Assembly (NCBI GenBank): GCA_951406725.2
Contig: OX597819.1
Location: forward strand, 69,006,001-69,070,000
Origin: Octopus vulgaris
Taxonomy: Eukaryota
DNA: 64,000 nt
Direction: 5' to 3'
The notes under the pieces were generated by a model. That model ran no database searches, had not been told where the DNA came from, and saw only the letters and a program-made list of their open reading frames with translations. Every line of letters begins with the position of its first letter. Positions within the stretch are counted from its first letter, which is position 1. Of this stretch, positions 1 through 64,000 are shown piece by piece. Position numbers and translations under genes: made by a program.

Positions 1-12
1 GTACAAAGAACC

Positions 13-62
<50 letters not shown>

Positions 63-411
63 ATAAACTGAAAGAGAAAATCTAGTGTTTATGTGATTTA
101 GAGTGAAAAGAGTAAAAGAGATAATTGCTCTGTTACATTGTTGGCAGAAAAGCAAGGTTACATTGAGATTTGGCAGAATGTCAGAAACCAAATGTCAATC
201 TTTATAGGAATCTCTTCATATCTTCAATTTTTTTTGTTGCCCTTTTTTTTATTTGGCTTTGCGTTTTTTTTAAATTCTTCAACAATGGAGAAAGAAGAAT
301 TTTGTTGTCGTGAAGAAGGCGGTTGTGTCATGGTGGTTTCGCGTATATGTCCATTTATGCGCACATATTTGCATGCATGTATGTATGTAATTATGTATGT
401 ATGTATGTATT

Positions 412-477
<66 letters not shown>

Positions 478-2474
478 CGTGTGTGCGTGTGTGTGTGTGT
501 GTGCGTGTGCGTGTGTGTGTGTGAGAGAGAGAGAGAAAGCATTCATACATGGATACAGGCATGTATATCATTTTATATGTAGATATAATTACATGAGAAA
601 CGTCTTAAGTTTTAAAAACTTTGACAACGACTTTGATTAGCTGTAATCTTTATAACTGTGATTTCTAAATAGGACCGCGTAATGTGCAACCCAACTTCAC
701 ATGAGTTTTTTTGAAGCAGTTAATCACGTAGCGAAGTTTTCCAATAATTATTGGTAAAATTGTAAAGCTAGGGTCCAGATGGGATAATTCCAGATTCATC
801 ACGACAACAGTATTCGATGCCCTCATATCTTAAAATAATTCTGCTTGTCATTGCGTTACTGAGCCCGTCCATAATGTAACGCTTTCATGTGATTAGAGAA
901 AAAGAGGGAGAGTGGAAAATGGGGAGGGCGAAAAGAGGGAGAAAACGAGGGAGAGAGTAGAGGTCATGGCGTGAGGAAGAGGGAATGTAAATGTAACGCT
1001 TTCACGTGATTAGTTGAAAGGAAAGAGAGGATAAAGAAAAAAAGGGGAGGGCAAAGAGTATAAGGTGAAGTGTGGGACAGAAAGGGGGAGAGAGAAAAGA
1101 GAGATATAAAGACAGAGAGTGTAAAACAGAAAGAGAGGGAGAAGAGTTCAAAACGTGAGGTAGGGGGAAAGTAATATTTATTACGTGGTTAAAATAGTTA
1201 GTTGACGGTAGAAGAAGCGAATCAACAATATGATTTTAGCAGAGCGTTCTGACGGTGAGAAAGGCAGAAACACGGGAGAGAGAGGAGGAGAGTGAGAGGA
1301 GAAAGAGAGAGAGAAGGGTAGAGAGAGATGAAGATGAGGGTGGCTGTAGTGGTGTGGTTGTGGTGGTGGTGGTGATGCTGCTACTGGATATAGAAGTGGT
1401 AGTGGTGGATATAGAGGTGGCGGTGGTGGTGAGTGAATATTGAAAAGTTTTTTTTTTTGAAAATTGAACTCAGATTTTTTATACTACCTAACACTTAACG
1501 CATGTGCATAAGTGCAATTCCGTGAAATATTCACCCTTATTTACGCAGCAATATATGCAATTAAACTAAAGGTTGTATCATATGTACGGGATCTATTTTT
1601 GTTGTTGTTTATTGGAAAAATGGCCAACTAAAAGTGAATACTTATTTGATGAGTGCTGTGTATTTTGTCTATAAGAGTGTACATAAAATAAATAAACTGT
1701 ATATATAAAATGCATTATGTAATCATCGTATTCGAATTTCTCTCAATTTTCAAGGAATTACAGATGAGCCATTATCTTTCCACTGTGCAGGCTACGCTCT
1801 GAGTGTTTTATTTTATTATTTTTTTCTGATAAAATTTTCAGCTCTGCATCATTAACCAGATAGAAGATATGTCGTCTGGGGTTAAAAAATACGCAGTAGA
1901 GTCCGTTCGAACGGACAGCCATGCTGAAGTGGCTACGAGTATTACCTGTTAGTACAACTACTGCGTTCATTTCTTGGAGAGATTTTAGAACAAGTGTTTT
2001 TCAGAAATAACCCATTAAGTTTGCCATAAATTCTGCGAAATTTTCACGTAACCCGCTAGTTTTAAATATTGTGTTAACATTTCTAAGGCAACTGGTTTCC
2101 AGTGCTATGCATAATCACTTTTCTCTATTTCAGATTATTCTAATCTAAGCTGTCGGCAGGATCATCCCAGTCACTTCTTCGTGTGGATAATGCGAACATA
2201 GGTCACCTTTCCTTTCCGTTACGCAGGCGAAGCGAAGATTAATTCACTCCTCACTGCCAGAATCGGGCGAAGCATACAGGCTAAGGATGGAAACGGCCAT
2301 GCCCATAGGACTACAGCAGACAAGAGAAGGGTTGTCGACATTACGATGGATATAGAAGAGTTCCTAAAACCTCTGAGTAGATCCTGTCATTTATGTGTAG
2401 AGAACAGTCAGTAACTCCGATGTTTATTTCACAGCTATACATACATATTCTTTATTTCTTTCTTCCTCGCACAC

Positions 2475-2807
2475 AAAAGAAAGAAAGACAAGCAAAAAGA
2501 AAGAAAGAAATGAGGGAAGGAAGAAAGGAGGGAATGACTGAAGGAAAGACGAAAGGAAGGAAGGAAGAAAGGAAAGAAAGAAGAAAGGAAGGAAGGAAAA
2601 AAGGAAGGAAGAAAGAAAGAAAGGCCGAAAAGAAGGATTGAAAGAAAGAAGGAAGAAAGGGGAGAAAAAATGAAGAAAAGAAGGATAGAAGTAAGGAATC
2701 AAGAAAAGAACGAAGGAAAGAAGGGAGGAAGAAAAGAAGGAAGAAAGGAAGATAGGAAGGAAGGAAAGAATGAAAGAAGGAAAGACAGAAGGAAGAAAAG
2801 AAGAAAT

Positions 2808-2852
<45 letters not shown>

Positions 2853-2990
2853 AGGAAGGAAAGGAGGAAAGAAAGAAGGAAGGAAGGAAGGGGAAAAGAA
2901 GGAAGAAAAGAAAGAAGGAAGGAAGGAAGGGAAAAAGAAAGAAAGAAAAGAAGGAAGGAAAGCAAGCAAGAAAGAAAGAATACTGAATGA
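2475..2990. repeat. Polypurine (GAAA/GGAA)n tract
   Basis: About 500 bp of almost pure purine. Confidence 0.95.
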
Positions 2991-3611
2991 GAGCGGAAAT
3001 TGAAAATTAATGCCCTGCCATATACAATAGGTATATAGAAAAATAGTAAGACACTGATATATGCATGTGTGCGCGTCTTATGTGTGTGTGTATGTATATA
3101 CGCTGATGCATATATACAAACACATCACTGTATATTCCAATGATTTAATGTACAGTCCGAAAGATATCAACATTCGTAGTAATATATCTATAATAATGAG
3201 TTTCTTAATGCCTTCTGGTGGTATGATTGAACGGTATTAGTCAACAATGGACTTCAGTTGGAAAGGGTTTGATCTCGTTAAAAGCGCAGGTGCAGAGATG
3301 TAATTACGAGTCATAAGTAACCAGCAGAGGATAAATGAGAAAAGATTCTGCTCTCACACACTTATTTCATCGTAAAAATGTCGTGGTAATATTGACAGTT
3401 CTCATTGACTCCAATGAATTTTATAGCTACTACATTATATTGGATATCGACAGGGCTTCAAGATTGTCTTTTTACTGATATGAACGCAATTCTTCACAAC
3501 ATGATTCACGTTGAAGTAGTTTTAGATCTAATTAGGTTTTCAAACGTTTATTACATATATTATAGCACAGACAACAGACAGGTTACTAAGCACTAACACA
3601 CACACACATAT

Positions 3612-3710
<99 letters not shown>

Positions 3711-4349
3711 CATGCACAAGTTCACAAACACATTGGTACTCTCAAAGACATAGTCACACACGTCTTCACACATACACGCATAACGAATACAATTTGAAAC
3801 CCTCTCGTACGTTTGGCGGGTCAGTGTAATGAATACTTAAAAGTACATTCAACGAGAACGCCCAACACATTTACAAATGTTTACTAATATATATATATAT
3901 ATATATATATGTATAGATTTTTTTTTTTAATGTTCGTCCTTCGGGTTCGAAGATGACCATTGACATCATTTGGTGGAATTGCTGCTATGAGACCGGAGGT
4001 GGCTGGTGAGGCCAATCCGGGCAAGAAAGTCCCTCCGACAGGTGAGGCAGAATTGGGTAGCACAGCCCCATATATAGATATATAAAATGGTTGTATACTG
4101 TCAATCTAACGTGAACATGACAGTAGGAGGTTACACCACCGCTGTTTAGCCCTAAGAAGCATCGACGCCTCCTGATGGCTTTGACACATTTTCCTGTGTC
4201 CTTATATACATTTACGAAGGGGAGACAAACACCCCCAGCAGCCAGGCCTGCATCTAGAGACACGCATGTTTCAGGATCATTGTCCTTCATCGGTCTAGAG
4301 TAGCAGACGCTCGTCAACTGTTGATATCTGCCTCGACTTGCAAATGTAT

Positions 4350-4712
<363 letters not shown>

Positions 4713-4883
4713 TAAATATATATTCACATAAAAAAGATATACATATGTAATTGTCACTAAAGAGACTAAGGTTGCAGCTCAGCACCAGCGTTGCTAGAAA
4801 TAAGAGTCAAAACGACTCTTAGTCACGGGCAAGCATTTATATATTGACTTAAAAGAGAGACAAAATCCCTGCTCCAAGTGAGA

Positions 4884-4934
4884 TAGTATCAGAATAGCGA
4901 AGATTTCGGATTTAATTAATCCTCATCAGTGACC
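4884..4934 (-). ncRNA. Hammerhead-like motif
   Basis: GGUCA-CUGAUGA-GGAU(UAAUUAA)AUCC-GAAA-UCUUCGCUAUUC-UGAU. Canonical core and stem II, weak stem III. Confidence 0.55.
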
Positions 4935-5454
4935 ATTACTCAAGCGCTGAGCTCTGAACTTAACTGGCCTTATAGGTTTATAGAATGTACCATAGGAAGC
5001 AGTGTACGATTCTGTAAAATGCTAAATGAAAAATATTAACTATTAAAGTGGATATTAGCAACCAAATTTTACAGGTACAATCGTCACTAAAGTGAGTAAG
5101 GGGACAGGTCAGGCTCAGCATTGCTAGAAATAAGAGTTAAAGCCCCAAAACGTTCGGAGTTTTGAGAGGTGAATATATTTATATCAACACTTTTCATCCT
5201 GAGGAACATGGTCATTTCGCAGCCTCTTTCATGTAATAATGACTCCAATATATTCTGCGAGTGTGTGTGTCTGTATGTAGTCATTCGAAAGAAAAAGTAA
5301 GACAATGGAGATATAACATTTAATAAAAAAATTATCTGCAAAAAACCAAAATAGTCCCTTACAGCTGTTTCAGTTAAGCGTAATAGATTAAATAGCAATT
5401 ATCAAAATCGTTACATTAGGCAAGAATATCAAAGTATATATGTATGTATGTATT

Positions 5455-5505
<51 letters not shown>

Positions 5506-5744
5506 ATGAGAGAGAGAGAGAGAGAGAGAGAGTGTGTGTGTGTGTGTATGTATCAATCTATCTATATATATTTGTATGTATATATATATTTATGTATGAA
5601 CCTTGGATGAACCTTGAAGCTAATGTTAAGGTCGTTTGGGCAAAGTTGACGGTATATTCTCCACATCGTACAAATAATGTACCGCTCACGGCGACGCTGG
5701 AGAGAGTAGAGTTTCAAGGATTTAAGGCGGTAGAAGATGTAAAA

Positions 5745-5990
5745 AATCCTTGGAACTTCCCAGGAAGTTTCCGACCGATTTTCCAGGAAGTTGGGAAATC
5801 CGAGGGGTTTTCTTTGGAATCCTTGGCACTTTCTGGTCGATTTTCCAGGATGGTGGGGGAATCCTCGGAACTTTCCATGGAATCTTTGGAAGTTTCCGAC
5901 CGATTTTCCAGGATGTTATGATATCCGTGGAACTTTCCACTAAATCCACAGAACTTTCCACTGAATCCACAGAACTTTCCAAGGAGTTCC
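5745..5990. repeat. Imperfect minisatellite (21-bp subunits, ~63-bp higher order)
   Basis: GATTTTCCAGGA near 5777, 5839 and 5902; ATCC....AACTTTCCA repeated at 21-bp spacing. Confidence 0.7.
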
Positions 5991-6379
5991 GTAAAATTTT
6001 TAGGAATTAATGATAGTACTGCAGCCGTTCTGGAGCACCGCCTTAATGTATTTTCTATTAGTTTTTGTAGTTGCTTCTTGACTGGAAGGTGGTCTGTGAT
6101 TGAGTTTTCTAGCAGCTGTTCGCCTCTGAATGGACCATCCTTGAATGATTGACTTCTAAGGTATCGTTAAGAGTTCATCTAATGAGTTTTTGGAGGGGTT
6201 TTTTTACTGTTTCAGTAGAAGTCGCTTTTATACTTCTTTTAGATAGGTAGTTGAGATTGTTACAATAGAGTATTTTAGCCCATGATTTCGAACGTTGTAT
6301 ATTTCCAAGCTTAGAGTATATAAATGTTCGTGCATTAAAACTCTCTGCAGTGCCGAAGTTTGGAACATTTCCCTCCACA

Positions 6380-6667
6380 GTTCTATATTTAAGAGATGAG
6401 GAATTATATACATTACTTACATTCGATGGATATTTGTCTTCATCTTGTTTGTTGTTAACACAACGTTTCAGCTAATATACCCACCAGTCTTCTTCAGGTG
6501 TCTTGGGGAAATTTCGAACCTGTGTTCTAATTCCTAAGTTATTTTCGATGTTATTTTTGTTGTTGTTGTTATTGTTGCTGTTGTTAGTGTTCAGGTCACT
6601 GCTTGGAATCGAACTTGGAATCTTGGGGTTAGTAGCCCGCGCTCTTAACCACTACGCCATATGTCCC
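6380..6667 (-). mobile_element. tRNA-derived SINE containing a hammerhead motif
   Basis: Head GGCGTAGTGGTTAAGAGCGCGGGCTACTAACCCCAAGATTCCAAGTTCGATTCC (A and B boxes). Hammerhead at 6458-6501. A headless second copy lies at 9315-9485. Confidence 0.8.
6458..6501 (-). ncRNA. Minimal hammerhead ribozyme
   Basis: ACAC-CUGAAGA-AGACUGG...UUAGCU-GAAA-CG-UU-GUGU; stem I ACAC/GUGU. Confidence 0.7.
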
Positions 6668-6962
6668 CCAACAATTTTCCATATGAATGTGATAGTATAT
6701 ATTTCTCTTTGGTGTCAAGAGACTCAGCGCTTTCAAACATTCTGGGTAAAGAAGACTTTTAACTGAAGGTATTTTACCAGTAAACATTCCTTAAAACCCT
6801 TCAATTTCTTCTATGAGACCGGATAAGTTAGAAGATTAAAATTGTAAGCAGTAATATCAACTGCTCAGACTAGGGTTTCCCCTAAAAATAAAACTAACTG
6901 CCAGTTCCCTTGTCATGAATGTCTCTAGGATGCAGCCTATGAGTTGGCTGCATTCAAAGGCT

Positions 6963-7028
<66 letters not shown>

Positions 7029-7224
7029 TACAAAATTAGAGAATGGAGAAACATACTTAAATCAGTAAAACATCAACTATCCGATGATACTCAATCCATA
7101 CTTTAATACACCATTACATATGAGTAAAGGCAATATATAAAATGAAATGAGATATACAGTAATAGTAAAAAGATAAAGAGATATAAGTAAAAAATTTCAA
7201 ATATAATATGCAAATAAATCAAAA

Positions 7225-7332
7225 CTGACAGCTGTTTCGGCAGTGAGGGCAGTCATACCTCATTTAACCAATAAGCCATAAAGGCAGGTATAAATGAGGC
7301 ATTAACAAGGATGCCCCACGGCCTCTTCAGAG
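7225..7332 (-). ncRNA. Hammerhead motif with long stem II, in a (TA)n-abutting pLTR-like fragment (~7028-7450)
   Basis: CU-CUGAAGA-GGCCGUGGGGCA...UGCCCUCACUGCC-GAAA-CAGCUG-UC-AG; palindromic stem III ACAGCUGU. Confidence 0.72.
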
Positions 7333-7681
7333 AATTAAATTAAATTTGTTATAATAGTGAAAAATATTATATAATCATATACATATAAATATAAAAATAT
7401 AAAAATGTAAAATATAAAAACTTATACATCATAATGCTACACTTATATAATATAATACACATTTGTACAAAAAAGGAAGGTAAACAGAACAAAATAAAAC
7501 AAAATATATAACAGTGTATATATTAATATTAATAAGTACCGATATTATACATATTTGGCTAATAGTTTTTTTTATAAAAAAAAAAAAAAAAAAGCTAACA
7601 CATATGGAGATGAAAAATAATAATTAAAACCATGGTACAGTTCATAAAGTTCTAAAGCTATAAAAGTTAATAAAAATTACT

Positions 7682-7755
<74 letters not shown>

Positions 7756-8469
7756 TAATAAAAAAATATAATAAAAAAATAGATACAGTTAAGTTAGCAC
7801 CAAGTCCATCCTTACAAGATCGAAATAACTATGAGTTAAGAAATGCTGACCACTAGGTAAAGAAAATTTAGATTAATTCGATTGGCTATTGGTTTGAAAT
7901 TTAAATCACAAAAGAAAATTATACGGTTAATTAACATACACAAAGGCAGACACATATGTGTGCTTGTATATATATATATATATATATATATATTCACGAT
8001 GCAATAAACAGACAGAGAATAAAATGAAACTTGTGGATTTGCCGGTTAATCATGGCGACTGATAGGACAAAGGTAGTTGGACAGGAGAGGTACGAAGAAG
8101 GGGAGATAATAAAGTACTGGTGATCCCAAAATGTAGATGCACGTCCGTGAGTGTATGCGAGAGTGTGTAAGTGTGGATAGGGACTGGTGACTTTGATGCG
8201 TGGATGTATGACGTGTGGATGTGTGGATGAGTGGATGTGTGAATGTGTGGGTGTGTGGAAGATGTGTTGGCATATATATGTGTGTGTGTATGTATATATA
8301 TATACCTGTTAAAGGTACTTGCCTTAGTTGCAACGCTGCGGGAATCAAGCCGAAACTATATGGTTGTGAGACAAGCTTCTTTCGACACATCTACGACTGC
8401 ATCTCATGTAAAATAAATATTCCATGAGATTGGTAATTTTTCGTCTGTTCACCAGTATCTATCTATCTA

Positions 8470-8547
<78 letters not shown>

Positions 8548-9528
8548 TAAGCAACATACTATATATGTATATATATATAGTATGTTGCTTAAATTTAACC
8601 AATACACAGCCTTTAGGTTTCTGCTGCTGTAAATAGCTTTAAATGAATTTGAAATAATTGTTTTCTATGACTTTTCTGACAATAAAATTTCAGCTATTTC
8701 TTTTCAAATAAATTATAATTTTGCAAGAAAGAAAAGAAAATTAAACAAAGTATTGTCATTATGTCATAAAAATATACTTGCTACTAATGATGAAAATGAT
8801 ATTTCCTCGAGGTCGTGTAGTTAATGAGAAAATATGGTATGAAATATAGAAGAGTAATTACAAAAACGGTAAACATGTTGCGGTTATGGGTGCTATTTTG
8901 TAGGTCAAACGTCTGAACTATTTTCGTTTTGGTAGTTGAAGTTCAATATGAGAGTATAGATGGTAAGTCATATATACTCATTTGTATAATAGAATTACAA
9001 CTTTAGACTTGTTATACTTCAAATAATTTAAGCATATTTATGGGCAGACCAACTGTCATAGGCAACACATTAGCTGGAAGTAATTATGGCTGTACCATAG
9101 GCAAGCATGCGTTAATTTCTGACTTTCTCTCTCGCTGTTTGTCATTTGTTTGTCTGTCTCACTATTTCTTTCTTTATATGTATATGTATATATATATATA
9201 TACACGTTCCATATATATGTGTGTGTGCGTATGTATGTGCGTGCGTGTGTGTATGTAAGTATATGAACATATATATATATATATATATATACAGAGAGAG
9301 ATAGAGACAGAGAGTTCTATATTTAAGAGATTAGGAATTATGTACATTATTTACATTTGACGGATATTTGTCCTCATCTTGTTTTTGTTACCACAACTTT
9401 CGGTTAATATACCATCCAGCATTCATCAAGTGTCTTGGGGAAATTTTGAACCTGGGTTCTCATTCCTAACGTATTTTTCGATGTTATTATTATCATTATT
9501 ATTATTATTATTTTTTTTTTTTATTATT

Positions 9529-10598
9529 GAGTGAGAGAGCAGTTCATGCCATCAAAGTGACACTGGGGTAAAATATACGAAGCCCAATATACCCATCATG
9601 ACTACCCGTCTGATAAAAGTACACCAGGCACATGCATCGCAACCATATGTGCGCGACATGGTGATCTCATATCTAGATGAACAGCACATGACCTTGCAGG
9701 TTGAGTAGCCCATCCCGCTCAAACGGTCCCTGAATAAGGGTTGCTTAAGGATGTTGAAAGAACCACCCATGTTTCCAGAGGTGAACTATTCAAACTCCAA
9801 AGAATCCCTCTCAACACATGGCTATGATGCTCCCCCACTACTTCTGCTCGTGATCAGAGATGCACATATCGTCAGCCACTAAGGGACATGCTCAACTGGT
9901 TAAGGTCAAACAACTGACAAGCAAATCTGTGGTATTGAGCAGAATATTTGCTGTAGCCCATCTTTTATACCAAAATAAAACAATGTACATGATAACACAT
10001 CATCATTATTATTATTATTATTATTATTACTATTATTATTATTATTATTATTGAGTGAGCGAGCAGAGCATGCCATCAAAGTGACACTGGGGTAAAATAT
10101 ACGAAGCCCAGCATACCCATCATGACTACCCGTCTGATAAGGGTACACCAGGCACATGCATCACAACCATATGTGCGCGACATGGTGATCTCATATCAAG
10201 ATAAACAGCACATGACCTTGCAGGTGGAGCCCAGTTAGAATTTTCTTCAGATCGAGTAACCCATCCCACTCAAAAGGTCCCTGAATAAGGGTTGTTTAAG
10301 GACGTTGAACGAAACACCCATGTTTCCAGAGGTGAATTATCCAAACCCCAAAGAATCCCTCTCAACACATGGTTATGATGATCCCCCACTACTTCTGCTC
10401 GTGATCAGAGATGCACATATCGTCAGCCACTAAGGGACATGCTCAACTGGTTAAGGTCAAACAACTGACAAGCAAAACTGTGGTATTGAGCAGAATATTT
10501 GCTGTAGCCCATCTTTTATACCAAGACAAAACAATGTACATGATAACACTTCCAATCAGTTAAGATCAGAAGCCATGAGAGCCACTGCCTGGTACTGC
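9529..10598 (-). repeat. Two tandem copies (9529-9999, 10053-10598) of a ~0.5-kb non-coding element separated by (ATT)n
   Basis: Both start gagtgag.gagcag...catgccatcaaagtgacactggggtaaaatatacgaagccc and match along their length. Each is bounded by (ATT)n. Confidence 0.85.
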
Positions 10599-10661
<63 letters not shown>

Positions 10662-10670
10662 CATTATTAT

Positions 10671-11225
10671 TTTACTTCTTTCTTCAACTTTTCCTCCATT
10701 TCTTGCCGAGTGTTTTCCTTACACCTAGGGCAGAGAAGCTCATTGTATGCATTGCCAGATTACACACGCAAATTCACATATAAAACAGGTATTCAAACAT
10801 TAATAAATGAATAAATTCATGGATGAATGTTTTCACAGCGATAATGCTCTTCTCAGTACATGAGTCGTTCCAGTTAACACGATTTTTTGCACTTCCTGTA
10901 GGGATGTTAAGCCTGGTATTATTTTGAAATAGGTTTCAGTACATTTTTAAAATCATTCCTAGATATTCTACAATCACTGGTTCTGTAGTCGTTTTGAGAT
11001 GCCACATTTTTTCAATTTCTATAAGCAACTCTTTATATTTACTTATCTTGTCAAATTGTTTCACCGGTATATTGTGATCGAAAATAATACTCATATCAAT
11101 TAATAAACACACCTTTTTTGTCTGATCTTTTATGATAATGTCCGGTATATTAGCTTTTATATTTTTGTCGGTATGTACGCGGAGGTTCCATAGAATCGAC
11201 ACACATTCATGTGGGTACACCATCA
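10671..11225 (-). mobile_element. R4/Dong-like non-LTR retrotransposon 3' fragment (restriction-like endonuclease)
   Basis: ILWNLRVHTDKNIKANIPDIIIKD..KKVCLLIDMSI..D.N...K..DKISKYKELLIEIEKMWHL.T..EPVIVEYLG is a PD-(D/E)xK RLE signature. The 3' end runs into (TAA)n. Confidence 0.85.
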
Positions 11226-11294
11226 CTTTATTATCTCCCTTTCCTCTAACGTCTTCTTTCAAACTTTTTTCCATAATCAGTCACCAGGCTTCAA

Positions 11295-11472
11295 CGCTGA
11301 ACTCTATACGATTTTTTCTTTCTCTCTGTTTATATTCTCTTAGTTTTTTTCTGTTTAAGAGCGTAGGCTCAAAACATAAAAGACCATTTCATTTTCCCTG
11401 TGCGTGTAAATATTACACTTGCTTGTTGTTCATACACCTGTCTTCGTCTTTTGTTTTTCAATAAATTTCAGC
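11295..11472 (+). mobile_element. Degenerate family M1 element
   Basis: ctgtttaagagcgtaggctcaaaacataaaaga ... acacctgtcttcgtcttttgttt, then (TA)n. A 3'-only piece lies at 14543-14612. Confidence 0.65.
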
Positions 11473-11540
<68 letters not shown>

Positions 11541-11914
11541 CGTGTGTGTGCATATATGGGAGACCCCTTTCGGTCATGAATGACCATGGCATTGCGCCTA
11601 GAAAGTTACCCTCCGATGCACAAGTCCTGTCACGAGCCTACCCTCTCCACACCACTGATGCTATCCAAGGGAAAGCCAAAGGCCGATAGAGCTTGACACC
11701 AGTGATGTCGCAACTCATTTCTACAGCGGTTTAACTGTTGTGTTTTCATTACCTTTTGTAAGTTACGTTGTACCTAACTATTTATCAATCTATCTATCTA
11801 CCTATATATCTATCTGAATCTCTGTATATACATACATACAAATATATATACATACATACACACATATTTATATCTCTACACTCTTTATATACGCATACAT
11901 AATGCATACAAGTG

Positions 11915-12885
11915 TCTCATACTAAAGAGAAAAATATTCTACGTGTTGGCAGAGAGTTCCTCAGAAGCCACCTCTCCCTGGTGACCGCCTATACAATCCC
12001 CAAACATCCGGATTCACACACACCAAAGAAGACCTGGATACGAAACGCTTAGTATACCAAAAACAGATCATGCATGGGTATGTTTTCCAAAATCTTTAAG
12101 AAAACAGTAATGCAGACATGAAGCGCAGCTGCATTTGCAATCCAAATGCAAGGGATTTCAGCTAAATAACTAATAAATAAACAGAGACTAGCTTTTGTGG
12201 CTCCGAGAGGCAACTGAAAATGCCGGTTACATAATATGTCTGTGGAACGCATCATACGTGTGATTAGCAGCCCCCCTAAGAATGTTATCAAGGTAATACC
12301 TCCCTATAGAATATGTCCATGTCGCAAAGCAATACAGAGTGACATGCGGGAAAATGTTTGTCCTGGAACAAATATAGCGAATCCCTCTGTTATTTAACGA
12401 ACACACCAAGAACGACACAACGAATGCTAGTAGAACAATGTCTTGGAAAGATTCTTCATTTGTAAATATATGTGGCCGGATACAGTGCAAGAAGAAGTAT
12501 GTGCTGTTATAGAGGTTAGTTGTCCTTCTGACGTGAATGTCTCTTTGAAAAGCAACGAGAAAGAGGATAGCAATGGACAACTGTTCTGAAACCTCCAACT
12601 TTTGTATCCAGATTATTAATTCTCATTCATGCCAATAATAATTGGTGCTTTTAATCGAGTGAATAAGCGATTAAGTGGCAATATGGATAAGTTAGTGTTT
12701 TCAGAAAAACAAATCAACCAACAGACTTGCACATTACAAATACAATCTATAAGTGGAACGGTAGAAATATGCGAGACTGTTATCAAGTTTAAAATGTAAC
12801 ATTGTTTTTGCTATCTACGTTCCAACGGCAATGGTTTTTGTTCCTGTTAGAACCCAGCTCCTTCATCAGAAGGAAAATTTAAATA
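11915..12885 (+). mobile_element. Degenerate RLE-type non-LTR retrotransposon 3' fragment
   Basis: Pieces AIQMQGISAK and EVSCPSDVNVSLKSNEKEDSNGQLF*NLQLLYPDY*FSFMPIIIGAF...LQIQSISGTVEICETVIKFKM*. Confidence 0.7.
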
Positions 12886-13222
12886 ATTTAAAATATAAAA
12901 AGAGGGCATAAATAAATGCAGATAAACGTGTTGGACCGGAGCTGGTTATCATATTGGAGTGCATGGATATGTGTACTTCTGTTGTGTTTTTGTAACCATA
13001 TTTGTGAGAAAATTTAATTTGAACAATGTAAGTATAAAAGAATACATCAATATACAAAGTCAAAAAAAAAGAAACCTGGAAATATTGTTTGTGTAATAAT
13101 TAATACTCGATTCACTGTTTGTGTAAAAAAGAAACCTACCATACACTCACAAACCTTCGCACGCACACATAAAACGCATTCATGTTTACGCACACATATG
13201 TGAGTGTGTGTGTATGTGTCTG

Positions 13223-13286
<64 letters not shown>

Positions 13287-13703
13287 TGTGTGTGTGTATT
13301 CTTGAATTTATTCTATAAAAACAAATATAGGAAGAAAGTAAAGTTAAAATTAACGCCATTTATGATGTGAATGTTACAAAGAAATAATCATGAATCGCCA
13401 TGATTTTTTTAAATATTTATGTTGCACTAAGGCACCGTGTTCGCTTAAACGTTCGTTATGTTTATTATAATTTTTTTTTTCTAATGGACGGAGATATCGA
13501 GGAAGAGAAACTGAAAATGTGTTAAATGTTCTTTCAGATAAGTTGTGAGACTACAATTACGATATATTAATTGAAAATATGGAAAATATATGAATACCTA
13601 TATTCATATAGTATGAGTTTACATAATATACACTTATATATATAATACAAAGCCACTTATATAAACATACATATATATCTATATCTATCTATCTATCTAT
13701 GTA

Positions 13704-13741
<38 letters not shown>

Positions 13742-13784
13742 GGACATATATATATAGACATAAATGTATACATCCACATATATA

Positions 13785-13838
<54 letters not shown>

Positions 13839-13854
13839 CCTATATAAATTCATG

Positions 13855-14155
13855 TGAAGGCGCATGGCTCAGTCGTTAGAGCGTCGAACTTACGATGGAG
13901 AGGTTGTGAGTTCGAATCCCGGACCGGTCTGGGTGTTCTGTTCTTGAGCAAGACCCTTTATTTTCACGTTGCTCCAGTTTACTCAGTTGTAGAAATGAGT
14001 TGCCACGTCTCTTGTGTATCGGTCCCACTGGTGGCGTGGAGAGAGGAAGCCGGTATGCATAGGCGACTGCATAAACAACCTTGCCTTGACTTGTGTCTGG
14101 AGGGTAACTTTCTGGGTGCAATCCCATGGTCAGTCATGACCGAAGAGGGTCTTAG
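13855..14155 (+). mobile_element. tRNA-derived SINE, family A
   Basis: GGCTCAGTCGTTAGAGCG...GTTCGAATCCC head. Related pieces at 11560-11725(-), 15842-16016(-), 44701-44965(+), 62636-62792(+). Confidence 0.85.
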
Positions 14156-14160
14156 CATTC

Positions 14161-14217
<57 letters not shown>

Positions 14218-14373
14218 TGTATATTTATATTTATACATATATATATATATTGTGTATAAGAAAAAGGGACAGGCAAACAGGTTGCTTGACCGCATACCGA
14301 AAAAATAGAAATAGCAGTCAAGAATGCTTATTTCTATCAAAGTTGGACTCCGGGCACGACAAACCCTGTAATT

Positions 14374-14471
<98 letters not shown>

Positions 14472-14613
14472 AATATATAATATATGTATATTTGCAATCA
14501 TATATATATATATATATATATGCTTGCAATCATGTAGATCAATATACTAATACATTTGTTTGTTTGTACACCACCTGTCTTCGTCTTTTGTTTACTTTCG
14601 TAAACTTTCCATT

Positions 14614-14665
<52 letters not shown>

Positions 14666-15742
14666 TGTGTGTGTGTGTGTTGCTCTGTGTGTGTGCGTAC
14701 ATATACGTATACATGTGTGTAATCCGCTGATGACTAATAGGGTGACATTTATTTCCACGAATGTTCTACAACCAAACGCCGTTGGTGATATATATTTGCG
14801 CAAAACGTGCAGTATTTCAGTATTTCTGGAAGAGTCTAGATGCCCCTACGTCTGCTGATTGCAAACATAAAAGTTTAACTCACGTTTTACCTCGGTTTTA
14901 CGTGCGACTTACTGTTTGGTTACACTTATGCGAAACAACACTTATAACAATGTTAGATTCTCGGATAACGTTGAGATTCTCAGTGGCAAAGTCTTCTTAG
15001 CTGCTTGTGCGGAGATTGTGTACATTTGATTTTCATTAAAGCAATAATCATTATTTTCCGAAAGTTTATTTTACTCCGTCCTTTCAGCAACAGATATATT
15101 TGGAAAAGGATGTGGCATTTCCATTATACTTCATTCTAAACCAAATGAATTCTCATTTAAAATCGACAACAAGACTTGAAGATGCCGAGTGTGCGTGAAC
15201 TTACTTTTGCGCCTACGTGTATGCATGCTTGCGATCATGTAGATCAATACTGGAACAGATATAAAAGCAGTTCACTTCAATAACAAACAAAACATGTATT
15301 TACTACTGTTTAAAAAGGTAAGGGCTGTTTATCTCCGACATTAAATGATGATGTATGTGGAGTGGTAAACGAGATACAGTGAGTAATCATATCAAGATAT
15401 GTGATAGAGTGGGAACCTTCGATTAACCCCCAGTAACTCCTTCGTATAAATACGATACAGACGTACGGAGTAAAACAGATATGGCCGTTGATACATGTAT
15501 AGCAATAATATATCGGAAACATGGGGGAAAGAACAGTAGAGTAATGTTAACATTTGACTCAAGTAACGTTAATATCTCTGCTATGAGAGAATGCAGTTGG
15601 GGATTTAAAGGTGGATATCGACAAGATATACGACTATTGCTTTGTGCTTTTGACCAGAATGCATTTCAAATCCTTTGATACGTTGATTTCAAATCTCTGT
15701 ATGAAAATATGTATAGAAGTACAGATACATACATACATACAT

Positions 15743-15834
<92 letters not shown>

Positions 15835-15841
15835 ACAAAGG

Positions 15842-16016
15842 GCATCAGTGATGTTGCAACTCATTTCTACAGCTGAGATAACTGGACCAACGTGAAAGAC
15901 CAACGTGAAATAAAGTGTCTTGCTCAAGAACACAACAGGCATCCCGGTCCGAGAATCGAAATCTCAACCTCCCGATCGTAAGCTCGACGCTCTAACCACT
16001 GAGCCATGCGCCTTCA
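15842..16016 (-). mobile_element. SINE family A, 5' part
   Basis: Reverse complement of the 13855 head and body. Confidence 0.8.
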
Positions 16017-16057
16017 CAAACACACGCATACATATACACACGCATACACATAGATTA

Positions 16058-16109
<52 letters not shown>

Positions 16110-16597
16110 GCGAGTTTATGTGTGTGTGTGAATGCGTGCGTGTGTGTGTGTGTCTGTGTGTGTAACGCAATTCATCGATAGACCGCAGCGTTAGACCATC
16201 GGAGAGAATTAACTCTGTTCGATTATCCGCTCTGTGCGTTCACATTTAGCATTGGTGAATTCGAATTTAATCCCATCAGGGTCGACAAACAAAACAGACT
16301 TCGGTACTCTCTTTACATTCAACATCTTCCTCTCGCCCTCTGTCATCTCTCTCACCGCCCTCTCTCTCACCGCCCTCTCTCTCTCCTTTGGTTTTGCTTA
16401 ATCTGGAAGCAATTATCTGTTTTAAAACATCCAAAATAGTGCAGACGCCATTATTGCACACACGTTCCCGAACAAACCAAGAAATTTATCCCCCGAGGGA
16501 TGGAGTTTTATAAGACGGAGTTAAATACATAGAGAGATGAATAGCAACACAACACAGAATGGGGACGAAGAATGAGAGAGATTGCTCGACATAAATT

Positions 16598-17255
16598 CTT
16601 TCTACATTAGGCTCAAGACTAGAAATTTTGGAGGGAAAGGTTTGTTCGATTGCCTCGACCCCAATACTCGATTGCTACACATTTTATCGACCTCGAAAAG
16701 ATGAGAGACAAAGTCAACGTCTACGGAATCTGAACACACGAAGAAATGCCCTTTTGCATTTTGTCAGTCTCACGAACGATTCTACCAGCTCGGGTGAATG
16801 TGTCTTTTTTTTTCCTTCTCGGAAAACCCTGATGGAACTTGTGACAGTCGGAGCTATTTACAATACCTAAATGGCACAAATCGATTTCATCGAGGCCAGT
16901 TCTTAGCTTATCGACCTAAAAAGGATGAAATACAACGTTGATTTCAGCCGAAAATAAAAATGGATGAAATGCTGTTAGGCATTTTGCCTGACGTGCTAAA
17001 GTTTTTTGACAGCTCTCCGTCTTGCGATAGCTAAATATCCGGTTTTAAATTTTGGCACAAGACCAGCAATTCTAGGGAAGGGGCTAAGTTGGGTACATTG
17101 ACCCCAGTGTTCAGCTGGTATTTATTTTATCGACGCCGAACGGATGAATGGCAAGGTTCCCCTTCCGTGGAATTTGAACTGGGAAGATAAAGACAGATAA
17201 AATGCAGTTAAACAGCTTGTTCGGCGCGCTAACGGTTTTGCCTGATCGCCTCCTT
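16598..17255 (-). mobile_element. Three degenerate SINE family B copies
   Basis: Repeated ttatcgacc..aaa.gatgaaa...aaagtc motif near 16685, 16910 and 17128. Confidence 0.65.
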
Positions 17256-18352
17256 ACAATAAGCTAAATAGTGCAGATAAGAAGAGGAAAAGAAATTAAA
17301 TAATTTAGAAAGTCGATAAAACCTAGTAAACAATCTTGGTCTCCCGTTATTGTACTTTGTACACTCCCTCTCTTTCTCCCTTCTTATTATCTGTAAAAAA
17401 TGCAGTTCTTCCTCTTCTGGACACATTGTCTCTCTCTCGCGCCCTCTTTCTAATTGCGTCCGTCTCTCCTTTGAGTTCACTATCGGTCCATCTCTCTTTC
17501 TCTCAACCTTTCTCAAATTCTATCTCCTCTATGATTTCATTCTCTGATAACGTCTCTTTCCTTCCTGGTCTCATGCTCTCCTCTCTCCCCTCTCTGTCTC
17601 CCTCTCTTTCCCCCTCTCTTTCTCTTTCACTCTCTTTCTCTCTTCTCCCCCTCCACAAATATAGCACCCCACAAGCATCTGTATTTGAGTTTGTGTGCCT
17701 ATATGCTTGTATGCTTCCGCAAGTTTATTAATTTATCTTATTGGTAGTCACGTACGGATTTAAGAATTTGGTCGTTAAGTGTCCATTGGCCGTCCGTTAC
17801 GAACAGCATTTGACGTATTAGTGATAATAACGGTCCTAAAACTGTCATCTACCTCGTTCAAATTGTACCGTTAACAACCCAAACTTCACCTCTATTACTC
17901 AAAACACTCCTTGTCACTAATTTTGTCATTGTGGATAGAGGAAAGTGTTAAATTACTAGCAGAAAGCGTATTGCTTTTAAGCTCTGAGGGATAGCCATCT
18001 CGCTCTCACACATCCCACTCCAGTACATTCCACATACATACATACATACATAAGGACAGGGATATACATACGCATATACACAAACACACACATATAGAAA
18101 CACACACACACACATACGTACATATATAAAAACATATATACGCTTCTGTGTGTGTGCGTATTCATACGTGCGTATAAATACGTACATCCATACATATGTA
18201 TATATGCATATAAACATTCATGGCTACACACAAATATACATATATACATACATATATATAACATACATGCATACAAATATGCATACACACACATTCATAC
18301 GCACATTTATATAAAAGCACATATGTACGAATGTATGACATTACACATACAT

Positions 18353-18402
<50 letters not shown>

Positions 18403-18842
18403 GTGTGTGTGTGTGAGTATTTACATATATCTATATGTCTTAATGTATATACCCACCATTCAAGTACTTAATATTGAAAAAACACATTTATTGCCACTAT
18501 ACTCACTAACACGAATCCATATATACATACACACATACCTGCATACATACGTACATACATACATGCTTGCATATACACCTAATCCCATGTGCAAAGACAG
18601 GCGCATTTCAAAATTCGGGTACACAATGTTTTGCTCCTCTCTAATTGATTTAGTTTCCCATCGTGGTTATTTGGAAATTCCTTGCATTTAGTTTTCAGTT
18701 AAATAATATGAGGCCAAATATGATCATCACCCCCGACAACAATTCTCCATGCTTAACAGCAACATCACTAACTACCGTCAACACCTCGACTTGGCGACTG
18801 CCCATCGCAGAAATTACTGATGGTTTGCCAAGTGAGTGAATG

Positions 18843-19070
18843 GACGAGCTGGCAGAAACGTTAGTACGCCGGGCGAAATAATTTGTGATATTTCGTCCGC
18901 CGCTGCGTTCTGAGTTCAAATTCTGCCGAGGTCGACTTTGCTTTTCATCCTTTCGGGGTCGATAAATTAAGTACCAGTTATGCACTGAGGTCGATGTAAT
19001 CGGCTTAATCCCTCTGTCTGTCTTGTTTGTCCCCTCAATGTTTGGCCCCTTGTGGGCAATAAAGAAATAA
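18843..19070 (+). mobile_element. SINE family B (MetaSINE-like central domain)
   Basis: GCTGGCAGAAACGTTAG...GAGTTCAAATTC head, then GTCGACTTTGCTTTTCATCCTTTCGGGGTCGATAAATTAAGTACC. Confidence 0.82.
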
Positions 19071-19917
19071 ATGCGTGAATGGACCAACGTGAAAAGAAGT
19101 GCTTTGCTGAAGAACATAACACATAGCTTACTCCGGGAAGTGAAACCGCTATCTTACGATGAAAACCCTAAGCACTAACATATGCGTCTCCACTACAATC
19201 AATTATAACTAAATGTAAATATCAGCAACAACAGCGGTAGCGTGCGAATATAACAACAAAAAGAAGACTGCTTATGAATGTCGCCATAACTCCAATAACC
19301 ATCACAACCATCACAAACGTCAACGAAGAAGGCGCTGCAACAATTGTCTGACGAATACCTGCCAAGAACTTCAATTATAACAATGGCAACGAGAATTACA
19401 TGGCCACACAAATCTCTTCATTACTCCTACGGCCAACCAATATTACCATTACGACCACAATGACAAAAAAAAACAACTACAACAACAGTGTCAGCTGCAA
19501 CACAGGCCAAATACCACCATTGCCACTAACGCCATCAAATACGTTTTCAAATGCTTCGATTTGACGGTATAAATTTCTTCTCAGTTATTGTAACCGATGC
19601 GTGGATTGATGGACGGATAGGTGGATAAATGGACAATTGAACGGATGTTTTGAAGAGTGGACGAGATGATGGGTGGATGGTTGGGTACAAAGGTCAGCAA
19701 TGTAAAATGCTTAACAACGCCTTTACTTTCGATTAATTAGAAACTCTTATACAAGATGATTCTTAATGGCCGTTCCTTGCGTTGGTAGGTCGTAATTTCA
19801 GGCGCAAGGTGATAATGACCGGCCGTTACAATAATAATGGGAGATGGAATGAGAAATGTCACAAGAAAAGAGGTAAGTGTAGAGTAGAGGAAACGGAGGG
19901 AGGGAGGCAGGAAGGCA

Positions 19918-19930
19918 AGGAAGAAGAAGG

Positions 19931-19970
<40 letters not shown>

Positions 19971-20176
19971 GAAAAAGAAGAAGAAGAAGAAGAAGAAGAA
20001 GAAGAAAAAGAAGAAGAAGAACAAAAGAAGAAGAAGACGAAGAAGAAGAAGACGAAGAAGAAGAAGAAGAAGAAGAAGAAGAAGAAGAAGAAGAAGAAGA
20101 AGAAGAAGAAGAAGAAGAAGAAGAAGAAGAAGAAGAAGAAGAAGAAGAAGAAGAAGAAGAAGAAGAAGAAGAAGAA
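19918..20176. repeat. Compound (GAT)n/(GAA)n microsatellite
   Basis: Direct reading. Confidence 0.97.
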
Positions 20177-20568
20177 ACAGGAAAAAAGAGGTGCGTATGC
20201 AAAGGACAATTGAAGGAACAGAGAGCCGGAGTGAAATACTGCGTTTGTATGTCTTGTGAGAAATCGAAATTGTTAAAGTAGAAGCAGATAAAGTTGCGAT
20301 TTACAACATTAACAAGCCAAAGCAACGGTTTGTCATCTCCTTAAAGGATTCCAAGCAAACGACGTTTGTTATAAAACGAAGCAGGTTAGCAACTAATGAA
20401 ATTAGAAGGTTTCCATGAGAATTAGGATTCCATTGTCGTAATGGTAAGGGAAGTATACGAGTGATTCTTCGTTCGTCACCATACTACAAGACAAAAACAT
20501 GTGCACACGTGTGTCTGCATACATCCATACATATTTACATACACACACACACAGCCATGTATATATAC

Positions 20569-20599
<31 letters not shown>

Positions 20600-20601
20600 A
20601 A

Positions 20602-20633
<32 letters not shown>

Positions 20634-20667
20634 CTTTATTTAAAAGCAGCAGAAATATAACAAAGGC

Positions 20668-20703
20668 TGTTACTCAGAGTTTCACGTTCCCGTTCGTCGG
20701 ACA
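20668..20703 (-). ncRNA. Minimal hammerhead ribozyme (CCGACGA core)
   Basis: UGU-CCGACGA-ACG(GGAA)CGU-GAAA-CUC(U)GAG-UA-ACA, in a short element abutting (TA)n at ~20633. Confidence 0.7.
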
Positions 20704-20829
20704 ATTTTGTAAAAATATTTTGTTAAATATACAAATATTCAATAATTATAACCATAATTGCTTCGCCACTCACCGAATTTAGAAATAGGTGTTAACTGCC
20801 TTTTACTGTCAAACTTTACATACAAACTT

Positions 20830-21060
20830 CGTATTTGGCTTGCGAGATTCCTTATGTGAATTCGTGTGTTGAAGCATAGTTTATTGTGTCTGTGGAGAGA
20901 CATTCTCTTTTAGTGCCTTATTACTCACCACACTCACCGGTTCGATTTCCACTCATTTACTTTCTTTTTTTTTCAGTAAAAGTTTCGTTGCGTCTTGCAA
21001 CCTTTTCAGTAGTCATTGACTCTGTTCGTTATCAGAGCTACGTTCTTTTGCTTGTTTGTT
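20830..21060 (-). repeat. Inverted pLTR relic of the older PLE copy, with a degenerate hammerhead (~20975-21014)
   Basis: tgcgagattccttatgtgaattcgtgtgttgaa resembles the tail at 24587-24622. The minus strand reads GACUA-CUGAAAA-G-GUUGC(AAGAC)GCAAC-GAAA. Confidence 0.6.
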
Positions 21061-21479
21061 TTGTGCGCATGCGTGTGCTTCAGTAAGCATGTGCATGCAT
21101 ACATGTATGTATCTATGTACGTACGTATGTGTGCATATATATATATGTGTGTCTGTGTGTGCGCGTATGTGTATGCGTGTGTGTACGTGTGTATGTATGT
21201 ATGTATGTATGTATCTCTGTCTGCTTGTGTATGCATATTTGAGTGTGTCAATATGTATGGATTTGTGCGACTATGGATGTGTGTGTCCATATGTGTCCTT
21301 GCGTGTGTTTGCGAAGTGTGTATGTGCGTACAAGGTCATGTGAATCAGTCTGCATTTGTGTATGTATGTGTGTATGTGTGTATGTGTGCATGTCTGTTCG
21401 TATTACATATTTACTTATTTATCTATTTATCTATGTGTTTACTTACATCTACATTTACCTACACACACGCACAGAGTTA

Positions 21480-22295
21480 CAGAACTTTGAAATCTATTGG
21501 CTAGCGATCTCCACAACAGATAATGAACAACGTGTCCCCACTATGCAAACTCTATGAGACAAAGAAACATGTACAGAACTTTATGCACCGTATGCAGTTG
21601 TCTGGATATGATCAGAAAGATAGGGTTTGAGTTTACAAGGGAGATAAAAAGAAGTTAGATAGCATTATGTATAATGAAACCAGTAGTGCCTACCCTAGAT
21701 ATAGAAGTAAGGAATGGACTAGGGTGCAAAGACTTTTTCAAAGCAAACAGTGTGAATACGTGGTACAAACCCGACAAATATCAAGGAGTGATATCTGTAA
21801 AGGCCACAACCCAAGGAGAACTAGCCCTAAGATTTAGGAAAGCTCTGAAGGAGGCCAAACTCAACATTAAAACCGTTGAAATGCCAGGGAGCTCCATCAG
21901 ATCACAACTAAGCAGGTCGTACCCATTTGTATATACCACATACACCAATGATAACTGCATAGTATGTAAGATTAAGCCTGGCATCAACTGTAGAACTAGA
22001 AATGTAGTTTACAGCATGAAGCGTATAGAAAATACTTGTAAAGACAAAAACATGATATCCCAGGCGAAACATCTAGAAGCATTGCTGAGAGGCTAAATGT
22101 ACGTTTGAAACAATAATATGAGAAAAACAGTCCTCCATACACTACCAGCATGCCAAAGACCAGCATGGAGGCACACCGGTTCAACTTGTCATCCACATTT
22201 TATCCAAGCACCCGAAGGACCCAACACTCAGATAAATACAGGAGTACTCCCTCATAAATGAAACTTTTCCAGTACTAAATAGGAAATATACGTAG
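21480..22295 (+). pseudogene. Degenerate 3' part of a related PLE (thumb, linker, GIY-YIG)
   Basis: FMHRMQLSGY, WYKPDKYQGVISVKATTQGELALRFRKAL, NCRTRNVVYSMK, GETSRSIAERL, DPTLR, PVLNRK align by eye with the 25153 protein. Contains stops and frameshifts. Confidence 0.88.
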
Positions 22296-22301
22296 AAGGT
22301 A

Positions 22302-23265
22302 CAGTGCCTTGCAAAAGTCTACACCCCGCCTTGGAAACTGGATGTATTTTGTTTATTTTGATAGGAACAATTAATATTTTAAACTCCAATAATTTGCTTT
22401 AATAAGCAGATCTATCACGCTTTTATTTAATACACAAAATACATTTGAAATCCTTAAAACTGATTCTTAAACAAAGATAATTTTGAAAAATGTCTACATA
22501 CACTTTGGAATGTCTTCAGCTATTACTTTGTGGATGATTCTGCTGAGTCAATTACAGCCTGCAGACATCTCGGGTAGCCTTCCAGGAGCTTGCTGCAGTG
22601 GTCTACTAACAGTTTTCGCCATTCTTCATGGCAGAACTTCTTGAGCTGTGCTGGATGGAGAACCTCGGTGCACAGCCAGCTTTAGATCTCGCCATAGATT
22701 TTCTATAGGATTGAGGTCTGTAGACTGGCTGGGCCACTCCAAAACTGTGATTTTTTTGCTAGCAAACAAGCTTCAGTGCTTTTTGACACATGCTTGGGGT
22801 CGTTATCTTGTTGAAACTTGAACTTGCGATCCAAGCGCAGAGCTCTAGCAGACTTCAGCAGGTTTGCCTCCAATATTTCTTGGAATTTGACACTGTCCTT
22901 CGTACCTTAGATGGTTACCATCTCTCCGGGCCCTACAAAAACAGCCCCAAAGCATGGTCGAGCCACCGCCGTGCTTAACAGTGGAGACGCTGTAACGAGG
23001 ATGGTGAGCAGTGCATTTTTCCTCGAAACGTAGCGTTTCGTATTTTTTTCAAATAACTTGACTTTGGTCACATCTGACCACTAAACGTTTCGCCACATGA
23101 TCATGGAATCATTAATGTGACTTTTGGCAAAGTTTAGCCTAGCTTGCTTGTGTATAGGCTTCAGAAGGGGCGTTTTCCTAGCTACTTTCCTTTGCAGACC
23201 AGACCGGTGCAATAGTGTGGAAATTGTAGATGCATGGACATCTGTCAGTTTCCGTCTAACAAATC
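22302..23265 (-). mobile_element. Tc1-family transposon relic (DD34E transposase pseudogene, one TIR)
   Basis: TA followed by CAGTGCCTTGCAAAAGT terminus at 22300. Minus-strand translation gives WSDVTKVKLF, QQDNDPKH and [16 protein letters not shown]. Confidence 0.9.
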
Positions 23266-23289
23266 ACAAGGGTTTATATATACATATAT

Positions 23290-23455
23290 CTGTCTTCCCT
23301 TCTCTGGATCTTTCCTTCTCCTATGTTTCCGACGAAGAGCTCCGCTCGAAACGTTAAACCCTCCTTCTTTCCTTCTTTCCTGAGCGTCCAATAATACTAT
23401 ATTTGTTCCACGTCCTCGCTTTGTTTTTTTTTGTGCTTTCTTGTTTGGATTAACT
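23290..23455 (+). mobile_element. Hammerhead-bearing element (family M2; hammerhead 23325-23359)
   Basis: GUUU-CCGACGA-A-GAGC(UCC)GCUC-GAAA-CG-UU-AAAC. Same 3' end (gtttggattaac-TATATA) as 52243. Confidence 0.78.
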
Positions 23456-24537
23456 ATATATATATATATATATATATATAATGTCTAAAAGCGCGAACAT
23501 AACCTTAATTTTCACTTTGAATTTTTGTATATATATATACTTGTAACGACCATCAGTCTTTTAGGAGGACCAACTTTGCGAGCGCGCTAAATTTTGCTTT
23601 TATTTTCCTTTTTATATGTAGGTTAATGAAACATTCTACACCTGGGTGAATGTTTTGCCAGAAAAACGTATTTATTGAAATTTCACTTCATATACGTAAA
23701 TACCATAATGAGAAATGGATGAAAGTCTCACAACTCCATATTTTCCCTTCCAAAATGAACCGTGTACCTTCCAAAATAAACAGTGAGAAAAACAGCAAGA
23801 AAAATATTTCCGAATTAATAAATGTGCATCATTACATTTGAAGAATTTCTGTTGTTAAATGTTGTAGTGCATGGAATAATATCAAACAACGAGCAATAAA
23901 TAGACAAAGGCGTTACTGCAATTTCATTTTCTTTTCTTTTTTGTTTTTGTAGAATATTTTATTGTCAATATGCTGAAGAAATTCGTTAGCTGTTATCTGT
24001 CTTTCCGTAAAGTTTCCTTTATTTTGCCAAAGATATGACTTGTTATATTTTTGTTGGGTGTATATTTTTGTGCTTTTCATAACTGTTCTTGACTGTCTAG
24101 TTGTTACACACTCACACACTCCAATCAATTAAGTTAGAGATCTCCACATCATTTCTTGTTTTTTAATCAATTATTTTGATGTCCAATTAATATCATTCTC
24201 TATATTGAATGTTAATGTGGCTATAATACGTCATACAAATTACCCGGCAGGTATCAACTTGCTTTTTTTTTCATTTTTGTTTTTGTTTCTTTTCACACAA
24301 GTACACACAATTACAAGCTAGCACTCAAAAGCTCTTCAAAAAATAAATTAAACTGCTACTCATACAAAAGCATACAGTCAAATATATCTATATGTCTACC
24401 TATCTATCTATATATCTATCTATCTATCTATCTATCCACCCATCTCTGTCTGTATGTCTGTCAGTTTCTCTTTCTGCCTATATGTATATACACACACATA
24501 TATACATATATGTATGAGTATATATATAAATATATAT

Positions 24538-24571
<34 letters not shown>

Positions 24572-24572
<1 letters not shown>

Positions 24573-25115
24573 GTTTAAATATTTGTTGCGCAAGATTTTT
24601 TATGTGAAGTCGTGTGTTGAAACAGATATTGTTATATTTCGGAATGGTCATATTGCCAGTTTAGCCAATAAAAACACACGCACTATATATTTGGTGTTAT
24701 TTTGCTTCAGTGATATTTATTTTTTACATTAATCTTAATCTTATTTCGGCCAAAGTTCTTTCGTCACACTCCTGTGACCGCATCAGTGGTCCTTTGTTTT
24801 CTTCTCACTTACTTGTGTCTCTCCTTACTAACCGTCAGCCATTTTGTATTTCTATTGTATGTCTTCATTTGCGCATGCTTATATCTCTATGTGCGTCTAT
24901 GTTTATTTAGTGTGTGTGGGGGGGATGTCTGTAATATTTGTATCTTCTGGTTATATACATTCTTGTAATTTGTATTTTGTTTTTGTTGTTGTTGCTTTTG
25001 TTCTAATTTTGTTCATGTGTTTACATCCACCCATTATTATCATTACATATGCTTGTATGTATGTATAACAACAATATTAGTAATAATAATAATAAATATA
25101 ATCGAGAAAAAAAAA
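24572..25115 (-). repeat. Inverted 5' pseudo-LTR of the PLE, with an extra ~54-bp tail
   Basis: 24626-25115 is the reverse complement of 27319-27806. The only difference I see is one GT unit near 24911. 24572-24625 is a tail missing from the right copy. Confidence 0.92.
24748..24791 (-). ncRNA. Minimal hammerhead ribozyme (copy in inverted pLTR)
   Basis: Exact reverse complement of 27641-27684. Confidence 0.65.
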
Positions 25116-25152
25116 GGCGCATGAGGAGAGAGAAAAGGTCCTCAATGCCCAC

Positions 25153-27122
25153 ATGATGATGTGGACAATTGTTCTGGGACCTCAGAAACGTACTGCAAAG
25201 AATTTCCAAGCCTGGAACAATGATATCCCGGCACTGTATGGACTTCGCAAGGACCATAAAGGTTTTACTGACCCTATAGCAGGACCACCAACAAGACCAG
25301 TCTGTGGAGCGAATATCGCTAGCAATTACAGAATCTCCTACTTCCTCTCAATGATCATACGCCCTATAATCAGGATGTCACCTGATGTATGTGACAGCAC
25401 AGAAGATCTCCTAAGCAGGATCAGTGACTGTAACAAAACTTGTGACTTGACAGGATGTATAGTAGGTAGCATGGATGTGGTATCCCTATACCCATCGATT
25501 GACGTAGATTTTGCAGTGGAGAAGTGCGTGGAGATGATCAACGAGAGCCAGGTGGAGTTCTGTAATGTCGACACAGAAGAACTGGGCCTCCTACTTAGAC
25601 TGACATATAATAGTGAATACTTAGATAAACATAATCTTAGTAGTTTCTGCCCCAGTAGATGTTTAAGAGGTAGACCGCCTACAATTACTTCTATGGCTAG
25701 GAAGACACATATAGAAAGATGGCGCGGATGGACCAGAGCCATACGGAGCCCCGCAAATGTCCATCAGGTAAAGAAAATGATCGCACATGCACTAGGAGCT
25801 AGTATAAGAGTTACCCTAAAAGGCCACACATTTAAATTTAATAATAAAATATATGCCCAGGACGAGGGGGCAGCCATCGGTGTTAGTATCGCTGGTGATG
25901 TGGCCAACCTCTTCATGGTATGGTGGGACAGAAGGCTTAAAGAATGCCTACTGCAGAAATCCATACTCGTAAACATGTACTCTCGCTATGTTGATGATAT
26001 CAATATAGTAGTAAAGGCACCCCCACAAGAGAGTACGGTTGATATAGTAATAGAAACTAATACTATGGAGAGCATCCAGCAAATAGCTAACTCCATCCAC
26101 CAGAGTATTAAGGTCACAATAGACTACCCCACTAAACACCCCAACCATAGACTACCAGTATTAGACACTGAACTCTGGCTAGAAATTGTGAAAAATAAAA
26201 CCCAAATCCTTCATTCATACTATGCAAAACCTATGGCCTCAAAATACCTGATCCACCGGAACTCAGCCATTGCGGGCAATGCCAAATTCAATATTTTGAT
26301 GGCAGACCTCGTCAGAATAATGAGAAATGTGTCACGCATGTGCGAGCCTACAGAATTAAAGAGACACATACAGTATTTCATTCACCGCATGCAGTTCTCA
26401 GGTTACAGCCATAAAGAAAGGATCAGAGTATACAAAGGAGCCATGAAGAAATTTGATAATATATTATGTAATGATAGGAATGGGATTTGCCCACTCTATA
26501 GGAACAAGTCATGGAACACTATAGAAAGGACAAAAAAGAAAATAAGGAAGGCCAACTCTTGGTATGATAGCCATAAATACCAGAGTGTCATGTTCGTTGA
26601 CACCACCCCTGGAGGTGAACTAGCGTACCGCTTTAGAAGGACCCTAGATAAACTTAAACTAAGAATTAAGGTTGTTGAAAAGCCAGGCAACCCTATCAGA
26701 TCTATAATTGGTAGAACCTATCCTTTTAGTAGAACTCTCTGTACGGATAACTATTGCACTGTATGTAGATTTAGCCCACAAACGAACTGTAAAGCCAGAA
26801 ATGTGGTCTATAGTATAAGATGTATAGAGGGACGATGCAGTAACAAGACAGTGACATACGTAGGGAAACTGCAAGAAGCATTGGTGAGCGGGTGAATGAA
26901 CATTGGAGACAACTCAAGGAAGGTAAAAGCTCATCGATTCTGTACCAACACGCCGAACAAGAACACGGGGGATCAATCAATAACATAGAGATTAAGATAT
27001 TGTCCACACATAGAACAGATGCAACAATTAGACAAATTACAGAAGCTACACATATAATAGAAAATAAACCTAGCCTGAATAGAAAACTAGAATGGAGCAA
27101 TAGCGCACACCACAACATATGA
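25153..27122 (+). pseudogene. PLE polyprotein: reverse transcriptase, Cys-rich linker and GIY-YIG endonuclease; single frameshift at ~26865
   Basis: RT motifs RPVCGA, SMDVVSLYPSID, QDEGAAIG..IAGDVANLFM, YSRYVDD, LPVLD, YYAKPM, FSGYS. Linker [17 protein letters not shown]...TYVG continues in the other frame as [13 protein letters not shown]...LYQHAEQEH...RQITEA...LN (ORF 26892-27122). The frame stays open upstream of the ATG to the repeat junction (KAHEEREKVLNAH), so the N-terminus is truncated. Confidence 0.93.
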
Positions 27123-27318
27123 CAATAGTGGATCCTGCAAACATAATAAATACACAGGTAATTAAAGAAATAGAAATGAATATCTATGTGTATGTATATG
27201 TGTATATATATGTATATGTATATGTGTATATATGTGTGTATATATGTATATATATATATGTATATGTATGTGTATGTATATATATATATATATATGTATA
27301 TGTATATTCTTTTTTTTT

Positions 27319-27798
27319 TTTTTTTTTCTCGATTATATTTATTATTATTATTACTAATATTGTTGTTATACATACATACAAGCATATGTAATGATAATAA
27401 TGGGTGGATGTAAACACATGAACAAAATTAGAACAAAAGCAACAACAACAAAAACAAAATACAAATTACAAGAATGTATATAACCAGAAGATACAAATAT
27501 TACAGACATCCCCCCCACACACTAAATAAACATAGACGCACATAGAGATATAAGCATGCGCAAATGAAGACATACAATAGAAATACAAAATGGCTGACGG
27601 TTAGTAAGGAGAGACACAAGTAAGTGAGAAGAAAACAAAGGACCACTGATGCGGTCACAGGAGTGTGACGAAAGAACTTTGGCCGAAATAAGATTAAGAT
27701 TAATGTAAAAAATAAATATCACTGAAGCAAAATAACACCAAATATATAGTGCGTGTGTTTTTATTGGCTAAACTGGCAATATGACCATTCCGAAATAT

Positions 27799-27806
<8 letters not shown>
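27319..27806 (+). repeat. 3' pseudo-LTR of the PLE
   Basis: Downstream of the GIY-YIG stop, reverse complement of 24626-25115, ends in (TA)n. Confidence 0.92.
27641..27684 (+). ncRNA. Minimal type I hammerhead ribozyme (variant core CUGAUGC)
   Basis: GACCA-CUGAUGC-G-GUCAC(AGGAGU)GUGAC-GAAA-G-AA-C-UU-UGGCC. Stem I GACCA/UGGCC has one mismatch; stem II is 5 bp; stem III is minimal. Confidence 0.65.
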
Positions 27807-27864
<58 letters not shown>

Positions 27865-28235
27865 GTATACATAAGTGTGTGTGCGTGTATGTGTGTTGTG
27901 CATATGTATGTATTAAAATACATGTGAAAATGTAAGCGAGTGTGGCGGGGGTGTTGATAAATGTTAGTCAGCTCTGTCTAAAATGCAACAGAATATAGTA
28001 TGTCAGCTATTTACAATATATGTGCTGACGTAAACAAACATTAACCAATGAAAAGCGACTTCATACATAGCATTCCGGTCACAGCAACTTCCTATCAAAG
28101 AAAGTGTAACGCCTTCTTCCGTGAAGGTATGTGTTATCGTGGCTACGGTGTTTCACACAATATTTTATTTGTACTGTTTTACTTGTTTCATTGTTTTGAC
28201 TGCAGCCACTCTGGGTCGATTTTTCCTTCCATATA

Positions 28236-28610
28236 GGCACATGAGTGGCTGTGGGGTAAGTAGTTTCCTTACCAACCACATGCTTCCGCGTTCAGTCCCA
28301 CTGCGGGGCACCTTGGACAACTGTCTTCTACTATAGCCTCGAGCTGCCCAAAGTCTTGTGAGTGAATTTGGTATACGGAAACTGAAAGAAAACCGTCGTA
28401 TAAATGTGTGTGAGAGTGATTGTGTGTGTGTGTGTGTGTGTGCGTTTGTGTGTCCTCCCGCCATCACTTGACAACCGATGTTGGTATGTTAACAACCCCG
28501 CAACTTAGCGGTTCGGCCAAAGACCCCGACAGAACAAGTACTAGGTTCGATTTGTTCGACTATGTGTAGTGCTTCAGCATGGTCGCAGTGAAATACCTGA
28601 AACATATAAA
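28236..28610 (+). mobile_element. tRNA-derived SINE, family C (CORE-like)
   Basis: GAGTGGCTGTGGGGTAAG...GTTCAGTCCC head, then ccttggacaactgtcttctactatagcc. Other copies at 33088-33240(-), 34230-34385(+), 36240-36535(-), 38865-39035(+), 40530-40690(-), 43535-43645(+), 48420-48945(-). Confidence 0.8.
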
Positions 28611-28987
28611 AGAATAAATCCTTTAAGTTGAGTGCTGGGGTCGAAGGAATCGGCACCAAAACCGTGGTACCCCGTGCACCTGTTCGGGTAGCGTCGACTT
28701 GATGGAGGGAGCGAACTAATGTACAGTACCCAGAGTTGATCACTATGAACAAGTGATCACTATGCGCAGGTCTTTCGGTAAAAACTGAACACACTCTCGT
28801 TGTCCTCGACGGGTGAGTCCCTCGCCTATCTCGATATCTATATCGGCCGGTACTGATTCCAAGCAATACTCTACATATACCAGAGTGACCAATTTCTTTT
28901 AAGTTTCATTCATCAATCAAGAAGAAGAAGAAGAAGAAGAAGAAGAAGAAGAAGAAGAAGAAGAAGAAGAAGAAGAAGAAGAAGAAG

Positions 28988-29016
<29 letters not shown>

Positions 29017-29018
<2 letters not shown>

Positions 29019-29265
29019 GTTTTCTTTTCGACCCCTTCCAGGTTCATAAGGGCCGGTTTCTCGGTTTCAGTGGCAGAGAAATTGCCCTCCTGGACGGGAC
29101 GCCGATCCGTCGCAGAATTACTCATTTTCGCCAGCTGAGTTGACTGGAACTACGTGAAATTAAGTGTTATGTTCAAGAACAACGCATCACCCGGTCCAGG
29201 AATCGAAACCACAATCTTACGATCATGAATCTAATACCCTAACCACAACGCCACACGACTCCATC
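29017..29265 (-). mobile_element. tRNA-derived SINE with (TTC)n tail (28920-29016)
   Basis: Family A-like head. The 3' tail is shared with 58270-58365. Confidence 0.7.
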
Positions 29266-29442
29266 TCATGTATTAATACTACCTATATATATCCTTTCCT
29301 TTACATACACTTCTGCAACATTCTGCTTAGATTCCATGCGAGAACCTAAGTGCCTTCTTTTTTGTCTGGCTCACCCTGCTGCTAGTGAAGTTAAACAGAT
29401 GGTGAGATGTCCTTATATGAAGCTAATAGCTTTAGCAATTAG

Positions 29443-29745
29443 GGCGGCATGCTGGCAGAATCGTTAGACCCAGGGTGGGCAATAAAGAAATAAATATCAT
29501 TACGCCGACGAAGGCGGCGAAATGGTAGAAACGTTAGCTCGCCGGGCGAGATGCTTAGTGGTATTTCGCCTGCCGTTACGTTCTGAGTTCAAATTCCGCC
29601 CTGGTCGACTTTGCCTCTCATCCTTTCGGGGTCAATAAAGTAAGTACCAGTTACGCACTGGGGTCGATATAATCGACTTAATCCTTTTATCTTTCCTTGT
29701 TTGTCCTCTCTGTGTTTAGCTCCGCTGTTGGCAATAAAGAAATAA
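29443..29745 (+). mobile_element. SINE family B (short deleted copy followed by a full copy)
   Basis: Matches 18843-19070. Confidence 0.82.
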
Positions 29746-30209
29746 ATACCTTTAGCAATTGTTTTTATTTTTTTAATTCCTCTCGTAATCTGCACTGGTG
29801 CGAACTGTGCGTTTCCTATTGGGACGCTCAGTAAGATTGGTGACTCTGGAAGTGTATCCTTTGCTGTGTCCAGTAGAACGAATGTAGTTCGGTTGACGAA
29901 AGTTCTTTGTAATGTTTGCTGAGATGAAGTGAAGGCATGTGACCGAGTGGTTGTTGGGGTATTCTACGCACGATCGCAAGATTGTGGTTTCTCTACCCGG
30001 ACCGAGTGATGCGTTTTGTTCGTGAGGAAAACACTTCATTTCATGTTGCTCTAAACCGGAAATGAGAGTAACAGTACTACGACTGACTAGCATCTGAGTC
30101 AAGAGAATGTTTGCGATCCTGGTCCCACATACGTCATGGAAACCATGTAAATGACCTTATAAGACCTAGGAATCCGTGACAGTAATGTTCGGGTGTCGTT
30201 GAAATTGCT

Positions 30210-30370
30210 AATGAAGATGGTGACGATGACGACGATGACAATGATGATGATGGTGGTGGTGTTGGTGATGTTGGTGGATGGTGGTGATGGTGATGGTGGG
30301 GTGGTGTTGCTGGTGGTGGTGATGGTGGTGGTGGTGGTGATGATGATGATGGTGGTGGTGGTGGTGGTGG

Positions 30371-30413
<43 letters not shown>

Positions 30414-30480
30414 AATGATGATGATGATGATAATGATGTTGACGATATTGACGATGAGGATGATGATTAATGATGATGAT
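30210..30480. repeat. (GGT)n/(GAT)n low-complexity tract
   Basis: Direct reading. Confidence 0.93.
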
Positions 30481-31062
30481 TGCATTCATTGGTGTCAAGA
30501 AATAGGCCTTCGTCGTGGATTTCGTCAAGCAGATTACACATGCAATTCTCTTTGAAACCAGACCACAACACCGGATCAAAAACTACAAAAACAAAAATTT
30601 GTAAGACATACTGGTTATTTGTAAAAAAAAAAACATTAGCGTTCTACTTGCAACCGATTCGCTGGATCTTAAATATATCCTCTCTGTAAGTATATAATCC
30701 CGAGTAATGCACGACAGAATCCTTTTCATGATTATATAAAAAAAAAAAGTTCTTCCTTTATTAGTTTTTGGATATAATGATGCAGAGTGTTTTATGTAAG
30801 GAGAAATGATTGAGCTGATAGGAAAGAGACTGGCGTTAATGATTCTTCGAGATATGTAGATGAAACTAGACGACTTTATGGGTTTATGTGGTCTGAGATG
30901 TAAAAGCAAAGTTAAATACTCTCAAACCAGAAACCATCACCTAAAACTGTAGCTCATAACCATTGTTTAAACTATGGACACTTTTATTTCCTGTTTTACA
31001 CTATCGGACTTCCATAGTTATTCTATGTGTTTAGAAAAACAACATCTTACGATATGTTTATA

Positions 31063-31278
31063 TTGGGTTGGTGCATAATTATTGCGGCTCTTCTTGAACA
31101 AATTTTATTCAACAAAATTAATGATTATTCCGGAGCACATTCACCATCTACTTCAATGACTGCTTCCTATTTGCTTGGCAGAAGGGCAGACCGTCATTTA
31201 AAGATGTTTTTGTTAAATATTGTTTTTGTTAAATAAGATTTGTTGAAAAAAAGGTGCAATAATTATGCACCAACCCAA
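31063..31278. mobile_element. mariner-type MITE (Hsmar1/MADE1-like TIRs)
   Basis: TA|TTGGGTTGGTGCATAATTATTGC ... GCAATAATTATGCACCAACCCAA|TA: perfect 23-bp TIRs with a TA duplication. Confidence 0.9.
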
Positions 31279-32234
31279 TAATTAAATATTATGAATAATT
31301 TATGAAAAATGTTAAAATATTTTCTGTATTGTAGTATTTTAACGAATTTATTGCAGATAAATTTTAAGAACAAAATTCCTGTTTCGACTTCCAGGGTCAT
31401 GTGATCATCGTTGGGAAACACTCGCCTGAAGCAAACAAATATACATGAGCTGAAATGATACAATATAGTTTTAGAATAGAGGGGTGGTCAAGGATGAATA
31501 TCCTTTTATTGTGTTTCCTAAAACAACGTCGATGTGAAATAACCAAAACAACAACCCGTGCGTCGGACATCATTTAATTTATTCAAAATATCTTAGAAAA
31601 GAAGATTTAATGTCGACGTGGTTTTACGTAATATCGATCATTTTAGATCAATCAAATTCTTTCGGCTCGTTGTGATAATACAAAGCAGCTATCACTTCGC
31701 ACGTTTCTGATTTAATCTACAGAATATTTCTCTATAGCCACAAAGATGGATTGGGGGAGAAACTTGTCAGTGATACTTAACCTGAGTTTATTACGATGTG
31801 GTCTTCCCATGAAATGTTCAAATTCAATGATATGAAAAATCAACACGGACAGAATTTTTTACAAATTTATTAATTTAAAAAAAAATATTGCTGTATTTCA
31901 TCATATTTTATTGTAACATATACGGCCCTTAGAAATCCGATAATTCAGTGCAATATCGTGTAATATAACTTACCCTGTATTGAACAAAAGAACACTGTTA
32001 TTAAAGTTGTTTTTGCACATATCGCATGCTGTACTTTTTAAAATCATCTGAAGTCAAGGCTGCTTTGTTTTCGAATTCTGTTGAGTTCTATTTTTTGTTC
32101 TCATGTATCATACGTTTTTTGCAACGTGTTGATGACATTTATCTAAAGTCTACCTGATTAAGCGAAGATACTCCTATCAGATGAAACCACAGCGTTACTT
32201 CGTTCTGACTTTAGTTAGTTTGTTACTTTCTCAG

Positions 32235-32437
32235 ATGCAGCACGGATTTTTGTCAGTGAACAGGTCGCGGTCTTAAAGCGACGAAAATATTTTGACAAAT
32301 TAAACTTAAATGTTGAAGTGAATGGAACGGCTTTTGTGCGTTTCTTAAATGGCTTACAAACACCTTCCACGCTGCAATAGTTTTCGTTTCAGCACACGAT
32401 CTCAGATCAAATCACTTGCTATGCAGGTACATTTCCC

Positions 32438-32438
<1 letters not shown>
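32235..32438. repeat. Unclassified interspersed repeat (second copy 39846-40000)
   Basis: Both copies share gatgcagcacgga.ttttgtcagtgaacaggt.gcggt...gacaaattaaa...aaatgttgaagtgaat...aaacaccttcca. Confidence 0.7.
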
Positions 32439-32468
<30 letters not shown>

Positions 32469-32478
32469 GTATTTATAC

Positions 32479-33012
<534 letters not shown>

Positions 33013-33048
33013 TATATATGTATGTATGTTTGTATGTATGTATGTATG

Positions 33049-33082
<34 letters not shown>

Positions 33083-33769
33083 TGTATATATGTTTCTGTC
33101 AAAGAAATCCACTCACAAGGCTTTGGTCGTACCGAGGCTATAGTAGAAGCCACTTGCCCAATGTACCACGCATTTGAACGGAGTTGAGAAACATGTGGTT
33201 TGGAAAGAGACTTCTTACCGCTCAGCCACGTCTGCGCCTAATACGAATAAGAAAAATATACAATTCTTACTTTAAAATGGAAATCATTAGCTACAGTGCG
33301 TGGATCAGTTTGTTTTGTGTCTACGATTGTCAGCGTAGATATACACCACCTTAGCAATCCTGGTGTAAATGTATTTTTTTAGTGTGTATGTGTAATAAAT
33401 AGACAGAGAGAGACAGAGAGAGAAAGAGAAAGATTGAGAGGGAGAGAGAAAAATAGAGGCGCATGGAGACTGAGTGTATAAGTGACAAGAATCTTGAGAT
33501 AATTTTTAATTAATGATCACGTGATTAGTTTTAGTTAACTAATTATAGCCAACATTGATTGATCAGAGCAGGTGATCAGAAACCGTTCTCTTATTACAGC
33601 AGATTATGAAGACAAATTTCTCTTTAATGAAACGACGCTCCTGAGCATCAGCGATGAAAATGATAAGGCTGATGATGGTGATGATGATGACGATGATGAC
33701 GATGATGATGATGTAGACGCCGCCGCCGCCGACGACGACGACGAAGATGATGAAGATGATGATGATGTA

Positions 33770-33805
<36 letters not shown>

Positions 33806-34419
33806 GCAATGATGATGATGCGGAGAAGGCGGAATGGGAGAAGGATATCTATCATTCGTAAAAGGCTTTGGAATAAAAGTCGGATTTTTTCTTTAGATGG
33901 GTGGTTAATTGCAACACCAATGATTTTTTTCACTCACTCTTCTCCAATATCAGTCACGGCAAATATTGTTTCAGTAAAGGGTTGTCAGTGTATATATCGT
34001 AATGAAGAAGCTCAAAGAAGATGAAATACAATTTTTCTCAGCTTCTGATATACTTGTGCTTTTGAAAATAGCAAGCTCAAAAGTGGCTGTAAATCCGGGA
34101 CCAATCTCGCACTTTAATTTCTCTGTCACAACGTACTTACATTAACCATGTAACGAACGGGCGCACAAACACACACACGCATGTAAGTATATCATGTACA
34201 TATATACATGTGTATTTATATATGCATTCAAGCGCCAGTATGGTTTTCTGGTAAGGAGTACGCTTTTCAACCAAATGGCCCCGCGTCCAGTTCTACAGTC
34301 GTGCTATCTTGGCCAGTTGCTTTTTTAAATATAGACTCGGGCCGAAGAAAGCCATGTGAGTGGAAACTGAGAGATATACGTTGTATATATATGTGTGTGT
34401 ATTTTTTTTTATCTAGTTT

Positions 34420-35625
34420 CAGCTCACGAGCTGTGGCCATGCTGGGGCACCGCCATTTGGTGTTGCTACATGGTTTTACTTCACGAATGCTGCTTAGCAA
34501 CTGCCATTTGGTGTATGAGAGAGTTTGATGCAGCTGCCCTCATCTGCACCTCCTGCCATGAAGTTGGTTCATCTGGGACACCTGACAGGAAGAGATCCAG
34601 TTTTATTTTAAAGACATCTGCATCCACCCCATGCAGGTCTCTCAGGTTCTTCGGGAGGGTATTGAAGAGCTGTGGGCCTCTGAAGCCCAGGCTATAACAG
34701 TATCTTGTCCTACATCTTGATGGCAAATTTGGAGTCCTTGGCACTATGCAGTGGCGCCCAGTTCTAGCATTTGTGTAACTCTCGATGCCAAAGTTTGGGA
34801 CAAGTCCTTCTAGGATCTTCCAGATGTATATTACGGCATATCTTTCTCGCCTACGCTCTAAAGAATAGAGTCTTAATCTCTTGAGTCTTTCCCAGTAGCT
34901 TATATGCTGCACAGAGGTTATCTTCTTCGTGTAGCTTCGTTGGATTGCCTCAAGTTATGTGATTAACTTGACACTGGATGGTGACCATAGCTGAAAGCAA
35001 TAGTCAAAGTGGCGTAGGACAAGTGCCCTCCAGAGGACCATCATGGTTTCCTGGTCTCTTGTTCTAAAGGTTCTAAGAATCCATCCGGTCAGCCACCTAC
35101 ATTTCATTGCCAATTTAGCAACATACACATGAAAAGTTGCATCATCACTCATGTAAATACCCAGGTCTCGCACTGATTGTGCCTCTGGGATTGCAATCCC
35201 TCCAGGTCCAGTGTATTTATTGGGTATTGCATTTAGTTTTGCACGCTAATAGCATAAAGCTTGAAACTTTTCAGCATTGAACTACATGCTATTCTCTTCA
35301 GCCCACTTATATATTTTGTCCAGCTCACATTGCAGGTGCATAATGTCTTCAAGGTTCTGTATTGCTTGTGAAACTTTTGTATCATCTGCATAACTTGTAA
35401 TCGTGGCTCTCTGCGTAGCTGAGGGCATGTCTGAGAGAGCCATTATGAACAGTAGTGGTCCCAAAACAGTGCCTTGCGAAACACCGCTCATTATTTGCGT
35501 GTTAATGGAAGTGGTGGCTTCTATCCTTCAGAAAGTCATGAAGCCATTCTCCCAATTTTCCAACTATGCCAAGATCACACAGTTTGTGACATCATTCCAT
35601 GATCTACTTTATCAAAGGCCCTTGC
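34420..35625 (-). mobile_element. CR1-group LINE 3' fragment (RT pseudogene)
   Basis: SGVSQGTVLGPLLF, YADDTK, LQCELDKIYKWAEEN, RDLGI, DYCFQLWSP, SYWERLKRLRLYSLERRRER, spread over three frameshifted ORFs. Confidence 0.92.
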
Positions 35626-35672
35626 AAAGGCCTATATGTATATATATATATATATATACATATACACATACA

Positions 35673-36003
35673 TACAAGTCTCATCAATAAGTATCCGGAC
35701 TGTTGCTATAGTAACGAAGCTAAAGCACGGAGAGTGAAGCCGCTTGGCACAGATTGTTCTTTAGCTCTGCTGTGTATGTGCATTAAGTTTTAACGTTCAA
35801 GATCACTTCCGCTATTTACAGCAGTGCTTGGAAGGAAGGTGTGTAGCGTGTGATCATCGCATTGACCATGACAGAGAAATTTGTCATGGCGATACCTGCT
35901 GAGAGGCCTACACAATTTTGCAAAAAGTGTATGGTGAGGAGTATATGAGCCGTACACAAGTGTACGAGTTGTTTATATGTTTCAAATACTACCGAGAAAA
36001 TGA
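35673..36003 (+). mobile_element. mariner 5'-end relic (TIR-like start plus HTH fragment)
   Basis: Start TACAAGTCTCATCAATAAGTATCCGGAC. Translation EAYTILQKVYGEEYMSRTQVYELF resembles the mariner N-terminal HTH. Confidence 0.75.
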
Positions 36004-36239
36004 CAATATTGAACAGTGGGACTGAATTCGGAATCATGTGTTTGGGAAGCAAACCTCTTACCACGCAGCCTCACCTGCTCGTAATGCAAGTGATACGTTA
36101 AATAATATTTTTTTCCAATTCTGAAAATCGAAACCTTTTATATGTAAATAATATTTTTCAACATGTTTCCGTTATTCGTCTGTGGCAATGCTGGGGCAAC
36201 ACAATCGATACCATTGCTTCTTTTTAAACTTGTAACTTA

Positions 36240-36535
36240 TTCTATGTCGAATCACTAAGTTTCGGGGACGTAAACAAAGAAACACCGCTTTCGAAGCAAT
36301 GGTGGGACACAAACGCAATCACACAGACACTGAAACACATACATATACTCACACATGTGTGTGTACACATTCGACGGGCTTCTGCCAGTTTCTATTTTCC
36401 AAACCCACTCACAAGGCTGTGATTGGCCCAAGGCTATAGTTGAAGACAATTACCCAAAGTTCCACTCATTCAGATTGAGCCCGAAGTCGTGTGGCTGGGA
36501 AGCAAGCTTGTTACCATACACCCGCCTCTGCGCCT
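36240..36535 (-). mobile_element. SINE family C
   Basis: Reverse-complement similarity to 28236-28520. Confidence 0.7.
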
Positions 36536-38665
36536 ATATGTTATTTATTTATTTCGGCAAATTTCAATATATTTTATTGCATATATATTTGTGGTTAGTA
36601 ACACTACCGTTGCCACACTCCTTGAAGTTTGATAAATTCACTAGAGTTACTATCACTCGCAGACAAACGAGAAACCTGTTATAGATTAATTGGTGCAGTA
36701 ACTGAAATGTGTTCAAGATAAAGAAGATTCTAAACAATTCCGTACGGATGGAGAACTTAGGTTTTCGTTCGTAAAACTATTAGCAAATCACATACACGAT
36801 ATAGTTTAAAATATGTAGTTTAAGCAATAAATACTTGGAATATTCAAGCACAGTTATCTCTTACAATCGCCTATTAAATGTAATATTAGACTTAGCTTTT
36901 GAAAGTAATAGCGTAATTAAGACAGTGTGCACAAACATTATAATTGAATATTGGTTTGAAAAATAGCTTTTCGTTGGCATATCAATAGATTTTGATCAGA
37001 CACTTTTTCGCAAAGAGATTGAGATAAAAATGGGAACAAATAATTAGTTTTAAACAAAAGACAGGAGGATAAGAAGAACTTGGTTAGAATCGGATGCAGA
37101 CGGCTTGTGTTTATATAATAGTTGTAACACTTAAACTATTATTCGGGACGAGGAAGATTGTAGGTGGTCGGTCGGCTTACTGTAAATGGAAAGTATACTT
37201 CACTCTAATCACATCCTGCCGTCTTATAAAATGGTAATATAGATATCATAATGTAATATTTGGTATACATCTGTCGTCGCTTATCACGGAGGGTTGGTTC
37301 CAAATAGACGTAGCAAAGTTTGGGTTTGTTAAAACATGTTTGTGACATATTTAAACTGCTAAAAGACAAATTCATTACAGCTACCGAGGAGAAAAATTTT
37401 CTCTTATGGTTAAAAGCTGTGAAAACACCATATCTGTTCAGTGTCGCCCCCTTGAGGATTCCCACATATCGATGCGTCTAATTCTTTAACAGTTATCCAC
37501 GGTAGATGCTGATATTACGGTAATTTCCACGACCTGGGCGGTCTACTGGCGCAAATCAGTCAATGTTTTTTTACTATATTTTAGCTAAAGCTACGCTTTG
37601 ATAAGGTCTGTCTAAAGTTGCCTCTCTAAGATATGTCCTATTGATTTCGGCCAAAGAACTAGAAACATCGATGTTTGAGAATACTGATTGGGGGTTAAAA
37701 TATGTCATAAACATATACATATAGGCACAGGCGTGGCTGTGTGGTGAGCAGCTTGCTTCCGGTTTACCGTGATTCAGGTTTCGTGGGATTTGTGTGAGAT
37801 TGACGTGTGATTTCTGTGAGTTTTTTTTTTTTTTTTGGCTGTGCGACATTTTTCCTCTTGTGTGATGCAGAGGGATCGAGTGAGGAGTTACGAAAGTTTA
37901 AGTTGTTCTGTATGAAACGTTGAAACCTGCCGGTCCTTGCACTATGTGTCGTCTGAGGAAGAAATGGTAGCGTGCCTGAAGAAAATAGACAAGTCTATGG
38001 AAGAAAGAATTTATGCTGCACTGACAGAAGAAAATTACGAAGATATAAGACTGGAAGAGGTAAGCAAGTATAAGGGAATGCTGAAAGTGAGGGGAACAAA
38101 GTGAATGTGTTACCCCTTCCGAAGATGTCTAAAAGAAAACGGCGGAAAGAATGGTAGTTTATTCGACGTCCTCGGTGGCAGCTGGAAAAATTGGGAACAT
38201 GTCTACAGTACAGATAGAAAAGGCGTTAAGACCAGTCTGGGAAGGGATTTTGTACCTTGCCAGAGGTAAAAAAGATACAGGACTCTTGACATGTCCAACA
38301 AAGCGTGATGCCTAAACCAATCAGCTCAACCAACCAATCAGCTTAAGTAATTGAGTGATACTACACACTGATTGGTCAGAATACAGTTTGCAAAACCTAG
38401 CACTCGGGAGCCTACCCAGCTGTATTTATAGCACAGAATCAATCATCTTGCTACAGTCAAAAATTGTGAAGCATGACTGTCAACACTACTACATGAACCC
38501 GAAGATTGCAGAATTCAATGCATGAAAGTACTAGTTCAATCAGAATGAACATTTAACATTCTACTATTTCATTTTATTTTATTCAATTATAATATATTAT
38601 CTTATAATATATCATTATAAGATTGTAAATAAAACGTGAAAATCAGACAAGGTTGGAATTCTTTT

Positions 38666-38712
<47 letters not shown>

Positions 38713-38751
38713 CATATATATAAATATATATATATATATATGTATACATAC

Positions 38752-38799
<48 letters not shown>

Positions 38800-39081
38800 C
38801 TGTGTGTATGTGTGTTTGTGTGTGTGTGTGTATGTATGTGTATATGTATATATTCGTGTGTGTTTGTGCTTGACCCCTACCATCGCTTGACAACCCATGT
38901 TGCAGTGTTTACGTCCCGTAACATAGCTGTTTCCGGAAAATAGACTGACAGAATAAGTACTAGGCGTACAAAGAATAAGTCCTGAGTCAATTTGTTTGAC
39001 TAAAGGCGGTGCTCCAACATGGCCGCAGTCAAATGATATATAATATGTATATATAATATGTAATATATAATATATAATTAA

Positions 39082-39720
39082 CATACAACCCTAGAAACAT
39101 TGAGGCTCTCAACACTATTGTACAAAATCTACGTATACTCACTTGGGATCCAAAAATGAACAAAATTCTGAAAGCATAAATTCATTAAATGCAACAAGCA
39201 ACACAAATCGCTGAAAAAACTTCTGACAAATGCGAAGTTTTACATAACCACGAAACCAATGGTTAAAAAATATAAATGCCCAAATTTGGAACATACCTCA
39301 AGCTGCAGGAAGGCTTGCAGTTCCTATTCAAACACAGAGAGATGTACACAATTAAAATCAACTTCACTTGTGCCTCCGAAAATCTAATTTATGTTATAAC
39401 TTGATCAGGTTGTGGACAGACAAGTATAGCGCTACACAAGGAACACATCTTTTTATCACACAACAGAGAGATTAGTTTGATTGAATATGTAAAGAGATGC
39501 GCACACCTCACAGTTTTCCCCATGTACCAGACAAAAGAAACAATTTCTGTACAAGGACGTTTAAATAAAGAAAATTTATTCATGGAAAAATACAGAATAC
39601 GCCTATGTCACTGCCACTGATAGACTTAAGACAATTAATAAATGGCAAAGGTCTGTAGGTACGTGGTACTTCGTTTTCCAAACAGAATATACTATGAATT
39701 ATACTAAATAGTTTTTATAA
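39082..39720 (+). pseudogene. Degenerate PLE 3' fragment (Neptune/Penelope-type linker plus GIY-YIG)
   Basis: TYNPRN...NLRILTWDPKMNKIL, KQHKSLKKLLTNAKF, INFTCASENLIYVIT*SGCG-QT. Frameshifted. Confidence 0.7.
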
Positions 39721-40076
39721 ATCAGAGTTACTTGCTACTGCGTCGGAAGTGCTTGTTACATTATTTCTTTTGAATTAATAAATTTGTAGTGGTAGAAAAG
39801 TAAAGAGCAACACATCGGAATGATATAATAATATTTTTATTATATGATGCAGCACGGAATTTTGTCAGTGAACAGGTAGCGGTTTCAAAGCAACGAAAAT
39901 ATATTGACAAATTAAATTGAAATGTTGAAGTGAATCTAATATTTTTTGTGTGATTTTAAATGGGTTATAAACACCTTCCATTCTGCAATTGATTTTTATT
40001 ATAACTGAACATGAAAACAAACATATGTATGAGTATATGTATATATATATATATGAATACATATTAATATATATGC

Positions 40077-40120
<44 letters not shown>

Positions 40121-40438
40121 ATATACATATATACATACATACATACATACATAAAACACACTCACCGGTTCGATTTCCACTCATTTACTATCAATATCTA
40201 TAAAGCTGAAATGCGAAAAAGTTCTTTGTATCATTTTGGGATGGGAACGGATTAAGGGGCGGTAGATGGGGTTGAATTGGCGCCATAATTTACAGGGACA
40301 TGTAAAAAGGCGAGGAATATTAAAAATATCACTTCATCAGAGACGATGTGAGATGGTTAAATAGAGGGAAAGAGAGAGAGAGTATTATATATATTCGAGT
40401 ACTATTTTCCCACCTTGTTTTGCAGTTATATGCACACC

Positions 40439-40495
<57 letters not shown>

Positions 40496-42902
40496 AGAGA
40501 GAGAGAGAGAGAGAGAGAGCGCGGGATATAGAAGACAGCCTTCTTTTAGGTTATGTGTACTAAATCCACCCATGTCTTTGTTCGTCCCGAGACTATACTC
40601 ATTACTTGCCAAAGGTGTCACGCAGTGGGAATGATCCTGGAATCATATGGTTGAGAAGTAGCTTCTTACTACACATCCAGACCAGTGCCTTTTTAACACT
40701 ATTTGCGGAGTACGGCCGAGCGGTCAAGCTATTGCACAAACGATAGCAAAATCGTGGCTGTTATTGCGAGGCCGAGCGCCGCATTGTATTTGTTAGTAAA
40801 ATACTTCATCTCACCTCTCCCAAGCCACTCACCTGTAAATGAGTAACCCTGCGCCGGATTGTTGCTACGTTCAGGGGCAATGTTAGATACTATATTCATT
40901 TGCATGTGAGAGCGTGTGGCCGGGTAGTTAGAGTGCTCGGCTCACATCTAAGGTCGTGATTTCGATTCTCGGTGACCCGTTATGTCCTTGATCAACACAG
41001 CTTATTAATCGCTGCTCTCTGCCACTAAGCAGAAAAAATGCATAGTTTTCGCACTTATATGCTAATTTCACCAGTTCATTCCGTTAATATAACATTTTTT
41101 TTTTTTATAAAGCATGTAGAAATTTATATTTTTCAACGCGTAAATACTGACAGATCAGCACATATAGGATAAAACCCTTTAAGAGCAGAAAAGATTGTCG
41201 GCAACTAGCCATGTGGATCGAACTCCCACCCCTTTAATATCCGGTCAGAGTCCTCCAACTTTAAGCTGAACTGTCGACCGACAAATTCGTCGGCAATTTT
41301 AGAAATTATAAAGTCACTCAGAAACGCTATTAATAATTTCACTAGGAACGTACCAGCTTATATTGCTACGGAAACAAGGTAACCAGACATATGAGTCACA
41401 CTTCCTTAATTTGACTCAACTAACAAGTTATTTTATTTTTCTTTCTTAACACTCATCGCTACACAGCTAGTTCACACACCCCAAATCTTAATATTTTATT
41501 TAACTTTGTCAAACAAGATTTAAAATTTTCTGTGTGTACGTGAGTTCACGCAGTGTTGTTCAAAGTTAATACCTATAAATACACCATCACTCACTAACCA
41601 GCTACATGAGACATACATAGCGCAATTCTCTGAGTCTAGTTCATCGCCAGTTTTGAAAATACCAATGCTAACCGGGTAAGAAAGTGTTTGGTGGTTGGGC
41701 AGCGACGGCGAATCTTTAAATACCAACAATAAAGCGTATTTTAAGAATCTATTTTGAAATAATCTCTAGTTTGAAAGCAGTAGATTGTTTTCTCTCTTCT
41801 TCCCTCTCTTTCGTAAAAACACAAATCCACTACATATGTACGTATATACGTATGTGGTATGTTGACACACGCATAGAGACACAGAGTGAGAGAGAAAACA
41901 ACATGAAAGAAAGAGATAAATATTCGAATGATGAGCAAGATTGCCTATGTATAAGTCTATATATTCCGTGTGCATTTTCTCCTTTATGCATATGAGTTAA
42001 ATATTTTCATTTATGTGTGCAGCTATATGTATATACAACCATCAATATAAATAGATAGATAGATAAATAAATAGATAGATAGATAGCTATATACGTATAC
42101 ACACATACACACACACATATATATATACATGTGTATACATATACATGGATGTTTTTTTTTCTCTTAACTTGTTTGTTTCGTAATGGAATTGAAATGCATA
42201 TTTAATCATAAAACATTAAAGATATAAGCAGAAGAAACGAATCTATTCCTAAACTAAAACACGCCTCCTTCATTCCACCAATTCCCTTGCCGCAGAAATC
42301 TAAGGTGAGATTCACAAATCACATTATATGTCACTCCTGTTGGCAATGTAGTAGAAAGTAGGTGAACACCGTTTCAACGATCATTGAGAAGTGACAAAAA
42401 ACCCAAGTAAACAAATTTTATGCATTTTCCTAATTATTTTCCTCATTAATTATTTAAGTATGTCACTCATTTAAAAAAAGATTAAAAAAGAAACAAATGA
42501 TAAATTAGTTCTAATTACAGATATAGTAATGACGATTTCCTTTCAACCGACTCAGAAATAGTAAATCTTAATTCCTGAATATTTTTAAACTGCTAATTGC
42601 ATTTAACGAAAATTTTGTCTTACATTGTCACAAAGTATTATTATTGTAATTAGTATAGTTTAGTAAAACCTAACAAGCAAACATTAAGATTACAACTTCC
42701 GCTATTAAACAAGGGATGAAATATACTTAAAAATAATTAACTTGTAATAAAGTTTCGTAAAAAGTTAAAGTATCTCATTAACCATTCATCTAGTAATTGG
42801 TTACATATTAATGTAATTAACTTCCTATTGAAATGTTTATGAATGCGGTGTGCATAATTGAGCTAATATTTAATTAAAACAATGAAAATTAGAAACCTTA
42901 GG

Positions 42903-43250
42903 TAGCGGGTTGGCAGAATCGTTACGCAGCCGGTAAATTGCTTAGCGACATCTCGTCCGTATTTACGCTCAGTGTTCAAATTACGCCAATATGGACTTTG
43001 TTTTTGATACCCTTAGAGGTCAATGAAATAAGTACCAGTTGAGTACCGGGGTTGAAGCAATCTAATCGCCCCCCTTCTCCATATTTGCTGGCCTTCTGCC
43101 AAAATTTAAATCAATATTAAATGAAATTTAGAAAACCGAGAGAGCGAACTAGCGTTCAAATACCGCCAAGGTTGACCAAACCTTTCTTCCTTTCGGGGTC
43201 AAATAAAGTAAGTAACGGTATAACACCGGGTCCATGTAATTGACTCACTC
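42903..43250 (+). mobile_element. Degenerate SINE family B copies
   Basis: ttggcagaatcgtta...gttcaaatt...aagtaccag, plus a second partial copy at 43152-43250. Confidence 0.65.
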
Positions 43251-43679
43251 CTCCTAGACCTCAAACCAATATATAATTAAAATAGGCATTTATGATGCAT
43301 ACCTAATACATGCAAAGTATCGATATCCGGGTTACTGCAGTATACATCTTGAGATAGCATGTCTGGACGACGATTTGTGTTTTATCACAACAACTATCAA
43401 GAAGCGTAAAATGTCATCATAGCAGCAGCCAACAAGTCTGCCTCATGTATTTCGTTCTTCTTGATCCTTTTTAATGGCGACTACGGAAATGATTCTGAGC
43501 AATTTAAAGTTAATATAACCTTAATAGCGTATACCGGTAGAATAAGTACTAGGCTTACAAAGAATAAGTCCTACGGTTGATTTGATCGACTAAAGGCGGT
43601 GCTTCAGCATGGCCGCAGTCAAATGACTGAAACAAGTAATAGATTGAAAGTAGATATATTATATACATAGAGAGAGAGA

Positions 43680-43711
<32 letters not shown>

Positions 43712-44134
43712 ATTAAGAGATAACACCTCCATAAATTATTTCAATTAATACTGAAAGATATATAAATTTGAATATATTATTATTAACGTTGTACTAACAA
43801 TGTCTACACATTAAAACGATTTTCTTATTAATATCGTGCTAAAATTCTATACTAAATAATATATATTAAAAATACACATTAAAACTACGACGCACGTTCC
43901 GTGACTATGTATACGGATCTACCATATCAAAATCGATAATCAGAACTTAATATTTCTTTGATTGAACGATACAAATCCACTCTTCAGGTTTCAAATCATA
44001 AAATAAATTTACTACATAGATAAAAACGCTATAATTATACTATACTTTATAAATAATTTATAACATTTAACAATATTAAAAAAAGGTATGAACATGACTT
44101 GTAGATGTAGAGCTATTTTTTTTAGGCAGAATGC

Positions 44135-44280
44135 TATATATGTAGGATTCCAATACCTTATGAGTAAAATCCAGAATAAAGCATTGGAATCTTACATTGT
44201 GTATAAACTCTATATTTGGAATGACCCATTTTATATTCTGTTGGATTTTACTCATAAGGTATTGGGATCTTACATATATA
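44135..44280. repeat. Inverted repeat with ~39-bp arms
   Basis: tatatatgtaggattccaataccttatgagtaaaatcca / tggattttactcataaggtattgggatcttacatatata. Confidence 0.75.
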
Positions 44281-44407
44281 CCACTCTGCCAAGCAAATAG
44301 CACTACATCTTCAATATACCTATTAATCACGCATCTAATTCCTTTCCTCCACCTCATTATTTTGTATCCTATCTAAATTAACTATTACTTAACCATCCTC
44401 TCACACC

Positions 44408-44459
44408 GTCTCCGATGAAGGGATATAATTAATAAATGTACTGGAAACAGCTGTAAGAC
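44408..44459 (+). ncRNA. Hammerhead motif (CCGAUGA core)
   Basis: GUCU-CCGAUGA-...-GAAA-CAGCUG-UA-AGAC. Stem I is 4 bp, stem III is palindromic, stem II is decayed. Confidence 0.65.
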
Positions 44460-44700
44460 CTTCTATCTATAAATGTTCTAATATCTATACAACCGTGTTT
44501 TTTTTTATCTCATTACGCAAAAAATTCTTATATACACACGCTGACATATAACCAACTTTGAACCCCTTATTCGCAAAGTTGCCAAACCTGGAACTTAACT
44601 ATGATCTGTCTATAGTACTTATTCAGCATTACCTGATATCTTTGGGTCTCAATGAAAACATTACCTCTTATAACCTCAATATATATACATATATATATAT

Positions 44701-44965
44701 TGCGTGTTGTGTTCTCGAGCATGGCACTTTATTTCACGTTGCTCCAGTTCACTCAGCTGTAGAAATGAGTTGCGACGTCACAGGTGCCAAGCTGTATCGA
44801 CCTTTGTCTTTCCCTTGGATAACACTGGTGGCGTGGAGAGGGGAGGCTGGTATGCATGGGCGACTGCTGGCCTTCCATAAACAACCTTGCCCGGACTTGT
44901 GTCTAGGAGGGTAACTTTCTAGGTGCAATCCCATGGTCATTCATGACCGAAGGGGGTCTTTACCC
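44701..44965 (+). mobile_element. SINE family A, headless
   Basis: Matches 13933-14152. Confidence 0.8.
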
Positions 44966-45100
44966 ATTTTATATATATATATATATATACATACATATAA
45001 ATAGGTATATGCATAATATATATATATATGTATGTATCTATCTCGCTATCTAGCTATATATATATATAATATATATATATAAATATATATATATATGTAT

Positions 45101-45166
<66 letters not shown>

Positions 45167-45230
45167 TATATATAATATATATATATATAATAATAATATA
45201 TATATATATATAATATATATAATAATATAT

Positions 45231-45286
<56 letters not shown>

Positions 45287-45777
45287 CACATATGACGCTA
45301 TGAAATAACTGTCAACAGAGAAGTAAGACATTGAAAATACATTAAAGCTATTTATACGGAGATATTCTGCAAAAACACAATACATCTTCGAACAGATATT
45401 GGCACAGCGTTTTCCAATATCTATCAAACTCATGTAACGTAGCATCAGCGGAACAACTACAAATGCCGCCATATTTGTATAGCCCAAATATAACTTGTTA
45501 ATCAAAAGATCAGTGCTTTTCGTATTAGCATTTATATATCATCATTCCTGAAAACACGCAATTCGTTCTAGCACGTATATAAAGTACCTGATGGATAAAA
45601 TGTGACATCTTTCTTCGGCGATTATTCCCAGTTGTTTTTCGGAAATAATTTCCTTTATGGAAAAGTCGGACGATATAGGTGTGTTATTTTTACTGCCAAA
45701 CAAATTGCTTCCACAATAAGATATACGTGTGTACGCGATTTGTTTGTATGTTTGTATATATTACATATATATATATA

Positions 45778-45827
<50 letters not shown>

Positions 45828-45902
45828 TATATATAAAAACACATATATATATGTATTTGTGCCAATATATAACCCTATATGTGTGTATGAGTGCCTGTAT
45901 GC

Positions 45903-45944
<42 letters not shown>

Positions 45945-45968
45945 ATGTGTGTATGTGTATCTATAATA

Positions 45969-46037
<69 letters not shown>

Positions 46038-46123
46038 GTATATATATATATATGAATGTATTATAGATACACATACACACATACACACACATACATATAT
46101 ATATTTGTATTTTTATATATACT

Positions 46124-46182
<59 letters not shown>

Positions 46183-47570
46183 CGGCTCAGACGCACCCAG
46201 CCCCACAGTATGTGTGAGCTCGTCCGTGCGTTGCTGTATCTTTATATGTTCGTATAGGTGGGCATGTGTATCTGAGTGAATGTAACAAATTACTTGGTTA
46301 TTGATGGACCTAAATTTCAGCTGGGGCCATTCAACATGCCAAAATTCAATCTCCACAAAATACAGAAATTATGCAACGAGATAAAAACAATTATGACCCC
46401 TACCCCTCTTTGCTGGCACATGCATCACATCAGCCAATCTCATTATATGACTGATCTTGCTCCACAATTCCTCAGGTTTACTTGACATTTCAACTGCACG
46501 CAAAAACTGAACAATACATTTGTTCTCAAGAAATCAAGAGATAACAGTTTTTTCCCATATCTTATAACCCGAAAAAGTGAGCCAACGTGCACGTCTCAGA
46601 CTGGTCGCTCTATATGCTAGAAAACGCAGCAATGGTTGCCGTAATTTCGCTCTATTTGTCTTGAGAATAGGAAGAGAGTATGAGATCATGCAATCGTAGG
46701 CACCATAAACATTATGGCTATTCATTCAAAGTTTCATTACCTCGATTCTTGTGGCACTTTGTATCCTTGGGTGAAAAACTTTATTTCACTTTGATCCAGT
46801 CCACTCAGCTATCAAAAATGAGTAGTGCCTGCATTTCAAAGAACCACGCTTGTCTCATTGTTTCTTACGCTCAATTTCCCTGAGAATTATGTCGAGGATA
46901 TGCGTCTCTGTTGTGTGTGGAGGGTACGCGTCTCAGCCATCTTCACGTTGATGTCACAAGTAAGCTATTTTTTTAAAATCGGTCAGCTAAAATCTCATCG
47001 TCGTATTTGACGGAGTGCTAGTTACCTCTAATCTAGGACCACATGATCAGGTCTGACTCGGAGCTTAACATTTGCATCTACCTGCACTTCACGAGTTAGA
47101 AATTAACGCACCTCTGCATGGTCGTCTCATCCTGCTAAATATTAGCTGATCACTCTCCTGTAGATCACAAGGAGAGGTTTTAAGCAAGGTTGGGTACATT
47201 CAGTTATGCAAGAGAAGAAAGATTATCTAAAAGAAAAATAATACGATAATGACTTTAGCGTTATTAATGATGGGTTGTGTCTCTCTAATTTAAACTTCAG
47301 CTAATGAGAAATGAAAACAACAAGAATTCACGAATGAGCTCTTAAATACGAAAAGCAATGACACAGACATACTGCTGGACGTTTTATAATGTATGTTTCA
47401 ATGCTAAGCAAATTTTTTGGATGTATAATTCTCTGTAACTACTTTTACATTTTCTGGGCGTTCAGCACCTGTGTTGTTATTAGAAACGTCTCTAGAAAAT
47501 TATCAATTTTAAATCTCACAACGTGAGATATTCAGCAACAATACTTTGTAGTAAGTATTGTTTGCCAACA

Positions 47571-47777
47571 TAACATGGCAGTCCTGGTTTAGGACGAATG
47601 TTGCTGTACTTTAGCCCCAGGAGACATCGTGTCCAGCTAGCTATATGACACGATGTGTAATCCTTATATATGTTCGAAAATATAAGGGCAAACATCGTGT
47701 CATATAGCCAGTTGGATACGATATCTTCTGGGGCGAAATTACAGCAACATAAGTCCTAAACCAGGACTGCCATGTTA
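47571..47777. mobile_element. Fold-back MITE
   Basis: TAACATGGCAGTCCTGGTTTAGGAC ... GTCCTAAACCAGGACTGCCATGTTA. Imperfect ~98-bp arms with a short spacer and TA at both ends. Confidence 0.85.
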
Positions 47778-48781
47778 TCTTTACTAGAAAGGCCTATATA
47801 TTAACATTTCTCTTATCTAATACCCACCCAAATCCTGTATCGTTGCTTTTATCTCTCTTTCCTATGATATGTATCTGAGTATTTTCTATTTCTTTTCCTC
47901 AAATCTTAGGGCGTTTAATGCCAGTTTCCCGTTTTTCATCGAGATCAGAACAAAGCCCCGAAAGTCGCTGAGTCCAAGGAGGAAGCAAATTTATTACATT
48001 GAATCTTATATTTGATTGATACTTTGTTTTATCGACCCCGAAAAGACGAATGGCAAAGTCAACCTAGGTGGAAGTTTAACTCCGAACGTAAAGAAACGGT
48101 TTAAAATGTTGCATTTCTTCCGATGTGCTAACCATTCTGCCACCTCACCGCCTTTTTATATGCGCCTGTAGCTTAAAAAATCTACATCTAACGATTTGAA
48201 AGTGGTCGCCAACAGTCCTGCATCTTTTTATTGAAGTCCTCTAGTCCTTGAGGGACATTGGAACTGTTCATACTACTCGACGTATTTAGTCTAAACGTAT
48301 GGTTTCGCAATAGCACGTCAGTTTTTGAGGACACTTTCATCGATATTCATCAGTTTTGGAAGACGTACAAATAACAAAAAGAAAAAAAACATCGTTTCTC
48401 CTTTAGCTTTTATTTCTTTTGATCGTTGGATTGCAGCCATGCAGGGACATTGTCTTCGATAGTTTAATCGAGTACATAGACAACAGTATAATCTCTTAAG
48501 TTTAGGACTTATTCTATCGTTCTCCCATACTGAACTGCCAGGTTATAGAGACGGAAACTTTGGAGAGACAAGCGCAATGACACATATATACACACACACA
48601 TATAAGTATATATAGTACATATATACATAGGTATATATATATATATATGTACGTATGTATGTGTATATATATATGTGTGTGTGTGTGTGTGTTTATATAT
48701 ATATATATGTATATATGTATATATGTACGTATGTATGTGTATATATCATATGTGAATATATATATATATATATATATATAA

Positions 48782-48816
<35 letters not shown>

Positions 48817-48995
48817 TGTATAGACTAAAATCCCTAGCCCGGGGCAAAAGTGAAATAAATTTGCCCAATGTACCGCGCACGGGGACTGAAATCGAGGCTG
48901 TGCGGTTGGGAAACAATCCACTTAACAGACAACCGTGTCTGCCTCTCTTCCCACCAATGTACCATACTCCTGTTATACTCTACTACTACTACTAT

Positions 48996-49041
<46 letters not shown>

Positions 49042-50343
49042 GCTACTACTACTGACATCCTACACAACAGCGGAATCCCCTCTCGACAGATTGGTCTGAG
49101 GTCCTTAGTGAAAATTTGAAAATCAAACGTGATACTTTTCATTCATCATTTAGTCCCGCTTCCTTAGTGGTGAATACCGTATGGAACGGCTTAATCCTGT
49201 TGTACACCACTTAAGGTACATGTTATATCTGTCACTCCGGCCCCATTGCCTCGTCTTTTTCCTCTCACAAACTCGGTTATTTTGTATCCCCCACTTGCCC
49301 ATGTCTTCTCTTACAACTGTCAACCGACAAGTATTAAAGTGAAACATTGACAGCGTCCATAACTGTGCCGAAGGAATATCGAAGTTCATGGAGGCAGCAT
49401 TGTCCTCCAGGCTAAATATCATGTTTGGTCTTTTAAAATCATTTATCCTTTGCACCTGCGAGTAAACGAGCGTGATTTCATTTGAATACATCCATGGAAG
49501 ATGCAACATGTTGGGGCGGGGAATGTGTTTTTGTTTTACAGCCGAAGACAAATAATGTTTCTGTCAATTAACCAGCCCGAAACACAATAACTGAGCTTGC
49601 TTCCTCCATGGGTATTATCAAACGAAATCACCAGCCCTGGAGTGTACTCGCTGGTTCAAACGGAGAATGTGTGATTTGATCCAGTATTTCAATATTAGAA
49701 ATAATTTTTACATTAGGAAACGAAATTGATGAGGTTTTCTTTGAGATTCACTTCAATACGATGTTCCGGTGCTTCAACAGTAATTATTTTATTGGGCTCT
49801 GAAAAAAGGAAAGCTAAATAAGTCGAGGTTTGGTTCAAGTTGCAATTAATTACTGCTAGAATTTTGTTCAGCGCGTACGGCCTAATATATCGTCAGCTCA
49901 TCAGCGAAATCACATGTCCAACACATCAAGCATTTCCAACACTGTCTCGCAGAATTAAAATTGTATATGTCATGAGGTAAGAGCCTAGACTTTTAGTGTG
50001 TTCATGTTTCTAGAGAGATTAAATTGATAAATGATTTATTATGAGTTATAAATGCCAGCAAAACTGTGAATAATGTGTTGAATAAGTAACAAAAATAATG
50101 CGGTGACGAAAATTTGGACTGATGGGGGAGACTTTAATTTGTAGCAGTGTGTTCCATATTAGGAGCTGTATGGCTGGAGACGTCGTCAGTAAGTTTTAGT
50201 ATTTGTAACAATGTTTGGATCATATGAAGTGGGATAAAAGACTATGTGGGCTAGATCGAGCGATGTAGGAGATAACGAGTACATAGACAAAATTTAAAGT
50301 CAGGGTAAATGGACACACGCACACACACACATATGTATGTATG

Positions 50344-50400
<57 letters not shown>

Positions 50401-50402
<2 letters not shown>

Positions 50403-50594
50403 ATGATAGACCGTTAGCTCCTACACGCATTTTTTCTCTCCTTGTTTCTTTTCTGTGTATCTTTCTGTCGAAGAGCGTAGGCTCGAAACGTAAAAGACTT
50501 GTTCTATTTCTATTCCTGAGCGCCATACTAATACATTCGTTTGTTTGTACTCCACCTGCCTTCGTCTTTTGTTTATTTTCGTAAACCTTCCCGT

Positions 50595-50595
<1 letters not shown>
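50401..50595 (+). mobile_element. Hammerhead-bearing element within (TA)n (family M1; hammerhead 50460-50497)
   Basis: UCUUU-CUGUCGA-A-GAGC(GUAG)GCUC-GAAA-CG-UA-AAAGA. (TA)n on both sides. Confidence 0.78.
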
Positions 50596-50626
<31 letters not shown>

Positions 50627-50749
50627 CACACAACATTACATATATCAAAATTGGCAAAGTTGAGGAAAGTGAAAGACAATTGCAGAGAGAATGGAGACCA
50701 GTAGGAAATTCACATGGGTGCAATACATTTACCTATTTATCGCCCACAC

Positions 50750-51175
50750 TGTGCTACACATAGAAGGGACAAGCAAGGACAAGCAAACGGATTAATTCGA
50801 TTAGATCGACCCCAGTGCACATATGGTACTCATTTAATTGACCCTGAAAGGATGAAAGATAAAGTCGACCTCGGCGGAATTTGAACTCAAAACGTAACAG
50901 TAGACGAAATACCGCTAAGCATTTCGACCGGCGTCCTAACGATTCTGCCAGCTCACCGCTTTATGTATGCAATATGTTGATTTTAAATTTTGTGACAATG
51001 CCAGATATTTCGGGGGAGGAGGTAAGTCGATTAAATCGACCCCAGTTTTCAACTGGTACTTACTTGTATTAACCCCAGAAAAAATAAAATGCAAATCGAA
51101 CCATGGAGGAATTTGAGCACAGAACATGATGACAGACGAAAGAATTTTGGTGAACGTTCTAAAGAATCTGCCATC
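50750..51175 (-). mobile_element. Two SINE family B copies
   Basis: gaaaggatgaaagataaagtcgacctcggcggaatttgaactc ... gattctgccagctc. Confidence 0.75.
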
Positions 51176-51934
51176 TCCCCACTTTGTGGACAAAATATAT
51201 TGCGGAGCTGCAGATAAAGGAAAAATATTTATTAGTGTGAGGTGGGGAGAATATTATAAGAGTAAGAACCAAACGCATCGAGATGGGCAAGGATGTCACG
51301 TTCTATGTGAGAAAAAGTACAGAAGAAAACTAAAAAAAATCGCTATTAGATCTGGAAGAGTAAACAAGCACAATGGCTATAAGCTTTGCAAGGTTAAAGT
51401 TATACTGACTGTTGACCAAAAGACTTTGTGAACAAAATATTTTCTCTGATTTGTGAATAGACCGACTGGGAATATATTTCAGATACATCAATAGAGATCG
51501 AAGTGAGAAACCAACTTTTAATTGAATAATCAAAGAACTATTAGAATATTTCTATAAAATATCCAACAAGTAGAGAAAAACTGTATCCATGCAAGTGTCG
51601 ATAGTTTAAGCTTATGTGATCAAAGATAAATACGAAAGCAAAGATAGGCAAGTGTTTGAGGAGAGTAAATGGATTCGTTGCTTTTATGACTTTCTAAAAG
51701 ATAATATCAACGTAAAAGAAATAAATACAACCTTGAATTGAATCTTGGTTATGTTCTGAGGAAGTCTACCTCTTAATCGATACGGTGATACGATGTGATC
51801 GGTCTCTGATTTTGATATACATATATGCTTACATAGAACCATACATTCATAAATAAATACATCTACCAATCGGTCTATCTATCTATCTATTTATCTAGTT
51901 ATCGTGTGTGTGCGTTTGTATATATATATATGCA

Positions 51935-52243
<309 letters not shown>

Positions 52244-53024
52244 TATATATATATACATATATATATATACATGTGGCTAAATTTTTGTTACGTTTTTGAT
52301 CCCCTAAAGAAAACAGATAGAACATGAGTTCTATGTTATGTCCCAAAAAGTTTTTTTATCTCACTATACTTTTTATCATATATTTTTTCATATTTTTATA
52401 TTTTCACACATAATAATTTTTCTGTACTTTTCTATCCTGCATTTTTTCCTGTGCCTACATAGACGTGTATATAGATTCATTTATACACGTGTGTGAATAT
52501 GTATGAGTGGGCAATTTTTAGCTGTGTGCGTGTGTGCGGGCATAAGAATGCACATATATATATATAGACGTTTTTACTTAGTATTTTTCAAAAAGTTTTT
52601 TTGGTGGCGACATATGTATATTCAAATTTTGTATATGCGTGTGTATGTATGCGTATATAAATATGTGCGGGTATGTACATATTTGGGCGTGTGTGTGTAT
52701 GAGTGCATAGGGGCTTATCCGTATATGTACGTGGTTTTTATGCTTTGTATACTTCCTTATTATATATATTTTTTCTGTTATCTTTAACCATGGTTTTTCT
52801 TGTGTTTGTGTGTATATAGACGTATGTATGAACTTTTACGGTACGCATGTGTGTGTGTATGAGGTTGTATATATATGCGTATATATTTGGCGAAAAATGC
52901 GAGTAAAGATGTGTACGTTTTCATAGTGACGTATAAGTACGTACGTGGGTTCGCGAGCAGAATTATAATACAGTAATTTCCCTTTATATAACGGTATTTT
53001 TTCATAGCGTTATTCAGATAGCCA

Positions 53025-53085
53025 GATAACCGAAGAGATGGTGTTGTGGATTTCCACTTCGGCATCTGAAACTCAGAGTTTTACC
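53025..53085 (+). ncRNA. Hammerhead motif in a pLTR-like fragment ending at (TA)n (~53189)
   Basis: GAUAA-CCGAAGA-GAUG...CAUC-U-GAAA-CUC(A)GAG-UU-UUACC. Confidence 0.55.
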
Positions 53086-53185
53086 TTGACTATTGAGTAA
53101 TGTAACATATTATTTTATAGATAAATTTCCTCTATTTACATAATATTGAGGTCTCTTTCTTTCTTTTGTTATCTTACCGTTTTTA

Positions 53186-53220
<35 letters not shown>

Positions 53221-53852
53221 TTTATAGGTGTATGCTCACGTGCATGTATCTTTCTAGTGTCAAAGATTTTCAGAAAAGCGTCATGGAATATAAGCCTCCA
53301 CGCGCGGACAATCAAACGCAAATTTCGCAAATACAGCACAAATTCACCAAAAATAAGCGGTCAAACACGCAGTATGTGTATGTAATTTTAACTTTCTGGG
53401 CATTTTCTCGAGGAAATAACTATCTCTCAATACGCATCACCATATGGTTGGCCAGCTTGAAACAGTTACTCTTTAAACCTAATAATTTTTAGGTCAGTTT
53501 CTGAAAGAAACGTTTGTTTCATAAGAGTGAAAAATAAACATTTGAGGTTATAACCTTGATATACTGGAAACTAGGATTATTACAATGTACAAAGTAACAT
53601 ACGGTTAACAAACAAAGAGATTAGACCTACAACAAGAGCTGGATAGGTTGAATATCAAAACATCGAGATCAAATATGATGTTTAAGTTATTGTAACACAG
53701 AATGGGGTGAGCTGTGTTCTGTATTCAAAAATAACTTCATCGCAAAGCGATGTACAATAATTCAATAATACTATGATAGTACATGAGGTCATTTAATCGG
53801 TTTGGACATAATTCTTAAATTACTCACTAAAATGCTCAGTTACCTTATATAT

Positions 53853-54760
53853 TCTTTTCCACTCTACGCACAAAGCTCGAAATTTTTGGGGAGGGAAGCA
53901 GTCGATTAGAGCGACCCCGAAAGAATAAAAAGAAATGTCGACCTTTTTTTAATTTAAACTCAGAATATAAAGACAGACGAAATACCTATTTCTTTACTAC
54001 ACACAAGGGGCTAAACTCAGAGAGGACAAACAAGAACAGAAAAACGGATTAAATCGATTATATCGACCCCAGTGCGTAACTGGCACTTATTTAATCGACC
54101 CCGAAAGGATGAAAGGCAAAGTCGACCTCGGCAGAATTTGAACTCAGAACGTAACGGCAGACGAAATACCGCTAAGCATTTCGCCCGGCGTTCTAAAGTT
54201 TCTTATTTCTTTATTGTCTATAAGAGGCTAAACATAGAGGGGACAAACAAGGACAGACAAACGTATTAAGTCGATTATATCAACACCAGTGCATAACTGG
54301 TACTTATTTAATCGACCCCGAAAGGATGAAAGGCAAAGTCGACCTCGGTGGAATTTGAACTCTGAATGTAGCGGCAGACGAAACACCGCTAAGCATTTCG
54401 CCCGGCGTGCTAAAGTTTCTGCCAGCTCGCCGCTTTAGTTAGCACATATCTTTTCTAATGTAGGCACAAGGCCCGAAACTCTTGGGGAGGGAGCCAGTGG
54501 ATTAGAGCAACTCAAGTACGCAACTGCTACTTAATTTATCTGTTTCTTCATTGCCCACAAGGGACTAAGCATAGAGGGGACAAACAAGGACAGACAAACG
54601 GATTAAGTCGATTACATCGACCCCAATGCGTAACTGGTACTTAATTTATCAACCCGTGAGGATGAAAGGCAAAGTCGACCTCGATGGAATTTGAACCCAG
54701 AACGTAAACACAGACGAAATACTGCTCGGCGTACTAATGATTCAGCCAACTTGCCGCTTT
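53853..54760 (-). mobile_element. Nested or tandem cluster of about five SINE family B units
   Basis: Unit 3' ends near 53853, 53988, 54204, 54450 and 54542, all in the same orientation. Confidence 0.85.
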
Positions 54761-55702
54761 CGTTATCACATGTATAATGAAATTATGACATCAAAAATAT
54801 ATTTATGGAAATTAAACGAAAATATTTTGCAAAATTCGTAAAGAACAATAAAATTTCTGTATTATTAAATTGTGGTAGTCCGAATATTTAATGTGAAATG
54901 GGTGTTTATTTGATACTAGTTATTTCATCGATACTTAGGTGGAAATTTGTGAGATTTAGCCATAAGTTGCCCACGATCTTCCAGATTTAGTTGGCAATTA
55001 ACTCAACTCAACATCATTAATGGTCAAAATCGTTTCACGTGTTTCTCGGCGGTTTTAAGAGCCACAGGGGTCAAAGACCGACCAGTTTGATAGCCACTGG
55101 CTAATAGGATATCCGTTTTTGATGTGTGTGTAGTGTATTTAAACGGATCGTACATGGGTCTTAGTATTACAGGCATCCCCGTGTTACGGCTACTCACGTT
55201 ATGCGATGTTGCGTTTGAGGAAATTGCAAAGTATGATAATTCATTTCGGGATACGGTCTGTAATTTCGCTTTCACGGGAACTTGGATTGCGTCGTTTTAA
55301 ACTGTTAACAATTTAAAACTACACTTTCATCTTAACCCAATGGCTACTTGCGTTTTAGCTCAGATCAAAGTATATAGTTAACGATTTGAAGAAAAACAAC
55401 ATCACATTACTCACATATATACAAACACATATACACTTGTATATGTAATGCACATAATGTAAGTATGTATGTATATACGTGTATGTATGCATGTATGTAT
55501 ATATATATATATATATATAGATATATGTATATATATATATATACATATATATATATGCATATGGATATATGACTACATATACACATATACATATATACAT
55601 ATATATAAACATACATATATACATATATATATACATACATGCATGTATGTATGTGTGTATATATATATATATATTATTATTATTATTATTATAACATATA
55701 TA

Positions 55703-55740
<38 letters not shown>

Positions 55741-55776
55741 CATGCATGTATGTGTATATATTTATATATATAAATA

Positions 55777-55819
<43 letters not shown>

Positions 55820-55827
55820 CATTATTA

Positions 55828-55868
<41 letters not shown>

Positions 55869-56419
55869 ATTATTATTATTATTATTACTACTACTACTAC
55901 TACTACTACTATTATGAATGTCTGTATATGTGTACGTGTATATTTCTCTCATCAACACCAATACAACCAACAACAGCAACAGTTATATTAGTAGGTGAGA
56001 AAATACGTTTCAAAGGAAAACATATAACGTGGTACTCTGTAGCGTATTTTAAAAGTTGACTGAATGACTTTGATCTTAGGTCTGTGAGGATTGACTTGAA
56101 AGTAAACAGCCGCCACAATACAATTAGCAAGAACAATATGACCGCTACACCCGCAACAACGTCCGCGTACAATCACTAACATCTAAACCAATGAAACCCA
56201 CACTATCCTCACTATCAAACCAACAATGTTTTTAATCGAACTTGCTACAACAGCTATCAGAATGTACGTACGTGCAAGTGTATCTGTGTGTGCGTTTTTG
56301 GACAAATTAGAGAGTTACAGGGGTCAAGACCGGCCACATCGATGCCCACTGCCTTATATTATATTTGTCTTTGATGTGTATATAGTGTATTTAAATAGAT
56401 CATAAATGGTGATTAGTAT

Positions 56420-58680
56420 CACGGGCATCCCCGTGTTACGGATACTCAGGTTATGCGCGGGTGCAGATCTCAGTGGCAGTAGCAACTATTCAATAATTGA
56501 GATTGTGTATGGGTATCTGTGTATGTGTGTGTGCATTACTTACTCTTCCTCAGTCCAATTTTCCATCTCAATTTCATTATTATATCCAAAGGAATAAAAC
56601 ATATTTTCCGCTCTCGTAAAGCAAATCTTACGTGGGCCATTTCTTCTTTAAAACGCCATTGCGGTTTGCTTTACTTTCATTTTCAGATGTCTAGGAAGAA
56701 GCTATCAATTAAACCTAAAGGTATTTGGGTGAAAAGGACGCGTAAGGTGAATATGCTGGTGTTTTAAAAAACCTTGATGCGGAAGTCAAACGACATTTGC
56801 CAAAAACATTAAATCTTGCAACGTCTACAGTAAAAGTAATACGTGACAACAAGAAGAATATTATGTCAGGTGCTGAAGAAGCTACCCCGTTAACTGCCCG
56901 GACCTTATTTTTCCAAACATCTAAAGTAATGCATAATATGGAACGATTTTTCAGTGTATAGATTGAGGATCAAAATCGGCATAATGTGTCAAATAAAGGC
57001 GATGATAATTTATAAAGGCGAAGAATAGGATGCAGAAAGAGAAAAGTGAAAGTTCTGATGAAAAACCATTTTTAATTCGTAATGGTTAATTTGAACCGTT
57101 TAACAAGCTCATGACTGGTGAAATTGTAACACTGATACAGAGGCTGAAAATGATTATCCCGAACAGCTGAGGATTGCTGAAAGGGTCTACACACCTAAAC
57201 AAGTATATGATGTTGATGAGACTGCATTGTTCTGGAAGAACCTGCATGCTAGAACTTTATTTCTTGCGAAGAAAGAGTTAAAGCGTCCAAAATTCGTCTT
57301 TTAGAAGGAAATGCCGCTAGCAATATAAAATTAAAACCACCTCCTCGTGTATTACTCCGAAAATCGAAGGACTTTCTAGTGTAATCTGGCGCTGATTTGA
57401 CTTTCAAATGAGAAGGCGTAGATGACTAAGAGCTTTTTCAAAGAGTGGTTTACAAACCATTTTTTCTCCTGCGTTAGAAAGATACTGTGCCAAGCATAAT
57501 ATTTCTCGCAAAGCATTGCTTATTTTAAACAATGCACATTTTGATAATGTTAGAAGAGAAAATACCCCGAAGAATACAATTTTGCTGCTCCAGCCAAAGG
57601 GATATGAATTGATAGCTACTTTCACGACATAATATATGTGAAGAACTGTCAAACAACTTATGAAAGCAATTGACAGGGAGGATAAAGCTACAGTTAGAGA
57701 TTTCGAGAAGAAATTCAACATAATGCATGCTGTGGGTTATATAACCAATTCAGTGTATGAAATGAAGCATTCGATAGTTTTTAGGAAAACATATCTGGTC
57801 AGACTGTATCCATAACATTACAGTGTTCCTGAAGGAGAAATTCTGAAAGAAATTGTGACACTTGCAAAAGGATGTAGGATTTGAAGAAATCATAGACGAT
57901 GATGTGACTGAGCTGTCAGTGTTCCAGAGAGAGAGAGAGAGACAGACAGAGACAGAGAGAGAGAGTTTGTCTAACGAGGTGCGGATGCTGTTAGAAAACT
58001 AACAGGCTGAGAACACAGATGAGGCAATGGAAATTCCACCTTCACCTCTTAATTTGACAACAAAAATTATTGTTAAAGTTTTGTCACTTACAGAGGTAGG
58101 GTTGCAGGATTTTGTTGAAAACGATCCTAATCATGTACGTAACGTAACAATTACAAGACGTCTTTCAAATGGGCGAAGTTCTTATACTGTGTTCTACAAA
58201 CAGACGACGCGTCATAAACAACAAACATCTTTGAATAAGTTCTTCACCATTCAAGCTGATGTTGTTTATTCCTTCTCGAGCCATGCCTGGCTCATAAGGG
58301 CTGGGTTCCCGGTTTCTTGGCATATAGGTTCCCCAGCTGCACGGGACGCCGGTCCGTCACAGGTGAGCTTCAAGATGCAGGAAGAAAGAGTGAGAGAAAG
58401 TTGTGGCGAAAGAGTCAGCAGAAGTTCGCCAATACTTGCGCCGGAGCCGCGTGGAGCTTAGGTGTTTCGCTCATAAACACACACATCGTCCGATCTAAGA
58501 TTCGAACCCACAATCCCTGGACCGCGAGTCCGCTGCTCTAACCACTAGGCCTTGTGCCCCCCCCCCCACAAGCTGACGTTGGTGATAATAAACAAGAAAA
58601 TAGTAAATATGGTCCCTCATTCTCATAGGAACACTCATTCCATCGCCACAACCCCTCACACAACTGTCAACATCTTTTCT
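56420..58680 (+). mobile_element. Tigger/pogo transposon relic
   Basis: TIR-like CACGGGCATCCCCGTGTTACG. Fragments STVKVIRDNKKNI, MHNMERFFSV*IEDQ, YTPKQVYDVDETALFWK, GNAASNIKLKP, FKEWF, KALLILNNA, KQQTSLNKFF. Confidence 0.85.
58265..58568 (-). mobile_element. tRNA-derived SINE (D-like head) inserted in the Tigger relic with a 13-bp TSD
   Basis: TSD CAAGCTGA(T/C)GTTG at 58252-58264 and 58569-58581. Head GGCCTAGTGGTTAGAGCAGCGGACTCG...GGTTCGAATC. Confidence 0.85.
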
Positions 58681-58884
58681 AGTGAGAATGTTCCCTTACG
58701 ATATTAAGATTTTTATTGATTCCCTAAAGTATTCCACCTGAAATATTTTATTTTGTTTTTACGTATCTATTTGGTACTGTGTCTGTTTAGAAATAGTTAT
58801 TTACATATATAAAGGTGATCGTGTTTTCTTTTTATTCCCTGTTGTTTTCTTAAGCTCCTTTTATTTTCCCAAAATGTCCATACG

Positions 58885-58934
<50 letters not shown>

Positions 58935-59032
58935 CCTACATATTTATGTAAATATATATGAATAAGCATATAAGCAAGCATAAATACATATATCTATCTA
59001 TCTATCTATCTATCTATATATCTATCTATCTA

Positions 59033-59077
<45 letters not shown>

Positions 59078-59113
59078 GTATATCTATATAAGTGTGTGTG
59101 TGTGTGTGTGCAT

Positions 59114-59153
<40 letters not shown>

Positions 59154-59670
59154 GTATTTACATATGTATGCGTGTATATCAGATACACAAACCCATACTA
59201 ACGTAAGACTCATTATGACATTGTTACATAATCCAAAGCGGTTTTAAGAGCGGTGGTGGCATTTTCAATTAAACCTATCTCGCTTACACTACACCGAGTG
59301 ACTCTACGCATTACGCATCACCAGTGACATGTGATTATGGGCCTTTATTTATCAGTAATGCCGATTTAACAACAATTAAAATAAACATTACAAAACCACC
59401 ACAAACAACAATGATAATAGTCATGGCAACTATAACAAATAAACAACAGCTATGTAGAATCGCAAATAATAACAGCATCCACGAGAAAAGCGCACTGGTG
59501 TTATGAATATTTTATAGAAATCCTTTGATCCACATGTTTTAGAATTTATCTGTAGTATTTTTTTTTCTATAATATTAAGCGTATCAATGAAAGATTTCCT
59601 CTCGGATCGGGAGCCCATGGATATAAAGTGGAATTATTCTTATAAATGTCAGTTTAAAAAGTATATATAT

Positions 59671-59738
<68 letters not shown>

Positions 59739-60069
59739 CTCAAATGAATAGTGCGTGTAATAATGAAGCTCTGTTTTGTTTCTGTGATGCCGAGTTTAGT
59801 TATAATGACAGAGTGGGGTGGGGGAGAGGGGGGTCATTGAATAGTTAAGCGGCATGGCGGCCGACTCAACAATTATGAAAGCATTAGGAGGCATAAAATG
59901 AAATACTCTTTATTGTGGATAACAAAAAAAAAAAAAAAACTACAAGATGAAATAAATATCAGCGGCTTAAGCTGATATCAGAAAAAATATAAATATAAAT
60001 ACACATATAAACATATGCATATATACATATATATATATATATATATGAGTGTGTGTGTATGTATTTATA

Positions 60070-60103
<34 letters not shown>

Positions 60104-61045
60104 GATATATATATATATATATACATACATACATATATATATATATATATTTATATATATTTATATATATACACGAGCATACCCTTGTATATCTGAGTAG
60201 AAGCGTATAGAAGTATACATAGATAAGCGCACATACGTGCATACACATATCTACACACTCATAGATATATATATATACAAACATTCATAGATATATATAT
60301 ACAAACATCGGCATACATAAATGTATAAACAATACATATATTTCATGTTCCTTACGTGTATATATCTGCGTGTGTGTATGAGTATGTGTGAGCGTGCTTG
60401 TGAGAGAGAGAGTGTGTGACTGCGTATGTGTGTGTGTATGTATGTGTCTGTGTGCATGTATGTAAGCACGTGTGTATTTGAGCAAATTTGACAGACGAAA
60501 CGATTGGCATTTATGTATTTAGATCCAATAAATCGTAACTTATACGCCAATGCATAATCGAAAAGAATATCTAAATAAGTCAATAAACAAACTATAATAC
60601 AATAACATAAGAAAAATCATATTACTTCCATGAAATTATCTGTGCCCCCCCCTTCCCATACATATATAAGTACACACATAAATACTCATATTCTCATATA
60701 TAGAAAATATATGCGCATGTGGGTGTGTATGCCCCTTGATGTAAATGTATGCAAATCGAAAACGTATTTGCTATTAGATTATAGAATCGATAGGCTTATC
60801 AATAAATTAAGACCGAGTACTGCTTCATAGAATATCATTCATGCTAAACTTCGTTTGCATGTCGTTGAAGGTCACAGAATATTATAGAGATAACGTAAAA
60901 GTTCATAGAAATAACGCTTACTGTATTCGTAAAAATCTGCTTCAATACACGACAGCCTCTCTAGAATATTTCCTTTACCTTTTTCATCTCAATAGCATAT
61001 CCTTTGCACATATACACACGTGCTCACAGATATATTATCTGATAT

Positions 61046-61410
61046 GGAGGCGCAATGGCCCTGTGTTTAGGGCAGCGGACTCGTGGTCGTGGGATTGCGG
61101 TTTCGATTCCCAGACCGGGCGCTGGGAGTGTTTATTGAGCGAAAACACCTAAAGCCCCACGTGGTTCCGGCAGGAGGTGAGTGGCGAACCCTGCTGTACA
61201 CTTTCACCAACAACGTTCTCTCACTCTCTCTTCCTGTTTCTCTTGAACCTGTATTTCAAAGGGGCCAGCCTTGTCACACTCTGTGTCACGCTGAGTCTAC
61301 GAGAACTACGTGAAGGGCACACGTGTCTATGGAGTGCTCAGCCACTTGCACATTAATTTCAGGCTGTTCCGTTAATCCAATCAGCTGCACAACCGATAGA
61401 GTGCCACGAT
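61046..61410 (+). mobile_element. tRNA-derived SINE, family D
   Basis: GGCCCTGTGTTTAGGGCAGCGGACTCGTGGTC...GGTTTCGATTCCC head; the body matches 62325-62635. Confidence 0.85.
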
Positions 61411-61503
61411 TATCTGTGGCTAGTTTATCTACTAAAATCTGATTCAACTGTTTATGATTATACTCACAACTAACTGATATACGTGTGCTCTTGTATGTGT
61501 GTG

Positions 61504-61542
<39 letters not shown>

Positions 61543-62324
61543 GTTGTTAATGTTCAACTTTACATTGAGTTATGATAAAAGCAATTTTGCGTTAATCTGG
61601 TGGGTTACTCTGTACTTTTTAAGATTGCAATTTTATTATTCTTAAAAAATAACATTATTGGCAGTGATTCCGATGTTTCGGATGGCTAAGCCATCACTGT
61701 CAAAAATATTGTTTAAGAATTATATGTGTGTGAGTGTGTGCGTGTTTGTGTATGTATGTATGTGCATGTATATACGCTTATATATATGTATGTGTATGTA
61801 TATATATATATACACAGATGTATGTATATACATATATATTTTATATATATATATATATATGCATCCATGTATTTAAGTTTATATATACATATATATTTGA
61901 TCAAAGATCTCACCCATGTGTTTATTCCCTTATGGAACCATTTAAGCACAGAGACAAACTTATCAGGACACTCATGTTTCCTTAAGATCTTTCAAATGGC
62001 TTTTCCATTTTCAATATCAAAAGCCGTAATTAAAACAACAAAGGCTTCATACAGGCCCACCAACGGTTCAATACTTTATTCCTGAAATTACCTAACAGGA
62101 AAGATTACATCCGTTTCTCACCTGCCTTTCTGAAATAATCCTGAAACTCAGGAAAGAAATCATTGACGATGTTGTTGGGAAGTCTGTCCCACAATATCCT
62201 ACATAATATTGTTTGCGTAACTCAAAGTTACGCGTATTTTACATAGATTCGAAAGAATTGGATTTAGGTGGAACTCAGCAAAAGAGTTCTCAGCGGTAAG
62301 TCTCCAGGGAGAATAAATAAAAGT

Positions 62325-62792
62325 GTGGAGGCACAATGGCCCAGTGGTTAGGGCAGCGGACTCGCGGTCGTGGGATCGCGGTTCCGATTCCCAGACCGAG
62401 CGTTGTGAGTGTTTATTGAGCGAAAACACCTAGAGTTCCACGAGGCCCCGCAAGGGATGGTGGCAATCCCTGCTGTACTCTTTCGCCACAACTTTCTCTC
62501 AGTCTTTCTTCCTGTTTCTGTTGTACCTGTATTTCAAAGGGCCAGCCTTGTCACACTCTGTGTCACGCTGAATGTCCTCGAGTACTACGTTAAGGGTACA
62601 CGTGTCTGTGGAGCGCTCAGCCACTTGCACGTTAATAAATGAGCTGCGACGTCACTGGTGCGAAGCTGCATCGGCCTTTCCCTTGGATAACATCGGTGGC
62701 GTGGAGAGGGGAGGCTGGTATGCGTGGGCGACTGCTGGTCTTCCATAAACAATCTTGCCCAGACTTGTACCTCGGAGGGTAACTTTCTAGGT
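62325..62792 (+). mobile_element. Chimeric SINE (family D 5' part joined to family A 3' part)
   Basis: 62325-62635 matches 61046-61356; 62636-62792 matches 44764-44923. Confidence 0.8.
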
Positions 62793-62814
62793 CACAAATA
62801 TATATATATATATA

Positions 62815-62958
62815 CTTTATTTAAAGCAGCAGAAAATTCAACAAAATCTGTTACAGATTTTGTTGAATTTTCTGCTGCTTTAAATAAAGCATATTACTCT
62901 ACCACTGGTATTTGAGTACTCTTTTTTCCACCTTGTTTCACATTTATGTGTTTACTCC

Positions 62959-62960
<2 letters not shown>
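62815..62960. mobile_element. Perfect 37-bp-arm palindrome plus 70-bp tail, within (TA)n
   Basis: 62815-62851 is the exact reverse complement of 62853-62889. Homologous to 20634-20672 and 32479-32655. Confidence 0.85.
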
Positions 62961-63051
<91 letters not shown>

Positions 63052-63711
63052 AGCTTGTGTGTTATGTATGGAGATAGGTATTTCTTTATCTTCGTCCTCC
63101 TCAATATGTGCTTAGAAACAAGTCGACTTACCATCATATTTTTCTTGTTTGTTTGTTTTTTAAACATATCTGCACGCTGTAGCTTTAAAAGTTTAGGGAC
63201 AAATATAATTAAACACGGAAATATACTTTAACAAGATATATAAGTACATTCATAATCATAGTTTCTTAACAAATGGTCGCGATTTTCGGTCGTGTCATCA
63301 AGTTTAAGAGCAGACACCATATCTCTAATGATGATGTTGACAGAAAAACACCCTAGACTCCATTAATTATGTTTTTTTTTCTCTCGACAGTTGGCTCGGC
63401 TATGAAATCGAGGTCATCATTATATGTCAACGATTGAATTATTATATTTCATACCAATTCTTATCTTCCAGTATTTCATAAAAACAAATTGGTATAATTT
63501 TTATTGCTTTTAATACTCCAGGTTTAACGTATCACCCTCCGTCACCCCTGCTGTAGTATACATCGACTAATGTTCATGTGAATGATGAGTGGTTTCACGC
63601 TGCCAAACGTTTGTTGTTCACTGCTATTCTTCTAATTTTACATTACAATTATTATTTTCAATATTTGTATTCACTTTTATATAGGCACACACACACGCAT
63701 ACGCAAACAAA

Positions 63712-63750
<39 letters not shown>

Positions 63751-64000
63751 ATAATGTGTGTGCGTGTGTGTGTGTAAATATTCAATGCACAGAGACGTAG
63801 GCACACCGATACACATATACACACATTTTAGATACATACAAATAACTGATTATATGAAAGTGTGCATGGGTGTATATATTTGCACATATCCGCTTCTTTC
63901 ATTCTCTCTGTCTCTGTATATAAATAGATAGATAACTAAATAGATAGACAGATAGATAGATAGATAAATAGATAGATAGATAGATAGATAGATATATAGA

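Follow-up and report, generated by a model that had tools for sequence, protein, structure and literature searches.

A short perfect palindrome in the genome of Octopus vulgaris is centred on the position at which a hammerhead ribozyme, present in related repeats, is predicted to cut its own RNA. The coincidence of the palindrome centre with the predicted cut is true, and the question it raises is whether the insertion was templated by RNA that had already been cleaved or whether uncut RNA can give the same arrangement. The palindrome with its tail lies at 62815-62959 of the window analysed here, a single stretch of 64,000 nucleotides. A first-pass annotation had proposed that self-cleavage made the template's 5' end, that the reverse transcriptase (RT) then folded back or joined a second cDNA there, and that this provides a mechanism for inverted pLTRs.

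A minimal head-to-head insertion in (TA)n

The two 37-bp arms are exact reverse complements on either side of the single T62852 (Table 1). They form the longest perfect non-simple palindrome of the 64-kb window, the sole other one listed having 19-bp arms, and the fold (-48.8 kcal/mol, z -15.75) was equalled by none of 200 shuffles. With its tail, the head-to-head unit is very short, 145 bp without an ORF, and the earlier description of exact arms around one T, a 70-bp tail and (TA)n on both sides is confirmed by the coordinates. A target-site duplication was looked for, and both flanks are (TA)n.

Table 1. Features of the palindromic insertion, its family and other hammerhead-like repeats in the window
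Feature	Position	Strand	Basis or remark
(AT)8.5 target microsatellite, left flank	62798..62814	.	sequence
Short arm, the 37 nt 3' of the predicted hammerhead cut in inverted orientation	62815..62851	-	palindrome search, alignment
Junction, GT-T-AC micro-palindrome	62850..62854	.	three equivalent registers, energies
Long arm, sense, begins +1 to +3 of predicted cut	62853..62889	+	alignment, contig ends
70-nt tail, stops at the family's long 3' end	62890..62959	+	contig ends that continue into (TA)n
(TA)45 target microsatellite, right flank	62960..63049	.	sequence
Copy of the family bearing a minimal type I hammerhead motif	20634..20709	-	motif 20704-20667; predicted to cut between 20671 and 20670
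Head-to-head pair of the family, more diverged, with its join near 32555 and a short tail	32474..32657	.	both hammerhead cores damaged
Tail-only family fragment beginning at +57	40392..40437	+	profile search
Hammerhead-like repeat family	23290-23454, 52086-52243
Hammerhead-like repeat family	50408-50591, 32834-33011, 11296-11456, 14543-14610
Hammerhead-like repeat family	6379-6557, 9313-9490

Contigs of four of the 24 listed sequencing runs were aligned to 62780-62964, and 4910, 1263, 3986 and 3172 contigs matched; runs with small word shares were left out. More than a thousand contigs in each of the four runs means that the family is high-copy in octopus. The contigs also define where its members end. 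Among the rows listed, the loose ends that continue into (TA)n fall into two groups. One at 62957/62959, present in all four runs, marks a long 3' end, and one at 62894, listed in three of the four, corresponds to a short end at 62889 plus a chance overlap. The two family 3' ends coincide with the two outer ends of the 62815-62959 insertion, that of the short arm being the short 3' end also found in the copies at 20634 and 32479.

That the palindrome is an artefact of assembly or of fold-back during library preparation is very improbable. No contig crosses the centre among the pieces listed (32 of 13,359), and assemblies are described as troubled by inverted Penelope-like structures (PMC8557442). 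However, the arms end at natural 3' ends of the family, the flanks differ, the tail is asymmetric and the inversion does not extend into the flanking DNA. There are also small gains in depth inside the left arm in three of the four runs (summed gain per run 166, 0, 114 and 8.6, close to what a single copy would give), an indirect sign that a few contigs cross the centre but that they form no large class. The large flat depth over the left arm was considered as many identical fold-backs, but judging from the bin sums it more likely comes from short contigs of intact copies that fit through a 3-nt overlap. The single joint listed in the contig alignment, a 'goes back 71' joint, is present in two of the four runs; no strand-change joint is among those listed for the four runs, a search of low power because short contigs break at hairpins and 62780-62825 was skipped, so that the lack of a listed piece across the centre carries no weight. 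The palindrome is thus taken to be a real, minimal head-to-head insertion, and apparently a young one.

A SINE-like repeat at 62326-62792 ends about 40 nt before the 3' end of three other copies, at the (TA)n that precedes the palindrome; its missing piece was not seen directly after the palindromic insertion.

The family and its hammerhead motif

A profile built from the window copies finds four family loci in the window, all dispersed; it places the 20634 copy at 20630-20709. The copy at 20634 had been credited with a hammerhead, and this is borne out as a hammerhead-like motif, which comprises the core CCGACGA, a stem II of 3 bp, GAAA, a stem III that is palindromic, GUA and a stem I of 4 bp. 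The first box is a U-to-C variant of CUGANGA, and the loose-end consensus of run X2 has the canonical box; the family motif thus has the core (CUGANGA / GAAA / UH) and the stems I and II of a type I hammerhead. By standard hammerhead numbering the predicted cut lies before 20670, which aligns to 62852/62853. The motif is carried by the 20634 copy and by contig ends of all four runs and is absent from the 62815-62959 insertion.

As a monomer the motif is predicted to be unstable (+0.4 kcal/mol), with a stem III self-duplex of -7.9 kcal/mol. A short palindromic stem III and a weak monomer would fit the dimer-type minimal hammerheads that occur in metazoan Penelope-like elements (PMC4209133, PMC6765202), whose cleavage in vitro is described as poor (PMC4209133). 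Rfam gave no hit at gathering threshold in the 64-kb window, and its 16 weak matches at 20550-20800 included no hammerhead; minimal variants are usually detected by descriptor searches, according to PMC4209133. A strict hammerhead regular expression found no site in the window and a relaxed one found four. Three matches to the motif in viral contigs all lacked hammerhead context and were taken as chance, and the tail motif had no match in metagenome contigs.

The pair at 32474-32657 is joined about 39-43 nt upstream of the cut. The first-pass annotation had it folding further upstream with both ribozymes kept; the position of the join stands, but the cores are only damaged remnants (left CGGACGG/GAAAT, right GAAGG). 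Its arms are about 72% alike, so that the pair is either old or joined from two subfamilies. In all three of the family copies that keep a hammerhead, similarity ends just before stem I, 39-43 nt upstream of the cut (at 20709, 32554 and 32556), and this is possibly a natural 5' end of the uncut RNA. A doubtful fragment at 8605-8634 would begin at the equivalent of the cut, but its score is 31 where the best of 60 shuffles reached 30, and the profile search missed it; it was judged too weak for membership and was omitted from the count of ends given below. It follows an inverted repeat of 19 bp that surrounds a short run of (TA), the whole occupying 8548-8634.

In all four runs, the sequence of loose contig ends immediately before 62853 is a hammerhead core that closes with GAGTA (57, 12, 35 and 44 contigs, agreement 0.82-0.94; 24 of the 384 loose-end rows listed). 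The presence of the hammerhead directly before 62853 in each run means that the right arm begins at the predicted cut. Among the rows listed, loose ends at this position are mostly intact hammerhead and not unrelated flank. The earlier claim that the palindrome centre falls exactly at the cut therefore holds for the right arm within an ambiguity of 2 nt (+1 to +3), whereas the left arm, if every base is templated, extends 1-3 nt beyond the cut.

The junction letters and the state of the template

With the upstream bases of the intact 20634 copy, three registers from uncut sequence rebuild the junction exactly, the left arm running to -1, -2 or -3 and the right arm starting from +1, +2 or +3. 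This is possible because a five-base patch straddling the cut, GT-W-AC, composed of GUA and the beginning of stem I, pairs with itself at four of its five positions. A template cut on both sides requires one untemplated base, an A on the long-arm strand; T62852 is then either this base or the complement of hammerhead base A17. The uncut registers and a cut with one added base give the same letters, so that the letters cannot separate the two origins, and if the cDNAs were joined at this patch the coincidence with the cut is partly built in, since GUA and the start of stem I form it. By a rough estimate, a junction would fall in these three registers by chance about once in 50 if spread over 150 positions and about once in 20 if confined to micro-palindromic sites, which weighs against joining from uncut RNA.

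Other ends of hammerhead-bearing repeats provide a comparison. Among 16 inner ends of hammerhead-family fragments, taken from one window and five families and including several lower bounds set by alignment length, 14 are not at a cut, and the two within 3 nt of a cut are both from the 62815 insertion. The remainder are found from -39 to -96, these being lower bounds, at +33 and +57, and at about -360 and -2600 in a Neptune-type element whose hammerhead is a candidate only. Of the other two inverted junctions in the window, one is about 40 nt and the other at least about 360 nt upstream of its (candidate) cut. With these two so far from cuts, and with inverted pLTRs described also in Naiads without canonical hammerheads (PMC8557442), cleavage is not supported as a general mechanism for inverted pLTRs. 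At the locus itself a template 5' end made by self-cleavage is possible but is not established, as three uncut registers yield the observed letters exactly. A single ambiguous junction, chosen for its coincidence, cannot serve as a record of RNA cleavage; no report mapping inverted junctions to hammerhead cuts was seen in searches of open-licence literature.

Origin of the palindrome

There is about an even chance that the insertion is a tiny head-to-head copy of the 3' end of a likely Penelope-like element, made when two cDNAs were joined at the self-complementary patch over the predicted cut, with no need for self-cleavage. The element's enzyme would nick both strands of the (TA)n target, and reverse transcription would start on opposite strands, at the short 3' start point on one and at the long on the other. 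Both cDNAs would stop near the ribozyme core, perhaps stalled by ribozyme structure, after which their GTTAC ends could anneal (4/5 pairs) and each be extended on the other. In its support, no untemplated base is needed in any of the three registers, loose ends at 62853 among the rows listed mostly continue into intact hammerhead, and 14 of the 16 inner ends are away from a cut. Such a two-cDNA origin resembles the twin priming of L1. Simple snap-back priming is disfavoured: the fold-back primer would be one base pair closing a 3-nt loop (+2.7 kcal/mol), and the short arm stops at one of the family's natural 3' start points. Nothing would lead a copied-back strand to end at a family 3' end, and with snap-back energetically unfavourable, two separately primed cDNAs are more likely than a fold-back. 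Of the two routes offered by the first-pass annotation it is thus the joining of a second cDNA that fits better.

Joining from uncut RNA is not free of difficulty. At -0.7 kcal/mol the five-base duplex at the junction is very weak, and the palindrome of stem III, located 5-6 nt upstream and stronger with its 4+4 pairs, was not used; this counts against it. The same disuse is to be expected if stem III was missing from the template, that is, if the RNA had already been cut by its hammerhead. The cDNA of the long arm would then have run off the 5' end, gained an untemplated A and joined, or jumped to, a second cDNA ending at or just past that point. The extra A on the long-arm strand is the base expected of run-off addition, and this too weighs against joining from uncut RNA. 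We regard the cut template as a serious possibility, albeit one with somewhat less than an even chance. It accounts for a right arm that begins +1 to +3 of the predicted cut, one added base suffices, the self-pairing of stem III suits a dimer-active ribozyme, and the doubtful 8605-8634 fragment also begins at the cut equivalent. There is a precedent in R2, whose 5' junctions are described as following ribozyme cut sites and carrying untemplated bases (PMC3774820, PMC11331408). A rough Bayes grid with assumed inputs gives cleavage 0.18-0.53 at priors of 3-5%. However, there is one event only, picked for coinciding, its centre base is identical to the templated one, and none of the 14 other ends is at a cut. 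Moreover, cleavage by the family motif is a prediction, metazoan minimal hammerheads are described as poor cutters in vitro (PMC4209133), and uncut RNA is reported as the main substrate of the Anolis Poseidon protein PAc (PMC11167929).

A third origin, the later loss of the middle of a longer head-to-head insertion with two hammerheads, by hairpin or cruciform repair through the same micro-palindrome, would use the same three registers, and a longer form does exist in the window (32474-32657). It is improbable: arms identical at 37 of 37 positions leave little time for a second event, the longer homology in stem III would be expected to be favoured, and no replaced or deleted-middle joint is among the joints listed for the four runs, where power is low.

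Other elements in the window

An apparently young Neptune-type Penelope insertion at 24583-27803 contains a 5'-truncated RT ORF (25102-26895, plus strand), the protein of which is 99% identical to an Octopus vulgaris protein in NCBI. It carries an inverted copy of 490 bp of its 3' end (24626-25115, one 2-nt indel) with a 43-nt tail; the junction falls within a run of A, and a candidate variant hammerhead lies near 27646. An A/T microhomology of 9 bp considered for this junction was dropped, as only about 1 nt is suggested. The terminal repeats of this ORF differ from those of the palindrome family, whose profile does not match it in the window search, and no reverse-transcriptase gene, such as the telomerase-like RT plus GIY-YIG ORF of Penelope-like elements, was linked to the family in the window, a point against the favoured account. 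A second, decayed Penelope-like ORF fragment resembles the first (21561-22113 and 26358-26912), and inside it a minus-strand segment at 22270-23270 resembles, by eye, a decayed Tc1/mariner transposase.

Three more families of short hammerhead-like repeats, mostly 160-185 bp, lie beside microsatellites (Table 1). The shared stretch in each begins at a similar offset upstream of the cut (-66, about -85 and -96), and these offsets may correspond to fixed 5' ends of the RNA or simply to the limits of alignment. Three other palindromic elements with arms of 60-100 bp (4391-4541, 44099-44314 and 47567-47781) are not of the family described here; in the first, nearly perfect arms are separated by a short spacer, and a (TA)n run lies to one side.

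Discussion

The published layout of Penelope-like elements comprises an inverted 5'-truncated copy, an optional tail and a microsatellite target, and is described also for Naiads without canonical hammerheads (PMC8557442). Palindromes at inverted junctions have been described already and were read as self-priming (PMC3846280). The octopus insertion combines an inverted 5'-truncated copy, a tail at one end, a hammerhead in the repeat (in sister copies) and a microsatellite target. It thus has the published layout and is likely to be an ordinary dead end. The inverted 5'-truncated copy with a palindrome at the junction, the optional one-end tail, the AT-rich or microsatellite target and the hammerhead in the repeat are shared with the endonuclease-positive Penelope/Poseidon and Neptune units, as described in PMC8557442 and PMC3846280. 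In contrast to published units, however, it is 145 bp long, lacks an ORF and has a tail of 70 nt where 30-40 nt is given, and its junction removes the hammerhead wholly, whereas the usual dual-hammerhead cases of PMC4209133 keep one per strand, 100-700 bp apart.

The closest biochemical parallel is PAc, which is predicted to be a dimer and is reported to nick and extend both strands, with starts at two sites that define the tail (PMC11167929); these two start sites match the two 3' ends of the palindrome family. In the published account, hammerhead mutations left insertion by PAc unchanged and uncut RNA was its main substrate in vitro, so that cleavage is dispensable there, and none of the RNA-seq reads is reported to begin or end at the hammerhead cut (PMC11167929). 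R2 is like the present case as a precedent for a genomic record of ribozyme cleavage, with untemplated bases at run-off ends. It is unlike it in that an HDV-like ribozyme sets the full-length 5' end in many copies (PMC3774820), whereas here there is one copy, another ribozyme and another class of element; snap-back and extra-template junctions are reported at low frequency for R2 (PMC11331408). The non-LTR retrozymes are likewise small non-coding units with type I hammerheads and are related to the pLTRs of Penelope-like elements, but they are described as head-to-tail tandem units each with a hammerhead (bioRxiv 10.64898/2026.07.22.740005). The insertion here is a dispersed head-to-head fragment without one, and none of the four family loci in the window is in tandem.

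The hammerheads of Penelope-like elements are described as cutting poorly in vitro and as dispensable in a purified Anolis system (PMC4209133, PMC11167929). Only tentatively, and with more doubt than confidence, can it be suggested that hammerhead-cut RNA templates the Penelope RT in the octopus germ line, and that palindromic insertions centred on the cut could be counted as a record of in vivo cutting during retrotransposition. Enzyme stalling or microhomology at an uncut ribozyme could mimic a peak at the cut, so that the bases at the centre matter as well as its position. Although the 62815-62959 locus alone does not do so, a class of insertions beginning at the cut, if true, would demonstrate reverse transcription of cut RNA in vivo, and the high copy number of the family, with over a thousand contigs in each of four runs, makes a family-wide count worthwhile.
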